IMG/VR virus record: IMGVR_UViG_3300017971_000272
Location: 9,817 to 73,816 of that record
Strand: one strand, 5' to 3'
Source of the DNA: a virus
DNA length: 64,000 nucleotides
In this document: positions 1-64,000 of the stretch, piece by piece
Numbering within the stretch: position 1 is the stretch's first letter
How the letters are laid out: each line of letters opens with the position of its first letter
Program-made: the position numbers and the translations under genes
The notes under the pieces: model-generated
What the model was told of the DNA's origin: nothing
Databases searched by the model: none
Seen by the model: the letters and a program-made list of their open reading frames with translations, nothing else

Positions 1-3000
1 TTCATCAATGAGGCCATATAATTAGCGTATTTATTTGTTAACTGTTCAAGTGCCTTTTCTGCTACTGCTGTTTTAATATCTATTTCCATATCTTGATTAA
101 CAGTATCAGCAAGTAAATTAACCTTATCTACTAATAAAAGGATTTGTTGTTTGGATTCCTCCATAGCTTGCTGGTTTATTTCTTGTTGTTTCTTTAATCC
201 TTCCATATACAGATCAAGGGCTTTTTCAGCATTGCTTCCAGCTTGTTTCATTTGATTAAGAGCTTGATCATTAGTTTCTTTTATGATCTTATTCTGTTCA
301 GTTTCATATGTTCTTAAAGCATCACCAGCTTTTTGACCATATTCATTTACTAAATCAATGGCTGTTTCAGTGGTTTCTTCCAATGCTTGAACAGTATTGC
401 CTTCAGCATCTTGGACATCTCTTGCAAGAGTCTCAGCAAGTTCTTGCGCTTTTAAATATAATTGGGAAGCAAGTTCGTATTCACCTTTTAACTCTGCCTC
501 TCTTGCTTTAGCTGCTATCTCTTCAGCCTGCCTTCTATCATCTCTCCACTTTTCAAGATCACTCATTAAACCTTGTTGTAATGATCTTATCTTTTCATCA
601 GTGGTTTCAGTTATGCCAAGTATTTGTTCAGACATATCAACATATGTCTGAACTAATTCAGATGCAAGACCTTGTGCCTTAATAAAATAATCCTTAGCCA
701 TCATGTATTGGCCTTCTTGCATCATTCTATTTGCTTCAGCATAAGCACTATCATATTGCATTCTTTTGTTTACTAAATCTTCTTGTCCACTAAGAATAGT
801 AGCATTGGCTTCAGCTATGATATCTACTGTGTTTTGTGCTATAGATATCCTTTCCTCTTCAATTTCCTCCATTTCCTTAGCAAGACGTTTCTGTTCTCCA
901 AGTAACTTATCTATATTTTTAGATGCCTCATCATAATATTTTTCAATATCTTCCAGCATTGCTTCCAAGGTATCGGAATGTGCTCTACCTATTTTTTTAC
1001 CATTAAAATACATGGTTTGTATAAGGGTGTCTACTTCACCTACCATATCAGCTACATTGCTACCAAGATCCTCAGAGACATTTTGGAATTCCTCACCTAT
1101 ATTAGTGGAGAAATTGCCTATCTTTTCAACTATACCAAGTAATTTATCACCAAAATCTTTAAATTCTTTTGTAGTGTCTTCAATCCCTTTTTTAAAATCC
1201 ATGACAGCCTTGCCAGCACCTTGAACACCTTTGCGGACAATTATCATGGTTCCACCTTTTTCTTTATCTGCTTCAGCACTTTTTTCAGTTGCTTTAGTGG
1301 CTTCAGATGTGGCCTTTGCTCCATCTTTCTTAGCTGCTGTTAATGCCTTTTCAGCAGCTATCTTTTTTTGAATAGCTGCTTTATATTCATCACTATCCCT
1401 ACCGTACCTTATCTTAGCATCATTGGCTTCTTTTTGGGCTATCCTTACCTTATCATTTAAATAAGATTGTTCAGCAGCAGTCTTTCTCTTAACGGCTTCT
1501 AAATGGGATATTGTTCCTTGATTTTCCAGTTGTTCTATATAACCGATACTCTGTTCATGCATAGCATCTTTTTGCTGCAAATGCTGTTGTTCTTGTTCCT
1601 GCAATTGAGCTGCTGTTTCTTCTGCTTGAGCTATTCTTGCTTCATCCAATGAAGCTTGAGCCTCAAAAAGTTCTTCTTGGGCTTTTTTATATTGTTTAGT
1701 ATCTTCTCCATACATTCCGGATATAGCTTGAAAATATTCCTTGGCTATATCCAATAGCTTTTTAGCTTTTTGCTCATTTACCCTAACTGCTTCTGATGCA
1801 GCTTTCTTTTCACTTTTAAGATTCTTGGCTTGTGCTAATTGTATAGATCTTACTTCTTTATCAAGCTGGTTTTCTATTTTTTTCTTTCTTACATCATAAG
1901 ATTTAACAATAGCTTCTGTTTGTGCTTTAATAGAATTTTGAACAACTTTCTTCTGGAAGTCTGCAAGTTCAAGAGTTATTAATTTCTCTTTTTCTGCATT
2001 CTCCATTGAGCTATCTAAAATATTTTGTAAATTGGTCTGATGAGTTTGCAAGATAGCATTAAATCCTATTTTTGCATCTTCAGACATCTTAAGGAAAGTT
2101 TGTTTATATTGAGATTTTAATTGTTCGGTTAATTGAGTGCTTGTATTGGATATATTTACCTTACCTTGAGTCCAATTGCTTTCAATAAGCTGTATACCCT
2201 TAGCATGTGCTTGTGTGACATTTTCAACTTGTGCTGTCATTTCATCAGCATCTAATGTCTTTTTTAAAGCCTCTGCTGCCTTATCTGCTGCTTCCTGTAA
2301 TTTTTCCGCTGATTCAACAGCAGCAGCATCACTTTCTTTAGTAGCTTTTGTTTTGCTTTTCATGGAAACAATTGTTCGGTTTAATATATCTTGCTCCCTA
2401 TTTAAAGCACTTAATCTTTTTTCAAGTTTAGAAGTATCTAATCCTAAAAACTGTCTTGCAGCTATGCTTAATTCATAATACCCTTTACTAACCATCAACA
2501 CCATGTCATGAATAGCTGCAAATGTTAGCTGGACTCTTTCCCCTACCGATTGAGTTCCATTTTCAAATAACTTTAATTCATTTATAATTAAACCAAGAGA
2601 TATCCCCGCTATAGCAGCTCCAATAACTCCAAGAGCTATGTTAAATTTGGAGACAGCAGCAGTGCTAAGGGTTAATTGACTGGTAAATCCTTTTAATAAT
2701 CCTATTGCTGCTGTCATGGACCCACCAAACATATTCATAGCCACACCAGCAGCTCCAAGAGCCAATGTGAAAGCTCCTATACCTAAAACAATGGCATCAA
2801 GTATAGGAGCTATAGGACCAAGTGATTTATGAAAATCTGTTAATAGATTTATCACTTTAGCAACTGAATTTAACATATCTGCCATTGCTGGTTCAAGACC
2901 ACTGACAATTGTCTGTACAAATCCATCAACAGCACTCATTAATCTTCTAAATGCACCTCCAAGAGTTTCCTCCATTCTATCAGATATACCTTTTGTAGTG

Positions 3001-4064
3001 ATATCTGTTTCATGCATTTTTTCAATCATTTTTTCAAGCGCTTCACTTCCTTGACTAATAAGAGCAAGCATTCCAGGTCCAGCTCTAAGACCAAATACCT
3101 CCATAGCTTCAGCAGTTGTGATTCCTGATTTTTCTAACTGCTTTATGATATCAACATAGCTTTTCATTTTACCATCTGAATTAGTTATCTCGATGGTTGT
3201 TTGGCCTATTCTTTTACCTAACTGATCAAGCACTTCTTGGGCTTTTTTGGTAGGACTTAGCAGCCTTGTCATGGAACCTCTTAAAGCTGTACCTCCCATT
3301 TCCCCTTTATAACCAGCATTGGCAAGCTGTCCAAGAACAGCAGTAACTTCTTCAAAATCAAACCCAGCACTTTTAGCAACTGGTCCCGCATAAGCAAAAG
3401 CTGTTCCAAGCTCTTCCAGATTGGTATTAGCAGATGTAAAACCTCTTACAAGCACATCATTAACCCTGGACATATCCTCTACTTGTAAACCATAGCCCGA
3501 CATAATATTAGTAGTGATATCTGCTGCACGTCCAAGATCCATAGCTCCAGCAGAAGCAAGTTGTAAAACACCGGGCAGGGCTTGAATGGAATCTTTTACC
3601 TCAAATCCTGCCATTGACATAAATTGCAAACCTTCAGCAGCTTGGGAAGCTGTATATCTTGTTTCCCTGCCCATCTTTTGAGCAATTTCTGTCATATCCG
3701 CCATTTGCTGTTGAGTGGCATTAGAAACAGATCCAGCTTTAGCCATAGTATCACTAAATTGCGCTATGCTTTTAACTCCCATAGCAAAAGGTGCTACCAT
3801 AGCTCCACCAATAGCTGTTAATGCTATTCCTGCTTCACCTACCGATTTAGTTAGTTTTTTAAATCCCTGATCAATGTTTTTAAGCTTATTCCCTTTCTTG
3901 GAAACATTATCAAGTTCTTTACCTAACTTATCAGTACTTTTAGCTGCCTGATCAGCAGACTTATCAACAGTCTTCAGGGATGTTGCTATTTTTTTAATCC
4001 CTGCACTGGTTTTATCTACTAACTCAAATAATATTCGTACACTTTTTTCAACTGTATCAGCCAT
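1..4064 (-). CDS. Tail tape measure protein (TP901-type core), truncated by the left window edge
   Basis: Not on the ORF track. Hand translation from ATG at 4064 (overlaps the TAA of the upstream gene) gives MADTVEKSVRILFEFVDKTSAG...MGRETRYTASQAAEGLQFMSMAGF...LPGVLQLASAGAMDLGRAADITTN...ELGTAFAYAGPVAK...LANAGYKGEMGGTALR. Follows the tail chaperones. Confidence 0.93.
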   Translation of the reverse strand, partial: MADTVEKSVRILFELVDKTSAGIKKIATSLKTVDKSADQAAKSTDKLGKELDNVSKKGNKLKNIDQGFKKLTKSVGEAGIALTAIGGAMVAPFAMGVKSIAQFSDTMAKAGSVSNATQQQMADMTEIAQKMGRETRYTASQAAEGLQFMSMAGFEVKDSIQALPGVLQLASAGAMDLGRAADITTNIMSGYGLQVEDMSRVNDVLVRGFTSANTNLEELGTAFAYAGPVAKSAGFDFEEVTAVLGQLANAGYKGEMGGTALRGSMTRLLSPTKKAQEVLDQLGKRIGQTTIEITNSDGKMKSYVDIIKQLEKSGITTAEAMEVFGLRAGPGMLALISQGSEALEKMIEKMHETDITTKGISDRMEETLGGAFRRLMSAVDGFVQTIVSGLEPAMADMLNSVAKVINLLTDFHKSLGPIAPILDAIVLGIGAFTLALGAAGVAMNMFGGSMTAAIGLLKGFTSQLTLSTAAVSKFNIALGVIGAAIAGISLGLIINELKLFENGTQSVGERVQLTFAAIHDMVLMVSKGYYELSIAARQFLGLDTSKLEKRLSALNREQDILNRTIVSMKSKTKATKESDAAAVESAEKLQEAADKAAEALKKTLDADEMTAQVENVTQAHAKGIQLIESNWTQGKVNISNTSTQLTEQLKSQYKQTFLKMSEDAKIGFNAILQTHQTNLQNILDSSMENAEKEKLITLELADFQKKVVQNSIKAQTEAIVKSYDVRKKKIENQLDKEVRSIQLAQAKNLKSEKKAASEAVRVNEQKAKKLLDIAKEYFQAISGMYGEDTKQYKKAQEELFEAQASLDEARIAQAEETAAQLQEQEQQHLQQKDAMHEQSIGYIEQLENQGTISHLEAVKRKTAAEQSYLNDKVRIAQKEANDAKIRYGRDSDEYKAAIQKKIAAEKALTAAKKDGAKATSEATKATEKSAEADKEKGGTMIIVRKGVQGAGKAVMDFKKGIEDTTKEFKDFGDKLLGIVEKIGNFSTNIGEEFQNVSEDLGSNVADMVGEVDTLIQTMYFNGKKIGRAHSDTLEAMLEDIEKYYDEASKNIDKLLGEQKRLAKEMEEIEEERISIAQNTVDIIAEANATILSGQEDLVNKRMQYDSAYAEANRMMQEGQYMMAKDYFIKAQGLASELVQTYVDMSEQILGITETTDEKIRSLQQGLMSDLEKWRDDRRQAEEIAAKAREAELKGEYELASQLYLKAQELAETLARDVQDAEGNTVQALEETTETAIDLVNEYGQKAGDALRTYETEQNKIIKETNDQALNQMKQAGSNAEKALDLYMEGLKKQQEINQQAMEESKQQILLLVDKVNLLADTVNQDMEIDIKTAVAEKALEQLTNKYANYMASLM

Positions 4065-4444
4065 TATTTAAGTCCTTTCATTGTTCTTGCTAATCTTTCC
4101 CAATCCCGGTTTGCTTCCTCTGGTGTTACTATTACTTTTTTCTTTTTACTTGGAGATGTCATGCTATTAATTTGTTTGTTTAGATCTTCATATTTTAAAT
4201 GATTAGCCATCCAAGCAAGTTTAGTTTCTTGTAGTTTTTCTTCATTTTTATCTGATTGCTCGTCATTAATGGCTTTCAAAAATACTCCAATCTCTCCTAA
4301 TGTATATTTTTTTATATCAATCCATCTATGACCATTCTGCACTAAGGTTTGGAAGGCTCTTCCAATTTCGTTTCCTCTTCTTTCTCTGTACTTGGCCCTT
4401 GGATCAGATTCACTATTTGATCCTTCAGGCTTACGAAGTTTTTT
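4064..4444 (-). CDS. Tail assembly chaperone, frameshift (gpGT-like) extension
   Basis: ORF 4064..4483 lies in the -1 frame of the upstream chaperone and would be entered at the slippery heptamer A AAA AAC (4444-4438). Sits between tail tube and tape measure. Confidence 0.75.
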   Translation of the reverse strand, partial: KKLRKPEGSNSESDPRAKYRERRGNEIGRAFQTLVQNGHRWIDIKKYTLGEIGVFLKAINDEQSDKNEEKLQETKLAWMANHLKYEDLNKQINSMTSPSKKKKVIVTPEEANRDWERLARTMKGLK

Positions 4445-4863
4445 TCCAAACCCTTTTGACTTTGTATGTTCACTTCTAAACATTTACTAAATAATTCTGA
4501 AGCTATTTTAGGAGGCATTTTTCTTATACTGTCTTCAGTAATTCCCGACATATCACTAATTACTGAAATAGCATGATCAGAAATGAAATTCCCTATTCTT
4601 GGAAGGATTAAAATGATTTGATTTATGATTTGGCTTTGACTTTGGCCTGATGTGGTGTTCATATCATTTTGAAGTTCTTGAAAAAGAACTTCTCTCCACT
4701 CCTCCATTAATGTTCCAAATCTTTTTATAACAGATGCAAAATCTTCTAACCCAAGAGGTTTAATATTGATGGTTGTTTTTCCTATTGTATAATCTTCACC
4801 TGGAAGCAGTAAATCCCAATCTTCATTAGACAAGTCAATTTTAGTGGTTTTTTCTTCGTTCAT
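4342..4863 (-). CDS. Tail assembly chaperone (gpG-like)
   Basis: 173 aa, directly after the tail tube gene; RBS CAGGGAG; contains the slippery site. Confidence 0.8.
   Translation of the reverse strand: MNEEKTTKIDLSNEDWDLLLPGEDYTIGKTTINIKPLGLEDFASVIKRFGTLMEEWREVLFQELQNDMNTTSGQSQSQIINQIILILPRIGNFISDHAISVISDMSGITEDSIRKMPPKIASELFSKCLEVNIQSQKGLEKNFVSLKDQIVNLIQGPSTEKEEETKLEEPSKP
4438..4444 (-). other. -1 programmed ribosomal frameshift site (A AAA AAC)
   Basis: Minus strand TTG GAA AAA AAC TTC (LEKNF); the -1 frame reads GGA AAA AAA CTT CGT and stays open to 4064. Confidence 0.75.
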
Positions 4864-4892
4864 TTTTTCTCCCTGATTAAAGCTTCCCTGTT

Positions 4893-4963
4893 TAAAAAAA
4901 GGGCAGGAAGACGGAAACAGGGAGTGTAAACGTCTTATCGGCCATATGAACCTATCCTGCCCT
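4893..4963 (-). terminator. Large-loop terminator-like hairpin after the tail tube gene
   Basis: AGGGCAGGA...TCCTGCCCT stem followed by a T-run on the minus strand. Confidence 0.6.
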
Positions 4964-4982
4964 AAACTGTTAATTATTCTTA

Positions 4983-6032
4983 TTAAAGAATAATGACTTT
5001 ACCATAAGGTTCAGTAGGATGATTAGTTTCATCCTTTAGAATCTCATAAGTGAATTCCATCATTTGCCAATCATCACCAATCCAAGATAAATCTCCACTT
5101 GGAGCTAAATCAGCTCTCCAAATAACAAGCTCTTTATTAGCTCCAACAGGATTATCAGATACGAATCTAAGTTTTCCTTCAATCTGTGTTTCTTCAAACA
5201 TATTTAATGTTTGATAAGTAACAGCAGCTCTATGATACCTAATAGTAATATTAGCATCTGCTGTATCAATAGCTCCTCCCTCAACTATATAAATCCTTCC
5301 AGTTGAACTATCTATTTTGTAATCATCATTTAATGTATAGATAGTTGTTGGAGTATCTGTATCATATACCAAAATATTGGTAGTATCAAAAGCAGCTACA
5401 GTACCTGTCAATGCTGAAAAATCACAATCAGCACTCCAGATGCCATCAGTAATAACATCCCCATCAACTAATGCTTCATCATTAGCATCAGTATTAACAA
5501 CATAAAGAATACCTGTTGTTGATGTTATTTGTGTAACAGCTATTACTTGATTATCTTTAGTACCAGAAGCCCCCACATAAATGCTATCTCCTGGAGATGG
5601 GACACCTCCTGCTAAATTATCATAAGGAACCCTGAGACAGCCAATTGATCTTGATCCTATTTCATGATACCTGTTACCTGCTACTCCAGCATTAGCAAGT
5701 GCCTTTACTAAACTTTGCAGATTATTTCCTACTGCTGTTTGTGTCACTGAAGTTGGATCAGTCATGAATGTTAAAGCCAAATTATCTCCATTAGGCTCAT
5801 CTAATGTGATTGCGCCTGCTGGTGTAATTTGTAACACTACAGTTTTATCCTTTGACTTCAAACCTGATCTACTATTAAAATGATCAAGTTTTTCTGTAGC
5901 AATGTTTACCGTAAAATTCGGACAGTTCCCAAGATCACGTTCACCTTCATAAGAGCCATCTGGCATTTTCTTATCGAAGAAAAGCTTACCGCGTCCAAGG
6001 GAATAATTATTAGGATTTGGAGCATTTGACAT
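4983..6032 (-). CDS. Major tail tube protein with inserted domain
   Basis: N-terminal LGRGKLFFD...RDLGNCPNF and C-terminal EGKLRFVSDNPVG...LAPSGDLSWIGDDW are typical siphovirus tube motifs; synteny. Confidence 0.85.
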   Translation of the reverse strand: MSNAPNPNNYSLGRGKLFFDKKMPDGSYEGERDLGNCPNFTVNIATEKLDHFNSRSGLKSKDKTVVLQITPAGAITLDEPNGDNLALTFMTDPTSVTQTAVGNNLQSLVKALANAGVAGNRYHEIGSRSIGCLRVPYDNLAGGVPSPGDSIYVGASGTKDNQVIAVTQITSTTGILYVVNTDANDEALVDGDVITDGIWSADCDFSALTGTVAAFDTTNILVYDTDTPTTIYTLNDDYKIDSSTGRIYIVEGGAIDTADANITIRYHRAAVTYQTLNMFEETQIEGKLRFVSDNPVGANKELVIWRADLAPSGDLSWIGDDWQMMEFTYEILKDETNHPTEPYGKVIIL

Positions 6033-6044
6033 TATTTTCCTCCT

Positions 6045-6467
6045 TTACTTAAGTGTATCATCTTCATACGTCATTTTAAAAATTACCTGCATACCCAGGA
6101 CCCCTGGGATTCCTTGGTTGAACGGACCTATGGTTTGGCTCTCCTTAAACATTACACCTTGTAATAAAGTAGGGCCTCCATCAAAAGCATGTAGTATAAC
6201 CTCCTTGCGTAATTCCTTAACCTTTACACTGGACATCTCCCAAACCTCCACAATAATATCTAATGATCGGATTAAAGGATATCCAGTATAAGTCCTGCTT
6301 ACTTCTTTTATTATGTTATCTTCGCCTTCTTGTATAAGAAGACAGGGCATGTGCTTTTCAGTAACTTGAAAATCTATATTTCTTTTAAATAACTTTAATC
6401 CCATTAAAGTAAAAATAGGTTTTAACCTATTTTCCAATGCTTCTATTCCAAGTTCTCTGTTTTCCAT
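6045..6467 (-). CDS. Tail terminator/completion protein
   Basis: Position immediately before the tube gene; 140 aa; PCLLIQEGED motif. Confidence 0.6.
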   Translation of the reverse strand: MENRELGIEALENRLKPIFTLMGLKLFKRNIDFQVTEKHMPCLLIQEGEDNIIKEVSRTYTGYPLIRSLDIIVEVWEMSSVKVKELRKEVILHAFDGGPTLLQGVMFKESQTIGPFNQGIPGVLGMQVIFKMTYEDDTLK

Positions 6468-6901
6468 TATTTTATAACCTTATCAACTATATCTGCTAAT
6501 GTTGTCATAAATTTATCTATACTTTTATCATCCACAACCTTATTAACCACACCTCCTACTGCTTGGGATGAATATATTTTACCTTCAGAAAGAACAGTTT
6601 TAGGTCCAGGAGATTTCCAAGGTCTTTTTCCTGGAGTAGATCCCACTTCAATAGGAACAGCATAAGGAAGGGAATTGTTTATTTCCCCTTGATATGAATC
6701 TGATGTTTGTTTAAAATCCAATTGCCATGCAGCTCTTAAGGCTCCCTTATCTACCGGAGTATTTCTTTGTATATCAGTATGAGCATCTATTACAAATTTA
6801 GTCACAACAGATTTTGACATGCTTCTTAACTTTGGAATAATAGATCTTTCTAACTCTCTTCTAAATTTTTTAACTTCTTTGGTATCTATTATTTTGCTCA
6901 T
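6467..6901 (-). CDS. HK97 gp10-like tail completion protein
   Basis: TPVDKGALRAAW...NSLPYAVPIEVG motif. Confidence 0.8.
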   Translation of the reverse strand: MSKIIDTKEVKKFRRELERSIIPKLRSMSKSVVTKFVIDAHTDIQRNTPVDKGALRAAWQLDFKQTSDSYQGEINNSLPYAVPIEVGSTPGKRPWKSPGPKTVLSEGKIYSSQAVGGVVNKVVDDKSIDKFMTTLADIVDKVIK

Positions 6902-7287
6902 CCGTTAAATACCTTTTTACAGATTAATATCCACATAGCATCAGCAGGTAATAATTGAGGATGCACTACGTACCATACCTCTCCATTGTTTCTTGTTATC
7001 TTAGCCTTATTAGCTACTTCAAATGTAACTTGTTCAGCAGGTACATAAAACACTGTATCACCTGCCCTTATATTTTGTTCCTCTGATGTTATTCTTTCAG
7101 ACATTCTTTGAGTTAGAGTACCTTTGATACATTGTAAATCATATGTTTGTACAGTCTCTGTTATTTCAAATGTAACAGGGTCCTGATGTTGAGTAGGTTC
7201 AGTAGTATAAGTTACTCTTTCAGCCACATCTCCAAAAGCTGTGACAATTGTAGTAGCTGCTTTTTGAAAGGTTTCCATCAATCCCAT
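6898..7287 (-). CDS. Head closure/stopper protein
   Basis: Synteny between adaptor and gp10-like gene; 129 aa, beta-rich. Confidence 0.6.
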   Translation of the reverse strand: MGLMETFQKAATTIVTAFGDVAERVTYTTEPTQHQDPVTFEITETVQTYDLQCIKGTLTQRMSERITSEEQNIRAGDTVFYVPAEQVTFEVANKAKITRNNGEVWYVVHPQLLPADAMWILICKKVFNG

Positions 7288-7794
7288 TTATTTACCTCCT
7301 CTTACTACTGAATTATCATAAGCAGACAATGTTCCATAGTCACTTAACATCTGTGCCACATATTCCGGGATTACATTTGGACGATCAAGCCTGTCTACTT
7401 CCATTTCAAGTACATCAGCTTTTATCCGTTTGATTCCTAAAGTATCGGGTTCAGCAGTTCTATCAGATTTTAAAAGCCACTTAGCAAATTCAGATGTGGC
7501 ATTAACCAGAAACTGAGGAATGCTACTATCATCTATTTTTACATTATCCTGATTATACCATTGTGTTCTTGGAACTTTTAGAGATTGTGTATCTGAGGCT
7601 ATTTTACCATCCCAATCCATTTGCTCATCTATAATCCTTGTGGCTGATATCAGTGCTCTTTTCTTGTTTGTGTCTGTAGCATTATCCCAATCAGATATAT
7701 ACAAACAAGTATTCATATAGGCATTGGCTTGATCTAAAGTTGCATAGCTATTAGCATCAGATGCTCCTGGAGTGGCTATAATTTCTACAGACAT
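7288..7794 (-). CDS. Head-tail adaptor (DnaT-like ssDNA-binding annotation family)
   Basis: ANSYATLDQANAY...ALISATRIID...WDG...QSLKVPR motif. Confidence 0.8.
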   Translation of the reverse strand: MSVEIIATPGASDANSYATLDQANAYMNTCLYISDWDNATDTNKKRALISATRIIDEQMDWDGKIASDTQSLKVPRTQWYNQDNVKIDDSSIPQFLVNATSEFAKWLLKSDRTAEPDTLGIKRIKADVLEMEVDRLDRPNVIPEYVAQMLSDYGTLSAYDNSVVRGGK

Positions 7795-7796
7795 TT

Positions 7797-8144
7797 TTAC
7801 CCTCTTATGATATCTTGGTTAATAGTAAATGTCTCATCACTTAAATCTATCTCATAATGTAATTCAGCACCCCATTCAAGCTGTAGAGCCATATAATAAT
7901 CACCTGTATTCTGATCAGTATCTGTAGGATTTAAAACTATACTGACATATCCTAAACTGGGATCATTTATAGTTATTCCATTTCCTACTGATTTAGATAT
8001 TATAGCAGAGGAGTCGGGGTCAGTTTTATTTTGCTTTACCATAAACAAAATAGATGTAGCTGAAGTCAGATTATCTAATAATTCCTTATTACCATCTCTA
8101 ACAGCTATAGTCAATACAACTGAATTTCCTTTTTTTATTATCAT
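7797..8144 (-). CDS. BppU-like/Ig-fold virion protein
   Basis: IKKGNS...GITINDPSLGYVSIVLNPTDT...GDYY pattern. Confidence 0.5.
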   Translation of the reverse strand: MIIKKGNSVVLTIAVRDGNKELLDNLTSATSILFMVKQNKTDPDSSAIISKSVGNGITINDPSLGYVSIVLNPTDTDQNTGDYYMALQLEWGAELHYEIDLSDETFTINQDIIRG

Positions 8145-8323
8145 AATTCCTCTTCTTTTTCTATCACTCCATTTAATTGATATTGAATCTCTACCGTTCC
8201 ATTTAGTTCGTTAATCTGTTGTATTTCCCCTTGCAATGGATACTCTATTATCACGGATTCAATAGGTCCGATACTTTTTACCTTGGACTGAATGCCTTTA
8301 GTCATTATCCCTATACTTGCCAT
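8141..8323 (-). CDS. Small hypothetical protein
   Basis: Start/stop overlaps with both neighbours. Confidence 0.6.
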   Translation of the reverse strand: MASIGIMTKGIQSKVKSIGPIESVIIEYPLQGEIQQINELNGTVEIQYQLNGVIEKEEEL

Positions 8324-10137
8324 TATTGCCTCACTGTTCTATAGGATTGCATAACACCTGCAAGTTCAGTAGCTGATACAGTGAATTCCTCTATTACATC
8401 ATTATCAGTTCCTACACTTGCAGGATTAGAATATATTCTAATCCTTGCTGAAGTCACTACTTCATTACTATATACTATTTGATCAATAGACATGTTTTCA
8501 TATAAAGATACTACAGTTGGAACCATTGTAGTATTAACTATATTACTATCATAAAACACAGATAAATAATTAGGTTGATATCCATCTTTATCTATAATCA
8601 CAGAATAAGAAGGAACTTGATAGGGAAAAGTATAATCAAATGGAGAATTAACAGTTTTCCATCCCGTACCATCTCCAGGATTAAATTGTATCTGAGGTAA
8701 ATGATTTCCCCTTCTATCCATCACATTAAAAGTAACTTGATGAGCTGAAACAGTCACTGTTAAACTATCTTCGCTTGTAGCTCCTTCATTATCTTCAACC
8801 TGTAATCTCGTAGTGATAACACCAATATTACTATACAAATAAGTAAATGCCTGTACAGCCTCTAATAATGTAGCATATCCATTAATAGGAATCTCAGTCC
8901 ATATATCTACTTCGCCATCAACCTTATATCTTGCTACATCAACTGTACCATCAGGATCATTAAAAGAAGCATCTGAAAATGGAGATATTGTGCCATGATC
9001 AAGTGTATTTTTATTACTGCCAGCATCCACTATAGGACTTAAATTAGATGTGTAAAGTATCTGTATTTCATCCAGTTGAATAGCTTGATTCCCATTACTA
9101 ATAAAGAAAGTTTTAACCCATATATCTCCTACTGGAAAAAGATCTATGTTGATGTTTACTGTATTCTCATTGTTATAATTAGCTCCAGCAGAAACCCAAG
9201 CAGATCCATCAAAATACAACCAATCAGATCCATTGGAAGATAGTTGAAATCCTAAACTCCCTTCCAATACACCTGTTGTAACAGTGAAGCCATCCCATAC
9301 ATTAACTGTTCCTGATTCACCTGTAGTTTTATAAATGCTTGGCTCATCGTCACTGTAAAAGCTTTGTTCTGTTCCATTTCCAGCATTATATAAGTGAGCT
9401 ATTTCATTTGTTGTCAATACTCTATCATATATAACTAATTCATCTATTTCTCCTCCCCAATGATTAGTTACATTATTTCTTGATCCAATAGAGCACGAAT
9501 TAGAAACTAACATACTTTGTGTTAAATTATCATTATCAACAGTAACATCTCTCACAGTACCATCTACTGTAAAAACAATACCACTTGCTAATGAACTCCC
9601 ATCATAAGTAACAACAGCATGATGCCAATTACCATCTCTAAATGTTTCATTTGTTGTTACAGATACAACATTGCCGGATAACCCACCTGCTAAATATAAT
9701 CGCAATGCTGCACTTTTCATATCAAAGATCCATCCTTGAGCAGCTCCTATAGTATTAACTTTACTAATCAAAGTCATAGGTGTTTGTATTGTAGAGGATT
9801 TAAACCATATAGATATAGAAAAGGACTGATCTCTTTCAAAATTACAAATATTACCAAGATCAACTCTTTCATTTTGTGCTCTTACAAAAGATAAACAATT
9901 GTTTAATTTACCAGTAATCCAATTGGAATCATCCATGTTTTGAGTTGTTCCATTCCTATTATTACCTGAATCATCTGGAACAGTACTGCCAGAACTCTCA
10001 TTAAAATGATAACGAGCATAGCAGTTTCTAAGATCCTCTATCAGGGAGGCAAATCCACCAGAAACTTCTATTTGATTATTGTCAAAATTATAGTTACCTG
10101 GAACATCAAAAGGTATCGAAAAAACCGCCATGCTCAA
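8323..10137 (-). CDS. LamG/concanavalin-like and PKD-like domain virion protein
   Basis: ARYHFNESSG...DDSGNNRNGT, FSISIWFK, DGNWHHAVVTYDG, GEIDELVIYDRVLT (LamG); PIVDAG...DPDG...LQVEDNEGATSEDSLTVTV (PKD-like). Confidence 0.85.
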   Translation of the reverse strand: MSMAVFSIPFDVPGNYNFDNNQIEVSGGFASLIEDLRNCYARYHFNESSGSTVPDDSGNNRNGTTQNMDDSNWITGKLNNCLSFVRAQNERVDLGNICNFERDQSFSISIWFKSSTIQTPMTLISKVNTIGAAQGWIFDMKSAALRLYLAGGLSGNVVSVTTNETFRDGNWHHAVVTYDGSSLASGIVFTVDGTVRDVTVDNDNLTQSMLVSNSCSIGSRNNVTNHWGGEIDELVIYDRVLTTNEIAHLYNAGNGTEQSFYSDDEPSIYKTTGESGTVNVWDGFTVTTGVLEGSLGFQLSSNGSDWLYFDGSAWVSAGANYNNENTVNINIDLFPVGDIWVKTFFISNGNQAIQLDEIQILYTSNLSPIVDAGSNKNTLDHGTISPFSDASFNDPDGTVDVARYKVDGEVDIWTEIPINGYATLLEAVQAFTYLYSNIGVITTRLQVEDNEGATSEDSLTVTVSAHQVTFNVMDRRGNHLPQIQFNPGDGTGWKTVNSPFDYTFPYQVPSYSVIIDKDGYQPNYLSVFYDSNIVNTTMVPTVVSLYENMSIDQIVYSNEVVTSARIRIYSNPASVGTDNDVIEEFTVSATELAGVMQSYRTVRQ

Positions 10138-10142
10138 ACTCC

Positions 10143-10601
10143 TTATTTGTTACCTGTTATCCATGATAAATATTTGCTCTTTTTACCAGATTTTTCAGCG
10201 CTCCGACCAACAGCGTATACACTACATACGCTTGTCCATGCCCACCAAAATTCTTCAGGCAAAACAAGCTGTGGTGTTTTTTCAGATGTATAAAATGTTA
10301 AGATTGGAAAAAGAACGTGTACTAAGAAAATGAAAAATAAACCAGCATACACAATGCTTGGTCTTGCTCGTTTAGTGTAATCATCTCCTTGTTGTAATTC
10401 AGCAACAATGATTTCTTTTTGTGCTGTTACTATTGTTGCTTCTCTTTGAGACAGCATTTTTTCAAGTTCAGCAGTAACTCTTAACTTTTCCTCTGGACTT
10501 GCTGCTTTAGGCCAAAATCTATCCATAATGGAATCAGCAAAGTCCTTTACACTTGAAATAGTCTGCCCAATGCCTGAAAAATCTTTAATATCAAGAGCCA
10601 T
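10143..10601 (-). CDS. Holin (3TM/GTA-holin-like)
   Basis: IIVAELQQGDDYTKRARPSIVY, transmembrane segment, WTSVCSVYAVGRSAEK; near lysozyme. Confidence 0.8.
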   Translation of the reverse strand: MALDIKDFSGIGQTISSVKDFADSIMDRFWPKAASPEEKLRVTAELEKMLSQREATIVTAQKEIIVAELQQGDDYTKRARPSIVYAGLFFIFLVHVLFPILTFYTSEKTPQLVLPEEFWWAWTSVCSVYAVGRSAEKSGKKSKYLSWITGNK

Positions 10602-10606
10602 AGTTG

Positions 10607-10876
10607 TTAATCCTTTTTTTCTATATCTTCTTTCTTTTCATCGATTTCTTCTTCTTTCTTTTCATCGTCTTTTTTTTCTTCTTTTTTTTCATTGGCATCA
10701 TAAATTACCTTATCCGTTAATCCAAATTCATTCATAGATTCTTTAGCGGCATTATAGGCAATATCAAGTGTTTCACCTGCTGTTAGTTCCTTATCTTCCA
10801 TAGCCACTTGAATTTCACTCATTACAGGCATTAATACTTGCATTACTTTTCCAACTACTTCAAACGTGTTCATCAT
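10607..10876 (-). CDS. Hypothetical protein with charged tail
   Basis: ORF with RBS GGGAG, inside the operon. Confidence 0.65.
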   Translation of the reverse strand: MMNTFEVVGKVMQVLMPVMSEIQVAMEDKELTAGETLDIAYNAAKESMNEFGLTDKVIYDANEKKEEKKDDEKKEEEIDEKKEDIEKKD

Positions 10877-11051
10877 TGTCTCCCTTCTTTTTAAATTTGT
10901 TTTCTAATAGTTCACCAATTAACTTCTTTAACTGTGCAAAAGCATCATTACCTTCCTCTTCCTCAATAACATACTTAGCATCAGCCATTTCCATTACTAT
11001 ATATCCATTTTCTGCTTTAGATATGGACATTGTTAAATTTATATTTTCCAT
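10860..11051 (-). CDS. Hypothetical protein
   Basis: ISKAENGYIV small phage-protein motif. Confidence 0.65.
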   Translation of the reverse strand: MENINLTMSISKAENGYIVMEMADAKYVIEEEEGNDAFAQLKKLIGELLENKFKKKGDNDEHV

Positions 11052-11060
11052 GTTACTATC

Positions 11061-11471
11061 CTATCCATTTCTTAACATGTCTGCTATTCTTTCATAGCGT
11101 CTTGGCAAATCCCTTGCTGCTTTGGAATCAAGACATTCATTTGCAGCACTGATCCAGTCATTATTATGGATAGCAGCAATTAATTTTTTAAATCCTCTAA
11201 ATCTAACAGGACCTAAATTAAATCTCATGTTAATTAATGCATGTTTACATTTTTTTGGAAAAATATCATATTCTACAAAAATAACTTTTAAATCCTTCTC
11301 ACATTCCACGATATCATTTTGTAGAAGCATCATAGCTTCTTTTTTGCTGATCCCTTTTCCATCACTATCAATATTGCGCCCAATCCCTATAGTTAGTTTA
11401 CCTGCTGGACATTTATACGCTTTTAATCTTAATCCCTCATCCTTAATCAATTCTTGTATAATTTCTTCCAT
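11061..11471 (-). CDS. Endolysin, T4-like lysozyme (GH24)
   Basis: DEGLRLKAYKCPAGKLTIGIGRN (E-x8-C-x5-T triad), ALINMRFNLG, AANECLDS; RBS AGGAGG. Confidence 0.92.
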   Translation of the reverse strand: MEEIIQELIKDEGLRLKAYKCPAGKLTIGIGRNIDSDGKGISKKEAMMLLQNDIVECEKDLKVIFVEYDIFPKKCKHALINMRFNLGPVRFRGFKKLIAAIHNNDWISAANECLDSKAARDLPRRYERIADMLRNG

Positions 11472-11488
11472 CAGATAAACCTCCTTTA

Positions 11489-11854
11489 TTATCTTAATTG
11501 ACCTTGTTGTTTAGCAAGATCATTAATATAATTAGTTACTATTTTAGATTGAACAATAACTCTTACTCCACAACTTGGGCAATAATGCATGTTGTGCATT
11601 ATTGGTTGCTGACAATTCAAACATATAAAACAATGACCGGAAAAAGATATTGCATGTGGTGATATAATATGCTGATCAGTTAATAACATAGAATTTTGAT
11701 AACCTCCTACATTATTGTTATTCTGTTCAGGAACTATATCATGGATTGGACAAAGTGTATTTCTATACTCATCATTGCAATTACACAAATCATCCTCATG
11801 TGTATCAGAGTTATCCACTTTAGATTGATGTCGTTTTGGAGTTACTTTATCCAT
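11489..11854 (-). CDS. Zinc-ribbon protein
   Basis: CNC...CPIH and CLNC...CPSC motifs. Confidence 0.65.
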   Translation of the reverse strand: MDKVTPKRHQSKVDNSDTHEDDLCNCNDEYRNTLCPIHDIVPEQNNNNVGGYQNSMLLTDQHIISPHAISFSGHCFICLNCQQPIMHNMHYCPSCGVRVIVQSKIVTNYINDLAKQQGQLR

Positions 11855-11874
11855 ATTAATTCCTTTATCTGTTC

Positions 11875-11903
11875 AGAGAGATCCTGATTATCAGGATCTC
11901 TCT
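11875..11903. repeat. Perfect 14-bp inverted repeat (hairpin or operator)
   Basis: AGAGAGATCCTGAT-T-ATCAGGATCTCTCT. Confidence 0.8.
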
Positions 11904-11976
11904 TATTTGCTTCATTAATAAAAATTCTTATTCAGATTCCACTTACTATGGGGAAAAGTTAATTGTTTTAATATTA

Positions 11977-12019
11977 GCAGAGTCAGTAAAGATAAATAAG
12001 TTAATTTCACTGACTCTGC
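11977..12019 (-). terminator. Hairpin just after the stop of the read-through extension
   Basis: GCAGAGTCAGT...ACTGACTCTGC, 11-bp arms; weak U-tract. Confidence 0.45.
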
Positions 12020-12023
12020 ATAT

Positions 12024-12566
12024 TTACTCACTATTAACAGTTTCCTCAGAATCAGTTTCATCAGTTGTTGTATCTGCGACAACCGGAGGAGGTTCACATG
12101 GACCCTCAGTATCTCCATGAGCTAAGTGAATAGCAGCCTCTTCAGGGGATACAGTTATGGTTTCAGGTGTTCCAGAAGCATTACAACATACATCTACAGT
12201 TTCCGGTTCACATGCTCCTAATGTATCACCATGAGAAACGTGAATATCTGCTACAGCAGGATCACATTGAATGGTTTCACCATTACAGCATACTTCTACT
12301 TGTTCACAAGGACCCAAGGTATCACCATGATTATAATGTCCCGGTAAAGCGGAGCATGGAACTTCGAGAGTTTGTCCATTATGGCAAATCTCAATTTTTT
12401 CATCTCCGCCATTTCCTCCACCAGTATCATTATCTCCACAATTGTTAGTACAGTTAACAGTTACATTTACACCATCATCAGTAGAGCCTCCGTGACATCC
12501 GTGACGTCTACCGTTTCCGTTCCCATTATCGCCGTGATTATGGGAGTTTTGGGAACGTCCGCCGTT
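12024..12566 (-). CDS. In-frame extension beyond UGA with three C(H/C)N...H..HGDT.G.CE repeats
   Basis: 180 open codons in the same frame as 12567..13397; no ATG/GTG/TTG before the end of repeat 1. Confidence 0.7.
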   Translation of the reverse strand, partial: NGGRSQNSHNHGDNGNGNGRRHGCHGGSTDDGVNVTVNCTNNCGDNDTGGGNGGDEKIEICHNGQTLEVPCSALPGHYNHGDTLGPCEQVEVCCNGETIQCDPAVADIHVSHGDTLGACEPETVDVCCNASGTPETITVSPEEAAIHLAHGDTEGPCEPPPVVADTTTDETDSEETVNSE

Positions 12567-13397
12567 TCAAGGATGATGGGGATGACAAGGACGACAACAG
12601 CCCGTAGTACATCCACAAGCTACCTGAGTTTTAAGAGCCGTCAACTCTGCATTAGCAGCATTCAATTGACGTTCAATGTTTCTACTCTCAACAGCCTTGA
12701 TTTCAGCAAGGATCTGTGATTTATCTTCACAAGCTTGACGTTCAACAGCAGCAAACTTCAAATTGTTTCCTGCTTCAAGAGCCAAGATTTGTTTTTGAGT
12801 TTCACAACAACATTCTTGATTTCTAAGCTGTGCCTCAAGATTAAGAACTTTATTGTCACAGCAGCAATCAGCAAGTTGTTGACGAATATCAGCATTATCA
12901 CGCAAAGCATTAATTTGCTGTGCATCCAGTTTATCAGCAGTTCTCAATTCTGCACGAAATTGACCATCACGAAGATCAGTGAATTGGCGATCTCTGGTAG
13001 CATTTTCAAAAGCTTGGAGAGTGCCAATATTTCCAGCTTGGATCATATCACGAGTACAGTCTGCTTGATTTTCAATCTGTTGTGCATTACGATTCAAGCG
13101 AACAGCATTAGCAGAAGGAGAAGCCCAAGGACCAAATCCTCCACCTCCCCAACCACCTCCCCAAGCACCTCCACCACCTCCATAACCATAACCACCACGT
13201 CCATAACCTCCAGCAAGAAGCCCACCAACAGCAATTTCAGTTGCATTTAAACTTGAAGTATTATCCATTTGATTACCTCCCGATTGATTATTATAATTCG
13301 AATTATTAGGATTATTAGGATTAGTATAAGCTTTTGGACTAATGGGAGGATTATTCATCCCATGTCCATGATTCATCTTATCATTTGTAGTAGCCAT
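12567..13397 (-). CDS. Gly-rich, CCC-motif coiled-coil protein (second in-frame start at 13268)
   Basis: GGYG...GGGWGG tract, ADCCCD and ECCCET motifs, Cys/His-rich C-terminus; GGAGGT SD 6 nt before ATG 13268. Confidence 0.8.
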   Translation of the reverse strand: MATTNDKMNHGHGMNNPPISPKAYTNPNNPNNSNYNNQSGGNQMDNTSSLNATEIAVGGLLAGGYGRGGYGYGGGGGAWGGGWGGGGFGPWASPSANAVRLNRNAQQIENQADCTRDMIQAGNIGTLQAFENATRDRQFTDLRDGQFRAELRTADKLDAQQINALRDNADIRQQLADCCCDNKVLNLEAQLRNQECCCETQKQILALEAGNNLKFAAVERQACEDKSQILAEIKAVESRNIERQLNAANAELTALKTQVACGCTTGCCRPCHPHHP

Positions 13398-13463
13398 TTT
13401 CAGTTCAACTCCAATAATCGGTTTATGGTAAAGTACTTTAATCAGTATACCGACATTTGTTTT

Positions 13464-13475
13464 TTATTTGTCCAT
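13464..13475 (-). other. Minigene Met-Asp-Lys-stop behind an extended SD
   Basis: AAAGGAGGTGAT-ACCA-ATG GAC AAA TAA. Confidence 0.55.
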
Positions 13476-13502
13476 TGGTATCACCTCCTTTCCTATACAA
13501 TT

Positions 13503-14054
13503 TTATATCATGTTTTTAATGCTGGATATATAAGGAGTGGCTTGTGTAGCCAAATATGATTCTCCCAATTCTTCAATTAAACTATCAACTTTATCAAAAT
13601 ACTCAAAATGACGTTGTTCATCCTTTAACAACTTTTCAAATATTTCAGCAGAAATAGAATCCATATTCTCTCTGCATGTTACTAAATATTCATTATAACT
13701 TTCTATGGCTTTCTTTTCTACTTCAGCATCAAACTCAAATATACAGCATGGTTTTTCATGTTTTTCTATTCTATCAAAATCATAAAAATCTGTTGGTTCA
13801 CATAGTAGATTTTTAATTCTGTTAGCTATCATATCAGCGTGATGCATTTCCTCTATAGCTATTTCCTTAACTTGTTCAGCAAGTTTACTATATCCAATAA
13901 ATTCTAATTGAGTATGATGTTTTAAATATTGATTAATGGAATATAATTCTTTACTACGTGCTAAATTTAAAACATGCACTACAGGATCTATCAAGCAGCT
14001 TTCCTCCCTGCCTTCTTCCTGATCTTCTATTTTTTCATTTTCCATATCATTCAT
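13503..14054 (-). CDS. bfr: Bacterioferritin
   Basis: ELYSINQY, EEMHH (ferroxidase E/H plus haem-ligand Met), EKKAIESY, DEQRH, LGESYLA. Confidence 0.92.
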   Translation of the reverse strand: MNDMENEKIEDQEEGREESCLIDPVVHVLNLARSKELYSINQYLKHHTQLEFIGYSKLAEQVKEIAIEEMHHADMIANRIKNLLCEPTDFYDFDRIEKHEKPCCIFEFDAEVEKKAIESYNEYLVTCRENMDSISAEIFEKLLKDEQRHFEYFDKVDSLIEELGESYLATQATPYISSIKNMI

Positions 14055-14078
14055 TTGAAAGGCTCCTTTTCTTGTAAC

Positions 14079-14435
14079 TCATCTCAACAAAGCACCCACA
14101 GCTACTTCAGTTGCTCCTATAGAAGCGCTCTCATCATATCCTGAATTATCATGAGTTCTATAATGATGATGGGTGTCATTATCTTCAAAAGCCTTTTCAA
14201 GTACAAAATTAAATGGATGATCCGCCATTTCCATAGCTGAATTCCAATTTAATATTTGCACCGCTCTTTCCATAATCTTTCTTTGTCCATCAAGAATATT
14301 CCATACATCTCTGTATGTAATATTTTCATGGGTACTTAAATGTTTAACATATTCTCTTGCCATATACTCCACATCATGATATCCAAGTTTTCTTGGATTC
14401 ATTATCCATTCTTGTAAAACAGTATCACAGCTCAT
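14079..14435 (-). CDS. Hypothetical His-rich protein
   Basis: ORF with RBS AAGGAG; C-terminal GATEVAVGALL. Confidence 0.7.
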   Translation of the reverse strand: MSCDTVLQEWIMNPRKLGYHDVEYMAREYVKHLSTHENITYRDVWNILDGQRKIMERAVQILNWNSAMEMADHPFNFVLEKAFEDNDTHHHYRTHDNSGYDESASIGATEVAVGALLR

Positions 14436-14458
14436 AACATTCTCCTTTCCATTTCAGG

Positions 14459-15025
14459 TTACTGATGATCATCTGTAAATCGCTCTCCGTGTCTAACAAG
14501 TATATTATCATCTTTATCTGCTGCTTTAACCAGAACAGTTATCTCAGTATACAAATCTATCAACTTTTCAGGTCCATCTTTTGGAAAAACTAAATGCATG
14601 AATATATTATTTTCTGCCAATACTTTTAATACGATATTTTTAACAGCTACACAAAAATAAGTATTAACATTTTTTATTCTCATAAAATTAAAAGTGATTC
14701 TTGGGTTTTCTGATTTTCTTTGTTTATCTATTATGTCAAGCATATGTTTAGTTAATTCTTCAGTATCTTGACATAAACATATATCATCAAAATTACATGA
14801 TACTGAGATTTCCCAAGGTGCTTTCCCATTCAATACCTTATCTAAATCACTTGTTGGTAATTTCTCTTTCTGTGTCTTTTTTATTATATCAGGAATTTTT
14901 TTAAAAAAATAATTAACAATAAAAAACACAAAAATAACAATTATACTCTGTACAATACCTAAAAATGATCCCCCATCTTTACCAGAGAAAATCTTAAATA
15001 TCGATAAAAATTGGGTGAATTCCAT
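14459..15025 (-). CDS. Membrane-anchored protein with possible STAS-like domain
   Basis: N-terminal TM helix; ITFNFMRIKNVNTYF resembles the STAS/anti-anti-sigma core. Confidence 0.45.
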   Translation of the reverse strand: MEFTQFLSIFKIFSGKDGGSFLGIVQSIIVIFVFFIVNYFFKKIPDIIKKTQKEKLPTSDLDKVLNGKAPWEISVSCNFDDICLCQDTEELTKHMLDIIDKQRKSENPRITFNFMRIKNVNTYFCVAVKNIVLKVLAENNIFMHLVFPKDGPEKLIDLYTEITVLVKAADKDDNILVRHGERFTDDHQ

Positions 15026-15033
15026 ATTAAATC

Positions 15034-15960
15034 CTAACCGTCGTTACTGCTACGTTTTTTAATTCTATATTTCAACTTTCTGCTGTAATAACCAATTGAT
15101 CGCTTCATGTAGTGTCTGTACTTAATAAATATAGAAAATAATCCAGAAAATAATATTGTTATTAATACTAAAGAAAATAATTTTAATGTCATTTGGATGA
15201 TTGAATTTGCATACTGTTTCTGATTGTCCTTTATATTTTCTGCTCTATAAAATAAACATAAATATCCCCATTGTTTGTTATTAATTTTAATAGGCGAATA
15301 AGCTACATAATAAGGTTCTGAAGACATGCTATCTGTGTACTGAAAATATCTGTTTCTATTATGTGTTATCTCACCAATAAGTCTAAATTGAAAAGTTAAT
15401 CTACGAGTTACTTTTATTTGCTGATCCCCTTCTATCGTATAAGATAAAGGACTATCCTGTTTAGTGATAAGCCAAGGAAGATGGCCATCTTCCCTTAAAA
15501 TATAAAGACCATGAATATGTTTTTGTTTAATAGATATATCCATAAATCGTTTAACAAGTCTATCCAAAATTACATTATCTACATAACTAATGGAATGTCT
15601 GTTTAGATCATAATTACGTAATAAGGATAAATCATTATATGGATATTGCTGAAACAAAGTATAATAATCAGTGCTATCTGCTTTTCTATATCTACTATCA
15701 AACATATTTACAAAAGTATATCTGCTGGAAAAAGCCCATTGGGTAAGATAGGAACTTTGAGTATCTGCTTGTGCTTTTTTTGACTGGTGATACATTTGTA
15801 ACATATTATTCTCATGTATAGTAAAAGCCGGAATACTCATTATAAATAAAAGAATAAGTAAATATAAAAATATTCTGTTATGTTCATAAAATTCTAATGC
15901 TACATAAGATAGTTTTTTTAAGAAACTATCTTTATATTTTTTATTATCTGCTATATCCAT
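15034..15960 (-). CDS. Two-TM membrane protein with Cache-like extracytoplasmic sensor domain, no output domain
   Basis: Two hydrophobic segments flank about 210 aa containing GLYILREDG and YYVAYSPIKINNKQWGYL. Confidence 0.55.
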   Translation of the reverse strand: MDIADNKKYKDSFLKKLSYVALEFYEHNRIFLYLLILLFIMSIPAFTIHENNMLQMYHQSKKAQADTQSSYLTQWAFSSRYTFVNMFDSRYRKADSTDYYTLFQQYPYNDLSLLRNYDLNRHSISYVDNVILDRLVKRFMDISIKQKHIHGLYILREDGHLPWLITKQDSPLSYTIEGDQQIKVTRRLTFQFRLIGEITHNRNRYFQYTDSMSSEPYYVAYSPIKINNKQWGYLCLFYRAENIKDNQKQYANSIIQMTLKLFSLVLITILFSGLFSIFIKYRHYMKRSIGYYSRKLKYRIKKRSSNDG

Positions 15961-15961
15961 T

Positions 15962-16231
15962 TTAATAATATTCTTTAACTTCCCAACTTACATAATGGGT
16001 GAAAGATTTATCGCTGTTTTCAAATATCACTGTCAATGTTTGTGGATCAGTTAAACTTAAAAAACATCTTCCTCTATCTGATTTACTTTGAGGAGGATCG
16101 CATATTGTGCCAAGTAATCTAACACTTGCTTTATTGCCAACATTATTTATAGTGACAGTGATTGTTTTCTTATTTGTCGCTATAACAGTGCCTCTTTGAA
16201 CACTTTTAATTCCACTATTCCTATAGGTCAT
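15962..16231 (-). CDS. Small fibre-associated protein
   Basis: IKSVQRGT...VSWEVKEYY, a common phage fibre module. Confidence 0.55.
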   Translation of the reverse strand: MTYRNSGIKSVQRGTVIATNKKTITVTINNVGNKASVRLLGTICDPPQSKSDRGRCFLSLTDPQTLTVIFENSDKSFTHYVSWEVKEYY

Positions 16232-16628
16232 AATTAAACACTATATCAGCCTCTTGTTGGGTAATGATATTGCTTCCAAGCAAATAACCGATACCTTGTG
16301 TTATTAAAGGATCTTTAACATCTATTTCTGTAGCCATATTATATTGCATCATAAAGTTTTCTACCATCACATCTGTTTTAGCAGCAGCAAGAAGTTTAAC
16401 TTGGCTATCTATACTGAACATATTCCAAAATTCTAACTTAGATACTATAACAGAAGAATCATTTTGTACGGGGATAAAAGTAGAGGTCTCTCTATCATAT
16501 TTAGTCCCAATCAGTTCCAAATTATAAGTATCTATATGAAGAATATTGTCCCCTTCAAGTTTATCTGGATTCTCTGTTATTGCTTTCACAATATCATCTT
16601 CATCTAATTGCACATGATAATATGGCAT
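16221..16628 (-). CDS. Fibre assembly/chaperone-like protein (paralogue A)
   Basis: VSKLEFWNMF...IDVKDPLITQGI...IITQQEA domain. Confidence 0.6.
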   Translation of the reverse strand: MPYYHVQLDEDDIVKAITENPDKLEGDNILHIDTYNLELIGTKYDRETSTFIPVQNDSSVIVSKLEFWNMFSIDSQVKLLAAAKTDVMVENFMMQYNMATEIDVKDPLITQGIGYLLGSNIITQQEADIVFNYDL

Positions 16629-16860
16629 TATATGCCCTCCATTTGTAAAACATTATTTGCTTCTTCCTCTGTAATTATACCGTTATCTCTTAAATAGGTG
16701 ATACCTTGTGTTATTAAAGGATCTTTAACATCTATTTCTGTAGCCATATTATATTGCATCATAAAGTTTTCTACCATCACATCTGTTTTAGCTGCGTCTA
16801 ATACATTGACTTGACTTTGGGTAGAAAACATATTCCAAAATTCTAACTTAGATACTATAA
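16290..16860. repeat. Direct duplication between adjacent genes (93-bp and 34-bp identical blocks, offset 410)
   Basis: 16290-16382 = 16700-16792; 16417-16450 = 16827-16860. Confidence 0.9.
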
Positions 16861-16945
16861 TTGAAATATCTGCTATGTCCTGTTGAATAGTAACTTCTTC
16901 TTCACTTTCTAAACCTGATTCATTAAAAATTCTTATTTTAGTCAT
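16628..16945 (-). CDS. Fibre assembly/chaperone-like protein (paralogue B)
   Basis: Same C-terminal domain as 16221..16628. Confidence 0.6.
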   Translation of the reverse strand: MTKIRIFNESGLESEEEVTIQQDIADISIIVSKLEFWNMFSTQSQVNVLDAAKTDVMVENFMMQYNMATEIDVKDPLITQGITYLRDNGIITEEEANNVLQMEGI

Positions 16946-16946
16946 T

Positions 16947-17558
16947 TTAACCTCTTAAATATATAACTGGATAATTTGGGCCTAAAATAGCTGGTGTTGC
17001 TGTAGCTGGTAAAGATGTATTTATTTCTCCGAATGCATCTAAAAGCGAATAATAAGCAGAAGATACAGCTCTAAGAGATGATAAACCATTATTATATAAA
17101 ATAGAATGTGAACTGGATGTATATGTAGCTGATGTTGTTGCTCCATATATAATAACTACTGTTGACGAAAGACGACATGCTAACCAGTACAGTGTTCCTT
17201 TAGTTAATTGCTGTGATATTGTAGATATATTTAATGCTGCTGTTGCTCCTACTGTTATTTGTGGAGCAGACAATAAACGTGTTCCAGGTAAGTTATTTGA
17301 TGCATTATTATATATCCCTACATCTATTGTTACTCCTTCATAACTTGTATTAGTATTAGCTATTACTATTCCTGTAAATATATGTGTTATTATTGGAATA
17401 AAAGGCACATAATAAATATAACCTGCTGTGATTTGTGTTCCTGCTGCAACTCTTGCAGGTATTATTGAAGGAGGATAAAACAGATTAGATTGATAACCAT
17501 TAAATTCTAAAGGCTGTTTATAATAGGAATCAAAATTTTTATCTTTCAAATAAGTCAT
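16947..17558 (-). CDS. Putative fibre tip / jelly-roll virion protein
   Basis: DVGIYNN...PGTRL...LTKGTLYWLA pattern. Confidence 0.5.
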   Translation of the reverse strand: MTYLKDKNFDSYYKQPLEFNGYQSNLFYPPSIIPARVAAGTQITAGYIYYVPFIPIITHIFTGIVIANTNTSYEGVTIDVGIYNNASNNLPGTRLLSAPQITVGATAALNISTISQQLTKGTLYWLACRLSSTVVIIYGATTSATYTSSSHSILYNNGLSSLRAVSSAYYSLLDAFGEINTSLPATATPAILGPNYPVIYLRG

Positions 17559-17571
17559 GAAACAGTCCTTT

Positions 17572-18057
17572 CTATAAAATTAACCATTTCGTTCCAGTTG
17601 GAAAAATTGTATAGTTTTCATCAGGCCCTACTGTTATAGAGGTTTCCCCATCTATTTCTTCTGATGAATTGCCATCAATAGTTATATTGCCTGAACTCGT
17701 GTTTTTAATATCATAATTTTTCTTTGCTGCTGTAGATACAGCATGTAAAGTAATAGTGACTCCGGATGCTGTTACTTCTATCACATCATTAGAATCTGAA
17801 ATAGTTTGATTGGAGGAATAAGAATTATAGGCTCTTGAGGGAACATCTCCACCACCACCTAAATCTGCCCATGCTCCATTTTGGTATCCTCTGAAAGTAT
17901 GGGATGTGGAGTTGTAATACCACATCCCATTTCTCGGATTACCTGTACCATTACTATTACTGTCCCATTTATTGCCTCTAATAAAAGTTAGGCAAGCAGC
18001 ATCATTAGCATTTTCGCCACAATAATTATGTTGTCGGTACGGTAAAGTTAAAGACAT
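17572..18057 (-). CDS. Putative head fibre protein
   Basis: N-terminal domain paralogous to 18071..19102; C-terminal ITIDGNSSEEIDG...W module. Confidence 0.55.
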   Translation of the reverse strand: MSLTLPYRQHNYCGENANDAACLTFIRGNKWDSNSNGTGNPRNGMWYYNSTSHTFRGYQNGAWADLGGGGDVPSRAYNSYSSNQTISDSNDVIEVTASGVTITLHAVSTAAKKNYDIKNTSSGNITIDGNSSEEIDGETSITVGPDENYTIFPTGTKWLIL

Positions 18058-18070
18058 TGCTATCTCCTGT

Positions 18071-19102
18071 TTACATTACAACCCATCCACTATTAGTTCC
18101 ATCTATATTATAATACCCTATATCGTTAGTTGTATCGAAACAGAAATCTCCAATAGCTCCCGAAACCACACCATTTGGATTTCCTGCATTTGTGGACCTG
18201 CCTGATGGATTTCTTGTGTTTAATTCTGTTAATGCTGTCTCTACATCAGTAGCGTTATTTAAGTTGGTCTTACTATCTGTACCAACTAATGAAGCGCCCT
18301 CACTACCACCTGTAGTACTTCCTATTTCACTTTCTGTGTAATATCTATCATCATGGGTATGTAAAGCAGTATCACCACCACCAGTCAATCCTGTAGATTG
18401 GGCAGATGTTAAATGATAATACTCATTAGTAGTTCCACCTTGCAATCCTGATGTAGCGTTATGCTCTGTTGATGCTGCCCATTCTCCCCATGAAGCGCCA
18501 TCGAACACATAAAATTTATTATCGGTTTCATTACGTGTTGTGGTTCCTTCATCTGGAACAGTTTCAACCCATGATGTGCCATTCCATTCATAAATATAAT
18601 TATCTGTCCATCCATTTGCTGTAGCTGTAGAAATATATCTATCGCCTACAGAGGGTCCAGGAGGAGTGCTTGCAGTTGGATCATAAAAATCAATTACTGA
18701 TTCTTGCCAATCTTTTCCTTGATCCACATATTCTTTTGTTGCTGCATCTGTGGCATTTGTTGGATAAGCTACATTGGTCAATGCAAATCCACCCATTGAC
18801 TGATCACCAGTGAAATCCCTTGTTCCATCTACAAGAGTATATTGTAAATGGTTATCATCTAAATCTCTATCTGTAAGATTATTATGAACAAGAGTTCCTT
18901 GAGTGAGTTGTGTCCATGATCCATTAGCATATACTTTTAAAACATTCAATGTGGTATCATAAAACAACATACCATTTTGAGGATCACCAGTACCATCATT
19001 AGTACTATCCCACTTGTTAGCCTGAATAAAAGTCAATGCTGCTGATTCAGTTGCTATCTCACCTAAATAATGATGTTGCCGATACGGAGCTGTTAAAGCC
19101 AT
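18071..19102 (-). CDS. Putative head fibre protein
   Basis: TDAATKEYVD, PSVGDRYI, EYYHLT and HTHDDRYYTESE fibre motifs. Confidence 0.65.
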   Translation of the reverse strand: MALTAPYRQHHYLGEIATESAALTFIQANKWDSTNDGTGDPQNGMLFYDTTLNVLKVYANGSWTQLTQGTLVHNNLTDRDLDDNHLQYTLVDGTRDFTGDQSMGGFALTNVAYPTNATDAATKEYVDQGKDWQESVIDFYDPTASTPPGPSVGDRYISTATANGWTDNYIYEWNGTSWVETVPDEGTTTRNETDNKFYVFDGASWGEWAASTEHNATSGLQGGTTNEYYHLTSAQSTGLTGGGDTALHTHDDRYYTESEIGSTTGGSEGASLVGTDSKTNLNNATDVETALTELNTRNPSGRSTNAGNPNGVVSGAIGDFCFDTTNDIGYYNIDGTNSGWVVM

Positions 19103-19127
19103 TAGTTTTCTCCTTTTTAATAATTAA

Positions 19128-20663
19128 TTAAATAACAAACCACGAGTTCTGACCTGCTAACCTGCATTTATAAAAAATTCCATTTTCTGTGTCTAAATAA
19201 GTCTGATTTTCTATACCTGCAACAATACCATTAGGATTACCAGCTCCACTCAAATCATCAGGTACATAAGGTTCTGCATTCTCCAAACTGCCTATTACCG
19301 TTATTGCATTATCTTCAATGCTTTGTCTTGTTACTGCATCAACAAACATATTACTGATAGTAAGGGTTCCTCCATCAACAGTACAATTATAAAAACCTTT
19401 TGGAGGATAATAATTTACTTGGGATGCAGTTATACCACCTTGTATTTGGCATTCAATAAATCTTCCAACTCCAGTAGCTGTAATTAATCCATCAAATTCT
19501 GTTGATCTTGCTATGTTTATATTTACATTTGGAAGATTAAAAGATCTATCAAAGAAACATTTTTCTATTTGTATATTATGAACTGATCCAAGCTCACTGG
19601 CATTAGCAAGTACATCTCCCTGAACCTTAACACCACATAGATAGGTTTCATGAGAAGTGGTATTTCCATCTTCATGATTAAAATTTAAATCTCCAGAAAT
19701 AATCATGTTACCTGTACCATATGCTGCATGAGTACTGGATGTTTCCCCGCTTACTCCTTTGATATTAAAGGCAGGTCTTGAAGGGGCTTCTGCTGGTTCA
19801 CCTGTAGCTGTGTTATTTACTGTCACACTTCTTGGAATAGTAGAATTGTAGATATCTGAAGCACCATCACCTATAATCACTGTTCCATAGCATAAAAATG
19901 TTATCATTCTTTGTTTAGGAATAATCACATTTTCATCATATTGTCCTGCTTTGATATGTATAGTTATTTTTTGACGTGCATCAGCGCTATCTACAGGAGG
20001 TCCTATGGCGTTTAAACAATCCTGAATGCTTGAGTATGGATTATAAAAAGAACCATCAGGATTAGCCACTACAGCTTCAAAATTAACGAAATAATCCTTT
20101 GTTCCAAAATATGGCTCATCATTCTCTACAATATAGCCATCATTACTTGATAAATCTGAATTAGTTAATACCTGTTCTTCTTTGTTTGCTGGATCATATA
20201 CGGCTTTTGTCATATCTCCAGCACCACCACCTGATGTGACATTAACCCATACAGCAGCACCAGTTGTATTATCCGCTAAGATATAAACAATATCAGTATC
20301 AGTATTAACCCATACAGTACCAATCAATAAATTAACACCAATACCTCCAGTATTCACAGCATCATCATTTACTCCTGGATCTCTATTTGTTGAGATCCTT
20401 TGAGCCATATTGGTATGATTACCTGTGCCATAAACACCAGCATCTAAATTAGTTAATCCAAGATGATCAGATGTCCCTGTACCACCTTGAGCTATATTAA
20501 CCCATCTTGCGTTCCCTGGAGTATTATTTACTAAACAATACGGAATTTCTGTTACTTCATCTACCCAAATAGATCCTAATTGATATCCGGAATCCTCACT
20601 TCCTGGAGAACCCTCCCTTTGTATAGTAGGATCGCTTATTATTGGTGGAAAGATTGAAGTCAT
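19128..20663 (-). CDS. Putative fibre/spike with beta-helix (pectin-lyase-like) domain
   Basis: Repeated GSIW/GTVW..L.(N/D)NT.G.A.W units, GDMTKAVYD, DGSFYNPYSSIQD...IHIKAGQYDENV. Confidence 0.65.
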   Translation of the reverse strand: MTSIFPPIISDPTIQREGSPGSEDSGYQLGSIWVDEVTEIPYCLVNNTPGNARWVNIAQGGTGTSDHLGLTNLDAGVYGTGNHTNMAQRISTNRDPGVNDDAVNTGGIGVNLLIGTVWVNTDTDIVYILADNTTGAAVWVNVTSGGGAGDMTKAVYDPANKEEQVLTNSDLSSNDGYIVENDEPYFGTKDYFVNFEAVVANPDGSFYNPYSSIQDCLNAIGPPVDSADARQKITIHIKAGQYDENVIIPKQRMITFLCYGTVIIGDGASDIYNSTIPRSVTVNNTATGEPAEAPSRPAFNIKGVSGETSSTHAAYGTGNMIISGDLNFNHEDGNTTSHETYLCGVKVQGDVLANASELGSVHNIQIEKCFFDRSFNLPNVNINIARSTEFDGLITATGVGRFIECQIQGGITASQVNYYPPKGFYNCTVDGGTLTISNMFVDAVTRQSIEDNAITVIGSLENAEPYVPDDLSGAGNPNGIVAGIENQTYLDTENGIFYKCRLAGQNSWFVI

Positions 20664-20672
20664 GATATTCTC

Positions 20673-20972
20673 CTACATTGATAAGACCATATTAACAGAG
20701 CCACCAGCATAATTTTCAACAACAGCTCTTACATATGAAAAATTAATATAAAGCCCTTCACATATATTGGAGGTCCATTTACCTCCACTAACCTTACACC
20801 ATTGAGCTTCTGATGGATCACCATCAGTTATGGTCCCTTCAAGAACTACAGTTGTGCCTCCTTGTAATCCCCATATTTGCATTGGTATAGGAGCATTTCG
20901 TGTTCTGTTTATCTTTATAGGTTCCCCTGTTATATTTTCAGTAACATCTTTTAATAATGTTTCTATATTCAT
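20673..20972 (-). CDS. Small beta-sandwich virion protein
   Basis: TVVLEGTI...W...YVRAVV pattern. Confidence 0.55.
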   Translation of the reverse strand: MNIETLLKDVTENITGEPIKINRTRNAPIPMQIWGLQGGTTVVLEGTITDGDPSEAQWCKVSGGKWTSNICEGLYINFSYVRAVVENYAGGSVNMVLSM

Positions 20973-20996
20973 CTAATTAATCCCTTAATGCAGTGT

Positions 20997-21158
20997 TTAT
21001 TTTTTATTGCTCTGTCTTTTTATGGCATGTCCTTGAATAGCAGCCTTCTTCTTTGCTTTTTTTCTCGAACTATCGCTGCCAGTTTTGTAATAGTATTTCT
21101 TTCCTGAACCCCATCTATAAAATGATCCTTTACTGTCTTTTCCTCTTCTGACTGGCAT
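20997..21158 (-). CDS. Small basic protein
   Basis: Likely start ATG 21158 (MPVRRGKDSKGSFYRWGSGKKY...KAAIQGHAI), RBS GAGG. Confidence 0.6.
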   Translation of the reverse strand: MPVRRGKDSKGSFYRWGSGKKYYYKTGSDSSRKKAKKKAAIQGHAIKRQSNKK

Positions 21159-21323
21159 CTGCAAATTTCCTCTAATTTTTGTATGATAAAAGCGATCCAA
21201 AAAGCTATTCCCCATGAAAACAAGAAGCTGCTCAATGACATTAATAATATACAAGCAAATAATTTTTTCTTTATTTCTTTTAAAGAGAACAAATTAATCA
21301 CCTCATTATTAAATATTGATAGA

Positions 21324-21557
21324 TTATCGCTTCTTGATATTAACTTTTCTTTTCATTCCTTTAATATTTATAGATGGAAATTTTTTATGTACTGCTTTTC
21401 TTACTTTTGCTTTTTCTGATGATGTGCCAAATTGAGCTACTCTTGCTAAGGCATTACGAGCATGGGATATATCTTGAATTGGGTATTTGCGTTGTTTAGG
21501 AAGTGCGAAAGAACTTGACTTCATCCTTTTTCGTTTGTTGTATCTTAAGACAGCCAT
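21324..21557 (-). CDS. Small basic capsid-associated protein (DUF6582-like)
   Basis: SSFALPKQRKYPIQDISHARNALARVAQ. Confidence 0.7.
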   Translation of the reverse strand: MAVLRYNKRKRMKSSSFALPKQRKYPIQDISHARNALARVAQFGTSSEKAKVRKAVHKKFPSINIKGMKRKVNIKKR

Positions 21558-21748
21558 TCTTCATCTCCTTCAAAAGCATAACATTCGTAGTCAAGGGCAG
21601 AGTATAATTCACTATGTATATCAGCAATTAAAAATTCAACATCATTAAAGTACTTAGAAGGAAAATAAATAAGGGGGATGTTTTTATCTTTTTTATTAAG
21701 TAATCTATAAACATGCATAAATCCCCCTATTACAATGTGATTATTATA

Positions 21749-21964
21749 TCATTGTTTTTTAGCTCTTTTTTGCCTTACAGGTCTTTTAGGTACGGGTTCC
21801 TGAATCACTACTGTATCTTCTTCAACTTCATCTTCATTATCTTCTTCAACTTCATCTTCATCAGTAATATGTAAAGTTACTAATCCCGCATCAAGTTGTT
21901 CCCTTGCGTCTATAGGATGCAATAATATTTTTTTCTTTGTTTTTTTATCTAACACAGCTATCAT
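21749..21964 (-). CDS. Small protein downstream of capsid decoration gene
   Basis: HPIDARE motif; RBS GGAGG. Confidence 0.65.
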   Translation of the reverse strand: MIAVLDKKTKKKILLHPIDAREQLDAGLVTLHITDEDEVEEDNEDEVEEDTVVIQEPVPKRPVRQKRAKKQ

Positions 21965-21986
21965 TGGTTTCCTCCATTAATATTAC

Positions 21987-22009
21987 ATAGGGGGAAAGAA
22001 TCCCCCTAT
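21987..22009 (-). terminator. Hairpin after capsid/decoration genes
   Basis: ATAGGGGGA-AAGAA-TCCCCCTAT. Confidence 0.55.
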
Positions 22010-22021
22010 ATCGTTATTTTC

Positions 22022-22453
22022 TTATTTGCTAAGATATATCAGATTATTGATACCTGTTGCTACTGTACCAGCAACAACAGTATAAGCTCTAAGATACCTG
22101 TAAGTAGTATCATTAAGAAAATTATTAAATGGAAGATTATATATGCCCACACCTACATCAGCATCACCAACAAGCTGAGTAGCATCCCCCATTTCAAAGG
22201 CCACAATATCAACAATATCATTGCCTGTAAATCCTTCAGTATTGGTTCCTTGAAGTTTTACAGTATATTTCTCATCACCAGTATCAACTTCACAGGCTTG
22301 GCAATTAATAACCATAACCCCTTCTGTGAAACCTCCACCAGTATCAAATTCCTTTGCTGAACCATCTACTTTTCCAGCACCACTTGATGTGATAAGACCT
22401 TCATTATTTAACAGTCCTTCGACATCATATATCTTTTGTCTGTTACCCATCAT
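22022..22453 (-). CDS. Capsid decoration/cement protein
   Basis: Directly after the major capsid gene; DEKYTVKLQG...YRYLRAY. Confidence 0.7.
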   Translation of the reverse strand: MMGNRQKIYDVEGLLNNEGLITSSGAGKVDGSAKEFDTGGGFTEGVMVINCQACEVDTGDEKYTVKLQGTNTEGFTGNDIVDIVAFEMGDATQLVGDADVGVGIYNLPFNNFLNDTTYRYLRAYTVVAGTVATGINNLIYLSK

Positions 22454-22521
22454 GATTATATGTCCTCCTGATGTATTTAAATTTTTAAATTTTTAAATAT
22501 GAATAATATTATGAATAAAAA

Positions 22522-23463
22522 CTATTTAACTACTTCAGCGTTCTTGATGCCCCAAAGTCGTGCAGCAGCACGATAACGCATAATAGCAAGGGTAAAGTAC
22601 CATTTAATTCTGGTACGATATACAGGTGAATTCGGGATTTCGCCGAGATCTTTTACTTGCATATCCCCATTCTGTAGACCAACTACACCATTTTCAGTGA
22701 AAGACACACAGTAAATGGAGGATGATGCAGCAGAACCACCTCCAGGTTGAGTCTCAGTAAATGGCATAATATCACTGTAGTTTTCATCCTTATCAGCTAT
22801 AAGAATTGGAAGATCATTGTATTTGGTTATTTGTCTTCCAAATGCATCAGTATCATAGGTAATATAACCACCTACATCTGTGTTTCTTGCAGCAGCAGTG
22901 ATACGTCTACGTAAAGTTTTATTCATAACAAGATGTGTGGGGTCTTCTACGGAGTCAATAAGCTCATCAAGTTTAATTAAAGATAAGGCATCTCCACCTG
23001 ATGAACTGCCAGCAGGAATGATAGTAGGCATAGCAGTATCATTACATCTAACTTGCAGACCATCAAATTCCTTTGGATCACTGCTAACATCTCCCTTAAT
23101 GATCTTTTTTGTCATTTTAAGAGACAATGCTTTAATCTGTAGTTCTTCCTGATCAGACCGGATATCACCTCCACCAGTCTCAACAAGAAAATCATCTACA
23201 TCAAGTTCACCACCTGAAGCAGTTAAACTCTCAGTGATCTTACTGAACTGACCTGTTCCTCTTGGAAGAGGCTCATTGATTCCACGAAATCCCACATTAG
23301 GCAGGACTTTCTCTCTAAGGAAGGTGATGGCATTCCCATCAATATTCTTAATGGGAATAGACATCATGATATCAGAATTTCTTGCGTACAATTCCATTAC
23401 AGCGGACTCGACTTGCATGTCTCGTCCCAATGCCATTTTTGACATTTCAACTAATGTTAACAT
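22522..23463 (-). CDS. Major capsid protein (HK97 fold)
   Basis: LPNVGFRGINE, GGELDVD, IKGD...EFDGLQVR, LDELID, RTRIKWY...AAARLWGI; SD AGGAGG. Confidence 0.92.
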   Translation of the reverse strand: MLTLVEMSKMALGRDMQVESAVMELYARNSDIMMSIPIKNIDGNAITFLREKVLPNVGFRGINEPLPRGTGQFSKITESLTASGGELDVDDFLVETGGGDIRSDQEELQIKALSLKMTKKIIKGDVSSDPKEFDGLQVRCNDTAMPTIIPAGSSSGGDALSLIKLDELIDSVEDPTHLVMNKTLRRRITAAARNTDVGGYITYDTDAFGRQITKYNDLPILIADKDENYSDIMPFTETQPGGGSAASSSIYCVSFTENGVVGLQNGDMQVKDLGEIPNSPVYRTRIKWYFTLAIMRYRAAARLWGIKNAEVVK

Positions 23464-23583
23464 TATAAAACCTCCTATTGATGTTTTAAGTTTAAGTTAT
23501 TAATTATAAATTATCAATTAATAGCTCACCGAGCTTAGTCCGCCCTACACCGCAAGGAGGTATCTTATACTACTGGATGTTAA

Positions 23584-24360
23584 CTATTTACTTTTTGCTG
23601 CCCTTGCTCTCCTAATGCGTTCACCTGGAGATAATTTACCCCATTCTACTTTTTCGCCTTTACCATGAGATCGGTTCCCCTCAGATCCAGATCCTTCAGA
23701 TGGTGTGAAAAAATATGGTTTTTCATGAGGTAAATTAGATGCCCATTCCTCAATGGATAAAGGAGATGCTCCATCTTTGCCCGGAATCACATGCCCGTTT
23801 GCATCCAAAGCAACTGGTTTCATATCCTCATTCATTGTGAATACTGTTGAACCATATCTAATGACATCGTCCATTGCACCTTGAGCAACATTAGCAACAG
23901 CTAACACATGCTTTTGTACTTGGTTATCTATTCTTTCCCTTGCTAATTCATTTGTCAGTTTACCTATACTACTATCTCTTTCAGATACAGATTCCTGAAA
24001 TGCTTTAATTTGATTATCGTAATCGCCACGCATCCGTTCAGTACGTGATGCTACTAATTCATCAATAGCATTATCATCATACATCTTATTTTCGTTAAAT
24101 AGTTTTTCTTTGGAAAGCAGTTCTTTGTATTTTTCAGGATCAATATTTTTGATCTTTTCAAGAGACATTTTCAAATTGTCTCTTTCTTTCATGATCTCTA
24201 TATTGTTATTCCTAAACTCCTTAACCTTTTCCTGCATTGATTGTAGTTCAGGCAATCCTTGAACTTGTAAATAATACTTTCCGTCTTCATCATTTTTCTT
24301 GTAACTGGATTGAATCGCCTCCGGCAATTCTTCGATTGTGTCTAAAACTAATTTAAGCAT
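23584..24360 (-). CDS. Capsid scaffolding protein
   Basis: MLKLVLDTIEELPEAIQSSY...GKYYLQV, coiled coil, KPYFF.PS.GSGS; directly upstream of the major capsid gene. Confidence 0.85.
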   Translation of the reverse strand: MLKLVLDTIEELPEAIQSSYKKNDEDGKYYLQVQGLPELQSMQEKVKEFRNNNIEIMKERDNLKMSLEKIKNIDPEKYKELLSKEKLFNENKMYDDNAIDELVASRTERMRGDYDNQIKAFQESVSERDSSIGKLTNELARERIDNQVQKHVLAVANVAQGAMDDVIRYGSTVFTMNEDMKPVALDANGHVIPGKDGASPLSIEEWASNLPHEKPYFFTPSEGSGSEGNRSHGKGEKVEWGKLSPGERIRRARAAKSK

Positions 24361-24422
24361 AAAATAGAACCTCCGGTTCTTTTTAATAAGGTGTGATAAG
24401 TTAAAAATATCTCTATTATTTA

Positions 24423-24452
24423 TTGGTTAAGTGATACATTATAAAAAGTCAA
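24423..24452 (-). promoter_or_regulatory. Putative late promoter TTGACTTT-N13-CTTAACC
   Basis: Same motif and spacing upstream of terS (36701-36729). Confidence 0.45.
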
Positions 24453-24643
24453 TAATTTTCTAAGGAGGCTTTAAAATAACAAAGATAAATTGCATTTTTC
24501 TATGTCCTCCTCTCTGTTTTTTATTATTTGATTAATTACTGTAATAGCCTTTTCATATCTACTGATATCATGTTTTATTTTTACATACTGAACTAATATA
24601 TGAGCATCTTCAATACTTCTTTTATCAAATACACTTAAATCTG

Positions 24644-26986
24644 TCATACTAAACCTTTTGCTTTATTATATAGTTCTGGAAATGCTGATTTTAAAACATA
24701 TCTTCCATAACGATCTTTAACTACAGCGCCATTCTTAATCATCTTATCTAATGTGGGTTTAAATGTCTTATCTTTAATATTCCAAGATGCCTTTTTAATC
24801 TGATTTTCTGTGAGAGGTTTATTTGCTAATTCTATTTGTAATCTATTACTCTGTGCTTGTGCAAGAAACTTTTTATTATTCATCTCAACTAATGTTAATG
24901 GTCTTCCATCCTGTTTTATCATTTGAGATGTGCTTATCTTATTTTGCTTCCATAATTTATATCTACCTGGACCAAGTATTTCAATCTGCTTTGATTTGGG
25001 TAAACTCTGTAACCATTTATCAGTTGTTTCAAATCGCTTGGTATCTAATTTAGTTTCTTTACCTTTTAACTGATCAAGCTTTCTCCCATACTTTCTCTCC
25101 AATCCAGCATCAGCAACTAATTGTTCATATGATTTAGTAATGGGAACTTTTATAGTACGACAATTATGAACTATACAATTCTCTGCAATATAAGTTTCAT
25201 CTTCATCAACAGCAAGATTATATACTTGAATTTCCTTAACTTTTTTCTCTTCAATTGATAATATCTTAGAAACTTTCCAACAAGAAGGAGGATCAATATG
25301 GATAAAAGATTTCTTAAAGATCTTATTACGAAAGAACATTTTGATAGAGGAAAATCTATCCGAGAAATAGCCAGAAACCTCTCTGTTTCTCCTGATAAAA
25401 TCTACTATTATTGTAAAAAATTTGGAATCAAATACCGATCTCAAAGAGAAGCTTCGAGTATTGCTCTGACTAAAACAAGAGCCACAACTCCCCATCCAAG
25501 ACTTGGCAAAACTAAAGAAACTTGTTCCGTTATCGCATCCCACAGCAAAAGAATGTCTGAAAATAATCCTTCTCAAAGAAAACACATTAGAGAAAAAATG
25601 TCCAAATCGTTGAGTGAACATCTTAGAAATAATCCCACTAAATACGAAAATAAAATTATTGAATTTCTTGGAGATTATAGAAATTATATCTTTCAATATC
25701 CCATTGGCATATACATTGCTGATTTTGCCTTTCCAAAACATAAAATTATTCTGGAAATTGATGGGAAAAGTCATATGAATCGGAATCGAAAAAGACGTGA
25801 TATCATAAGAGACAGGAGCCTCATCGATCTCGAATGGATAATCATTAGGTATCTTGAGCCTAAAAAGGGTAGAATCTTTCATGCTAAAAGAATCTTTCGT
25901 ATACTGGAATACTTTATCCCCGACTTGAACATCTCCAAACGTCTTCCAGCCCCTAAAAAATGTGAGTATGGGGTGCTCATACGTTCCGCTCAATATCCTA
26001 CCGGAATCCGTGTTAAAAATCCTGATCATCTTGTTTCTTATGGTTTTTGACATAGTAGAATAGACATATTTAAATTGACCAGTATGCGTTAAAACTCTAT
26101 CTCCGACTTTAACATCTTCTATTGGTATTTCTCCTTTACTGGTCAATATTTTAGTACCCTTAACCAATGCATTCCAATGGAATGGAGGACCTCCTGCTAC
26201 TGGATATGGAATATTATGTCCTATAGGTTGATAATCTAATGTGTATTTACGGCCATGAAGACCTTGACATAATCTTGTTGTGCGTCTATCAAGAATAGCT
26301 ACTATCTCCCATCCATTAAATATATCTTGATGTTCTTTGTATACTTGATCATTAGCTTGATTACTAACAGTCAATACAGATGTTCTAACAAGGGCTTCAG
26401 CTTGTCTTCTTGGGATATCTAATATACCTGGACGTCCTTTAGTTCCTTTGATTCTTGTAATGAGTTCTCCAACTGTTTCCCTCTGAATAATTCCTATTTG
26501 CATTTCTCTTGTTGCTTCTTGGAACATTCTCTTAACTGCATCACTGGTATTATCTTTTTGCTTTTTCCACCAATCCTTTACAAGTCCACCATCTATCAGA
26601 GTATTGTTAACAACAGAGTTCAATAAATTTTTAGATATCTTAACTGAAAATACATCCATCACAGTTGTATTTAATAAAGCTGCTGTGCGTTGATAATTAT
26701 AATCAGCTATATCTTTTAAAGAGCTATTAGTTTCTTTACTGATTTCTTTATAGTGTTCACTTAATATTCTATCAACTTCTATCTGTAGTTTTTCAAGTCG
26801 TTGTTTTTTATACCGTGATGCTTTTGGAGCTGTTGGATCTATCCTTGCTGTTTTATCTATGATATCTTTTTCAGCATCTTTTAATAGATCATAAACCTTT
26901 CTATTTAAATTAGCAGCAAGCCTTTCATTGATTATATGTTTAATCAATAACTCATCAGCCAATGTGACATTTACATTTATACTCAT
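24644..26986 (-). CDS. MuF/SPP1 gp7-like minor head protein, intein-containing
   Basis: AEALVRTS, AILDRRTTRLCQGLHG, and a PPFHWN|CRT motif interrupted by the intein. Confidence 0.9.
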   Translation of the reverse strand: MSINVNVTLADELLIKHIINERLAANLNRKVYDLLKDAEKDIIDKTARIDPTAPKASRYKKQRLEKLQIEVDRILSEHYKEISKETNSSLKDIADYNYQRTAALLNTTVMDVFSVKISKNLLNSVVNNTLIDGGLVKDWWKKQKDNTSDAVKRMFQEATREMQIGIIQRETVGELITRIKGTKGRPGILDIPRRQAEALVRTSVLTVSNQANDQVYKEHQDIFNGWEIVAILDRRTTRLCQGLHGRKYTLDYQPIGHNIPYPVAGGPPFHWNALVKGTKILTSKGEIPIEDVKVGDRVLTHTGQFKYVYSTMSKTIRNKMIRIFNTDSGRILSGTYEHPILTFFRGWKTFGDVQVGDKVFQYTKDSFSMKDSTLFRLKIPNDYPFEIDEAPVSYDITSFSIPIHMTFPINFQNNFMFWKGKISNVYANGILKDIISIISKKFNNFIFVFSGIISKMFTQRFGHFFSNVFSLRRIIFRHSFAVGCDNGTSFFSFAKSWMGSCGSCFSQSNTRSFSLRSVFDSKFFTIIVDFIRRNREVSGYFSDRFSSIKMFFRNKIFKKSFIHIDPPSCWKVSKILSIEEKKVKEIQVYNLAVDEDETYIAENCIVHNCRTIKVPITKSYEQLVADAGLERKYGRKLDQLKGKETKLDTKRFETTDKWLQSLPKSKQIEILGPGRYKLWKQNKISTSQMIKQDGRPLTLVEMNNKKFLAQAQSNRLQIELANKPLTENQIKKASWNIKDKTFKPTLDKMIKNGAVVKDRYGRYVLKSAFPELYNKAKGLV
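25163..26170 (-). mobile_element. Intein (336 aa, Ala1, ends His-Asn, Cys+1)
   Basis: Block A ALVKGTKILT, N2 IEDVKVGDRVLT, block B GTYEHPIL, block F VYNLAV..ETYIA, block G IVHN/C; removal restores PPFHWNCR. Confidence 0.92.
25298..26050 (+). CDS. HTH + Vsr/DUF559-like endonuclease encoded antisense inside the intein
   Basis: SD AAGGAGG at 25285-25291; N-terminal HTH (KSIREIARNLSVSPDKIYYYCKKFGI); PTKYE...FQYPIGIYIADF...ILEIDGKSH...DIIRDRSLIDLEWIIIR. Confidence 0.88.
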   Translation: MDKRFLKDLITKEHFDRGKSIREIARNLSVSPDKIYYYCKKFGIKYRSQREASSIALTKTRATTPHPRLGKTKETCSVIASHSKRMSENNPSQRKHIREKMSKSLSEHLRNNPTKYENKIIEFLGDYRNYIFQYPIGIYIADFAFPKHKIILEIDGKSHMNRNRKRRDIIRDRSLIDLEWIIIRYLEPKKGRIFHAKRIFRILEYFIPDLNISKRLPAPKKCEYGVLIRSAQYPTGIRVKNPDHLVSYGF

Positions 26987-28461
26987 TATTCTTCCTCATT
27001 AAGAATATCTTCAGGAACATCTTCCTCATCAGGCAATATAGTTTCTTCCTGTTCTTTAAATCTTGTATCAGCATCACTTTCTATCAGTTCTTTCTCTTCT
27101 TCAATTGTGCGGTTATCTGGAAGCACTTCACCTTCTTTAAGTGAATATAGGAAAGTATCTTGACTTATCTCACCTGCCTGTAATGTTTTTAATAATTCTG
27201 ATATCATTTGAGGACTCATAGACTTATCAATAAAATCAGAGTTCATTTCCACAGAGGCTTGTTGATCTTTTATCATTAACCAATTAGAACAATATTCAAG
27301 CACTTTTACCATTCCTTGGCTTATGCTCTGTGTGATATCTACTAATGTAGCTGTTTCTCCGCTTGTTCTTATTTTTAATGTCTCTGCTGCTTCTGCTGCT
27401 TTCTTTTGTTCTTCAAGGAGCCTTGCTCCTAATACAGCCATTTTCCTTTCCATGTTTTCCATCTCATTGGAGATGGCTCCCATACCTTGACCTGTAAACT
27501 CGAGCATTCCTACCTTAGCATTACTATCTTTATTTCTAATTGATTTTCCAGGACCAACAGCTATCTTTTTACCTTCTTGGAAACCTAAAAGATAAATAGT
27601 AGGTAATGCACAGTAATGAAGACCACTTCTATAATCTACATCAGTTCGCCAGTGAGCTATATTTAGAAACATAAGATCAAGCAATGGAGGCTTATCAACA
27701 TTCATTGTATTAGCATTAGGACCAAAACAAACAAATGGGATATAATTTAGTCTTTTTCCATTAATATTAGGATATGCTGTTAACTTTCCAGGAACAACAT
27801 CTACACGAACCCAAGCCTCTTCACTACTGCCTGTTTTGCTATCTAAAACAATTAGTTTCTTTTCCCATAGTTGTGTTACAAGATATCCATGTTCATCAAG
27901 ATATAACTGTCTTACCCTCTCAACAGGTTCAAAACTATAAAGAGCATCATTACTTGGAATATATGCTGTTTCTTTTAATGTTAAATAGGTAAGTTTAAGT
28001 TGACCATCAATTATACTTGTATTCCAATTTAATATCGATAAAGCATCATATTCAGAAAGAAATGGCATTTTAGTTTCTTGTGAATAATCACAATATATAC
28101 CATATCTACCATAAGCTAAAAGATTATATACAGTGTTTCTTATAACTGCATCAAATGTAAGTCCTTGCTGTGTAGACTGTTGGAGAAAAGGATTCATGCG
28201 TTCAGATACTTCTATAATCGGAGGCTTCCTCATTATAGCACCAGTAAAACCAGATACTGTTCTTGAAGTAGCACCATAAAAAGAACCTCTACTGATATAA
28301 GTGAAATATTCTTCATCTTTTTGATCATCTAATTTAGGAACAAACCTTGTCCCCTTACTTTTCATTACTCGTTCGCCATCTATGACATATGTCATATCTA
28401 ACCAATCATCTTCTCTATCTTGATACTCATTATGGACATTATCCATAGTTAAATTTTCCAT
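26986..28461 (-). CDS. Portal protein (DUF4055-like)
   Basis: RGSFYGATSRTVSGFTG, LNYIPFV, KPPLLDL..LNIAHWR..DYR.GLH..ALPT. Confidence 0.88.
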   Translation of the reverse strand: MENLTMDNVHNEYQDREDDWLDMTYVIDGERVMKSKGTRFVPKLDDQKDEEYFTYISRGSFYGATSRTVSGFTGAIMRKPPIIEVSERMNPFLQQSTQQGLTFDAVIRNTVYNLLAYGRYGIYCDYSQETKMPFLSEYDALSILNWNTSIIDGQLKLTYLTLKETAYIPSNDALYSFEPVERVRQLYLDEHGYLVTQLWEKKLIVLDSKTGSSEEAWVRVDVVPGKLTAYPNINGKRLNYIPFVCFGPNANTMNVDKPPLLDLMFLNIAHWRTDVDYRSGLHYCALPTIYLLGFQEGKKIAVGPGKSIRNKDSNAKVGMLEFTGQGMGAISNEMENMERKMAVLGARLLEEQKKAAEAAETLKIRTSGETATLVDITQSISQGMVKVLEYCSNWLMIKDQQASVEMNSDFIDKSMSPQMISELLKTLQAGEISQDTFLYSLKEGEVLPDNRTIEEEKELIESDADTRFKEQEETILPDEEDVPEDILNEEE

Positions 28462-28484
28462 GAATCCCTTTCTCCTCTTATTTT

Positions 28485-28874
28485 TTAATCTTCATTGCTT
28501 ATTGTGATAGTAACTCTGCCAGATGGAACACTAATGATTACATCTGGTGTATTATCTAATGGAATGTTAGGTGGTACTACATAAGTAACCATATTAGATT
28601 TTAAACCTGCCCCATCACTATTATATGCAGCAACTCTAAAATCATATGATACTCCATATTGAAGGTTTAAATCAGTATTCAATGGATACTTAACTACATT
28701 ATCTATTTTCTTGCTGTAATTATCTTCATGACCTGTTCTTGTATAATAAATGATATATCCTATTATACTTTCTTGATTGCTTTCAGGAGGGTCCCAACAG
28801 AGATAAGCTGTAGCATTAGCATCATTCAGAAATAGAGCAACTACAAGAGCATTCACAATCATCAGCTTTTTCAT
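28485..28874 (-). CDS. Exported fibronectin type III protein
   Basis: Signal peptide MKKLMIVNALVVALFLNDANA; LCWDPP, GYIIYY, LQYGVSYDFRVAAYNSDG. Confidence 0.8.
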   Translation of the reverse strand: MKKLMIVNALVVALFLNDANATAYLCWDPPESNQESIIGYIIYYTRTGHEDNYSKKIDNVVKYPLNTDLNLQYGVSYDFRVAAYNSDGAGLKSNMVTYVVPPNIPLDNTPDVIISVPSGRVTITISNED

Positions 28875-28912
28875 TATCTTTTCCTTTCTCTTTGCATTTA
28901 CAATCAGTACAT

Positions 28913-29107
28913 TTACATTTCTTTTTCGGCATCAACATTTCTTTTAATTGATTTAGTTTGTTCATCTCCTTTTGTGGCAACTGAAAAAATCCCACTTTGT
29001 CCTCCTTTAAATTTAGTAGCAGCAGTGTAAATAAAATCCATCTTCCTTTCCAGTACATTTAGTTTATGCATAATATCATCTGCATCAATACTCCGGCCAT
29101 TATCCAC
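28913..29107 (-). CDS. Small hypothetical protein
   Basis: GTG start with GGAGG SD. Confidence 0.45.
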   Translation of the reverse strand: MDNGRSIDADDIMHKLNVLERKMDFIYTAATKFKGGQSGIFSVATKGDEQTKSIKRNVDAEKEM

Positions 29108-29111
29108 TGTA

Positions 29112-30026
29112 TTACCTCCATACTCTCTTATATCGTTCGAAGTTCCATTTATTCAAAAACAACTCAGCAGCCTTTCTTCCAGAATTGTACAGCATACATA
29201 TTCTATCAGGTTTAATATCAAATTCAGTTGTGCCTACATCATATGTATCTATTTCTATTGTTCTTGCCCAATCATTGGACCCAATATCTTTATCGATAGA
29301 TGCCTCAAACATTGTATTTAATATAGCCAATCCAAAGGTTACAGGACCATCTATTTGATTAGGCTTACCATTACCATTACCAACAAGCCTAAAACCAAAT
29401 GTCGGCCATCTTGGAGATTGTGGAGAATCAAATAACCATACTGGATAATTGCTTGCTATTGCTCCATCAACTATATAGTTATCATTTATAATGACAGGTT
29501 CAAAGAAATAGGGAATAGACATGGACATTCTTACAGCCTTAGCAACTGATAATTTATCAGGTTGTATTCCATAATAAACACTATCTTGTGGCAATATCAC
29601 TCTTCTTTGTGCTGTTATATCAGTTGCTATGCACTGGAATCTGTAATCCTCCCCATTCTTTAAATCAGCAAATGTATGTATTCCCTTATCTGCTAACTTA
29701 TCTTTTATCCATTGCTCAAAGAACTCTCCTTCATATATCCCCTTATCAAATACTAAACTAACAAATGGTCCTATCAATGGGAGCTTATCCATAGTAGACT
29801 TATCTCTGAACTCATCATATGGTATGTTACAGATTATATCACTGAGTTCTTTGCCTGAATATCCAGATGCTAAAAGAGATGCTATGATAGCTCCAGCAGA
29901 AGTGCCAGCTACATTATTAAAATAATATCCCCTGCTTTCCAGATAATGAACAGCACCAGTAAAAGCTATTCCTCTAACTCCACCACCTTCAAATACAGCA
30001 TCACATTTTTTATTTTGGATTTTCAT
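29112..30026 (-). CDS. Patatin-like phospholipase
   Basis: EGGGVRG oxyanion loop, GTSAG nucleophile, SMSIPYFF, DGA. Confidence 0.92.
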   Translation of the reverse strand: MKIQNKKCDAVFEGGGVRGIAFTGAVHYLESRGYYFNNVAGTSAGAIIASLLASGYSGKELSDIICNIPYDEFRDKSTMDKLPLIGPFVSLVFDKGIYEGEFFEQWIKDKLADKGIHTFADLKNGEDYRFQCIATDITAQRRVILPQDSVYYGIQPDKLSVAKAVRMSMSIPYFFEPVIINDNYIVDGAIASNYPVWLFDSPQSPRWPTFGFRLVGNGNGKPNQIDGPVTFGLAILNTMFEASIDKDIGSNDWARTIEIDTYDVGTTEFDIKPDRICMLYNSGRKAAELFLNKWNFERYKRVWR

Positions 30027-30040
30027 ATCACACCTAACTT

Positions 30041-30346
30041 TTAATCTATTTCAATATATTTTCTACCATCAGATAATAGCAGAGTGTTTAAAGCAATATA
30101 TGGATCTTCAAAATCATTATCACATTTTAATTTTATAATAGTATCATCAGATAAATCTTTTATGTACTCTTTTAATTGCTTAATGCACTTAATCTTAGTA
30201 GGTGTGATTGCCTTGTTATCTATACTCTGTACAGCATTACACATGAGATTCATCATATCTTTTGGATCTTTGATACCTGTAGCTACCATTTTTATATTCC
30301 TCATTGTTTGTATTTTGATGTTAAGGGATCTTTTGTATTTTTTCAA
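30041..30346 (-). CDS. Hypothetical protein
   Basis: ORF in operon orientation. Confidence 0.5.
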   Translation of the reverse strand: MKKYKRSLNIKIQTMRNIKMVATGIKDPKDMMNLMCNAVQSIDNKAITPTKIKCIKQLKEYIKDLSDDTIIKLKCDNDFEDPYIALNTLLLSDGRKYIEID

Positions 30347-30557
30347 TTAATAAATTATTTGTCTTTTCTTATTATGTCAAAGTAACTAAAAAAGTCTTTT
30401 AATCTTAGCTCTAATAGCTCCATAAAAAATATCATATGATTTAGTTTTATTTTAGTGCCTTTCTTTATAAGAATATCTTCTTTGATGATGATATATAGTA
30501 ATTGATCATTTTGTTTTTTCATATTCAGTCCAGTAGTTGAGATCAGGTTGAGGTATA

Positions 30558-30911
30558 TTAATCATCTATATCTACAAAATTACTATGTACAGTTCCACAT
30601 TCACAACATACATATCCTTCCTCTGTCATGTATCCAACAAAAGCTCCACAATTACATCTATATATTATATCTCCTGCTTTTGGAAGAAATGGATATGTAA
30701 AAAATCCTTTATATGATTTACATTCGGGACATTCAAATATTAATGGATACTCTATATCTCTATTTGGATCTTCAATAAATACTGAGGCAGTCCATTTATG
30801 TTGACAATGTTGACAATGTACTTCACCAATCACATTCTTACTACTTTTGTAATCTTCAATGTATCTTACATTATTAGGTTCCATACACTTTTTGCTCATA
30901 ACTATCCTCAC
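30558..30911 (-). CDS. Multi-CxxC zinc-binding protein
   Basis: CQHC, CPEC, CNC, CCEC. Confidence 0.65.
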   Translation of the reverse strand: MRIVMSKKCMEPNNVRYIEDYKSSKNVIGEVHCQHCQHKWTASVFIEDPNRDIEYPLIFECPECKSYKGFFTYPFLPKAGDIIYRCNCGAFVGYMTEEGYVCCECGTVHSNFVDIDD

Positions 30912-32220
30912 TTACAATTGGGAATTCTTCATGACAGTAATATCCAATAGCATCAGTTAAATGTGTTAATTCTAAATCTGACTTATCAATTTCACCTGCT
31001 GATCCCTCAAGTACTTTAACACCTTCAAAGTCCTTCACTGTTCTTGGGGCCTTTGTTGGATCAATTAACAATCTAACTGTCTTATCTAAAGAACATAATC
31101 TTGAATTCAATGCATTCACTCTATCTCTTACAGGAGGATTGCCTGGACTTACATTTAGTCTAAATCTGTTGAATCCAAAACGTGATCCTAATTTCTGATG
31201 TATTAAATCCCAATCAGATCCAAGAACACTTGCTGATCCACCATGTCCTCCTGTAGCATCACCATAAGCATATATTTTACCCTGATGCCCTCCCCAATCT
31301 TGAATAATCCTATCGCATACAAGTAATGTATTACTATGCTTTGGAATATACACTTCTCCTATCACACAAGTAATAGAATCATTATAACTATCCTCCATTG
31401 GGAACTCTTGACATATTATAGCTACTCCTGGAGATACATTAAAGTCAAAACAAAGTATCAAATCCCCATTAGGATCATAATCAACTCTTTCTAAGTTATA
31501 TCTTTCATCATAAGCATGATATAGTCTGCCAGCAAATAAAACAAAAGAACCCTCCATTTCTTGCTGATAAATTAATGGATCTAAAGTATGTTTATAATGT
31601 TTTATTTGTTCTTCTGATAATATTTCGGAAGATTTCCAAGTGAATCTTCCCCATAAATTTAATGGATCACTTTCTGCAGCTTTCCATAAATCATAATAAT
31701 GATTTCTTCCTTCAGGGACCCCTATGAAATCACAAGTGCCATTCCTATCAGCTAATGCTGGCATTACATGCTCTTGCCATACCTTAGACTTCATATTAGC
31801 GTATTCATCAAGCACTATATGATCCCAAGGGGACCCTTCTATGCGTTGAGGTTTATCCATACCATGTAGCCATATCTCAGGCCCATGTAATAGCTTTATA
31901 AACAAAGCCTGTTCAGATATTTTTTTTATTAGTTTGGGATTAATGATTTGTTTTAAATCATCCCAATAAATACGTTTCACTTGATCTCTTGTTGGAGCGC
32001 ATATGCCAACTTTATAATCAAGTACTCTTCTTCCTGCCTTACTAATACCTCTAATGGCTTTTAATACAGCTTTCCTTTTACCTGCCAGCTCAGTTTTTCC
32101 TGATCTTCTTCCTGAGGGAATTATGTTAAATCTATAAGGAGAGGTCCAGTATTCCGCCTGTACTGGATGATGCCTTAATGGATACATTCTTTCAGTCACA
32201 ATATCTGAACCTAACATCAT
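30874..32220 (-). CDS. Terminase large subunit
   Basis: Walker A GRRSGKT, APTRDQ, Walker B VLDEYA, nuclease DFNVSP, GDATG, HLTDAIGY. Confidence 0.93.
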   Translation of the reverse strand: MMLGSDIVTERMYPLRHHPVQAEYWTSPYRFNIIPSGRRSGKTELAGKRKAVLKAIRGISKAGRRVLDYKVGICAPTRDQVKRIYWDDLKQIINPKLIKKISEQALFIKLLHGPEIWLHGMDKPQRIEGSPWDHIVLDEYANMKSKVWQEHVMPALADRNGTCDFIGVPEGRNHYYDLWKAAESDPLNLWGRFTWKSSEILSEEQIKHYKHTLDPLIYQQEMEGSFVLFAGRLYHAYDERYNLERVDYDPNGDLILCFDFNVSPGVAIICQEFPMEDSYNDSITCVIGEVYIPKHSNTLLVCDRIIQDWGGHQGKIYAYGDATGGHGGSASVLGSDWDLIHQKLGSRFGFNRFRLNVSPGNPPVRDRVNALNSRLCSLDKTVRLLIDPTKAPRTVKDFEGVKVLEGSAGEIDKSDLELTHLTDAIGYYCHEEFPIVSEDSYEQKVYGT

Positions 32221-32223
32221 ATA

Positions 32224-32829
32224 TTATCTATTCTCCTTATTCACTGCCTCTGTGTTAAAATAAAATAACATAGTATCCTTATCTTCCATCTCACCTGTTT
32301 CTACATTCTGTGTTTGCATTATTTGATTTTCAAATAACAATATGTTTTCTTGAGATAGTTCTTTTAAACAATGAGCTACTATACCATCATTGGAATGATG
32401 CTCTATTACTTGCTTTACATTATCTTCTGTCAGTTTAACAGTTGGATTACCTTTGAATAAAGATGTTATTCTTTTCTTAGTATCATCTATTTTTACATTC
32501 CTTTTAAATTCTTCTACCTGCTGCATGTTGTTTTGGAATCTGTCTTGTTTGTCTTGTTGATCGTTATTATCTTGATTAGATTGTTGTGGCTGCTGTGGAG
32601 TTTGATTTTGGGATAGCATAGCATCAAACTGATCCTGCACTGTTTTTTTATACATATCTAATCTATATTGCTGTAACTTTTCATTAGCTATCAGTATCTC
32701 ATTAGATATTTCATTTGCTCTAACTGATAGATCCGTCATGGACATAGATCTATTATTTCTATTCTTATACAGTTCTTTTAACTTATTTACCTGTTCTCTT
32801 ATATAGTCCATTTGTTTTTCCTTTGTCAC
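32224..32829 (-). CDS. Gln-rich hypothetical protein
   Basis: ORF, coiled coil plus Q-rich linker. Confidence 0.65.
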   Translation of the reverse strand: MTKEKQMDYIREQVNKLKELYKNRNNRSMSMTDLSVRANEISNEILIANEKLQQYRLDMYKKTVQDQFDAMLSQNQTPQQPQQSNQDNNDQQDKQDRFQNNMQQVEEFKRNVKIDDTKKRITSLFKGNPTVKLTEDNVKQVIEHHSNDGIVAHCLKELSQENILLFENQIMQTQNVETGEMEDKDTMLFYFNTEAVNKENR

Positions 32830-33077
32830 TCATTATTGGTTACAGTTGTTTCATATGTGCTACATTCTCCATCTAAGTTAACAGTAACTTGTTTAAACTG
32901 GCATGTTCCCGAATAGGAATCATTAAATCTACAGTCGCGTGCTTTACATATTAATATAGTTCTTGTAGTGACAGCATTTATCTGATTCTTCCATATATAA
33001 TCTGACAATGTTTTTCTCCTTGGATTAGTTAATATATTACTAATGATCATGGGATATATGATCATTAGTATTCTCAT
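32826..33077 (-). CDS. Cys-rich small protein (DUF1540-like)
   Basis: CKARDCRFN...C...C.TY. Confidence 0.5.
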   Translation of the reverse strand: MRILMIIYPMIISNILTNPRRKTLSDYIWKNQINAVTTRTILICKARDCRFNDSYSGTCQFKQVTVNLDGECSTYETTVTNNE

Positions 33078-33208
33078 TAAAGGTTTCTTCTATCATTTCT
33101 TGCACACATTGATCACATATATCAGGTCTTCCATAATAAGTGGTATATGCTACAGTTTTTTCTTTCTTACAAAGCAAACACATAATAGTTGAAACCATTT
33201 TCATAATT

Positions 33209-33400
33209 CTAATCCTTATTATTTATTTCATCAGCTATACTATTTATTAAAGTATCTCTGTCTACTACTGTTAATTCATTCTTATGTAGCTCTCTCTTAA
33301 TGCCAGTTTTAATATGAGTAACTCTAATACCAGTAATTCTATTATGATCTCCAGTAACTTTAACATCGAATTCACCTATGGGTAATTTTGTAAATCTCAT
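33209..33400 (-). CDS. Small protein with release-factor-like IRVTHIKTG motif
   Basis: Motif only. Confidence 0.45.
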   Translation of the reverse strand: MRFTKLPIGEFDVKVTGDHNRITGIRVTHIKTGIKRELHKNELTVVDRDTLINSIADEINNKD

Positions 33401-33445
33401 ATCAGCTTCAGCTCCTTTTCAGATGTAAGTGTGATAATAATAAGT

Positions 33446-33676
33446 TTACATGGTCTGTTCTTTAAAAAACTGATTCACCTCCTTATCTATTTCCTTTATC
33501 ATTTTATAACAGGTTTCTTGAAATGTACCTACTATCAGTTCACATTTAATAATGCCAGTTGGGATATGAACAATCTCAACTGCATGATTCATTATTTGCT
33601 TATCATAATATTTTTCAATTACTAAATCCCTTCTTCCTTCCACTGTATATTTTTTATTTTTTCTTAATACGTTCAT
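33446..33676 (-). CDS. Release-factor domain-3-like protein lacking GGQ
   Basis: DLVIEKY...AVEIVHIPTGI. Confidence 0.5.
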   Translation of the reverse strand: MNVLRKNKKYTVEGRRDLVIEKYYDKQIMNHAVEIVHIPTGIIKCELIVGTFQETCYKMIKEIDKEVNQFFKEQTM

Positions 33677-34828
33677 GTCCCATCTCCATGTTATAAGAAT
33701 ATACTGTTTTCTTAAACATGGAGATAGCTGCTTTGATATCTTTTAATGGGAAACTCAAAGCATACAACTTATCTCCATGTTTATTTATAATAACACCTTC
33801 AGGAATTTTTATCTGTGTACGGGTAATCTTATTAGTAAACCATCTTGGCCTTTTCTCTATATGAACATATTGATTAGCTATACCAGTGTAGATTCTATCA
33901 GGAAAGGAGATCATAATAATTTCAGTGTTAATCTTAAAATCAACTATTTCTTTTTTACCAAGTATCTGATCTATTAATTTAGATAACATATTGACCTATA
34001 GTCTCTGTGTTTATAATATTAACTTTAACATCAAGAACATTACCTATGACTTGAGAAATATAACAATCATCGCATACAAATAGCCATCCTATCAATTGCC
34101 CTGCATTGTTTCTAACAGGCACTTGTCTTGCTGTTTCATTTGATCCACATTGGAAACAGGTAATGGATAATGTGTTTCCTTTGCTTGGGGATATTATATT
34201 TGTACACATATGTAATTCCTTATTTACTATGATATGCTATAAAGTTTTCTTTAAGTTGTTTGTAATCTTTTTCAAACAACATATAATCACTGTACTTGAT
34301 CTGCATTAAACCTATCCCACTTTCTATAATTATAGTATGCTCTGTATCTTTTCCCATCCTTTTATATAGGGACATCTCAACAGCCTGTATATTGCTATAT
34401 GGGATATTTGTAATGATAGTTTGCTGAGTGTCCCAATCAGTGATTATCTTTTCAATGCAGACATATGATGCATGATGACTTTGTATTTGGGTAAGTATGC
34501 TAAAAGAAGGACGAGTGCATCCAGTTACAAAACTTTTAAACTCTTCCCATAATCCCATATCATACCTCTTCTTCATTGTTTATTGTTTTGGAAACATTAT
34601 TCCTCTACCATGGAGTTCTTGTACTAAATGATGATATGCTTTAAATAAGATGTTAAGAGCAAATTTAATATCTGTGCCTGTATCAAGATAAACAAATACA
34701 TCAGCATATATCTGCACTTTCTTGTATTGATGATTATCATCATCAATACAACATACAAAAGTATCTCCTGATTCAGTTCTATATTTACCATCTAATGGAC
34801 CACCTAAAACTAAATAAACATCTTCCAT
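33654..34828 (-). CDS. Four small hypothetical ORFs (33654-33989, 33979-34209, 34220-34576, 34580-34828)
   Basis: Tightly packed minus-strand ORFs; one with CxxC pairs, one with GGPLDG. Confidence 0.6.
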
Positions 34829-35299
34829 TTAAAACTCCCATTGTGTTATCTTAAGATATTCTAAATTCAAATAACTTTTATAGGCTTTGTCTGTTAATAA
34901 CTTAACAGACAACTCATCTGGATATTCATCAATGTACATTATCTTTCTTGGATGACAATTAACTAACATCTTGGCACATATGAAACATGGCTGTGTAGAT
35001 ATGTAGAAATCACATCCTTTTAGATTAACACCACTTGTAGCTGCTTGAATAATCACATTCTGTTCTGCATGTAATGCCATACATACTTCATGCTGTTGTC
35101 CAGATGGGATATTGTTCTTTTCTCTGTAACATTCTATACAATGATCAATTCCGGATGGTGGTCCATTATATCCTGTTGCAAGTATCCTGTTATCTCTTAC
35201 AGCTAATGCAGCTATATGTCTTCTTAAACAAGTTGATCTATTGGATACCTGATTAAGAATGTTAAAAAAATAAGTGTCCCATGATTGCCTATTCATCAT
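34829..35299 (-). CDS. dCMP deaminase (ComEB family)
   Basis: RSTCLRR, ATGYNG, HAEQN, PCFIC. Confidence 0.92.
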   Translation of the reverse strand: MMNRQSWDTYFFNILNQVSNRSTCLRRHIAALAVRDNRILATGYNGPPSGIDHCIECYREKNNIPSGQQHEVCMALHAEQNVIIQAATSGVNLKGCDFYISTQPCFICAKMLVNCHPRKIMYIDEYPDELSVKLLTDKAYKSYLNLEYLKITQWEF

Positions 35300-36036
35300 T
35301 GTTATCCTTCACATCAATAATGTTAAGTATCTTATCTATCATCATCTCAAGTATCCCAATTACAGTTAATATCTCTACCCTGTCTATTCCATAGGGTTCA
35401 ATAATATCTCCTGTAACTGTACTGTTTAAAATCTCCTTAGCCATAGATAGCTTGATCTGATTCCCTACCTTTATATATTCATCACCATTCATAATTAATC
35501 CTTATTCATCTATATAATCTTCTGTGTTATGAAATTGTAAATGGGGATCATTTTCATTTATATTATATACAACAATAACTGTTCCTGAATAATCTGTGTA
35601 CTCTTGATTAATTATTAAATCATCTGGAAGGTTTTTGATAACTTCTTTTAGTTCTCCAATTGTTTTTGCAATAACTGGAAAGTCTGGTTCTTTAACATTA
35701 TAAAACTTTTTTGGAATAACTTTTTTATCCATTATCATCTCCCTGTTTTCTTGTGTTGATTATATACTTAACTTTAATCACTATTGGATGAGCATGTCCT
35801 AAACATCCCGTTATTGGTTGTATATCATGAGTATCAATAAATGTTCCTACATACTTTTCATTATGATCACATAACCAGTCTTTTCTTATAAGTGATATAC
35901 GATCAAAGTTATTATCTACTATTATAACTTTATCATCTTCATATAGTATCTTCACTTTAATCTCCAACTGCCTTATCATCATTATAATCTTCTGGATGCA
36001 ATGGAACACTATTAAATAACTGTTCTGCTTGATCAC
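35289..36036 (-). CDS. Three small hypothetical ORFs (35289-35492, 35502-35738, 35725-about 35985)
   Basis: Packed ORFs between terS and dCMP deaminase. Confidence 0.55.
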
Positions 36037-36667
36037 GTATCATCATAGCTGTGTTCTGTATATCCTCTTCACTACTCTTATATGTTTCCTTGAATCTCAT
36101 TAACTCTATGATTAGTTCTAAAGCCTTTAGTTTATCCCATGTTCTTAGTTTTTTAAGAAAGAAACTATTCATCTTAATATCTTTCTCTTCACCTGTTACT
36201 GGATCTTTATTCTTAGGATTAAAGTTGAACTCAACTACTGATATAGCTTTAGCAGTGATATCATCAAGCTCCCACAGATTCTTAATGTGATTATCAAAAT
36301 TAAACAGATTACGTACATCGAAATCAACAATGGCTTTTAGATGCTCTATAACCCACTCAAATGTGATATCTCCTTTCTCTTGATATCTCTTAATCCGCTT
36401 ATTCTCTTGCTGTTGTAATCTATACTGTACATTAGGCATATTATGCACATGATGAGCCTGTATCCTTCCAGCAACATCTCTGGACTTACCACCAGCATTT
36501 AAATAGGCTTCATACTGACTACAATTAGGATGAGCAAGCTTATACTGTACATATCCTTTCTGTAGTTTAGTTAAAGGTTTCAAATGAGGTTCACAATTAG
36601 GTTCACCTTTCTTCCGACTTTTTTTTGCTAATTTCTGTTCTTTGAATTTTGTTCGTTTTCTAACCAA
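35957..36667 (-). CDS. Terminase small subunit
   Basis: LTKLQKGYV...EAYLNAG HTH, ITFEWVIEHLKAIVDFDVRNLF, DKLKALELI. Confidence 0.82.
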   Translation of the reverse strand: MVRKRTKFKEQKLAKKSRKKGEPNCEPHLKPLTKLQKGYVQYKLAHPNCSQYEAYLNAGGKSRDVAGRIQAHHVHNMPNVQYRLQQQENKRIKRYQEKGDITFEWVIEHLKAIVDFDVRNLFNFDNHIKNLWELDDITAKAISVVEFNFNPKNKDPVTGEEKDIKMNSFFLKKLRTWDKLKALELIIELMRFKETYKSSEEDIQNTAMMIRDQAEQLFNSVPLHPEDYNDDKAVGD

Positions 36668-36700
36668 TTTTCTAACCTTTCTTTTAGGATTTTTAATCTC

Positions 36701-36729
36701 AGGTTAAGGTTATTTCATTGGAAAGTCAA
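36701..36729 (-). promoter_or_regulatory. Putative late promoter upstream of terS
   Basis: TTGACT-17-TAACCT; shares motif with the scaffold promoter. Confidence 0.5.
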
Positions 36730-36830
36730 TTATTGTATTAATACCTAATATCCCTTAATGCTTTTTATTAATATGAAACAGGTAATACTAATAATATACC
36801 ATAATGATTTTTATCAATATAATTCACATA

Positions 36831-36872
36831 AAAAAAGGGATAATGATGGTCGTTTAAATCATTATCCCTTTT
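36831..36872 (-). terminator. Intrinsic terminator separating early region from packaging operon
   Basis: AAAAGGGATAATGAT...ATCATTATCCCTTTT inverted repeat with T-run. Confidence 0.8.
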
Positions 36873-37050
36873 GACGCCTACTTGTAATACCTTCTGTGTA
36901 TCCTGCAAAATATGGTATGTATGTTAAATTATAAATTATAGGATCTTTTATTTTATGATCCGCATATGTGATCCTCCTTATTTTTGAAGTTAGTTTTTTA
37001 TCTTATTATCCTTGCTTATGATAGTGAGAAAGAACTCCTCACTTATTTAA
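36831..37050 (-). ncRNA. Putative ~220-nt small RNA carrying a 5-codon minigene
   Basis: Own promoter (37055-37084) and terminator; TAAGGAGG-N7-ATG CGG ATC ATA AAA TAA at 36965-36948. Confidence 0.45.
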
Positions 37051-37054
37051 CTGT

Positions 37055-37084
37055 ATTTTACCATTTTAAATAGTGGTAAGTCAA
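37055..37084 (-). promoter_or_regulatory. Sigma70-type promoter
   Basis: TTGACT-18-TAAAAT with TGn extension. Confidence 0.6.
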
Positions 37085-37096
37085 TTGTTTTATCAT

Positions 37097-38366
37097 TTAT
37101 TTTTTATAATATGGACTTTCTGGATCTTTATCTAAAAAACGAACATGATCTGCTAAACAGATATCTACTTTTCCATTAGGCCATTCAAAAATAGCAATAC
37201 TATAAATACCATTCACATATTCATGTTCTTCATAATCTAAGCCCCATTCATGGAAAATAGCTACTACATCTATTTCGACAAATTCCATTTTATCTTTGTT
37301 CCATTTCTTTACTTTAATTGGACGTCCATAATTTGGATTAGGTTTATGCATGTCTATAGTATCCTTCCTATCAATGGGGTTTGTTATTATCTTACTTTGA
37401 TAAATCTTCCTTTACACCAGTTATTTTTAAACCATTAACAGATGTTGTTATTTTAGTGTCTGGATATACAAACAAAATACGATCAATTACAACCTTAAGA
37501 TAATTATGTTCATTGGATAATTCTGATTTCAATGTAACATTATCTTCATGTATAGTTATTTTCATTGTTCCTCTATTGTGTATGTTACTGAATGATATAA
37601 ATCCAGCTCTACATTAAAAACAGATGTTAAATGATTAACAACATAATTAGGATTATCCTGTAACCATTGGTTAGTTTTGTTTTCAAGATCTTCAAGCGAT
37701 GAGCCATTAAATATTTTTATTCTTTGTTTGTTTCGTTTTTTACTGCTGTGAAGGAGCCAATATTTAAAATGTGCTTTAGTTATGGCTTCGCCGCATTCTC
37801 CCCATTGTCCAATATAGCAAGGAGTGAATGGATGCATTTTAAATATACCGCCTTTATAGCCTTCCATTTTAACATCTACACATGATTTTGCATGTTCAAG
37901 CATGTCTGATATCTTGGCTTCAGGTAGTGGTTTAAATGCTAAATTATCATAACTTCCTCTATCACTATGTCCTGAACCAAATCCATCCTTTACGATCATT
38001 TCAGGATCTTGTTTTTCTAACCAATCAATTAAATATTCCAGTGTTACTTTTGATATCATTTCAGTAATCCTCCATACATGATACATCAAAGATTATGTTA
38101 ATTTATTAAATTGGATACTTTTTACCCTGCATGTTTTTCTTATAATATCTATTTGCGGATCTTGCATGTTCACGTTCCCAAACACAATGAGGTATGTTTT
38201 TTGCCGGAAGATTTGGTTTTTTAAGTTTTACTGGATTATTATTACCCTCAAATGCAAAACGTTCTCCTGTTGACAGATATCCCTTACATACCTTTCTAAC
38301 GAATCCACTTGAATAAAATCCTCTTGAACCTATTTTATAAAGATCTTGCAGCCATATTTTAAACAT
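37097..38366 (-). CDS. Hypothetical ORFs (37097-37351, 37562-38089, 38106-38366)
   Basis: Phage-typical small proteins (FHEWG; HSDRGSYDNLAF..GYKGG). Confidence 0.6.
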
Positions 38367-38767
38367 TATTCCTCCAATTCCAAGATATTTACTAATATCT
38401 CTAATTCTTTAATGAGTTCTTCTGGATCATTTTGTAATGTTTTTATTTTTTCTTTTTTCCTATATATCTGTATAGCCTGTTTCATTAAATTCATTATGTC
38501 TTTGATTTGATTATGTTTATTAGAATGCTTGCATGGTTTATCACTTTGTAAATTAGCGTTTTTTAAATCAGTATCTTCTAAATCAGTATCTTCTAAATCA
38601 GTATCTTCTAAATCAGCATTTTGTAGAATAGCTTCTTTTAGAATAGCTTCTCGTAAATCAAAACCTTCTAAATCAATTTGTTTACCTTCTTTAAAATCAC
38701 TATCTAACCATAATTTATGATTTTTGAGTTTTTCTTGTAATTCGGATTCTGTTATTTTTGTTTTCAT
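38366..38767 (-). CDS. Pentapeptide-repeat protein
   Basis: HKLWL followed by A(I/D)L repeats; 15-bp tandem repeat x3 at 38564-38608. Confidence 0.8.
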   Translation of the reverse strand: MKTKITESELQEKLKNHKLWLDSDFKEGKQIDLEGFDLREAILKEAILQNADLEDTDLEDTDLEDTDLKNANLQSDKPCKHSNKHNQIKDIMNLMKQAIQIYRKKEKIKTLQNDPEELIKELEILVNILELEE

Positions 38768-38778
38768 GATGTTCCTTC

Positions 38779-39465
38779 TTAAAATATATCATCAGGAGAT
38801 TTAGTATCTTCTTTTAATTCTATATATTTGTGTATTTGGATATTTATAATAACATTTAGTTTATCTTTTACACACCAATCAATAAGCACAGCAGGATCAA
38901 ATATCCCATGCATGGGAGATAAGGCGAATTGGCACTTGCATCCATGACTTTTTAACTGACTAATGGCCTCTACAGCTTTTAAATAATCCTTCTTACTTCC
39001 TATGATAAACTTAATGATATCTTGGGGCCTGCTATACAATGGATTATCATGATTAATGTTATTCCATTTATATGTCTTGGTAGTATCAAATAATTTATAA
39101 TCTATGATGAAACTATCAACCCAATTCATATAATTATAAACAGGACGTGTTCCATTAGTCTCAATACTAATATCGTAATGACGATTCTTCAAATATTTTA
39201 AAAAATCATACATATCTTCTTTGGGTTGAAGCAAAGGTTCTCCACCCGTTATAGTAACTTTTTTAATTCCTTTTTTGGCTACTTCGTTATATAGTTCCTT
39301 GGATGTGAATTCGGAGTATTCTTTATTGGCATATTTAGTATCACAATATTCACATTCTTTTTCTAAATTACATCCAAAGAACCTAACAAAAGTAGTTACT
39401 CGTCCCTGATGAAAACTATTAACTTCACCATCTATGCTTGAAAAAATACTATGTACTTTAAACAT
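38779..39465 (-). CDS. queE: 7-carboxy-7-deazaguanine synthase (radical SAM)
   Basis: IFSSIDGE, FVRFFGCNLEKECEYCDT, TGGEPLLQ, IETNG, QIHK. Confidence 0.9.
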   Translation of the reverse strand: MFKVHSIFSSIDGEVNSFHQGRVTTFVRFFGCNLEKECEYCDTKYANKEYSEFTSKELYNEVAKKGIKKVTITGGEPLLQPKEDMYDFLKYLKNRHYDISIETNGTRPVYNYMNWVDSFIIDYKLFDTTKTYKWNNINHDNPLYSRPQDIIKFIIGSKKDYLKAVEAISQLKSHGCKCQFALSPMHGIFDPAVLIDWCVKDKLNVIINIQIHKYIELKEDTKSPDDIF

Positions 39466-39480
39466 TTCCTATCTCCATTA

Positions 39481-39666
39481 TTAGAATTCAAATACAACTA
39501 CATCATTGTTTGTATCACATATTTTACATTTTATATTATGTATTATCTTATTATCTGACTGTATGGGATTTAATTGATTATTATAAAAACGACCACTTAC
39601 TAATGTATTACATTTTGAACATCTATAAGTTATTTTTAAATATATAACATTAGTCATGTTATTCAT
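39481..39666 (-). CDS. Zinc-ribbon protein
   Basis: CSKC...CKIC. Confidence 0.55.
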   Translation of the reverse strand: MNNMTNVIYLKITYRCSKCNTLVSGRFYNNQLNPIQSDNKIIHNIKCKICDTNNDVVVFEF

Positions 39667-39668
39667 CC

Positions 39669-40346
39669 TTAAAATATATTTATTTCACTGATTATCTCAC
39701 ATAATTGGTTTTTAGTTAATTCAGCATAGCTATTAGGTGTTTCATATATTCGAACAAAAGATATCCCTTTTATATCCCCATCAAACATAAGGGCTTTCCA
39801 GATCCATATAAGAAGATTTTCGGCTGTTGGGTTATATAAAAAATCATTCACATTGCCGTGATCTAATACATCAATTACATAAGTATTGATAATTTTTTTT
39901 AGTTCCTTAAAATCTACCACCATACCTGTTTTTGGATCTATTCTGTTTTCAATACCAATCTGAACTTTCCATTCATGTCCATGCCATTTAGCACAGTTGC
40001 CATCATAATCTGGCAATCTATGACATGCTGCAAATGATAATTCCCTTACAACTGTTACATATGGACGTAACGATTGCTTCTGTTGATCCATGTCTTTAAT
40101 GCATCGCTGACATAAAGGAATCATATTGGATGGCAGGAAGTTTTTGTTATTTTTATCTAAAAAATAAGGATAATTGTACTCATTATCACATTTATAACAA
40201 CAGGGTATGGAACGATCAAATTGTGTTGCATAATCATGTAGTTGACGATAAAACTTATCATAACTAAAACTTACATTGTTTTTCTGTACAGGGTTATTAT
40301 CATTTCTTTTGAAAACCTCTATATCCTGTTCTAAGCTTTTTATCAT
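39669..40346 (-). CDS. queD: 6-carboxytetrahydropterin synthase with N-terminal Zn-finger extension
   Basis: FAACHRL...CAKWHGH, GMVVDF, LDH, NPTAENL, YETPNSYA. Confidence 0.9.
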   Translation of the reverse strand: MIKSLEQDIEVFKRNDNNPVQKNNVSFSYDKFYRQLHDYATQFDRSIPCCYKCDNEYNYPYFLDKNNKNFLPSNMIPLCQRCIKDMDQQKQSLRPYVTVVRELSFAACHRLPDYDGNCAKWHGHEWKVQIGIENRIDPKTGMVVDFKELKKIINTYVIDVLDHGNVNDFLYNPTAENLLIWIWKALMFDGDIKGISFVRIYETPNSYAELTKNQLCEIISEINIF

Positions 40347-40363
40347 AATATAGCTCCTTTTTT

Positions 40364-40410
40364 GGGTTGATTAAATAGCATTATACATAAAATATATATT
40401 TAATCAACCC
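40364..40410. promoter_or_regulatory. 14-bp inverted repeat overlapping the queD promoter
   Basis: GGGTTGATTAAATA-N19-TATTTAATCAACCC; minus strand TTGATT-16-TATAAT. Confidence 0.6.
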
Positions 40411-40433
40411 TATTTTTTAATTTTTTTAATTTT

Positions 40434-40763
40434 TTATTTAGTACGTTTCCTTGAAGGTTTTTTTAAAAACTTATCTAATTGTCTGGGAGTGCTTGCTCTT
40501 AAATCCGGAAATATTTTTTTCAATTCTAAATCAATATAGGTTTTTAAATTATTTATTTCCACTAATATATCTTGCAGGGATGTTATATTGGATCTTCCAA
40601 TATGTTTCCATATAGACCAATTTAAAGCCTCATTCAGTGTAGCATAATAGCCTAACACTTTTTGATATATGTCTTTTTTATTTTCAATTTTCTCATACAG
40701 AATAAATTGAGTACTATCACTTTTAAGATATAAATTTTTACCGATCTGGATATTAATAGGCAT
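40434..40763 (-). CDS. Hypothetical protein (DUF5405-like)
   Basis: LKSDSTQFIL...GYYATL. Confidence 0.55.
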   Translation of the reverse strand: MPINIQIGKNLYLKSDSTQFILYEKIENKKDIYQKVLGYYATLNEALNWSIWKHIGRSNITSLQDILVEINNLKTYIDLELKKIFPDLRASTPRQLDKFLKKPSRKRTK

Positions 40764-40993
40764 AATTTTCTCCCTGTTTTAAGGTTTAAATTAATGGTAA
40801 AATGGCGCTTGAAACTTTATAGTGTACGTATCATTAAAAGATAAACTGATAATATATAGTGAGGTATGGGTTAAAATAATAAGCCTAATGTGCGCTAAAT
40901 GAGAAGGCCAAATTTAAATTTAGATATATCTAAACACTGCTAAATAAATATATACAGTAATTTTAGAAATAAATCAACCCTGTTTTTTAATTT

Positions 40994-42553
40994 TTACCAT
41001 GAAGATATAATAGCTCTGGATAAAGCAGGGCATTGCAATACCTTGATCATCTTCTTTTCGCTGGAATTATTGAACCTGGAAGCTATTTTATTAATACGCA
41101 TAATGCCTTTTTCTTTTTCTGGTTCAGTTTGGTTCAATCCAAAAAAAGAAGTGCCATAAGCTAATTTATTTTTGCTTTCTGAGAAATTACCTTTTTTAAT
41201 CTGTTTAGCATCATAGCTCTTAGCATCTGCTTGGGTAGCTGTAATAACAGCTCCGTCTATCTCAAAAGACAAGGCTCTTAGATCTTTCCATATTTCTATC
41301 TGTTGTTCCCTAATACTAAGCCCTCTACCCTCATATCCTAAAATATCAGCATAATCTATTAACACTAAATCAGGTCTGAATTTCTTGCGTTCTTGTAAAT
41401 CAAATAAATGATTTCTTATTTTTCTTATAGTTAATTCTCCAGTAATATAGGTTTTACTTTCAAATATTCCTAATTTTTTTCTTTTTTTCTTGATAGCTTT
41501 GATCATTTCTTTTTCAGAATATAATTTTATATACTGTTTTTTATACCATACAGTGCCTTTAAACACTTTTTTATTTTTACATGATGTGCACGGGACATGC
41601 TTGGTATATTTATCTGCCTTACCATAAACAGTAGAGCTGTCCAAGTCCTGGATTTCAGTTTCAGTCATGTTTTTAAATATAACTTTATTTTTTGGACGAT
41701 CTGATTTTTTACAACTGCCATTTTGATTCATAATACAATCCAAAACCGGATAATATACAGTTTCACTTTGCTCTTCATTGAGCACAGCTTTAGTTAGATA
41801 TGTCCATAGCTTAATATTAAGCTCTCCCTTTGTCATATCTCCAGCTTGATAAAAAATAACATTCTTTTTCTGATTTATTGCCTTGGCTGCTATATCAAGC
41901 ATTAATGTTGTTTTGCCTCTTTTTTCAGGTCCCATGAAACATACTAATGCTTTTCTATATATTTCATTGCCTATAAATTTATTTAGCTTGGAACTCATTT
42001 TGATGATGGGCTTTCTGTTTGCTTGTTCAATTGTTTCTTTAATCTTATCTTCAATATCAAGTGGTCTATAGGATAATTCATCATCCCGTTCAATGAATCG
42101 GTATTCTTTTATTAATTTTTCAGCATCTTCATGATCATTATCTTGCAGGCTTTCTTTAATCTGCATGGATAAGTTGTCCATACTTATTTTTTTAAAATAT
42201 TTAAATGTCTCATCTACTAAATAATCAACAGCAGGTAGCTTTTGTTTTTGATATTCTTCATCAATGCTATGTAGTATCTCTGTTAAATGCTCTTTTCTAT
42301 CTTCTTGTATTTTGATGTTCTTCATTATTTCATTATCAAACAAAGTACGAAAACTTTCAGATCCTGGAACCTGATTATATTTTCTGAAATAACGCAAACA
42401 CATTTTGGCTAATAATCGGCTATCTTTATCCACTAAATATTCAGATCTGTATTTTGATTCAATCTTACTGGAATATTCTTTGGACATAATAAAACCAGTT
42501 ATAATTTTTCTTTCCATATCATTTGAGAAATAATCATCAACGTAATCAATCAT
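40994..42553 (-). CDS. Replicative helicase (DnaB/gp41-like) with Cys-rich insertion
   Basis: GPEKRGKT, LIDYAD, TATQA; insertion LDC...C...CTSC. Confidence 0.85.
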   Translation of the reverse strand: MIDYVDDYFSNDMERKIITGFIMSKEYSSKIESKYRSEYLVDKDSRLLAKMCLRYFRKYNQVPGSESFRTLFDNEIMKNIKIQEDRKEHLTEILHSIDEEYQKQKLPAVDYLVDETFKYFKKISMDNLSMQIKESLQDNDHEDAEKLIKEYRFIERDDELSYRPLDIEDKIKETIEQANRKPIIKMSSKLNKFIGNEIYRKALVCFMGPEKRGKTTLMLDIAAKAINQKKNVIFYQAGDMTKGELNIKLWTYLTKAVLNEEQSETVYYPVLDCIMNQNGSCKKSDRPKNKVIFKNMTETEIQDLDSSTVYGKADKYTKHVPCTSCKNKKVFKGTVWYKKQYIKLYSEKEMIKAIKKKRKKLGIFESKTYITGELTIRKIRNHLFDLQERKKFRPDLVLIDYADILGYEGRGLSIREQQIEIWKDLRALSFEIDGAVITATQADAKSYDAKQIKKGNFSESKNKLAYGTSFFGLNQTEPEKEKGIMRINKIASRFNNSSEKKMIKVLQCPALSRAIISSW

Positions 42554-44025
42554 TGTTTTCTCCTTTCATTAAAATTCCATCCGATATCTTCTTCACAATG
42601 ACTGATAAAACGGTTAAATGGATGACCTGGATTATCTGATTTTACATTAAATGTGTTTATATTTATTTTCATAATGTCATTCTTTTCCATCCATTCAACA
42701 TAATCTTTTACAAAACGATACACAGATCCATTAAAATAACCCCTTACTTCACATCGCTCAAATGCCTCTTCAAACATATCTTTCTCTTCAATGGGATCAA
42801 TGCCCATAGTTTGCCTACATGGGATGGTCTTCCAGTAATCAAGGATTGGAATAGTGGTTTTTTGTATTAACTGCCTTTTTCCCCCATTACTGTAAAATTT
42901 TGCATCTGTATTGTTAAAGGCAGTTAATATTAAATCAGTTATTTTGGGATTTGGATCATCTTTGAAGTTGGATAATTGACCTTTGATAATCATATTATAA
43001 CTATTTAAGAAGGGAGATGGGATACCATATTTTTTATTTTGAACAAGAAATGTTGATAGAGAACGCCAATGTTTAATTTTTGGGTTATTTCTAATTTCTC
43101 TATATGATTTTTTAATAACCCTATCAATTTCCCGATATCTCCATTTTTTATTGGATATTTTTTTATCTAAATCTAATGTATCAATGGCATATTTATTTAA
43201 TTTATATTTTTTAATATATGTGCCATCCATCAAACTCAAAAGAATGGACAAACTATCTTTGTATGTTTTTTTATCTTCCCTATGTTTACATAGGCCATAA
43301 ATATCTCCCCAATCATGGATAATCTTTTTAGCCTTATCTAAATTATAAGCTTCTTTGTCTTTAATCTTTTTTACATTGGAAGATTGTTTTTTATTAAATT
43401 TAGTTCTTACTCTTTTAATTCCATTTAAAGAATTAAAAGTAAGACTAGATTGATTCGAAGAATCAATATGATCATGAATATGATCATGAAGTTTATTAAT
43501 CTTATTTTTATTATCTTTATCTAGAGATTCCTGAAGTTCAGGAGACTTGATTCCTGAACATAAGGAATCAAGTTGCCTTGTTTTTAACCAACTACTGATT
43601 TTATTGAATATATTGTCCAAATCTTCATCATCTAAGTAAATTCCTTCCATATTATCAATAATATATCCTATATTTGTCATGTTAAATCTATAGTAGTTTC
43701 TTGCTGGATTTCCTTTCAGTTTTATATCTATCAAATTTAGTTCTTTTAATTTTTTTATGATTTTTGACTGTGTGTTTTTTGATATGGGAAGTTCTTTTTG
43801 TATATTTGATAATGTAAAATAAAAGAATTTCTCTTTGTCCAATTGTCCCTTTTGTTTAAAATAATTTTGCTTTGATAACATATATCCTATCCACATAGCA
43901 GTTTCTATCCCGAGAAACTTTAAAATATTAGGATTAACATTCCAATGACCAAAATTAAAATAATCAATGGCTCCTTGTGCTGCTAATGCCTGTTCGTTAC
44001 TTTGAGTTATATGAATATAGGACAT
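42550..44025 (-). CDS. Replication initiator/replisome organiser-like protein (N-terminal wHTH)
   Basis: FFYFT...ISKNTQSKIIKKLKELNLID...GNPARNYYR; directly upstream of helicase. Confidence 0.7.
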   Translation of the reverse strand: MSYIHITQSNEQALAAQGAIDYFNFGHWNVNPNILKFLGIETAMWIGYMLSKQNYFKQKGQLDKEKFFYFTLSNIQKELPISKNTQSKIIKKLKELNLIDIKLKGNPARNYYRFNMTNIGYIIDNMEGIYLDDEDLDNIFNKISSWLKTRQLDSLCSGIKSPELQESLDKDNKNKINKLHDHIHDHIDSSNQSSLTFNSLNGIKRVRTKFNKKQSSNVKKIKDKEAYNLDKAKKIIHDWGDIYGLCKHREDKKTYKDSLSILLSLMDGTYIKKYKLNKYAIDTLDLDKKISNKKWRYREIDRVIKKSYREIRNNPKIKHWRSLSTFLVQNKKYGIPSPFLNSYNMIIKGQLSNFKDDPNPKITDLILTAFNNTDAKFYSNGGKRQLIQKTTIPILDYWKTIPCRQTMGIDPIEEKDMFEEAFERCEVRGYFNGSVYRFVKDYVEWMEKNDIMKININTFNVKSDNPGHPFNRFISHCEEDIGWNFNERRKQ

Positions 44026-44057
44026 GATAATCTCCCTTATTAAATATACTATTCAGA

Positions 44058-44426
44058 TCAATTATAAATACAATATTGTCCAAGAATATCAAAATTAAGC
44101 CTGTAGTAGTTTCTTGCTGGATATCCCTTAAATATCACCTCAATTATTTGTAGATTTTGTAGTTTTTTGATTATGTTTGATTGCTTTGAAAGGCTAAAAC
44201 CAATTATTTCTTTCATGAGTTTTTTACTAATATGAAAAAAACCATCTTTATCAGTTTTATGGATATGTATTCTATGAGACATATCATAAACATAAGCTAT
44301 CCATATTGCACATTCTATACCTATATTACGTATAAGACTTATGCGTATATTTAAATCATCTACATTGCATAAATGATAATATGTTGGATTGATATTATCA
44401 GGAACTACAGCTCTTGATCTTTCCAT
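44058..44426 (-). CDS. Stand-alone wHTH paralogue of the initiator N-terminus
   Basis: GIECAIWI...DGFF...QSNIIKKL...KGYPARNYYR. Confidence 0.75.
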   Translation of the reverse strand: MERSRAVVPDNINPTYYHLCNVDDLNIRISLIRNIGIECAIWIAYVYDMSHRIHIHKTDKDGFFHISKKLMKEIIGFSLSKQSNIIKKLQNLQIIEVIFKGYPARNYYRLNFDILGQYCIYN

Positions 44427-44501
44427 ATCACGGATTCTCCCTGTTTTTATTTCGACAATCTAAGGTACTCTATGGACAGTTTTTGATACTATAAAATAAA
44501 A

Positions 44502-44640
44502 AGGTCATATTTAAAATGTGGAGTAATTGAGTATCTGATAGCAAGGAATTAAATGCTCTGTGTGAGCTGGCAGGTGCTAAGGGATACTAAATTATTTTGG
44601 GAATAATATGATTAATTACTCCACATTTTAAATATGACCT
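44502..44640. repeat. 27-bp perfect inverted repeat with structured 85-nt loop in the rep leader
   Basis: AGGTCATATTTAAAATGTGGAGTAATT (44502-44528) and its reverse complement (44614-44640). Confidence 0.9.
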
Positions 44641-44902
44641 AAGTTTTTTTAAATTCCCTATAATCTACAGTTCACAAATAAAATAATATTAATTCCTTAA
44701 ATTCATATTATTCCCATCTGCAATGGTATACAATTTAATAATAAAAATCAAGTATTTTTATTATTTGTAAAATCAGGTATTAATTATTTAACAGTTACTA
44801 TCTTGTATTGTGAATATTTCTCTGCAAATTGGACATCTCACATCAAAAGACCATTGTATTGTATCATAGCAATCTAATGAATATATAGACTGTGTTTTAT
44901 GA

Positions 44903-45400
44903 TTATTTGTTATTATCTTCATAAAGCATATTATTATGATCTATAAAAGCTGTTAATGCAGTTCTAATTGATTGGAATAATGCAGTTCTAATCGGTTTGT
45001 TTTGTGTTTTAAATTTCAATTCCTCTGAATTATCTATCATCATTTTTAATAATTGAGTAGCTTCTTTCCATGCTGAATATAATTTCTTGTTATCAAATCC
45101 AATAATATTTAATATTCGATTATGTTTATTTTTTACATAGAAAGAAAAGTGATCTGGACAACCTCCGTCATAGTTATCTATAAAACCTGTCCCATAAAGA
45201 TCTTTTATTTCCATTAAGAATTGAATCTCTTTTTTACTGTCAGCATAATATAATATATCAATATCTTTTTTATCTTTATTATCTTTACAAAAAACAGTTG
45301 ATCCGGTTAATGTTCCTTTTTTACGTAATCTTTTATATATGTCTGTTGGGATAGGTTTTTTTGATTTGAGATCATTGCTGATCTCATTCATGTCTATCAT
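44903..45400 (-). CDS. Putative nucleotidyltransferase-fold protein
   Basis: LTGS...KDIDI (GS..DxD). Confidence 0.5.
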   Translation of the reverse strand: MIDMNEISNDLKSKKPIPTDIYKRLRKKGTLTGSTVFCKDNKDKKDIDILYYADSKKEIQFLMEIKDLYGTGFIDNYDGGCPDHFSFYVKNKHNRILNIIGFDNKKLYSAWKEATQLLKMMIDNSEELKFKTQNKPIRTALFQSIRTALTAFIDHNNMLYEDNNK

Positions 45401-45427
45401 AATATACTCCTTATCTTTTAGAATAAT

Positions 45428-46150
45428 TTATAATCCTAAAATCTTAATTTCTTCATCTGTTAATTTTGCCATTGCTTTTTTTCTAACAGCAGCTTCATGA
45501 TCATATTTTGATTCATGCAATTCACATTCAACAACTTGCCATCCAGCATCATACCATTCTTTATTTTTTTGAAAAGTATAATGTGTTTCTTTTAAATTAA
45601 CTTCAATTCCCATGATGCCCTGTTGATTGTTGGTGTATGCAATGGCATGATCTTTTTTAGCAAAGATTTTATCTACCACATAACCGCCTTTTCCTTCTGT
45701 CATGTCTGTTGTTTTTTGCACTACATATACATATTTAATCATTGTTTTATCTCCTTAAATCATTTCTTTTAAGTTTTGAACAATATGCAAAGCTAATGTC
45801 ATATAATCTTTAATTTGCTGTTTATTTGGGACAGGATCATTTACATTACTTAAGGAATGGATAGTTTGAAGAGTATCACAGAATGAACATGATCCATATG
45901 ATATTTTTACATACCAATATTTTGCAGGTGTTTGTTCTTTCGATGCAATAATGAATACTATTGTGCCTTCATATTCCCCATCATCAATAATATGGATTTT
46001 ATCTGGATCAGGTTCTTCACGTTCATCATCTGTTATTGCTTCAATAACAACTTTAACCAGTTGTTGATAATCTTCCATATGTTTTTTAGAAAATTCCTTT
46101 TTCAGTGCATTTCTTTTGTTATCAAATCTTTTAATAAAATATTTAATCAT
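45428..46150 (-). CDS. Two hypothetical proteins (45428-45742, 45755-46150)
   Basis: DMTEGKG...KAMAKLTDEEIKILGL; YGSCSFCDTL. Confidence 0.65.
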
Positions 46151-46154
46151 TGTT

Positions 46155-47045
46155 TTATCTCCCTATTAGTTTATTCATCAATGACTGTGCCTTATTTTTT
46201 GGCATTTCTCCTGGATCTTTATATCCTTTAAGTTTGATCATTTTAACATTTTTGCCTGTAAGCAGTAATGAATTTTTCATTTGTTTCGCTTTTTTTTGTC
46301 CTGGAGCATCTGTATCATATAAGATGTATATATTATCGAACTCAGTCATTAATCTTAGCTGAGAATAGGAATACTGAACTCCAAATGTGGCTACTGCACC
46401 TGGACCTAACATCCATACATCAGCAGCTCCTTCAACTACTACTATTGTATCTCCAGGTACTTTATCATAACCATATAATACCTTTCTATGATCAATAATT
46501 TCATTATCTTTGCTTGCTGCTTTATATTTTAACGGGGATTTATTAGTGGAATCCCTCGATATAAAGGAAATTAGTTCGTTCTTGTAATAAATTGGAATAA
46601 TGATTCTGTGCTTATATGGTCCTATTGGTCCACTTGATTTAACTTCCCACTTGATTTGTATTTCAGTCGGATCATAACCTCTTTTTGCTAAATAACGTTT
46701 ATCGCGATCATTTAAAGGGATTGTTGTGGGCATTTTACAATGGTTTGTGCCTTGTTTTTTTATAGGACTATAGGTTGATCTTGCCTTACCTTTAAACTCC
46801 TTAAAGATGGCCTCTGATTGACTCCAGGATAAACCAGATAATTCTTTTATTACCTTAACTGGATGATGGCTTCCACATCTGTAACAATTGAAATATCCTT
46901 TTTGTAGATTAAATCCTAAATGATATCCTGGATTACCTGTACAAAATGGGCAGGGAGCTTGTATCCATCCATTACGGCAATGTTTATGTCCCTCACTTAC
47001 ATATTCTATATTATATTCATTGTAAAATTCATTAGCATCAAACAT
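46155..47045 (-). CDS. DNA primase (Zn finger + TOPRIM)
   Basis: CPFC...H...CYRC; RIIIPI; VVEGAAD; YDTD; KDPGE. Confidence 0.88.
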   Translation of the reverse strand: MFDANEFYNEYNIEYVSEGHKHCRNGWIQAPCPFCTGNPGYHLGFNLQKGYFNCYRCGSHHPVKVIKELSGLSWSQSEAIFKEFKGKARSTYSPIKKQGTNHCKMPTTIPLNDRDKRYLAKRGYDPTEIQIKWEVKSSGPIGPYKHRIIIPIYYKNELISFISRDSTNKSPLKYKAASKDNEIIDHRKVLYGYDKVPGDTIVVVEGAADVWMLGPGAVATFGVQYSYSQLRLMTEFDNIYILYDTDAPGQKKAKQMKNSLLLTGKNVKMIKLKGYKDPGEMPKNKAQSLMNKLIGR

Positions 47046-47047
47046 TT

Positions 47048-47284
47048 TTATTTATCCTTAATAAAAATATTCCATTCCTTGTTAGTTATTCCTGATATTA
47101 AAAACTCTCTATCATCTATTGATAGATGAGGCACTGCATTTTGTATTAATACTGATTCTTCTTTCCATGATGTATATTGTTGCTCTGTTATTTTAATATT
47201 TTTAGTTGTGATATTTCCAGTAATATCACTGCTGCAAGTAACATCTGCTGTACCATTTTTTTTAAATTTGATATTTTTAATCAT
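47048..47284 (-). CDS. Conserved small phage protein
   Basis: LIQNAVPHLSIDDREFLISGIT..EW. Confidence 0.65.
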   Translation of the reverse strand: MIKNIKFKKNGTADVTCSSDITGNITTKNIKITEQQYTSWKEESVLIQNAVPHLSIDDREFLISGITNKEWNIFIKDK

Positions 47285-47812
47285 TTAGAATCTCCTTTTA
47301 TGAAGAATCTTTCAATTATAATCACAATTGCTGATAATATACACACATCTATTGCCAATATTATTTCAAAGATAAAGTTCATATTAGGTATCTCCTCTTA
47401 AACGTTCCTTTGCTAAATCAATGATAGCAGAAAATGGAATACTATTTGTTGTGCTATCATCCACTATGATATAGTTTTTACGAGTAAAGTTTAGGATTAA
47501 ATCAAGAGTTGCTACAGCTAATTTTGGTTCTAATGATTCTATTTTTTCAATTTGATATCTTTTTATTGACATGAACTTCTCCCTGTTTATTTTAATATTT
47601 TATATGGATAACCTCCTTTTCTTCAAAATAATATTAGCAGTTTATTTAGAAACAATTATACAGTTCAATAAATTCAGCACTAACATAACCAATAGCATCT
47701 CCAAATTGGCATTTATATGCATTTTGTTTCTTGTCATAATCAATAACAAATACTATTTTGTTGATGCCTTTAATCAGTGCTGTCATGTTTTTATCTCCCT
47801 GTTTGATTATTT

Positions 47813-47861
47813 GTTACTCTTGATTACAGTTATACAGAAGATTAAAAATAAAGTCAACCCT
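47813..47861 (-). promoter_or_regulatory. Repeated strong early promoter, copy 1
   Basis: 49 bp identical to 49314-49362; TTGACT-17-TATAAC. Confidence 0.8.
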
Positions 47862-48298
47862 ATTTATTAAATTTAATATTTATTTTATTATTTTTTAAAT
47901 TATCATCAAACCATTTTTCAACCGGACATTTGCAATAATCACCTTTGCAAATTTCAGCAGCATCATGTTGTTTAATCATACTACATACTAAAATATCAAA
48001 TCTTATATTTGGATCTGTGCCTGATGGGAATTCTTCAAAGAATGGGCATTGGGGATGTTTCTTTGTCCCTCTGAAAACATCACTTCTAAACGTGATTTTC
48101 ATGGAATAAAACCTCCAGTTAAATTAAAAAGATAAATCGCTAAATATTGTAGTTAAAAAATTAAAAAGATAAACGGAAAGATAATTAGATATACTGTAAA
48201 TATTAAAAACAAAAACAAAAACTGCTGCAACTGCTATAAACGTAAAAATCTTATTCATAGGCTTCCTTACTTTTTCATTTTATTTATTCAATCAATAC

Positions 48299-48652
48299 CT
48301 ATTTAAAAATCATGTTACTAATAATACGTTGTTTACAAGCATTACATCTGCTCATTAGATCGTTAATATTATATATAAGATCTGCTTCAGCCTCAAGATA
48401 TTCACTTGGAAGATATGATACATCAGGTTGTTGAAATGGAGATTTATGATTCAAGTCCCTATTTTCCATTTCAACAACTAACTGATCATGTCGTTCTTGC
48501 ATTTTTAGAGGCATAATTTGCACTATTGGGAACATTCGTTTGTCGATACGATACTTTTTTATAAAAATATGACGATGTTTATGTATTTCTCCATGTTCCC
48601 CAAGTAAATGTTTTTTACAAAGTAATTTAGGATCTAACATCCACATGCGCAT
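48299..48652 (-). CDS. Pyrimidine-dimer DNA glycosylase (DenV-like)
   Basis: MRMW..DPKLLCKKHLLGEHGEIH...RHDQLVVEM..R..NHKSP. Confidence 0.8.
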   Translation of the reverse strand: MRMWMLDPKLLCKKHLLGEHGEIHKHRHIFIKKYRIDKRMFPIVQIMPLKMQERHDQLVVEMENRDLNHKSPFQQPDVSYLPSEYLEAEADLIYNINDLMSRCNACKQRIISNMIFK

Positions 48653-48963
48653 ATTATATTTTCTCCTTTATTAAATACAAATAATCAGTTCTTCTTCAAC
48701 TGTTATTGTTTTTTCTGTTTCTGACATTTCGGTATGAAGACCAAAATTATCATAAGAACCTAAGTATATGAAAACGCCATTATCAAATTCATAAACTTGT
48801 CCATATACATCATCAAAGTGATATTTCATGATAATGTCTCCCTGTTTTTATAAATAATTTAAATAGTTTTATTATTCCAATGAGCAAATCTCCATAAATG
48901 AGGTCTGAATCTCCAAATATAATTTAACAGTTAAATTGGCAAATCCTCATAAATGGTTTTATA

Positions 48964-49293
48964 CTAACCATTTATTAAAATTGACAATGGATCGAAATTT
49001 TCAGGTGTTTCAATTACGGTTTCAGTGTTTTCAGCCATAAGCTTATCAATGTTTTTTTGGATTGCATTAATAAGTTTTTTATTTTCTTCAATACGACATT
49101 CAAGATTCCAGATTAATTGACTTTTGCGAGTATGAAAACCGTATTCAATTTTAATTTGTTGGGCTTTAGTTTTCTTAACTCTTTTGATTTCGGTTTTGAT
49201 ATTGTCATTATGTTCTTTAAGTTCGCTAATTCTGATTTCTTTATTCATAATTTCGATTGCGGTTTCTGCATCAACAAATTCTAAAGTTTTCAT
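48964..49293 (-). CDS. Early coiled-coil hypothetical protein
   Basis: First gene after promoter copy 2; RBS CAGGGAG. Confidence 0.7.
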   Translation of the reverse strand: MKTLEFVDAETAIEIMNKEIRISELKEHNDNIKTEIKRVKKTKAQQIKIEYGFHTRKSQLIWNLECRIEENKKLINAIQKNIDKLMAENTETVIETPENFDPLSILING

Positions 49294-49313
49294 ATTTTTT
49301 ATCTCCCTGTTTG

Positions 49314-49362
49314 GTTACTCTTGATTACAGTTATACAGAAGATTAAAAATAAAGTCAACCCT
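49314..49362 (-). promoter_or_regulatory. Repeated strong early promoter, copy 2
   Basis: Identical to 47813-47861. Confidence 0.8.
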
Positions 49363-49374
49363 GTTTATTAATTT

Positions 49375-51309
49375 TTATTCATATTTTTTCAATAAAATAT
49401 TTAACATTTCAAATTCACTAAAATCATCCCCATCTAAAATCTTATTAATCACTTTTTCTTTTTCTTGTAATAGATGCATGATATCTTCTTCAATAGTGTT
49501 TTTAGCTATCAAATACCAAACATTCACAGCATTCTTTTGTCCGATACGATGACACCGATCAGCAGCTTGAGAATGTAAAGAAGGTGTCCATCCGAGTTCA
49601 AGGAACACAACATTACTTGCAGCAGTTAAAGTGATGCCCACACCAGCAGCTTTGATATTGCCCACAAAAATCTTTATATTTGAATCATTTTGGAATGTAT
49701 CTACTATTTGTTGACGTTTATTAGCCTGTACACTTCCATCAATTTTAACCGCCTTATGGCCATATCTTTTCATTAATTCATTAATAACATGCTTATGTGT
49801 AGCAAATACTACAAGCTTCTCGTCTGATCCCTCTAAGAAGTCATCAATCCATTGGATACATTGTTTCAGCTTGCCATTAACAGCTACTTGTTTCAATGCC
49901 TCAATTCTTGAAAGAGTTTGTGCGTTTTGTGCCTTAGATGCTGCTTTACTGCCTTTAGTTTCTCTTACCCATTCAATAAAATCTGTTTCAGCTCTGCTAT
50001 ATTCCTTCATATTGTTCAGTTCTAAAGGCAGTAGAGTCTTTATTTTATCCGGTAGATCTGTAAGCACCTCTTCTTTTTTACGTCTTAGCATGATTGTATT
50101 GGTTAATAAGTCATGTAATTCTTCATGATTTGAAGAGCCATTATAATTCCAGCTAAAACCATCAAATTTTAAATCACAAAACTTCTTTCCATATTGTGTT
50201 TTAGATTTAAATGTTTCGGGATCGAGTATTTGCAACATATTAAATATTTCAATTGGTCTGTTTTCAATTGGAGTACCAGATAATCCAATTACATGATCTA
50301 TCTTTTTACATACGTTTTTAACTGCTTTTGTTCTTATAGCTTTTGAATTTTTTATCATATGAACTTCATCAGCTACTACAGCTTTTAATTTTACCTTTTT
50401 TAATTCCTTTAGCCATGCATTCAAAATATCGTAATTAATAATATAAATATCTTTTTTTGGAAGATCATACGTCTTTTTACCATTAATAATGTGTATAGAT
50501 TTATCTCCGGTAGTTATTTTAAATTCTTTTTCCCAATTATATTTTACAGATGCAGGACATATGATCAATGCAGGTCTAATTTCAGGATGTAGATGCAAGT
50601 AACTGATTGATTGGATACTTTTTCCCAAACCCATATCATCCGCAATCAAGGCTCTGCCATTTTTAAGATTTAAAAAAGAAACACCTTGTTTTTGAAACTT
50701 GAAAGGCTCCCTTAATAATCCAGGAACCTTAGTTTCTGGAAGTTCGTTTTGATTAATCTTATTTCTTTTTAGCCATTTCTTAACTTTTGGATGTAGTTTG
50801 AAATCTAATTCTTTCAGTTTTTCAATGTTAGCTACTGTACAATTAGATATCCATCTTGGCTTAGGTTCTTTTTCAAACTTTCTATCTATTAAATGTTCTT
50901 TGATATCGGATACTGTTTCATAGCAGAATGGGAAAGTGATGATGAGTTGATTATCCATCAATTTAACATACTTTCCAGAGCTATCATAAAATTTAGTTCT
51001 TTTTCTTTTAACTTTAGGAGTTGGATTATTATTTGGCATAGGATCAATCTTAAGAGCTATTAATTGATTTTTATATTTTTTAATAGCCTTTCTAACTGTT
51101 TCTATCTGTTTATGTGATAATCTATTATACCGTAAATAGAATTCACTAATGCTGGATAAAATAGCAGCATCAACAGCATTAAATCCTTTGCCATTTTGAT
51201 AATGAGTGCTTTTACCATGCTGTTCATCTATTTCTTGTTGGCTGTAAATAGCCAACAAAGCACCTATCAAAAATTCATCATCTGTTTTTATTCTGTCAAC
51301 AATATCCAT
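49375..51309 (-). CDS. SNF2-family (HARP/SMARCAL1-like) helicase
   Basis: ADDMGLGKS, DEVH, LSGTP, LRRKK, GVGITLT, QAADRCHRIGQ. Confidence 0.92.
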   Translation of the reverse strand: MDIVDRIKTDDEFLIGALLAIYSQQEIDEQHGKSTHYQNGKGFNAVDAAILSSISEFYLRYNRLSHKQIETVRKAIKKYKNQLIALKIDPMPNNNPTPKVKRKRTKFYDSSGKYVKLMDNQLIITFPFCYETVSDIKEHLIDRKFEKEPKPRWISNCTVANIEKLKELDFKLHPKVKKWLKRNKINQNELPETKVPGLLREPFKFQKQGVSFLNLKNGRALIADDMGLGKSIQSISYLHLHPEIRPALIICPASVKYNWEKEFKITTGDKSIHIINGKKTYDLPKKDIYIINYDILNAWLKELKKVKLKAVVADEVHMIKNSKAIRTKAVKNVCKKIDHVIGLSGTPIENRPIEIFNMLQILDPETFKSKTQYGKKFCDLKFDGFSWNYNGSSNHEELHDLLTNTIMLRRKKEEVLTDLPDKIKTLLPLELNNMKEYSRAETDFIEWVRETKGSKAASKAQNAQTLSRIEALKQVAVNGKLKQCIQWIDDFLEGSDEKLVVFATHKHVINELMKRYGHKAVKIDGSVQANKRQQIVDTFQNDSNIKIFVGNIKAAGVGITLTAASNVVFLELGWTPSLHSQAADRCHRIGQKNAVNVWYLIAKNTIEEDIMHLLQEKEKVINKILDGDDFSEFEMLNILLKKYE

Positions 51310-51657
51310 TTGTCCTTTCCTATCCCTATAAAGATATTGAAAAATGTTAAAAATTTTAAATTAAGTTTAATACTTTATTAATGTTAAGAGCTAAAAATAA
51401 GTTATCTGTGATTATAACAGACACATGGCTTCCTGAAATACAAAAATCCTCCACATATAAACAGTCCTTGTTAATACAACTGGAAAAATCAGATAGGAAT
51501 TCTTTAATATTTGTTTCAAATTTAGTTACTGGATATTCCAATCTTACTCTTTTTCTTTTTTCATTGTTTTGTTTTAGTTTTAAATATCTATAAGCTCTAT
51601 CTTTATTAATTAACATTTTGATCACCTAACCAATTTATTCACTTTTCCATTAAGGGT

Positions 51658-51861
51658 TTATTTTTTAAATTTTTTAAGAATGTCTATATATGTCTCTTCT
51701 GTGGTTAAATACTTTCTAACAGCATTGTTTATAATTTTAGAACGATTCTTATGGCCTATGTAATTTGATGTAATGTATTCCAATTGTTTTTTTAAATCAT
51801 TATCTATCATAAAATTAATCTGACTCTTAGTAATTCCTTTTGGTCTTCCCGGTTTTGCCAT
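51658..51861 (-). CDS. Ribbon-helix-helix DNA-binding protein
   Basis: GRPKG...INFMID..LKKQL...NRSKIINNAVRKYL. Confidence 0.6.
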   Translation of the reverse strand: MAKPGRPKGITKSQINFMIDNDLKKQLEYITSNYIGHKNRSKIINNAVRKYLTTEETYIDILKKFKK

Positions 51862-52042
51862 TAATTAGCCTCCTTTTTCTTACATATTTTTTCATATGTG
51901 TGTTGAAATGGGGTATACTCTTTGCCTCCAAATATTAAATGTAATTCTTCATTAGTAAGCCAATTGTATTGATGAGATCGCATTTTTTGAACTCCTCTTT
52001 TTGATTTCTTTCTTCTTCTTTTGTTCATTTTGAGATCTCCTT

Positions 52043-52231
52043 TTATTTAGTACGGGTTCTGATAGTTCTTTTACCCGTTGTTTTTCTTTTGGTTTCCTCT
52101 TTTTTAGCTTGATTGCAATACTGATCACAAACTCCACATGATTTATACATTCTTCGATATCTGCATTGTTTCAAGTTAATAGCAGTACTAAATTGTGAAC
52201 ATTTAAATATGTGTTTTTTGATATCAGCCAT
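52043..52231 (-). CDS. Small Cys-rich basic protein
   Basis: C...C...CGVC; C-terminal IRTRTK. Confidence 0.55.
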   Translation of the reverse strand: MADIKKHIFKCSQFSTAINLKQCRYRRMYKSCGVCDQYCNQAKKEETKRKTTGKRTIRTRTK

Positions 52232-52233
52232 TT

Positions 52234-52806
52234 TTATTCGCCTTTCAGATCCTTTATTAGATTAATCTTTTCACTGTCTGAAAAGATGCCTTGCTCCTTT
52301 TGTTCCTCATAATATATTGTTTTAGCCAATCCTCCAGAGTATTGATTGTTGATACGATTCCCTTCCATGCTATAACAGTCACTAAATGGGAACTCTTCAT
52401 TGTCCTCATCATATTGATAATAACAACCTGATATGCTATCGGTAGATTCATGATAATCAAACATATAGAATCTATCATATGGACCTGCTTCATCCAGCAA
52501 TAAATATTGCTGGTAATCATCATCCCATCTAAGCATAACAAGCTCCCCTTCTATATCATTACCAACTAAATGTCCATTATCAAAAGTGCCAAATGTATAG
52601 GATCGAGTATTCACATATCCATCAACATGATAAATAAATACCCATTTGCCTATAAATTTATCTAAGTCTGAATTATAGGTTTGGTTTTGATGACTGCTTT
52701 GATTGCTTATTACTTGCTGCTTGTTTTCATTTTTCTTTTCAACATTGCTTCCACATCCATAAATTAATACCGCCATAGTTAAAGTTAAAATAATAGATCT
52801 TTTCAT
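52234..52806 (-). CDS. Lipoprotein
   Basis: MKRSIILTLTMAVLIYG|C lipobox; SD AGGAGG. Confidence 0.75.
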   Translation of the reverse strand: MKRSIILTLTMAVLIYGCGSNVEKKNENKQQVISNQSSHQNQTYNSDLDKFIGKWVFIYHVDGYVNTRSYTFGTFDNGHLVGNDIEGELVMLRWDDDYQQYLLLDEAGPYDRFYMFDYHESTDSISGCYYQYDEDNEEFPFSDCYSMEGNRINNQYSGGLAKTIYYEEQKEQGIFSDSEKINLIKDLKGE

Positions 52807-52821
52807 GATTACTTCCTCCTT

Positions 52822-53100
52822 TTATGATACTTGGTTGTAATATTGGTTCATGCGTTTTGCATGGACTTTGTCAAAATATTCTTCATCATATAACCAGTTA
52901 AATACGTTTTGTGCAAATTGGGAATTGATATCTTCTTTGGAAAATGAAGCTATTACCTTGCCTCTTCTGGAAATATTACGAAGTTTAACAGAATTATCTT
53001 GAAAACAAAGAACTCTTCTTTTACCATCAACTTTGAATGCAAATTCTTTATTATCAGAAAAAACTTTTTTAATGGCTTTTTTAAATTCATTTAAGTTCAT
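52822..53100 (-). CDS. Early hypothetical protein
   Basis: Likely start ATG 53100 (MNLNEFKK) after AAGGAG. Confidence 0.65.
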   Translation of the reverse strand: MNLNEFKKAIKKVFSDNKEFAFKVDGKRRVLCFQDNSVKLRNISRRGKVIASFSKEDINSQFAQNVFNWLYDEEYFDKVHAKRMNQYYNQVS

Positions 53101-53118
53101 ATTTGTCTCCTTTGTTTG

Positions 53119-53167
53119 GTTAATCTTAAGTACAGTTATACAGGAAAATATAAATAAAGTCAACCCT
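53119..53167 (-). promoter_or_regulatory. Repeated early promoter, diverged copy 3
   Basis: TTGACT-17-TATAAC, colinear with copies 1 and 2. Confidence 0.75.
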
Positions 53168-53278
53168 CTTTATTAAATTTTTAATGTTTTTTTAAAAATT
53201 ATTTTATTTAGCACAGTCTATGTTTTTTATATCCTCTATATACAAATCAATTTATTTTTAATTTTATTAATTTTATGC

Positions 53279-53307
53279 TTGATTATTACATTTTTTTAAT
53301 TTATGAT
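53279..53307 (+). promoter_or_regulatory. Rightward promoter at the strand switch
   Basis: TTGATT-17-TATGAT. Confidence 0.55.
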
Positions 53308-53369
53308 GTTTTTCAAGTCATAAAAATTGACTCAAACCTATATAAATCAATACACAAGGAGAACAAAAA

Positions 53370-54173
53370 ATGAGTAAAGACACCAAAAAAAAGGCTAAAA
53401 CCACATCTAAAAAGAAATCATCAGCAGCAACTAAAAAATCTACGGGCAAAAAAACATTAACTAAAAAAACCACAAAGAAAAAAACAGGTTTTTCTTTGGG
53501 AGATTACATGGATGTTATTTATGAAATGAATGATGTCTTCGGTTTGAATCCTCCCATTCCAGATCAGGATAATGAAAAAGATGCCATTGAAGAGATTAAA
53601 TCATCTGCTGAATTGATGGAAAGTGATGATATATCTAAATTTACAGAGAAAGCAATAAAAACTTTGAAGCATTTGGAAATTGATCTTCCTGAAGCTGAAG
53701 AAGAATCTGAAGAAGAAGCTGACGATGATAATCAAGATGTAGATGATGATTCCTCAGATGATTCCTCAGATGATTCCTCAGATGATTCCTCAGATGATTC
53801 CTCAGATGATGACGACGATGATGATGATGACGAAGAGAAAGAAGATAAAAAAACAAAAGCTAAAAAAGCTACTAAAAAATCTAAAGATAAAAAGGAAGAT
53901 AAAAAAGCTTCTACAAAAGATAAAGATAAAACAAATGAAAAGAAGCCCAAAACTAAAAAGGGACCAAGCCCATACGGTTTAACTGTGGAAATCATGTGTA
54001 AAAAACCAGATATGGACACAGATGATTTGAAAAAACAACTTGAAAAAGCAGGTATAGACACTGCTGAATCTAAAGCTGCTATAGGCACAGGTATTACAAC
54101 TGTACGTCGTTTAATTTCCATGCTTAGTGCTAATGGGCATACCAAAAAGAAATGGAATTTTTCTAAAAAATAG
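53370..54173 (+). CDS. Histone-H1-like/acidic-tract protein
   Basis: K/T/S-rich N-terminus, D/E tract with (DDSS)x5, K-rich segment, folded C-terminus. Confidence 0.7.
   Translation: MSKDTKKKAKTTSKKKSSAATKKSTGKKTLTKKTTKKKTGFSLGDYMDVIYEMNDVFGLNPPIPDQDNEKDAIEEIKSSAELMESDDISKFTEKAIKTLKHLEIDLPEAEEESEEEADDDNQDVDDDSSDDSSDDSSDDSSDDSSDDDDDDDDDEEKEDKKTKAKKATKKSKDKKEDKKASTKDKDKTNEKKPKTKKGPSPYGLTVEIMCKKPDMDTDDLKKQLEKAGIDTAESKAAIGTGITTVRRLISMLSANGHTKKKWNFSKK
53745..53804 (+). repeat. 12-bp tandem repeat GATGATTCCTCA x5
   Basis: Direct reading; encodes DDSS. Confidence 0.9.
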
Positions 54174-54183
54174 GAGAATCACT

Positions 54184-55194
54184 TTGTATAAAATACTCTC
54201 ATCAATTCCACGTCAAATGGATAATCATAAAGATAAATTGACGTGGATAGATGAGGTTTGTAAAGAACATAAACCTCATCTATTAGTGACCCCTCAAGAA
54301 TTCTTTGGTGGAATTATGATGCCAAAGAAACCGTTTTTTACCTTTGATGAATTATATCCAAAATTAAAACGTATAATCAAAAAACATAATGTAGCGCTTG
54401 TAGTGGGTGTTGTTGAACGTGAAAATAATTGGAATAAGGAGGTTGTTTGGTTTATAAATGAAAAGGCTGAGTTCTTGGGTAAAGTAGCTAAGTTTGCTCT
54501 TCCAAGATACGATCATATCAATACCAATGGAGTAGGTGATATTGAACCAGAAACTGATTTCAATAACAGATTTCAAATATTTGAATTCTTTGATGGATTA
54601 AGAGTATCTGCTATTTTTTGTTGGGAAGCTTACTCTGATCTTTTATGGACTGGCCTTGGTATAATGAAGCCTGATGTTATTTTTTCCATGATAAAATTTG
54701 GAGTAAACTCATGGCCTCAAGTTGAAAAAAAAGATGGAAAAGCATGTGTTAAAGGATTTGGTTATGGTACTTGGAGCGAAAATGGAAGATGGGTTGAGCG
54801 CCTGCACATGGCTAATAAATGGCAAGTCAAATGTCCCATTATATGTACCACTAATTCATGGAATCTACGTCCTATCTCAATGCCTTTATGTGGTTGTATT
54901 TCTAATATAGATGGGCAAGCCAATCATACTTTTTATCATCCCAAAAAAGAAGATAAACTAAAAACCATTCCAGAAAAAATCATTGTTGATGAGATAGATC
55001 CTAATAAAGTTAGAGGAGCGCTCATGAATAAATTTGTATACAAAGATGCAGTAGGCCATTTTCCGCCATATGATCTTGCTAAGTACACTATGATGTTAAA
55101 AATTAATCGTATTGAAGCAAGGCTGCTTTCAGGCAGAGAAGAGAAAGATGTTAATAAGAAAAAGGCCAAAAGAAAGGGAGGGTTAGGGCTATGA
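54184..55194 (+). CDS. Nitrilase/carbon-nitrogen hydrolase family protein
   Basis: TPQE, KFALP and FCWE fit the Glu-Lys-Cys triad; likely TTG start at 54184 after AGGAG. Confidence 0.75.
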   Translation: MYKILSSIPRQMDNHKDKLTWIDEVCKEHKPHLLVTPQEFFGGIMMPKKPFFTFDELYPKLKRIIKKHNVALVVGVVERENNWNKEVVWFINEKAEFLGKVAKFALPRYDHINTNGVGDIEPETDFNNRFQIFEFFDGLRVSAIFCWEAYSDLLWTGLGIMKPDVIFSMIKFGVNSWPQVEKKDGKACVKGFGYGTWSENGRWVERLHMANKWQVKCPIICTTNSWNLRPISMPLCGCISNIDGQANHTFYHPKKEDKLKTIPEKIIVDEIDPNKVRGALMNKFVYKDAVGHFPPYDLAKYTMMLKINRIEARLLSGREEKDVNKKKAKRKGGLGL

Positions 55195-55763
55195 CATATG
55201 ATCATACAGATCCTAAAGTTAAAAAACTTCAAGATATGATTGAGCATATAGGAGATGATCCAAACAGAGAAGGTCTTGCAGAAACTCCACATAGAATAAT
55301 CAAATCATGGAAAGAGTTATATTCGGGATACAATAAAGATCCAAAAGATGTTTTTAAAACATTTGATTCTAATGGATATGATCAGATTGTTTTATTAAAA
55401 AATTGTGAAATATACAGCATGTGTGAACATCATATGCTCCCTTTTGTGGGCAAAGCTCATATTGCTTATATTGCCAATGGTAAAGTAATAGGCATCTCCA
55501 AATTAGCTCGATTAATGGAGATATACTCAAGACGTTTACAGATTCAAGAACGTATAGGGGAACAGATCACTTCTGATTTAATGGAACATCTTAACCCATT
55601 AGGTGCAGCTTGTATCATTGAAGCACATCATTATTGCATGAGAATGCGTGGAGTAGGTAAACAGAATTCCATCATGACTACTTCCAGCTTAAAAGGAATT
55701 TTTCTTGAAAAAAGTGAAGCTGGATATGCTGCAAGAAATGAATTAATGCAATTAATTAATTGA
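55191..55763 (+). CDS. folE: GTP cyclohydrolase I
   Basis: REGLAETPHR, SMCEHHMLPF, GISKLAR, RRLQIQER, HYCMRMRGV. Confidence 0.95.
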   Translation: MTYDHTDPKVKKLQDMIEHIGDDPNREGLAETPHRIIKSWKELYSGYNKDPKDVFKTFDSNGYDQIVLLKNCEIYSMCEHHMLPFVGKAHIAYIANGKVIGISKLARLMEIYSRRLQIQERIGEQITSDLMEHLNPLGAACIIEAHHYCMRMRGVGKQNSIMTTSSLKGIFLEKSEAGYAARNELMQLIN

Positions 55764-55764
55764 T

Positions 55765-56694
55765 ATGAAAAAAGAAAATTTTACTCAATTATTTTTAGAT
55801 TCAGGTGCTTTTAGCGCATATACTCAAGGTGCTGAAATCAATATACAGGATTATATTGACTTTATTAAAAAACATAAAAAGAAATTAGTAGTATATGCTA
55901 ATCTTGATGTTATTGGTGATGCTAAAGGCACATTAAAGAATCAAAAATTCATGGAACGTCAAGGACTGTCTCCACTTCCCTGTTTTCATATGAATGAAAA
56001 CTTCAAATATCTTAGATATTATGTAGATAAATATGATTATATTGCTCTTGGAGGAGTTGCACAAGCTAAGGGCAATAAAAATCATATTATTAAATGGATG
56101 GATCAATGCTTTGATGTTATTACTGATGATGATGGCTATCCAAAAACTAAAGTGCATGGATTCGCTGTTACTGCTATGGATTTAATGTTTAGATATCCAT
56201 GGTGGAGTGTTGATAGTACCAGTTGGGTTATTTGGTCAAGAATGGGAAAGATACCTGTGCCTGTTAAAAAACAAGGAAAATATTTATATGATCGTAAGCC
56301 CTTAATAATATCTGTTTCCAATAAATCTCCGGATATTAAAGATAAGGGATCACATATAGATAATATCACTCCTACTGTTAAAAAACAGATAATACAATTT
56401 ATCGAAGAAAATGGAATGAGATTAGGTAAATCTGAAATTGTTGAAAAGTCTTTAGATTATCAGCCAAAAGACAATGAAAAATGGTTTGAACCTGCTAAAA
56501 AAGCTAAAAATGGAAAACGTTTATTAGAAATTATTATTGAATCAGGTGTATCTAATAATTATATTTTAAGAGATCGTTTATCCATTCGATTTTTTAAAAA
56601 CGTAGAAAAAGCATTTCCTGAATGGCCTTATCAATGGAAACATAAGAAAAGGAGGAGAGGTTCTCTTCTTCGAGGATTTGGTTATGGCACGTAA
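55765..56694 (+). CDS. dpdA: DpdA-like 7-deazaguanine DNA transglycosylase (TGT fold)
   Basis: LFLDSGAFS, NLDVIGD, PCFH, IALGG, KVHGFA, SVDSTSW; adjacent to folE. Confidence 0.78.
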   Translation: MKKENFTQLFLDSGAFSAYTQGAEINIQDYIDFIKKHKKKLVVYANLDVIGDAKGTLKNQKFMERQGLSPLPCFHMNENFKYLRYYVDKYDYIALGGVAQAKGNKNHIIKWMDQCFDVITDDDGYPKTKVHGFAVTAMDLMFRYPWWSVDSTSWVIWSRMGKIPVPVKKQGKYLYDRKPLIISVSNKSPDIKDKGSHIDNITPTVKKQIIQFIEENGMRLGKSEIVEKSLDYQPKDNEKWFEPAKKAKNGKRLLEIIIESGVSNNYILRDRLSIRFFKNVEKAFPEWPYQWKHKKRRRGSLLRGFGYGT

Positions 56695-56715
56695 TACATA
56701 ATCAGAGGATTGAAA

Positions 56716-56910
56716 ATGAAGATATATCTTGCTTGTTTTCCACATGAAGTAGCGCAAAATATTGCCATTACAAAAGAGAAATACAGACAATGTTTAGCAT
56801 CATATCATTTTATAATTAATGAAAATGCTATAAGCGAAAAAGAGTTTAATTCATGGATAAAAACAGGATTAACTAATAAAAAAAGGAAACAGAATAATGA
56901 AAATAAATAG
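56716..56910 (+). CDS. Small protein (MKIYLA...LASY)
   Basis: ORF after dpdA, GAGG SD. Confidence 0.55.
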   Translation: MKIYLACFPHEVAQNIAITKEKYRQCLASYHFIINENAISEKEFNSWIKTGLTNKKRKQNNENK

Positions 56911-57916
56911 ATCAGAATTTTTACAATCTTTAAAATCAATAAAACCAGCAATTGATGAAAAAGATAATCTTGAACAAGCTAATTCTTTTATTTTTAATAA
57001 TGGAAATATTCACACATATAATGATGAAATTGGCATGCAAATCGAAAGTCCAGTTAACATAGATGCTGTTGTTAAAGCCAAAGAACTATACTCTTTGCTT
57101 GGTAAGATAAAAGATGATGAAATTAGTATATCAATGAAAGATAATGAATTCATTATCAAAGGTAAAAGAATCAAAGCAGGTATTAAAAAACAAGAAGAAA
57201 CATTAATTAATTTAGATGAAATATTTCCAAAGATTGATAAATGGAGCAAGGTTCCAGATGATTTTAAAAAAGCTTTGTCCATATGTTTATTATCTGCCAG
57301 TAAAGATAATACAAGACCTATTTTAACATGCCTACATATCAAAGATGACATAATCGAATCCAGTGATAATGAACAGCTCACTATATACACTATGTCTAAA
57401 AAATGTAAGGTATTTAAAAAAGGAATATTGATACCTGAAAATATAGTTAAGGATCTTATCAAGTATAATATCACTCATGTCAGTTATAATAGAGATAATT
57501 GGATTGATTTTAAAAGTGAAGAAAATGTTATTATCTCTTGTAGAATGTATAAAGGAGAATATGCTGATCTATCTCAGTTTATTCTCAATAAAGGAACCAA
57601 AATAACATTCCCAAACAATATTAATGATATTTTAAACAAGATGGAAGTTTTTCAAAAAGAAGAACAAGATGCTTTACAAACAGTTAATATTAAGATCAAT
57701 AAAGGTATCTTTTCTGTTCGTTCTGAAAATCAATATGGATGGGTTGAGGAAAGTGTAAAAACTAAAAATAAAAAAAATGTGATATTCAATGTAGGTCCTA
57801 AAATTCTACTCAACATACTTAACACCACTAAAAAAGCAATGATAGGTGATAATGTGATACAATTTAATACGGATAATTATGTACATATCATTGCTAAGGA
57901 AAACAATAATGATTAA
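56897..57916 (+). CDS. dnaN: Beta sliding clamp
   Basis: MKINRSEFLQSL, SASKDNTRPILTCLHI, SSDN, GEYAD; 339 aa. Confidence 0.85.
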   Translation: MKINRSEFLQSLKSIKPAIDEKDNLEQANSFIFNNGNIHTYNDEIGMQIESPVNIDAVVKAKELYSLLGKIKDDEISISMKDNEFIIKGKRIKAGIKKQEETLINLDEIFPKIDKWSKVPDDFKKALSICLLSASKDNTRPILTCLHIKDDIIESSDNEQLTIYTMSKKCKVFKKGILIPENIVKDLIKYNITHVSYNRDNWIDFKSEENVIISCRMYKGEYADLSQFILNKGTKITFPNNINDILNKMEVFQKEEQDALQTVNIKINKGIFSVRSENQYGWVEESVKTKNKKNVIFNVGPKILLNILNTTKKAMIGDNVIQFNTDNYVHIIAKENNND

Positions 57917-58349
57917 TAAATATAAATTAAGAACTTGGATGCCGGAAAAGGGAATATTTGTTTATTGGGGTAGGATAAAAAACAAATGGAAAGATCCAGA
58001 TTTAAATACCACATTAAAACATCTTTTTTATACCACACAAAGATCTATAGATATATGTGATGTAGATAATCAAGACATATATGAAGGTGATTATATTAAT
58101 ATTACCTTATCAGGTCTTCCATTTGAATACCAGATTATAAAAGATAAACAAATGAAAAGAATATTTCCATATCCCTATATTAGAGGTGTTATTGAATGGG
58201 ATAAAGAGATATTAATAGATATACCTCAATTCGGCCATATGATAAGTATAGATCATCCTTTTTTAGATAATGCTTTTGATGAGCATAATGACAGTATCAA
58301 AGTTATAGGTAATATTTTTGAAAACGGAATTAATTATTTAATGGAGTAG
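57909..58349 (+). CDS. YopX-family protein
   Basis: KLRTW...DVDNQDIYEGD...KVIGNIFEN. Confidence 0.8.
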   Translation: MINKYKLRTWMPEKGIFVYWGRIKNKWKDPDLNTTLKHLFYTTQRSIDICDVDNQDIYEGDYINITLSGLPFEYQIIKDKQMKRIFPYPYIRGVIEWDKEILIDIPQFGHMISIDHPFLDNAFDEHNDSIKVIGNIFENGINYLME

Positions 58350-58352
58350 ATA

Positions 58353-59606
58353 ATGTATTTTTTTAATAAACAAGATATAGGGCATTTAGGAAGTGAAATC
58401 TCCAAAGTACAGAACTGTAAATCATGTGGTCTATATAAGAACTGTATTTCTCCAAAGATGAAACCAACAGGAAAAGGAAAAAAGAAGATTCTTATTATTG
58501 GAGAAGCACCTGGAAAAAATGAAGATAAAAAAGGCATACAACTTATAGGACAATCAGGACAGTTATTAAGAGAAGTGTTAAAAGATTTAAACATAGATCT
58601 TGATAGAGACTGTATAAAAACTAATAGCATAATATGCAGACCTCCCAAAAACAAAACAGCAAATAAAAAACAAGTGGCTGCTTGCAGACAAAATGTTTGG
58701 AGATGTATTAAGGAAAACAAGCCTAAATTAATAATCTTACTTGGAGGTATAGCTGTTCAATCTTTTCTTGATGATAGATGGGATAAGGATTTGGGAGGTA
58801 TAAATAAATGGAGAGGATTCCTTATTCCAGATAGAAAAGCTGATTGTTGGATCATGTCCACATATCATCCATCATATGTTTTAAAAAATGAACATAAGGA
58901 AATAGTATATAAAACGTTTAAAAATGACATTAAAAAAGCAATTAAAAACAGAAATAAAAAAATAAAATATGATAAAAACGAACTTTCTAAAGTTGAAGTA
59001 ATAACTGATGAATCACTGCTTACACATAGATTGAAAGCATTTATTGCTTTACAACCTGAAATAACCGATTTACTTGCTATAGATTACGAAACATCAGGAT
59101 TAAAACCATATGCTGAGGGTCACTATATACATACCTGTTCATTAAGCTATGGTCCGGATCATGCCCTATCTTTTCCAATGCCCAATAAAAAAAGCAAGGC
59201 TTTTAAACTATATAAAAAAATTATTACTAATAAAAACTTAAAAAAAACTGGACATAATATCAAATTTGAAGATGTATGGTCCAATACCATTCATAATATT
59301 CAAATACAGAATTGGTATTGGGATAGTATGCTTGCTGCTCACTTAATTGATGGCAGAAGTAAAATAACATCTCTTGATTTTCAAGCCTATATTAATTTTG
59401 GCATTACTCCATATTCGGGTAAAATTAAAAAATATCTACTAAGTAATGATAAAAATGCAAACTCTTTTAATACCATCAATAAAGCGCCTATAAGGGATTT
59501 ACTGCTTTATGGTGGACAGGATACTATGTATCAGTTCAGACTTGCTATAAAACAGATGAAAATTGTTGGATATGATATTCCAAAATATCTTAAAAGGACT
59601 GTATAA
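58353..59606 (+). CDS. Family-4 uracil-DNA glycosylase fused to PolA-type 3'-5' exonuclease
   Basis: CKSC, GEAPG, ICRPP, YHPS (UDG4); DYETSGL, GHNIKFE, DSML, YGGQD (Exo I-III). Confidence 0.88.
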   Translation: MYFFNKQDIGHLGSEISKVQNCKSCGLYKNCISPKMKPTGKGKKKILIIGEAPGKNEDKKGIQLIGQSGQLLREVLKDLNIDLDRDCIKTNSIICRPPKNKTANKKQVAACRQNVWRCIKENKPKLIILLGGIAVQSFLDDRWDKDLGGINKWRGFLIPDRKADCWIMSTYHPSYVLKNEHKEIVYKTFKNDIKKAIKNRNKKIKYDKNELSKVEVITDESLLTHRLKAFIALQPEITDLLAIDYETSGLKPYAEGHYIHTCSLSYGPDHALSFPMPNKKSKAFKLYKKIITNKNLKKTGHNIKFEDVWSNTIHNIQIQNWYWDSMLAAHLIDGRSKITSLDFQAYINFGITPYSGKIKKYLLSNDKNANSFNTINKAPIRDLLLYGGQDTMYQFRLAIKQMKIVGYDIPKYLKRTV

Positions 59607-61003
59607 TGAAACTGTCTGCAAAATCAAAACATGCTTATAAACTGTTACATGATGGTGCTTTATCTCTTAGTCAAGTGCAAAGAAACGGTATTGGTATCGA
59701 TATGAAATACTGTAAAAGAAAAGATAAAGAGTTACAAAGAAAAATAGAAAGCATTGAACATAAAGTTTTTAAAAGTGATGAAGTGAAGTTGTGGAAAAAA
59801 GAATATAAAAAAGATTTTAATTTTGATTCTAACACACAGCTTGGAGATATTCTGTATAATCATTTAAAGATTGAAGCTAAAAAACATACCGATAAAGGTA
59901 ATCCATCAGTAGATCAAGAAGCACTGGAAATGCTTGATTTCCATTTAGTAAAAGATATTCTTCAATTACGTAAATATAAAAAAATGAAGAATACTTTTTT
60001 AGCTGGCATCATAAGAGAAAGCAATTATTATAAAGATCAAGATGCATGGCTACTTCAACCTTTTTTTAATTTGCATACTGTCAGCACTTGGAGAAGTTCA
60101 TCACAAAATGTAAATTTTCAAAATCAACCTATACGTGATGAAGAAATGGGGCCTGGAATCAGAACGGCTTTTATCCCAAGAAAAGACAGGCATCTTGTTG
60201 AAGTGGATTATGGAGGCATAGAAGTATGCATATCTGCATGTTATCATAAAGATCCTACAATGATTCAGTATATTAAAGATCCTACTAAGGATATGCATAG
60301 AGATATGGCTATGCAATGTTATATATTGGATCAAAATCAATGGACTAAAAACACAAGATACTGTGCTAAAAATAAGTTTGTATTTCCTCAGTTTTATGGC
60401 GATAGCTGGTATGCTTGTTCTCAGAATCTTTGGGATTCAATAGCCACTATGAAATTAAAAACCAAAGATAATGTGCCTTTAAAAAAACATCTCAAGTCCA
60501 AAGGAATAAAAAAATTCAGTGATTTTCAAAAGCATATTAAAGATGTAGAACATGATTTTTGGTATAATCGTTTTGCTGTTTATCAGCAATGGAAAGAAGA
60601 TCACTTTGATAATTACATAGAGAATGGATACTTTGATTTACATACTGGTTTTAGATGTTTTGAACCACTTGATAGGAATAAAGTAATTAATTATCCAGTG
60701 CAGGGAGCTGCTTTCCATTGCCTTTTAAAATCATTAATTATCATTCAAAAATGGCTTATCAACTACAAGATGAAAACAAAAATAGTAGGTCAGATACATG
60801 ATTCTATTATTTTTGATGCTCATCCAAAAGAACTTGATGCTGTTTTAGTCAAATGCAAAGAAGTAATGTGTGAAAGAATTCCAAGAATATGGAAATGGAT
60901 TAATGTACCACTTACTATTGAAGCTGAAATAACTCCCATCAATGGTTCATGGAATAAGAAAAAAGAAATCCCAATCCCGGTAATTAAAAGAAGAGCTGCA
61001 TAA
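59606..61003 (+). CDS. polA: DNA polymerase A, polymerase domain only
   Basis: TWRSSSQNVNFQNQP, DYGGIE (motif A), RYCAK...F...YG (B), NYPVQG, QIHDS (C). Confidence 0.92.
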   Translation: MKLSAKSKHAYKLLHDGALSLSQVQRNGIGIDMKYCKRKDKELQRKIESIEHKVFKSDEVKLWKKEYKKDFNFDSNTQLGDILYNHLKIEAKKHTDKGNPSVDQEALEMLDFHLVKDILQLRKYKKMKNTFLAGIIRESNYYKDQDAWLLQPFFNLHTVSTWRSSSQNVNFQNQPIRDEEMGPGIRTAFIPRKDRHLVEVDYGGIEVCISACYHKDPTMIQYIKDPTKDMHRDMAMQCYILDQNQWTKNTRYCAKNKFVFPQFYGDSWYACSQNLWDSIATMKLKTKDNVPLKKHLKSKGIKKFSDFQKHIKDVEHDFWYNRFAVYQQWKEDHFDNYIENGYFDLHTGFRCFEPLDRNKVINYPVQGAAFHCLLKSLIIIQKWLINYKMKTKIVGQIHDSIIFDAHPKELDAVLVKCKEVMCERIPRIWKWINVPLTIEAEITPINGSWNKKKEIPIPVIKRRAA

Positions 61004-61012
61004 TAATAGACA

Positions 61013-62428
61013 ATGAATAGTTTTGAAATAAAAACTAAAGTACTCATGTATTGGAGATATGCTCGTGCATATGCCTATATCTCAACAGAGACAGGTCGTT
61101 TTTATGCTGATGTTTTAGTATCTAACGGTAAAAATATAATTGAAATAGAAGTTAAAACCTCATATTCAGATTTAAAAAATGATTTTAAAAAAAGAAAACA
61201 TAAATTTTATAGAACAGAATATTCAATAGGAGTACCAAATAAATTTTATTTTGCTGTACCTGAAAATTTAGTTGAAAAAACTAAGGAGCTAACTAAAAAC
61301 ACTCCATATGGAATTATAAAAGTATTGGAAGGAAATTTCACAAAAGATAAATGTGAAATTATTCAATCAGCTAAATTTTTACATAAAAATTTTAGCAATT
61401 CTGTTTTGAATGAAATAATAAAAAGAATGTCCAGCGAAATATGTATATTAAGATATACAAATAATAAATCTTCAAATACAAGGAGAAACAATATGCCATT
61501 ACAAATAGATTACAGGCCAAGTAGTTTTGATGAGTTTTATGGCAATGAGGAATTGATTGAAAATATACAAGCCAATTTAAAAAGAGATGATGTTAACCAT
61601 ATAATGCTGTTTACAGGACTATCAGGAGGAGGCAAGACCACATTAGCGCGTATAGTTGCATCAGAGTTGGGGGCTTATAATCATGAATTATCTGAACAAC
61701 AAAATGTAGATTATTATGAATATAATAGTGCTGATGCAAGAGGTATAGATACATTTAGGCAAATTAGAAAACAAATCAGATTATCTCCAAAGAAGGGTAA
61801 ATATAGTGTTTATGTATTGGAAGAATGCCATCAGATTACAGGGGATAGTATGGAGATGTTGTTAAAAATGACAGAACCATTGCCTGATCATGTATTTTTT
61901 ATTCTCACCACTACTAATCCAGAAAAATTAAAAATAACATTAAAACGTAGATGTACAGTTTATGAAGTACAACCATGTGATGATGATCAATTAAAAGAGC
62001 TAATAGAATCTATAGCAGAATCAGAAAGTAAAAAAATACCAAAAGATGTTCTCAATCAGATAGTATCTGATAGCATTGGTTCACCTGGAGTTGCTATGAG
62101 TATACTGGATAAGATAATCCATATACCTAAAAAATCTATGCTTAAGATGGCAAAACAAGAAGCAGCTAAACAGAATCAAATCATCGATCTATGTAGAAAA
62201 CTTATTCAAAGACCTAAATGGAAACAGATTCTTCCCATATTAAATGATTTAAAAAAAGAAAATCCTGAATCAATAAGAAGATCCATACTTGCATATTTCA
62301 CAAGCTTGTTACTTAAAAAAGATGATGCGAATGCCTACATAATGCTCGATTGTTTTTCTGATAATACATATGATGATGGTTTTTCAGGTATTGTTAGGAT
62401 GTGTTATGAAGCCCTTCAGAATGATTAA
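61013..62428 (+). CDS. dnaX: PD-(D/E)XK (MmcB-like) nuclease in frame with DnaX-like clamp loader (internal start 61493)
   Basis: ADVL...EIEVKTSYSD...FYFAVP; then YRPSSFDEFYGNE, GLSGGGKTT, LEECH, TTNPEKL. Confidence 0.82.
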   Translation: MNSFEIKTKVLMYWRYARAYAYISTETGRFYADVLVSNGKNIIEIEVKTSYSDLKNDFKKRKHKFYRTEYSIGVPNKFYFAVPENLVEKTKELTKNTPYGIIKVLEGNFTKDKCEIIQSAKFLHKNFSNSVLNEIIKRMSSEICILRYTNNKSSNTRRNNMPLQIDYRPSSFDEFYGNEELIENIQANLKRDDVNHIMLFTGLSGGGKTTLARIVASELGAYNHELSEQQNVDYYEYNSADARGIDTFRQIRKQIRLSPKKGKYSVYVLEECHQITGDSMEMLLKMTEPLPDHVFFILTTTNPEKLKITLKRRCTVYEVQPCDDDQLKELIESIAESESKKIPKDVLNQIVSDSIGSPGVAMSILDKIIHIPKKSMLKMAKQEAAKQNQIIDLCRKLIQRPKWKQILPILNDLKKENPESIRRSILAYFTSLLLKKDDANAYIMLDCFSDNTYDDGFSGIVRMCYEALQND

Positions 62429-62470
62429 ACTCAACCTTTTTTTTATATTTTTTTATATTTTTATTTTTTA

Positions 62471-62499
62471 TTGATTTTTTTAATTTTATATATTATTAT
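62471..62499 (+). promoter_or_regulatory. Putative promoter
   Basis: TTGATT-17-TATTAT in AT-rich gap. Confidence 0.4.
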
Positions 62500-62536
62500 A
62501 TTGTTTAAAACTCAATAACAAAAAAGGATATTAAAT

Positions 62537-63043
62537 ATGGATTATGAAGATATAAATTTTGAAAAAGATATGGAGATAGATCCACATAGTCTGGATTTGG
62601 AATTGTTGAATCATTCCAAAATAGCTACTAAATACATATCCATTGCTAAACAATATAGTAAGATAGCTAAAAGAGCCTATGAAAAGGTAAAAACTATACG
62701 ATCGGAATTAACATTAGAAGCTGCTGCTGAGGGCATAACTTATAAAGGAACTACTGTAAAAGCTACCACACAAACCATAGAGGCTTATTACAGGAATCAT
62801 CCATCATATAAAAAAGCTGTTAAAGATATGCTAAATAAACAACATGAAGCAGAAGTTCTTGAAAGTATTGTTTTTACCATTAAAGATAGAAAAGAGTGCT
62901 TGTCTGAATTGCAGCATTTAATGTTTCAAGAGTATTTCAGCACTCCAAAGGAGCCAAGGGATATAACAAGAAAATTTAACAAGAGAGTCAGAACAGTAGC
63001 ATCTAAATTAAAAAAGGAGAAAAAGAATGGCAAAAAAAAGTAA
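62537..63043 (+). CDS. UvsY-like recombination mediator
   Basis: DMEIDPHSLD, long helix, IEAYYRNHPSY; next to SSB. Confidence 0.55.
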   Translation: MDYEDINFEKDMEIDPHSLDLELLNHSKIATKYISIAKQYSKIAKRAYEKVKTIRSELTLEAAAEGITYKGTTVKATTQTIEAYYRNHPSYKKAVKDMLNKQHEAEVLESIVFTIKDRKECLSELQHLMFQEYFSTPKEPRDITRKFNKRVRTVASKLKKEKKNGKKK

Positions 63044-64000
63044 AAAAAGAAAATCAATCAGAGATAAAGTTAAAAAAAGAGCTGAAAATAGGAGTTTTTC
63101 TGGAGGCGGTACTCTGTTTGATTTTGCAGGTAAAGAAGTATCCATGTTTAAACCTAAAAAAGGTGTTAATAAAATAGATATTCTTCCTTATGAAATATCA
63201 GTTAAAAATCATCCTGAAGCTGATCCCGGAGAGTTATGGTATCAAAGAACTATTTGGGTACATTTCAATATAGGAACAGATGAAAAACCATACCTTTGTC
63301 CAAAAACTATCAATAAAAAATGTCCCATCTGTGAACATCGTGTTGAGCTAATGAAAAACCCTGATGCGGATGAAGATGATATTAAAGCACTTAAACCTAA
63401 AGAACGTGAAATATATAATATCAGAAATTTGTCAGATGATAAAAAACTGATGCTATGGGAAGTTAGTTATCATAACTTTGGAAGATCTCTTGAAGAAGAA
63501 ATTAGAGAAGGAGAAGAAGAATATAGTGCTTTTGCTGATTTAGATGGAGGCTATACACTTAAAATTCGTTTTGCAGAAGAGACAATGGGCAAGAATAAGT
63601 TTTTAAAAGCATCCAGGATTGACTTTATTGATCGTAAAGACCTGCCAGAAAGTATTTTAAAAAATGTCATTGATCTTGATGAAATTCTAAAAGTACTAAA
63701 ATACAAAGAACTTAAAAATATATTTTTAGAAATGGAATCTGATGACAATGAGGATGACAATGAGGATGTTAAAAAAACAGATGATTCCTCAGATGACAAT
63801 GATGATGACAATGATGATGACAATGATGATGATCAAGATGATGATCAAGATGATGATCAAGATGATGATCAAGATGATGACGAAGATGAAGATGATGAAG
63901 ATGATGAAGATGATGAAGATGATGACGACGACGATGATGATCAAGATGATGACGACAATGATGACGAAGATGAAAATGAAAATGAAAATGATGAAGATGA
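63027..64000 (+). CDS. gp32-like ssDNA-binding protein with long acidic tail (runs off right edge)
   Basis: Not on the ORF track. ATG 63027 after AGGAG: FKPKKGVNKIDILPY...WVHFNIG...YLCPK...CPICE...FADLDGGYTLKIRF, then D/E/N/Q repeats. Confidence 0.8.
   Translation, partial: MAKKSKKRKSIRDKVKKRAENRSFSGGGTLFDFAGKEVSMFKPKKGVNKIDILPYEISVKNHPEADPGELWYQRTIWVHFNIGTDEKPYLCPKTINKKCPICEHRVELMKNPDADEDDIKALKPKEREIYNIRNLSDDKKLMLWEVSYHNFGRSLEEEIREGEEEYSAFADLDGGYTLKIRFAEETMGKNKFLKASRIDFIDRKDLPESILKNVIDLDEILKVLKYKELKNIFLEMESDDNEDDNEDVKKTDDSSDDNDDDNDDDNDDDQDDDQDDDQDDDQDDDEDEDDEDDEDDEDDDDDDDDQDDDDNDDEDENENENDED

Follow-up and report, generated by a model that had tools for sequence, protein, structure and literature searches.

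Comparative evidence for probable programmed UGA read-through that would add Cys/His mini-domains to a tailed-phage protein

In bacteriophage Q-beta, a leaky UGA at the end of the gene for the abundant coat protein is read through by a minority of ribosomes, which adds a C-terminal domain and gives the A1 protein, as has been shown experimentally. Bacterial selenoprotein genes such as fdhF of E. coli also contain an in-frame UGA, which is accompanied by a SECIS hairpin within the coding region, and in stop-codon-reassigned phages TAG or TGA is recoded in the late genes, often with the help of suppressor tRNAs. In tailed phages, C-terminal domains are added by frameshifting, as with the 10A/10B proteins of T3/T7 and the Ig-like domains of Lactobacillus phage A2 and the Listeria phages A118, A500 and PSA, and the phage cases in the available portion of a recoding review are frameshifting or in-frame fusion, with no case of read-through among them (PMC5009743). 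Our own full-text search of the literature turned up neither a description of read-through extensions for tailed phages nor one of the protein family analysed here; in the literature searched, programmed read-through is described for RNA viruses and for Q-beta, and tailed DNA phages use frameshifting.

The locus considered here was recovered from an uncultured marine-sediment phage with a tailed dsDNA genome of ~74 kb. The window, by which we mean the whole stretch of DNA that was analysed, comprises 64 kb of the 73.8-kb IMG/VR record IMGVR_UViG_3300017971_000272, for which the completeness estimate is 88%. Its G+C content is ~32%, most of the genes are on the minus strand, and the locus lies in the late region, with structural genes on one flank and a lysis cassette on the other (Table 1). 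Translation table 11 yields ~100 ORFs that tile the genome. Of the 67 long ORFs in the window, 16 terminate in TGA, beyond which the frame usually stays open for just 0-16 codons. Tryptophan is encoded by TGG in the gene under study (hereafter the CCC gene), and no tRNA gene, hence no selenocysteine tRNA either, was found in the window or in the whole record. With many ordinary genes terminated by TGA, TGG as the Trp codon and no tRNA genes, an alternative genetic code or a suppressor tRNA was rejected. Within the late coding region of this phage, an in-frame stop is limited to the CCC gene. A DNA search of public phage genomes gave no match to the window, and contigs from two public runs (sediment and seawater metagenomes, ~18x) are identical to it over positions 12000..13400. 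Both are DNA runs, with no RNA run among those listed, and are possibly the source sample.

Table 1. Positions of features at and around the CCC locus, numbered along the 64-kb window.
Feature	Position	Strand	Remarks
LamG-type fibre protein	8323..10137		Same flank as lysis cassette
Holin	10143..10601		Lysis cassette
Phage lysozyme	11061..11471		Lysis cassette
Acidic Pro/Thr/Asp/Glu tail of predicted long isoform, with TAA	12024..12092	-	TAA at 12026..12024
Repeat 3 of C..T..H..HGD..G.C domain	12093..12206	-	
Repeat 2 of domain	12207..12302	-	
Repeat 1 of domain	12303..12398	-	Upstream of the only canonical internal start
Putative read-through linker	12399..12566	-	56 codons, Gly/Asn/His-rich; no ATG, GTG or TTG
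Stem-loop	12518..12557	-	8-bp stem, 24-nt loop, 9 nt 3' of UGA
Putatively recoded stop TGA (UGA-A)	12569..12567	-	After His-His-Pro, at the end point of extension-less relatives
CCC gene (predicted short isoform)	13397..12570	-	276 aa from ATG 13397; 233 aa from ATG 13268
Ferritin-like gene	13503..14054	-	Pfam PF00210, E = 8e-19; adjoins CCC gene

Up to the TGA, the CCC gene encodes a glycine-rich helical-hairpin protein that ends ...CCRPCHPHHP and is laid out as a disordered N-terminus, a short helix formed by the ATEIAVGGLL peptide, a Gly-rich segment, a long antiparallel helical hairpin bearing two CCC motifs and a Cys/His/Pro tail. The AlphaFold2 model, built with 114 sequences, has a pLDDT of 79 and places the helices at 94-167 and 169-260. 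A word-indexed search of 5.8 billion proteins recovered 122 relatives of 157-290 aa, none of which carries the C-terminal domain described below, and in family alignments the N-terminal peptide LNATEIAVGSLL is conserved, the CCC motif is invariant and a Gly-rich stretch is shared. Scanning of cellular genomes and single-protein scans of viral contigs gave no further members; the protein matched no family in Pfam, PHROG or NCBIfam, and its model gave nothing significant with Foldseek against PDB and BFVD. The Cys/His/Pro-rich tails of extension-less relatives stop where the TGA sits in the window and, judged from these alignments, the CCC protein is complete without the extension. The same alignments identify ATG 13268, which is preceded by GGAGG 7 nt upstream and encodes the nearly invariant Met44, as the family-conserved start. 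For this reason, the suggestion in the original prediction that starts at 13397 and 13268 could give up to four products is weakened.

Beyond the TGA, the frame remains open for 180 codons (12566..12027) up to the TAA, and the chance of such a stretch staying open by composition is ~1e-5; the other two frames across it contain 8 and 32 stops. None of the 180 codons is an in-frame ATG, and the first in-frame ATG, GTG or TTG is the TTG at 12317, which is codon 84 of the extension, leaving 83 codons without a canonical start. The sequence statements from which the original prediction began all hold: the gene ends in TGA-A with 180 further open codons, TTG 12317 is confirmed as the first canonical start and lies at the end of repeat 1, and the three Cys/His repeats are found at the positions listed in Table 1. 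The linker ahead of them contains a DDGVNVTVN-type stretch (DD.VNV.VN...) that is also present in homologues. Gene callers annotated only a 97-aa fragment of the extension.

The three repeats belong to a domain of ~35 aa with the consensus [IVM]C[HC].G.T..V...A...H..HGD..G.C, in which C, T, H, H, G, D, G and C are invariant. Exhaustive HMMER searching of 1.84 billion representatives returned 408 matches (75 of them below 1e-10). Among them are long proteins (1000-2900 aa) in which the repeat recurs up to 22 times, and two fusions, one with a T9SS PorP/SprF domain and the other with an outer-membrane barrel. On viral and cellular contigs, the domain is also found behind signal peptides and lipoprotein signals. 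Its distribution extends over many phyla, including Desulfobacteraceae, and is too broad to indicate the phage host; an atlas search gave a single weak lead (score 0.80), with Bacteroidota the commonest group. AlphaFold2 predicts a beta-beta-alpha arrangement for every repeat (pLDDT ~95) and, with 408 database relatives and this confidently predicted fold, we take the domain to be real. No model in Pfam, PHROGs or NCBIfam covers it, and comparison of the predicted structure with PDB and BFVD by Foldseek gave nothing significant. VIA-align matches to small ribosomal-protein domains had Z ~3 and were treated as no match. The domain, unannotated yet widespread, is now defined.

Homologous loci were taken from viral and metagenome contigs, and ~19 of ~120 family members were seen at the DNA level; this sample leaves out most of the family, including the closest relatives of the window protein (P0002 and P0003). 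A pattern scan with QADCTR added only L021, a complete genome without the domain anywhere, and one with GFGxCYDD added nothing. In eight loci (the window, L003, L006, L008, L011, L012, L030 and L033) the gene is followed in frame by 51-180 open codons that encode the domain, and all eight have TGA as the stop, with A, A, A, G, G, C, C and G as the next base and never T. A second group of seven (L005, L009, L013, L002, L017, L021 and L019) lacks an extension and ends in TAA (four loci), TAG (one), TGA-T (one) or TGA-G (one). In the remaining three (L018, L029 and L035) the stop is TAG, and the same linker and domain overlap the 3' end of the gene in the -1 frame. TGA is thus used in 8/8 loci with an in-frame extension versus 2/10 of the others (one-sided exact p ~0.001). 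On the family tree, which is poorly resolved, the read-through label requires six changes for eight rows, and the close pair L012 (TGA and extension) and L005 (TAA and no extension) differ in exactly this trait. Because the read-through loci are scattered in this way and this pair differs, shared ancestry alone does not explain the association of TGA with the extension, as far as the sampled sequences allow this to be judged.

A sense codon, be it TGT/TGC or any other, was found at the stop site in none of the 19 loci. Sense-codon fusions were also absent from the protein data, where 0/120 family proteins from the 5.8-billion-protein database match the domain HMM and 0/150 domain representatives match the family HMM. 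This lack of sense-codon variants implies that termination is selected as well. The homologue comparison, in which every in-frame extension keeps its TGA and no sense codon replaces it, therefore comes out for read-through. In the -1-frame group, L018 and L035 carry a C_CCC_CCT heptamer two codons ahead of the zero-frame stop and L029 has no clean slippery heptamer; no -1 frameshift feature is present in the window, where the extension lies in frame. Since the -1-frame loci have the same linker and domain, the types of recoding appear to be interchangeable for the same product, and what is conserved would be access to the domain on part of the copies rather than the identity of one junction residue. 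We found no conserved read-through context other than the lack of T after the TGA, and in most loci the residue ahead of the stop is Pro, Ser or His. In E. coli, UGA-U is the strongest UGA context, and a C-terminal Pro slows termination by RF2.

The pattern of substitution in the extension bears on whether the region beyond the TGA is translated from upstream. Comparison of L006 with L011 over the first 13 extension codons, which precede any ATG, gives pS 1.0 and pN 0.24; in the other frames stops are present and pS is below pN, and the linker of these two loci is conserved as protein from the second codon beyond the TGA. Repeat 1 of the window, upstream of TTG 12317, gives pS 1.0 and pN 0.20 against L018, and pS 0.86 and pN 0.24 against L008. 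These ratios indicate that purifying selection acts immediately past the TGA, ahead of any start. The loci document a TGA that is conserved together with an in-frame, selected extension that has no start of its own.

The occurrence of TGA in all eight loci, the lack of fusions and the selection after the TGA together give good comparative support to the proposal, made in the original prediction, that programmed UGA read-through yields short and long isoforms. We consider this reading likely to be correct; it rests on comparative evidence, with no protein or ribosome-profiling data. Under programmed read-through, most ribosomes would terminate at UGA-A (12569..12567) to give the short CCC form, and a minority would insert an amino acid at the UGA and continue for 180 codons. 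Decoding by a near-cognate tRNA is inferred, and would most likely insert Trp, as in Q-beta A1, where this is established knowledge; it is not shown here. The long form would consist of the CCC protein followed by a flexible linker, three small Cys/His domains with the beta-beta-alpha fold and an acidic tail; elsewhere, domains of this type occur in secreted and surface proteins. In this manner a single gene could supply the phage with plain and domain-bearing subunits in a fixed proportion, which is likewise inferred.

Whether RNA structure 3' of the UGA contributes to the recoding was raised by the original prediction, which described an 8-bp stem 9 nt past the TGA and an alternative hairpin. 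Both are present in the sequence: CGTTCCCA (12557..12550) pairs with TGGGAACG (12525..12518), and the alternative hairpin at 12545..12521 has the loop ACGGC, 22 nt after the UGA. As described in the original prediction, the stem-loop is not supported: the window fold (MFE -16.7 kcal/mol, z = -1.5) is not statistically unusual, with 20/200 dinucleotide shuffles folding equally well, and the structure is not conserved across the family. Over the 60 nt after the TGA, the eight loci have a mean z of -1.3 versus dinucleotide shuffles, a slight excess of stability; it is pronounced for L008, L030 and L033, L006 and L011 do not show it, and no notable hairpin follows the UGA in L006, L011 or L012. 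The three strongly folding loci align without gaps, and RNAalifold predicts for them a three-way junction beginning 4 nt past the UGA. In the first hairpin of this junction, which begins 12-13 nt beyond the UGA, 7-9 bp enclose a 7-nt loop in which G, A and U are invariant, the leading G being ~21 nt from the UGA. Compensatory changes occur in 12/23 pairs of the junction, 91% of cells pair versus 42-49% in slid controls, 0/500 shuffles reach this value, and the peptide encoded by the structured stretch is not conserved. This covariation comes from three sequences only, and the structure was derived from the same three. The RNA covariance model built from them, R1, matches only its three source loci and not the window, and an RNA-motif pattern scan returned new matches that were weak, pattern-seeded and without a UGA, so that no further members were gained. 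Stem covariation is confined to L008, L030 and L033 and does not extend to the window; structure may matter in this subgroup of homologues and is unproven for the window.

In the subgroup, the junction RNA could recruit SelB or could act as a bacterial stimulator of read-through. Structural stimulators of read-through are so far known mainly from eukaryotic viruses. That the ~75-nt three-way junction makes the recoding in L008, L030 and L033 structure-driven, and hence specific rather than a passive leak, is a tentative idea that we think has a modest chance of being right. If it were so, the RNA would tune the share of subunits that bear Cys/His domains in a ferritin-linked metal-binding module, and if SelB were recruited, the gene would be a candidate phage selenoprotein. 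We know of no phage selenoprotein, and the literature was not searched for one.

Decoding of the UGA as selenocysteine is the alternative to read-through by a near-cognate tRNA that survives best, and we nevertheless regard it as improbable. A Sec-tRNA would be delivered by host SelB acting on the downstream hairpin, placing Sec in a His/Cys-rich metal-binding segment, and in all loci the UGA does lie between His/Cys-rich stretches. Bacterial SECIS elements have a small apical loop with a leading G at 16-37 nt after the UGA; by these rules the L008/L030/L033 hairpin, with its G-leading 7-nt loop ~21 nt from the UGA, is SECIS-compatible, and the domain occurs also in Desulfobacteraceae, a Sec-rich group. 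The window itself does not share this geometry, as neither of its loops (ACGGC and the one of 24 nt) begins with G, R1 fails to match it, and L006, L011 and L012 have no notable structure; this agrees with the earlier remark that the window loop is not a clean SECIS fit. Sec families normally have many Cys homologues, whereas no Cys (TGT/TGC) homologue exists at this site in any locus or database protein. Moreover, the UGA coincides precisely with the ancestral stop of the family, in which the short form is complete, the -1 frame gives the same extension in three loci without any special junction residue, Rfam has no SECIS or other family at the site, and the phage has no Sec tRNA. The Sec option of the original prediction has thus gained no positive support from the search for Cys homologues, from Rfam or from the window loop. 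With the host unknown and a subgroup hairpin of SECIS-like geometry, this option cannot be ruled out.

Under a second alternative, the stretch contains two genes, with the domains made separately by non-canonical initiation or by termination-reinitiation and the in-frame arrangement incidental. Tightly packed genes are in frame by chance in 1/3 of cases, gene callers give small stand-alone proteins from such stretches (P0123, P0233 and P0168), and the window has a candidate non-canonical start, ATT 12395, which GGAG precedes by 8 nt. In five homologues an ATG stands one or two codons ahead of the first domain Cys, and independent initiation of a shorter product is not excludable there; a hydrophobic residue or Met before this Cys is, however, part of the repeat consensus and is seen in internal repeats too. 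In the window, L030 and L033, the extension is free of in-frame ATG codons. Furthermore, the linkers between the TGA and the domain (13-85 codons) are open in frame in 8/8 loci, with stops in the other frames, and are conserved as protein from the second codon past the TGA, and separate genes would leave the exclusive use of TGA unexplained. Since the linker and repeat 1 are constrained without a start, and some extensions have no ATG at all, separate initiation cannot account for the conserved parts, and we judge the two-gene account very unlikely. Least credible is an artefact or broken gene, that is, a nonsense mutation or assembly error in a once-fused gene, to which this single metagenome-derived genome, present in two public runs that may be its own source, is in principle open: the same TGA recurs in eight loci that are divergent and come from separate samples, none of the 120 family proteins and 150 domain representatives is an intact fused relative, contigs at ~18x agree with the window, and the extension is under purifying selection.

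Returning to programmed read-through, the genomic neighbourhood offers a clue to what the long form might do. The gene next to the CCC gene is ferritin-like, and a ferritin-like neighbour was found in 7/7 other loci tested, that of L030 scoring just below the Pfam cut-off. On the basis of this neighbour, the CCC motifs, the His-rich tails and a domain with invariant C/H/H/D/C, the CCC protein probably has a metal-handling or surface-binding role in a module with the ferritin-like protein. This role is an inference and presence in the virion is unknown. In such a ferritin-linked module, a minority of the helical-hairpin subunits would display the domains. A helical CCC protein and a ferritin-like protein therefore appear as a conserved phage module that may bear on interactions of phages with metals.

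For a phage family, the present case identifies selected UGA read-through from comparative evidence alone, that is, from eight loci, the lack of fusions and post-stop selection, and such extensions are systematically overlooked by gene callers. How the locus relates to the described systems can now be stated. It resembles stop-codon-reassigned phages in having an in-frame stop within a late phage coding region, and differs from them in that only one gene is concerned, TGA ends other genes and there are no tRNA genes. With bacterial selenoprotein genes it shares an in-frame UGA, a stem-loop within ~10 nt and a Cys/His-rich context, and one subgroup of CCC loci has in addition a covarying hairpin with a G-leading loop; in contrast to those genes, the CCC family is without Cys homologues, its UGA is the natural stop, the hairpin is not family-wide and the window loop is a misfit. 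The frameshift extensions of tailed phages are similar in that a mobile accessory domain is placed on a fraction of the copies by recoding at the end of a gene, and in that relatives use different types of recoding or none, as seen here for L018, L029 and L035 in the -1 frame. They differ in that eight loci here have the extension in frame behind a UGA, which points to read-through, and in that the domain is not Ig-like. The Q-beta coat/A1 pair (Qubevirus) is alike in that a UGA followed by A ends the short protein and in that a single gene yields the two forms in a set proportion, as is proposed here. Q-beta is, however, a small ssRNA phage with an unrelated protein, whereas the CCC gene belongs to a tailed dsDNA phage of ~74 kb and lacks proof at the protein level, and the part that would be added, unlike that of A1, consists of three Cys/His mini-domains.

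Immediately 3′ of the UGA that ends the CCC gene in three homologous loci, L008, L030 and L033, we identified a covarying three-way-junction RNA of approximately 80 nt, in which CGCCGGGAGCG is invariant and the loop bases G.A..U are conserved. The peptide encoded across this RNA is not conserved, and the structure is absent from Rfam. Three other relatives (L018, L029 and L035) carry the same linker and Cys/His domain, but in the −1 frame and overlapping the end of the CCC gene. C_CCC_CCT is common to L018 and L035, two codons 5′ of the TAG stop, while no clean slippery site was detected in the L029 overlap. A −1 frameshift is a candidate explanation for this arrangement, with polymerase slippage as an alternative to frameshifting; a homopolymer error could also account for it, in which case the correct sequence would be a direct fusion.

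The main CCC protein product probably starts at 13268, because the only upstream ribosome-site-like match for ATG 13397 is a distant GGAG. Met44, encoded by ATG 13268 (window 13266-13280, minus strand), aligns with the nearly invariant start methionine of the family and has GGAGG 7 nt upstream.

The window and each of the seven other loci tested have a ferritin-like gene (PF00210) adjoining the CCC gene, upstream in some and downstream in others. The two genes form a conserved phage module, the role of which is unknown.

Between them in the window lies a three-codon mini-ORF (ATG GAC AAA TAA, 13475..13464), preceded by a perfect AAGGAGGTGA (window 13464-13490, minus strand), which may represent a leader or ribosome-loading site. 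Upstream of the ferritin gene, a 118-aa protein is encoded whose C-terminal end reads ...IGATEVAVGALLR (window 14079-14120, minus strand), and LNATEIAVGGLLAGG is located near the conserved start of the CCC protein (window 13210-13250, minus strand), where a short helix is predicted (residues 52-61). These may constitute a shared docking peptide.

Features located in the window, in other loci (L) and in 150 database protein representatives (P0121-P0270)
Feature	Location	Strand	Pfam
−1 frame overlap site	L018:839-856		
−1 frame overlap site	L035 around 2474-2489		
−1 frame overlap site	L029:2246-2315		
Three-way-junction RNA	L008:3472-3555		
Three-way-junction RNA	L030:2264-2347		
Three-way-junction RNA	L033:2255-2338		
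Ferritin-like gene	window 13503-14054	(-)	PF00210
Ferritin-like gene	L029:945-1505		
Ferritin-like gene	L018:1333-1842		
Ferritin-like gene	L003:3954-4475		
Ferritin-like gene	L006:4232-4732		
Ferritin-like gene	L030:2674-3219		
Ferritin-like gene	L033:3011-3514		
Ferritin-like gene	L035:2796-3374		
C..T..H..HGD..G.C domain	P0121-P0270; L034, L037, L039, L040, L042; L061-L139		

Neither a Pfam model nor a solved fold was found for the C..T..H..HGD..G.C domain of approximately 35 aa, which is repeated in up to 22 copies per protein. Its carriers include secreted, lipoprotein and T9SS-linked proteins from many bacterial phyla and some archaea, and the domain is a widespread, unannotated repeat.

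Follow-up and report, generated by a model that had tools for sequence, protein, structure and literature searches.

A MuF head-morphogenesis gene in the window (the whole 64,000-nt stretch of viral DNA that was analyzed) is interrupted by an intein, and the endonuclease position of this intein is occupied by a complete nuclease gene that runs on the opposite strand, in a frame that is codon-aligned with the intein frame (Table 1). We consider it likely that the two form a composite selfish element, in which a MuF intein is combined with an antisense gene for a homing nuclease with a helix-turn-helix (HTH) and a Vsr-like domain.

The MuF intein and the antisense nuclease gene

The conserved MuF motif PPxHxN/CR (slashes mark splice junctions) is interrupted by a 336-aa intein. 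In Vibrio phage MAR10, which has an intein-less MuF, the motif is contiguous (PPLHWN/CRS, i.e. PPLHWNCRS), whereas it is split in the window (PPFHWN/intein/CRT). Within the same 780-aa ORF as MuF, Hint (PF13403) was detected above its cut-off. The ORF directly upstream of the MuF gene (26986..28461) takes the position of the portal gene in related phages, and in related Vibrio phages the neighbor of MuF is annotated as portal. The source is a 73.8-kb marine phage with a genome GC content of 32%.

Hint_2 matched the intein with 35.1 bits (cut-off 28.4), and 2lwy, a 138-aa mini Hint domain, aligned with both of its lobes (E 4.6e-10). The N- and C-terminal splicing blocks, described as intact in the first-pass annotation, were found again: block B (TxxH, here TYEH), the terminal His-Asn and Cys+1 (VHN/C) are all present. 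Residue 1 is Ala (GCA, 26168..26170) and not a class 1 nucleophile (Cys, Ser or Thr), which makes the usual opening reaction of class 1 splicing impossible for this intein. The C-terminal splicing lobe is kept in all related loci. A single-sequence fold prediction of the intein reached a pLDDT of 36, too low to be informative on how the lobes pack around the linker.

Table 1. Features of the MuF locus (positions in the window; residue numbers refer to the MuF precursor, the intein or the nuclease as stated)
Feature	Position	Strand	Basis or remark
MuF / gp7-type head-morphogenesis gene, 780-aa precursor	24644..26986	minus	PF04233; phrog_241 E 2e-72
N-extein, precursor residues 1-272, C-terminal PPFHWN	26171..26986	minus	aligned with intein-less MAR10 MuF
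C-extein from Cys609 (CRT...), with stop codon	24644..25162	minus	
Intein, 336 aa, precursor Ala273 to Asn608 (Ala1 ... His-Asn), followed by Cys609 = +1 (25160..25162)	25163..26170	minus	junction codons read directly
N-terminal splicing lobe, about intein residues 1-88; block A ALVKGT, block B TYEH (25973..25984)	25907..26170	minus	2lwy alignment
Mirror linker, ~213 aa, at the canonical endonuclease-insertion site	25268..25906	minus	no Pfam match; Phe/Ser/Ile-rich
C-terminal splicing lobe, blocks F/G, ...VYNLAVDEDETYIAENCIVHN	25163..25267	minus	2lwy alignment
Shine-Dalgarno AAGGAGG, 6 nt 5' of ATG; sense-strand reading Pro-Pro-Ser	25285..25291	plus	
Antisense nuclease gene, 250 aa, codon-aligned with the intein frame	25298..26050	plus	DUF559 E 1e-10
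N-terminal HTH DNA-binding domain, nuclease residues 1-45	25298..25432	plus	VIA-align Z 5-6.3 to LsrR/KorB/DeoR HTH domains; weak Pfam HTH matches
Vsr/DUF559 (EDxHD-type) nuclease core, nuclease residues 112-209	25631..25924	plus	fold and profile matches
Nuclease C-terminal tail, nuclease residues 206-250, over the intein N-lobe	25913..26047	plus	intein frame dominates selection

Inteins usually carry an in-frame endonuclease domain between their splicing lobes. In the window this place is taken by a linker that mirrors the nuclease gene. A search of its 195-aa intein-frame middle (25286..25870) for a real folded domain returned no Pfam family even at E ≤ 10, and its composition (Phe 17%, Ser 14%, Ile 12%, versus 1.8%, 4.5% and 7.9% in the exteins) reproduces the Phe/Ser/Ile-rich middle without a nuclease motif that had been described before. 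Identity across loci is lowest in the mirror linker (0.17-0.21). The linker belongs to no family, and a stop-free frame is its sole requirement.

The complete 250-aa gene reported on the opposite strand was recovered with its start codon preceded by AAGGAGG at a distance of 6 nt, and Shine-Dalgarno sequences are found at the matching place in the related loci L001 (AGGAG) and L002 (GGAGG). It is the sole plus-strand ORF of at least 110 aa in a 22-kb block of minus-strand genes. A register check confirmed that the intein and nuclease frames are codon-aligned, as proposed under the term in-register dual coding, and the nuclease 3' end overlaps intein block B, also as proposed. HMM and structure searches with both translations yielded MuF and Hint on the minus strand and DUF559 and HTH on the plus strand; the DUF559 score was 41.9 bits (cut-off 20.6).

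The AlphaFold2 model of the nuclease has a pLDDT of 82. With the whole model, Foldseek gave no match at E ≤ 0.01, because the model consists of two domains; these were resolved by domain-wise comparison with VIA-align. The nuclease core matched 3hrl (Z 9.5), I-Bth0305I (3r3p, Z 8.8) and Vsr (1vsr, Z 8.5), and a profile search with the nuclease returned 3hrl (E 8e-16) and 3r3p (E 0.02). D142 and E153 do not vary in an alignment of 20 sequences, and conservation is at least 90% at D155, H159 and D168. In 3r3p the core is aligned with IEV(N/D)G, and the domain order is that of the EDxHD enzymes, with the HTH preceding the nuclease. Thus, the N-terminal HTH and the Vsr/DUF559-like core of the first-pass annotation were borne out, whereas the label NUMOD3-like for its basic linker was not, since Pfam returned neither NUMOD3 nor any other NUMOD family.

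The Shine-Dalgarno sequence and the selection on the nuclease frame suggest that the nuclease may be expressed independently and be decoupled from the late head gene. Consensus scans detected no sigma-70-like promoter just upstream of the nuclease gene on the plus strand, and no terminator for this gene. No RNA run was found to contain the stretch. An extended -10-like sequence, TGATAATAT, was seen by eye ~22 nt upstream of the nuclease ATG; we give it no weight.

Codon avoidance, frame-specific selection and recurrence

The nuclease gene contains 17 Leu and 19 Ser codons, exactly the numbers that had been estimated, and none of them is TTA, CTA or TCA, the codons that the open intein frame forbids. 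These codons are common elsewhere, as had been stated: in the other ORFs of the window TTA and CTA make up 56% of Leu codons and TCA 25% of Ser codons. Against this background the probability of finding no forbidden codon among 36 Leu/Ser codons is 4.3e-9. In five other contiguous antisense loci, including L001, L002, L003 and L005, the corresponding P values range from 1e-7 to 4e-10, L001 and L003 being near-identical. Forbidden codons occur in 16 of 16 free-standing relatives (3-26 each) and in 7 of 7 in-frame domains (3-10 each), and three relatives with a broken MuF frame have 5-7 forbidden codons and ~5 to 11 intein-frame stops. The Lys, Glu, Asn, Asp and Phe codons of the nuclease are AT-rich to the same degree as the genome, and the gene is therefore compositionally at home. 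A filter on arrival was considered as the cause of the avoidance and was rejected: none of the 16 free-standing relatives would pass it, and the other codons are host-like, so that selection in place is needed.

Conservation by codon position was compared between the window locus, L001, L002 and L006. Over nuclease residues 1-205 the least conserved position was position 3 of the nuclease codons (0.36 and 0.43), and amino-acid identity was 0.42-0.43 in the nuclease frame versus 0.24-0.28 in the intein frame. In the tail over block B the least conserved base was position 1 of the nuclease codons (0.37), and amino-acid identity was 0.29 in the nuclease frame versus 0.45 in the intein frame. The near-identical loci L001 and L003 differ in 10 codons; 8 of the differences lie at nuclease third positions, and 6 leave the nuclease residue unchanged but alter that of the intein frame. 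These patterns show purifying selection on the nuclease frame over residues 1-205, and selection on the intein frame where the nuclease tail covers block B.

Among fetched loci, the layout of an intein with an antisense nuclease gene was encountered again in 13. Three loci with this layout are Vibrio phage GenBank records in which 'hint domain protein' is the sole annotation; others are L005, L038 and L043-L046. It recurs at ~30% identity across very different phages. The nuclease start lies 114-135 nt from the intein C-terminal end in every locus measured, and all contiguous loci that were examined have an intact antisense ORF. In L006, L040 and L042 the antisense gene is found together with a broken host frame. 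When 153 cluster representatives were compared with a profile built from the nuclease gene in mirrored form, 99 matched, and 74 did so at full length, which gives at least 74 mirror-positive clusters at 50% identity; this test operates at the protein level and registers homologous stop-free sense frames, not intact antisense ORFs. By word-indexed search, an insensitive method, one relative of the 250-aa nuclease was obtained from 5.8 billion predicted proteins and three matches to the intein region; no phage record was matched when the locus was searched by megablast. Selection, recurrence and the forbidden codons of the relaxed relatives support the structural reading originally put forward, that the intein is contiguous and that its endonuclease slot is the antisense gene.

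Proposed mode of action and alternative explanations

In the composite element, the loop between the splicing lobes is, when read in reverse complement, a complete gene with its own ATG, Shine-Dalgarno sequence and stop codon, which the sense strand reads as His (ATG), Ser (TGA) and Pro-Pro-Ser (Shine-Dalgarno). The host gene stays contiguous because the antisense start and stop are not seen by the ribosomes that translate MuF, given that TTA, CTA and TCA are missing, and post-translational excision of the intein would restore MuF. The 250-aa product, with its predicted N-terminal HTH, basic linker and C-terminal Vsr-like (EDxHD-type) nuclease, most likely cleaves, close to the insertion site, those MuF alleles of co-infecting phages that lack the intein. 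Repair by recombination would then bring the intein together with its nuclease gene into the cleaved allele (homing). We infer that the plus strand is transcribed and translated, that cleavage has this specificity and that the Ala1 intein splices.

It is unlikely that the nuclease is instead a domesticated, functional enzyme that cuts the genomes of competitors, excludes markers or processes DNA without homing. Purifying selection on the nuclease frame indicates a function and leaves its kind unspecified. The characterized member of the nuclease family, I-Bth0305I, acts in homing and cleaves beside its own insertion site (PMC3239194). Maintenance of the layout at ~30% identity across divergent phages fits long vertical retention, but between phages the intein lobes resemble each other more closely (0.40-0.61) than do the exteins (0.22-0.38), a pattern consistent with transfer from one divergent MuF gene to another, and only three phage records match the nuclease versus 65 Vibrio phage records that match the MuF N-extein. 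The source metagenome offers no empty allele, in line with domestication: in two metagenome runs, which are probably the source data and non-independent, neither an intein-less allele nor an intein-skipping joint was found.

We regard it as very improbable that full splicing does not take place, with MuF working unspliced or C-terminally cleaved and the frame being open merely for the sake of its C-terminal part. Class 3 inteins are defined by Trp B:12, Cys F:4 and Thr G:5, and the translation has Ile, Asn and Val at these positions; the lack of this signature and the Ala at residue 1 would both accord with a failure to splice, but Ala1 is the norm of the family: of the 72 cluster representatives whose junction is recognizable, 64 have Ala and 8 have Ser. 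Block B, the terminal His-Asn and Cys+1 are intact, and the invariant MuF motif HxN/CR is split in such a way that it could be restored through splicing alone. Class 2 inteins with Ala1, known from KlbA, splice via direct attack of Cys+1. The window intein resembles them in having Ala1 (A273) and Cys+1 (C609), no block F nucleophile (VYNLAV) and no class 3 Trp/Cys/Thr signature, and probably splices by a class-2-like direct attack of Cys+1; Ala1, unlike in the KlbA type, alternates with Ser1 among its close relatives.

That the locus is the decaying relic of a past invasion, with an inactive nuclease and a frame still open merely because too little time has passed, is very unlikely. All conserved acidic and His residues are present in the window nuclease, although a degenerate core (ECFGD replacing EIDG) and a very long branch are seen in L005. 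The third-position pattern shows that the nuclease frame is still under purifying selection, and the antisense ORF, which the host frame does not protect from stops, is nevertheless intact in all contiguous loci that were examined. The idea that the antisense ORF is open by chance or stems from misassembly is refuted, for although codon-aligned antisense frames are in general sometimes open, this one has Pfam, profile and fold matches, a codon avoidance with P ~4e-9 and conservation in independent phage genomes, and each of the two metagenome runs contains one identical contig of 21,763 nt at ~20x without variants over the stretch.

Relation to described systems and significance

The composite element had first been put forward as an architecture of which no description was known. 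However, an antisense Vsr-like MuF-intein layout has already been reported by Gosselin, Arsenault & Gogarten (bioRxiv 10.1101/2025.01.02.630785), whose Supplementary Table 1 contains 'VSR -1 ORF' inteins in actinophage MuF proteins, and antisense LAGLIDADG endonucleases are credited to Gorbalenya 1998 in that preprint. The locus in the window is a fresh example of an already described layout and not a new kind. A MuF-like extein, an HxN/C site, an antisense -1-frame Vsr-like gene and an open sense frame were all found in it. Gordonia phage Angelicage, which we checked, reads HEVIN/CFVADT...IARN/CRC and has a 285-aa antisense ORF with HTH and Vsr-like regions. The MuF family, the insertion site and the antisense -1 (codon-aligned) endonuclease are common to both, as are a sense-frame middle that lacks structure and a nuclease whose fold resembles those of Vsr and I-Bth0305I. 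In contrast, the actinophage inteins are listed as class 1 (Cys1) and come from GC-rich phages, whereas the window intein has Ala1 and comes from a 32%-GC marine phage; the nucleases are too distant to be matched by tblastn at E 1e-5. The recoding is statistically visible in the window because AT-rich DNA gives no chance stop-free sense frame.

In 'fractured genes' (Dassa et al. 2009, PMC2677866) a free-standing gene for a Vsr-like or GIY-YIG endonuclease lies between the halves of a split intein. The nuclease family, the phage setting and the invasion of an intein by a free-standing endonuclease gene are shared with the window. However, the endonuclease of fractured genes is encoded on the same strand, the host gene is broken and trans-splicing is needed, whereas in the window the host ORF is unbroken and the nuclease is encoded antisense. 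L006, L040 and L042 have a broken host frame as in fractured genes, yet their nuclease is antisense.

I-Bth0305I, the prototype of the EDxHD homing endonucleases (Taylor et al. 2011, PMC3239194; PDB 3r3p), likewise combines an N-terminal DNA-binding region with a C-terminal Vsr-like catalytic domain; its fold match to the window nuclease has an rmsd of 2.8 over 90 residues, with the E-x-D-G...H...D core aligned. It differs in being encoded on the sense strand of a group I intron in a phage recA gene, and its identity with the window nuclease is ~14%. The cyanobacterial DnaX intein has a LAGLIDADG endonuclease in an antisense/overlapping frame (Gorbalenya 1998, cited in the two preprints; Phillips et al. 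bioRxiv 10.64898/2026.09.14.751524). As in the window, the endonuclease frame is not that of the intein and is under purifying selection, with low constraint on the intein frame; the nuclease family, the cellular host gene and the frame relation are different.

More tentatively, the window intein may belong to a large and mostly unannotated family of marine-phage MuF inteins, with Ala1, outside class 3 and class-2-like, which would splice round a ~200-aa structureless mirror peptide, and in which one nuclease lineage might exist at one site in three interconvertible states: as an in-frame domain, as an antisense gene in a contiguous intein and as an antisense gene in a broken (split) intein. 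If this is true, the loci would be direct snapshots of endonuclease genes entering inteins, flipping their orientation and generating split inteins.

The locus extends the published actinophage cases to marine phages and shows how a free-standing gene can be nested in a host ORF without breaking the host frame. It is also a quantifiable example of two-strand coding, since a chance-open antisense-aligned frame is impossible in AT-rich DNA. Antisense nucleases of this kind are overlooked by gene callers, as seen from the single relative among 5.8 billion proteins and from the Vibrio records that annotate the hint domain protein alone. Cultured relatives, namely Vibrio phages 1.266.O, 1.082.O and 1.265.O with V. 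breoganii or V. cyclitrophicus as host, are systems for the study of expression, Ala1 splicing and homing, and the Ala1 family with its naturally broken variants may interest engineers of cysteine-free or split inteins.

MuF intein and its antisense nuclease gene

The window belongs to a single contig of 73,816 bp (32% GC), and its sequence was also found in metagenome runs from marine sediment and seawater. From 16 to 38 kb all ORFs of at least 110 aa lie on the - strand, with one exception. The MuF ORF matched phrog_241 (head morphogenesis, E 2e-72), and its Hint domain scored over the cut-off. In the intein-less MuF homologue of Vibrio phage MAR10, PPLHWN|CRS is uninterrupted, whereas the window MuF reads PPFHWN, 336 inserted residues and then CRT. 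Insert residues 1-88 and 302-336 align to the two halves of the 138-aa mini Hint domain 2lwy (E 4.6e-10), which agrees with the first-pass annotation that the N- and C-terminal splicing blocks are intact. Because these flanking residues align to the mini Hint halves, the ~213 residues between them are placed at the canonical endonuclease-insertion point. The middle had been described as ~200 aa of F/S/I-rich sequence with no LAGLIDADG or HNH motif; it gave no Pfam match at a threshold as loose as E ≤ 10, and Phe accounts for 17% of its residues, Ser for 14% and Ile for 12%.

The window intein lacks the class 3 signature. Among cluster representatives of related MuF inteins (P0002-P0153) with a recognisable junction, residue 1 is Ala in 64/72, as in the window, Ser in 8/72 and Cys in 0/72. 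Ala is thus the norm of the family, in which no class 3 signature is seen, and Ala1 and Ser1 switch between close relatives. These MuF inteins would form a large, class-2-like phage family.

Coordinates of features in the window and in related loci
Feature	Position	Strand	Remark
MuF precursor ORF	24644..26986	-	780 aa; Phage_Mu_F match
ORF preceding MuF gene	26986..28461		position is that of portal genes in related phages
Intein first residue	26168..26170	-	Ala273; codon read directly
Intein end	25163..25165	-	His-Asn608; codon read directly
+1 residue		-	Cys609; codon read directly
Nuclease ORF	25298..26050	+	250 aa
Nuclease residues 206-250			overlie intein N-lobe and block B
CAATTGA motif	25259-25275		
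Antisense locus, Cys1	L005:1996-4212		
Broken-frame loci	L006:2530-4641, L040:2300-4135, L042:2300-4120		
In-frame loci	L007:1615-3900, L008:1516-3618, L009:1438-3651, L010:1414-3603		
In-frame loci	L012:1975-5604, L020:838-4104, L028:1579-3816		

The nuclease gene was read as complete, with the Shine-Dalgarno sequence AAGGAGG 6 nt ahead of its ATG, as first noted. Its product matched DUF559 (41.9 bits, cut-off 20.6), and a profile of the nuclease and its relatives matched the DUF559 structure 3hrl (E 8e-16) and I-Bth0305I (E 0.02). In an AlphaFold2 model (pLDDT 82), residues 112-209 aligned to 3hrl (Z 9.5), the I-Bth0305I catalytic domain (Z 8.8) and Vsr (Z 8.5), and residues 1-45 to HTH DNA-binding domains (Z 5-6.3). 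Conserved residues are D142, E153, D155, H159 and D168, and the domain order is that of the EDxHD family, an N-terminal DNA binder followed by a C-terminal Vsr-like nuclease (PMC3239194). The Vsr/DUF559 core of the original assignment was borne out by Pfam, profile and fold and its HTH by the fold, but Pfam did not return NUMOD3 for the nuclease. A scan for a promoter and terminator of the gene identified none. A conserved CAATTGA motif lies ~30-45 nt upstream of the nuclease ATG in the Vibrio phage loci L001 and L002, where its form is TACAATTGA; in the window the motif is followed by TGATAATAT. It mirrors conserved Ser-Ile-(Val/Glu)-Glu codons in the intein C-lobe, and could alternatively be a -10-like promoter element.

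Codon use and selection in the two frames

The nuclease and intein frames are codon-aligned, therefore only three nuclease codons, TTA, CTA and TCA, would introduce a stop into the intein frame. The proposed avoidance of these codons held against genome usage: they are absent among its 17 Leu and 19 Ser codons, whereas in the window's other ORFs 56% of Leu codons are TTA or CTA and 25% of Ser codons are TCA (P = 4.3e-9 for zero at this background). The gene is not a foreign GC-rich one, since it favours AT-rich codons for Lys, Glu, Asn, Asp and Phe to the same degree as the genome does. A filter on arrival would be insufficient to explain the avoidance, because forbidden codons occur in 16/16 free-standing relatives (3-26 each) and inside the domain of 7/7 in-frame relatives (3-10 each). 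Other NNA codons are also below genome level (ATA 6/30 vs 44%, GTA 0/5 vs 43%; CCA, ACA and GCA all low). The depleted codons mirror Tyr, Trp and Cys codons, each a single step from stop, and the depletion could reflect strand bias or avoidance of near-stop codons.

Aligned by codon, the window, two Vibrio phages and L006, a locus with a broken intein frame, showed better conservation of the nuclease frame over nuclease residues 1-205 and of the intein frame over residues 206-250. In the former the nuclease third codon position is conserved least (0.36 and 0.43), and identity is 0.42-0.43 in the nuclease vs 0.24-0.28 in the intein frame. In the latter, where the reported overlap of the nuclease 3' end with block B was confirmed, the pattern is reversed (nuclease first position 0.37; identity 0.29 in the nuclease vs 0.45 in the intein frame). 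Between the near-identical L001 and L003, 8 of 10 codon differences fall at nuclease third positions (P about 0.003 for 8/10 at one codon position, by our own binomial arithmetic), and 6 are silent in the nuclease but change an amino acid in the intein frame. Any one stretch of DNA thus serves a single protein, with the other frame simply held open. Frame-specific selection has been described for a DnaX intein in a 2026 preprint (bioRxiv 10.64898/2026.09.14.751524).

Related loci and other layouts

By tblastn the nuclease was found at ~31% identity in three Vibrio phage records (L001, L002, L003; MG592631, MG592630, MG592457), each with an antisense nuclease inside an annotated 'hint domain protein' in a head-gene block near the portal gene. 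The antisense ORF is unannotated in all three, the only GenBank annotation at the locus being 'hint domain / coil containing protein'. Screening viral, metagenome and genome contigs added contiguous loci of the same layout (L005, L038, L043, L044, L045, L046), each with zero forbidden codons. The distance from intein C-end to nuclease start is 114-135 nt in every locus measured. L005 is AT-rich; its intein begins with Cys1, and neither frame is interrupted. Its nuclease core is degenerate (ECFGD replaces EIDG) and sits on a very long tree branch, and the gene has no SD; here the endonuclease gene may be decaying while the sense frame remains protected. L045 (JAAEOJ010000137.1), a Ser1 locus, comes from a MAG labelled Mycoplasma sp., where it lies on a contig of 124 kb that may represent a prophage or an error of binning.

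A full HMMER scan with a profile of the junction and N-lobe retrieved 171 cluster representatives (E ≤ 1e-30). A second profile, built from the mirrored nuclease gene as translated in the sense frame, matched 99/153 representatives, 74 at full length and 14 ending inside it (396-440 aa, one of 729 aa). Across antisense loci identity is higher in the intein lobes (0.40-0.61) than in the exteins (0.22-0.38), which is compatible with horizontal movement.

L006, L040 and L042 retain both Hint lobes, both exteins and an open nuclease ORF, which has its full length in the first two and measures 174 aa in L042 when counted from the first ATG. These ORFs contain 5-7 forbidden codons, and the intein frame is interrupted by about 5 to 11 stops. 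A Met codon follows the last stop ~60 codons ahead of HN|C, with GGAG or GAGG 10-13 nt upstream in two of these loci. All three are probably naturally occurring split inteins whose halves are separated by an antisense endonuclease gene, and they act as a natural relaxed control.

In other MuF inteins at the same site (HPx|CFIDPQ...VVHN|CRC; L007-L012, L020, L028) the nuclease is in frame; L007-L010, L012, L020 and L028 are contiguous, and their in-frame domain is a Zn-ribbon plus a Vsr-like (EDxHD-type) nuclease. In a small, unrooted maximum-likelihood tree of the nuclease core (7 in-frame, 6 antisense and 16 free-standing nucleases, and P0001), all intein-associated nucleases were set apart from the free-standing ones (support 100/99), and the window nuclease grouped with Vibrio-type antisense genes (92/88). 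This fits a change of orientation inside one nuclease lineage. An in-frame form may be unreported, because a 2025 preprint states that VSR-like endonucleases had been known only with split inteins, besides its own antisense cases (Gosselin et al., bioRxiv 10.1101/2025.01.02.630785).

Proposed mechanism and known systems

The nuclease gene would be transcribed and translated on its own, as its SD and the selection on its frame suggest. By family membership, the nuclease would cut intein-less MuF alleles of co-infecting genomes, and repair of the cut allele would copy the whole element. The MuF precursor would be translated through the mirrored nuclease gene, whereupon the intein would splice; this is suggested by the intact blocks, an invariant motif restored only by splicing and a frame kept open by selection. 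With Ala at residue 1 and no class 3 signature, splicing would probably proceed by direct Cys+1 attack. The sense strand reads the nested gene's ATG as His, its stop as Ser and its SD as Pro-Pro-Ser, and the MuF gene can stay contiguous because the nuclease gene is antisense.

Same-strand Vsr-like endonuclease genes between split-intein halves were described by Dassa et al. 2009 (PMC2677866). Gosselin et al. described antisense endonucleases, both LAGLIDADG and VSR-like, in full inteins of actinophages, and credit the antisense LAGLIDADG ones to Gorbalenya 1998. Supplementary Table 1 of that preprint holds an entry 'minor capsid, MuF-like ... VSR -1 ORF', and in the sequence of Gordonia phage Angelicage we found the same insertion site and layout as in the window. 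The architecture is therefore already known, although the first-pass annotation was aware of no description. The window contributes a member that is marine, AT-rich and Ala1 and whose statistics are unusually clear, and the cultured Vibrio phages carrying L001, L002 and L003 would be practical experimental systems.
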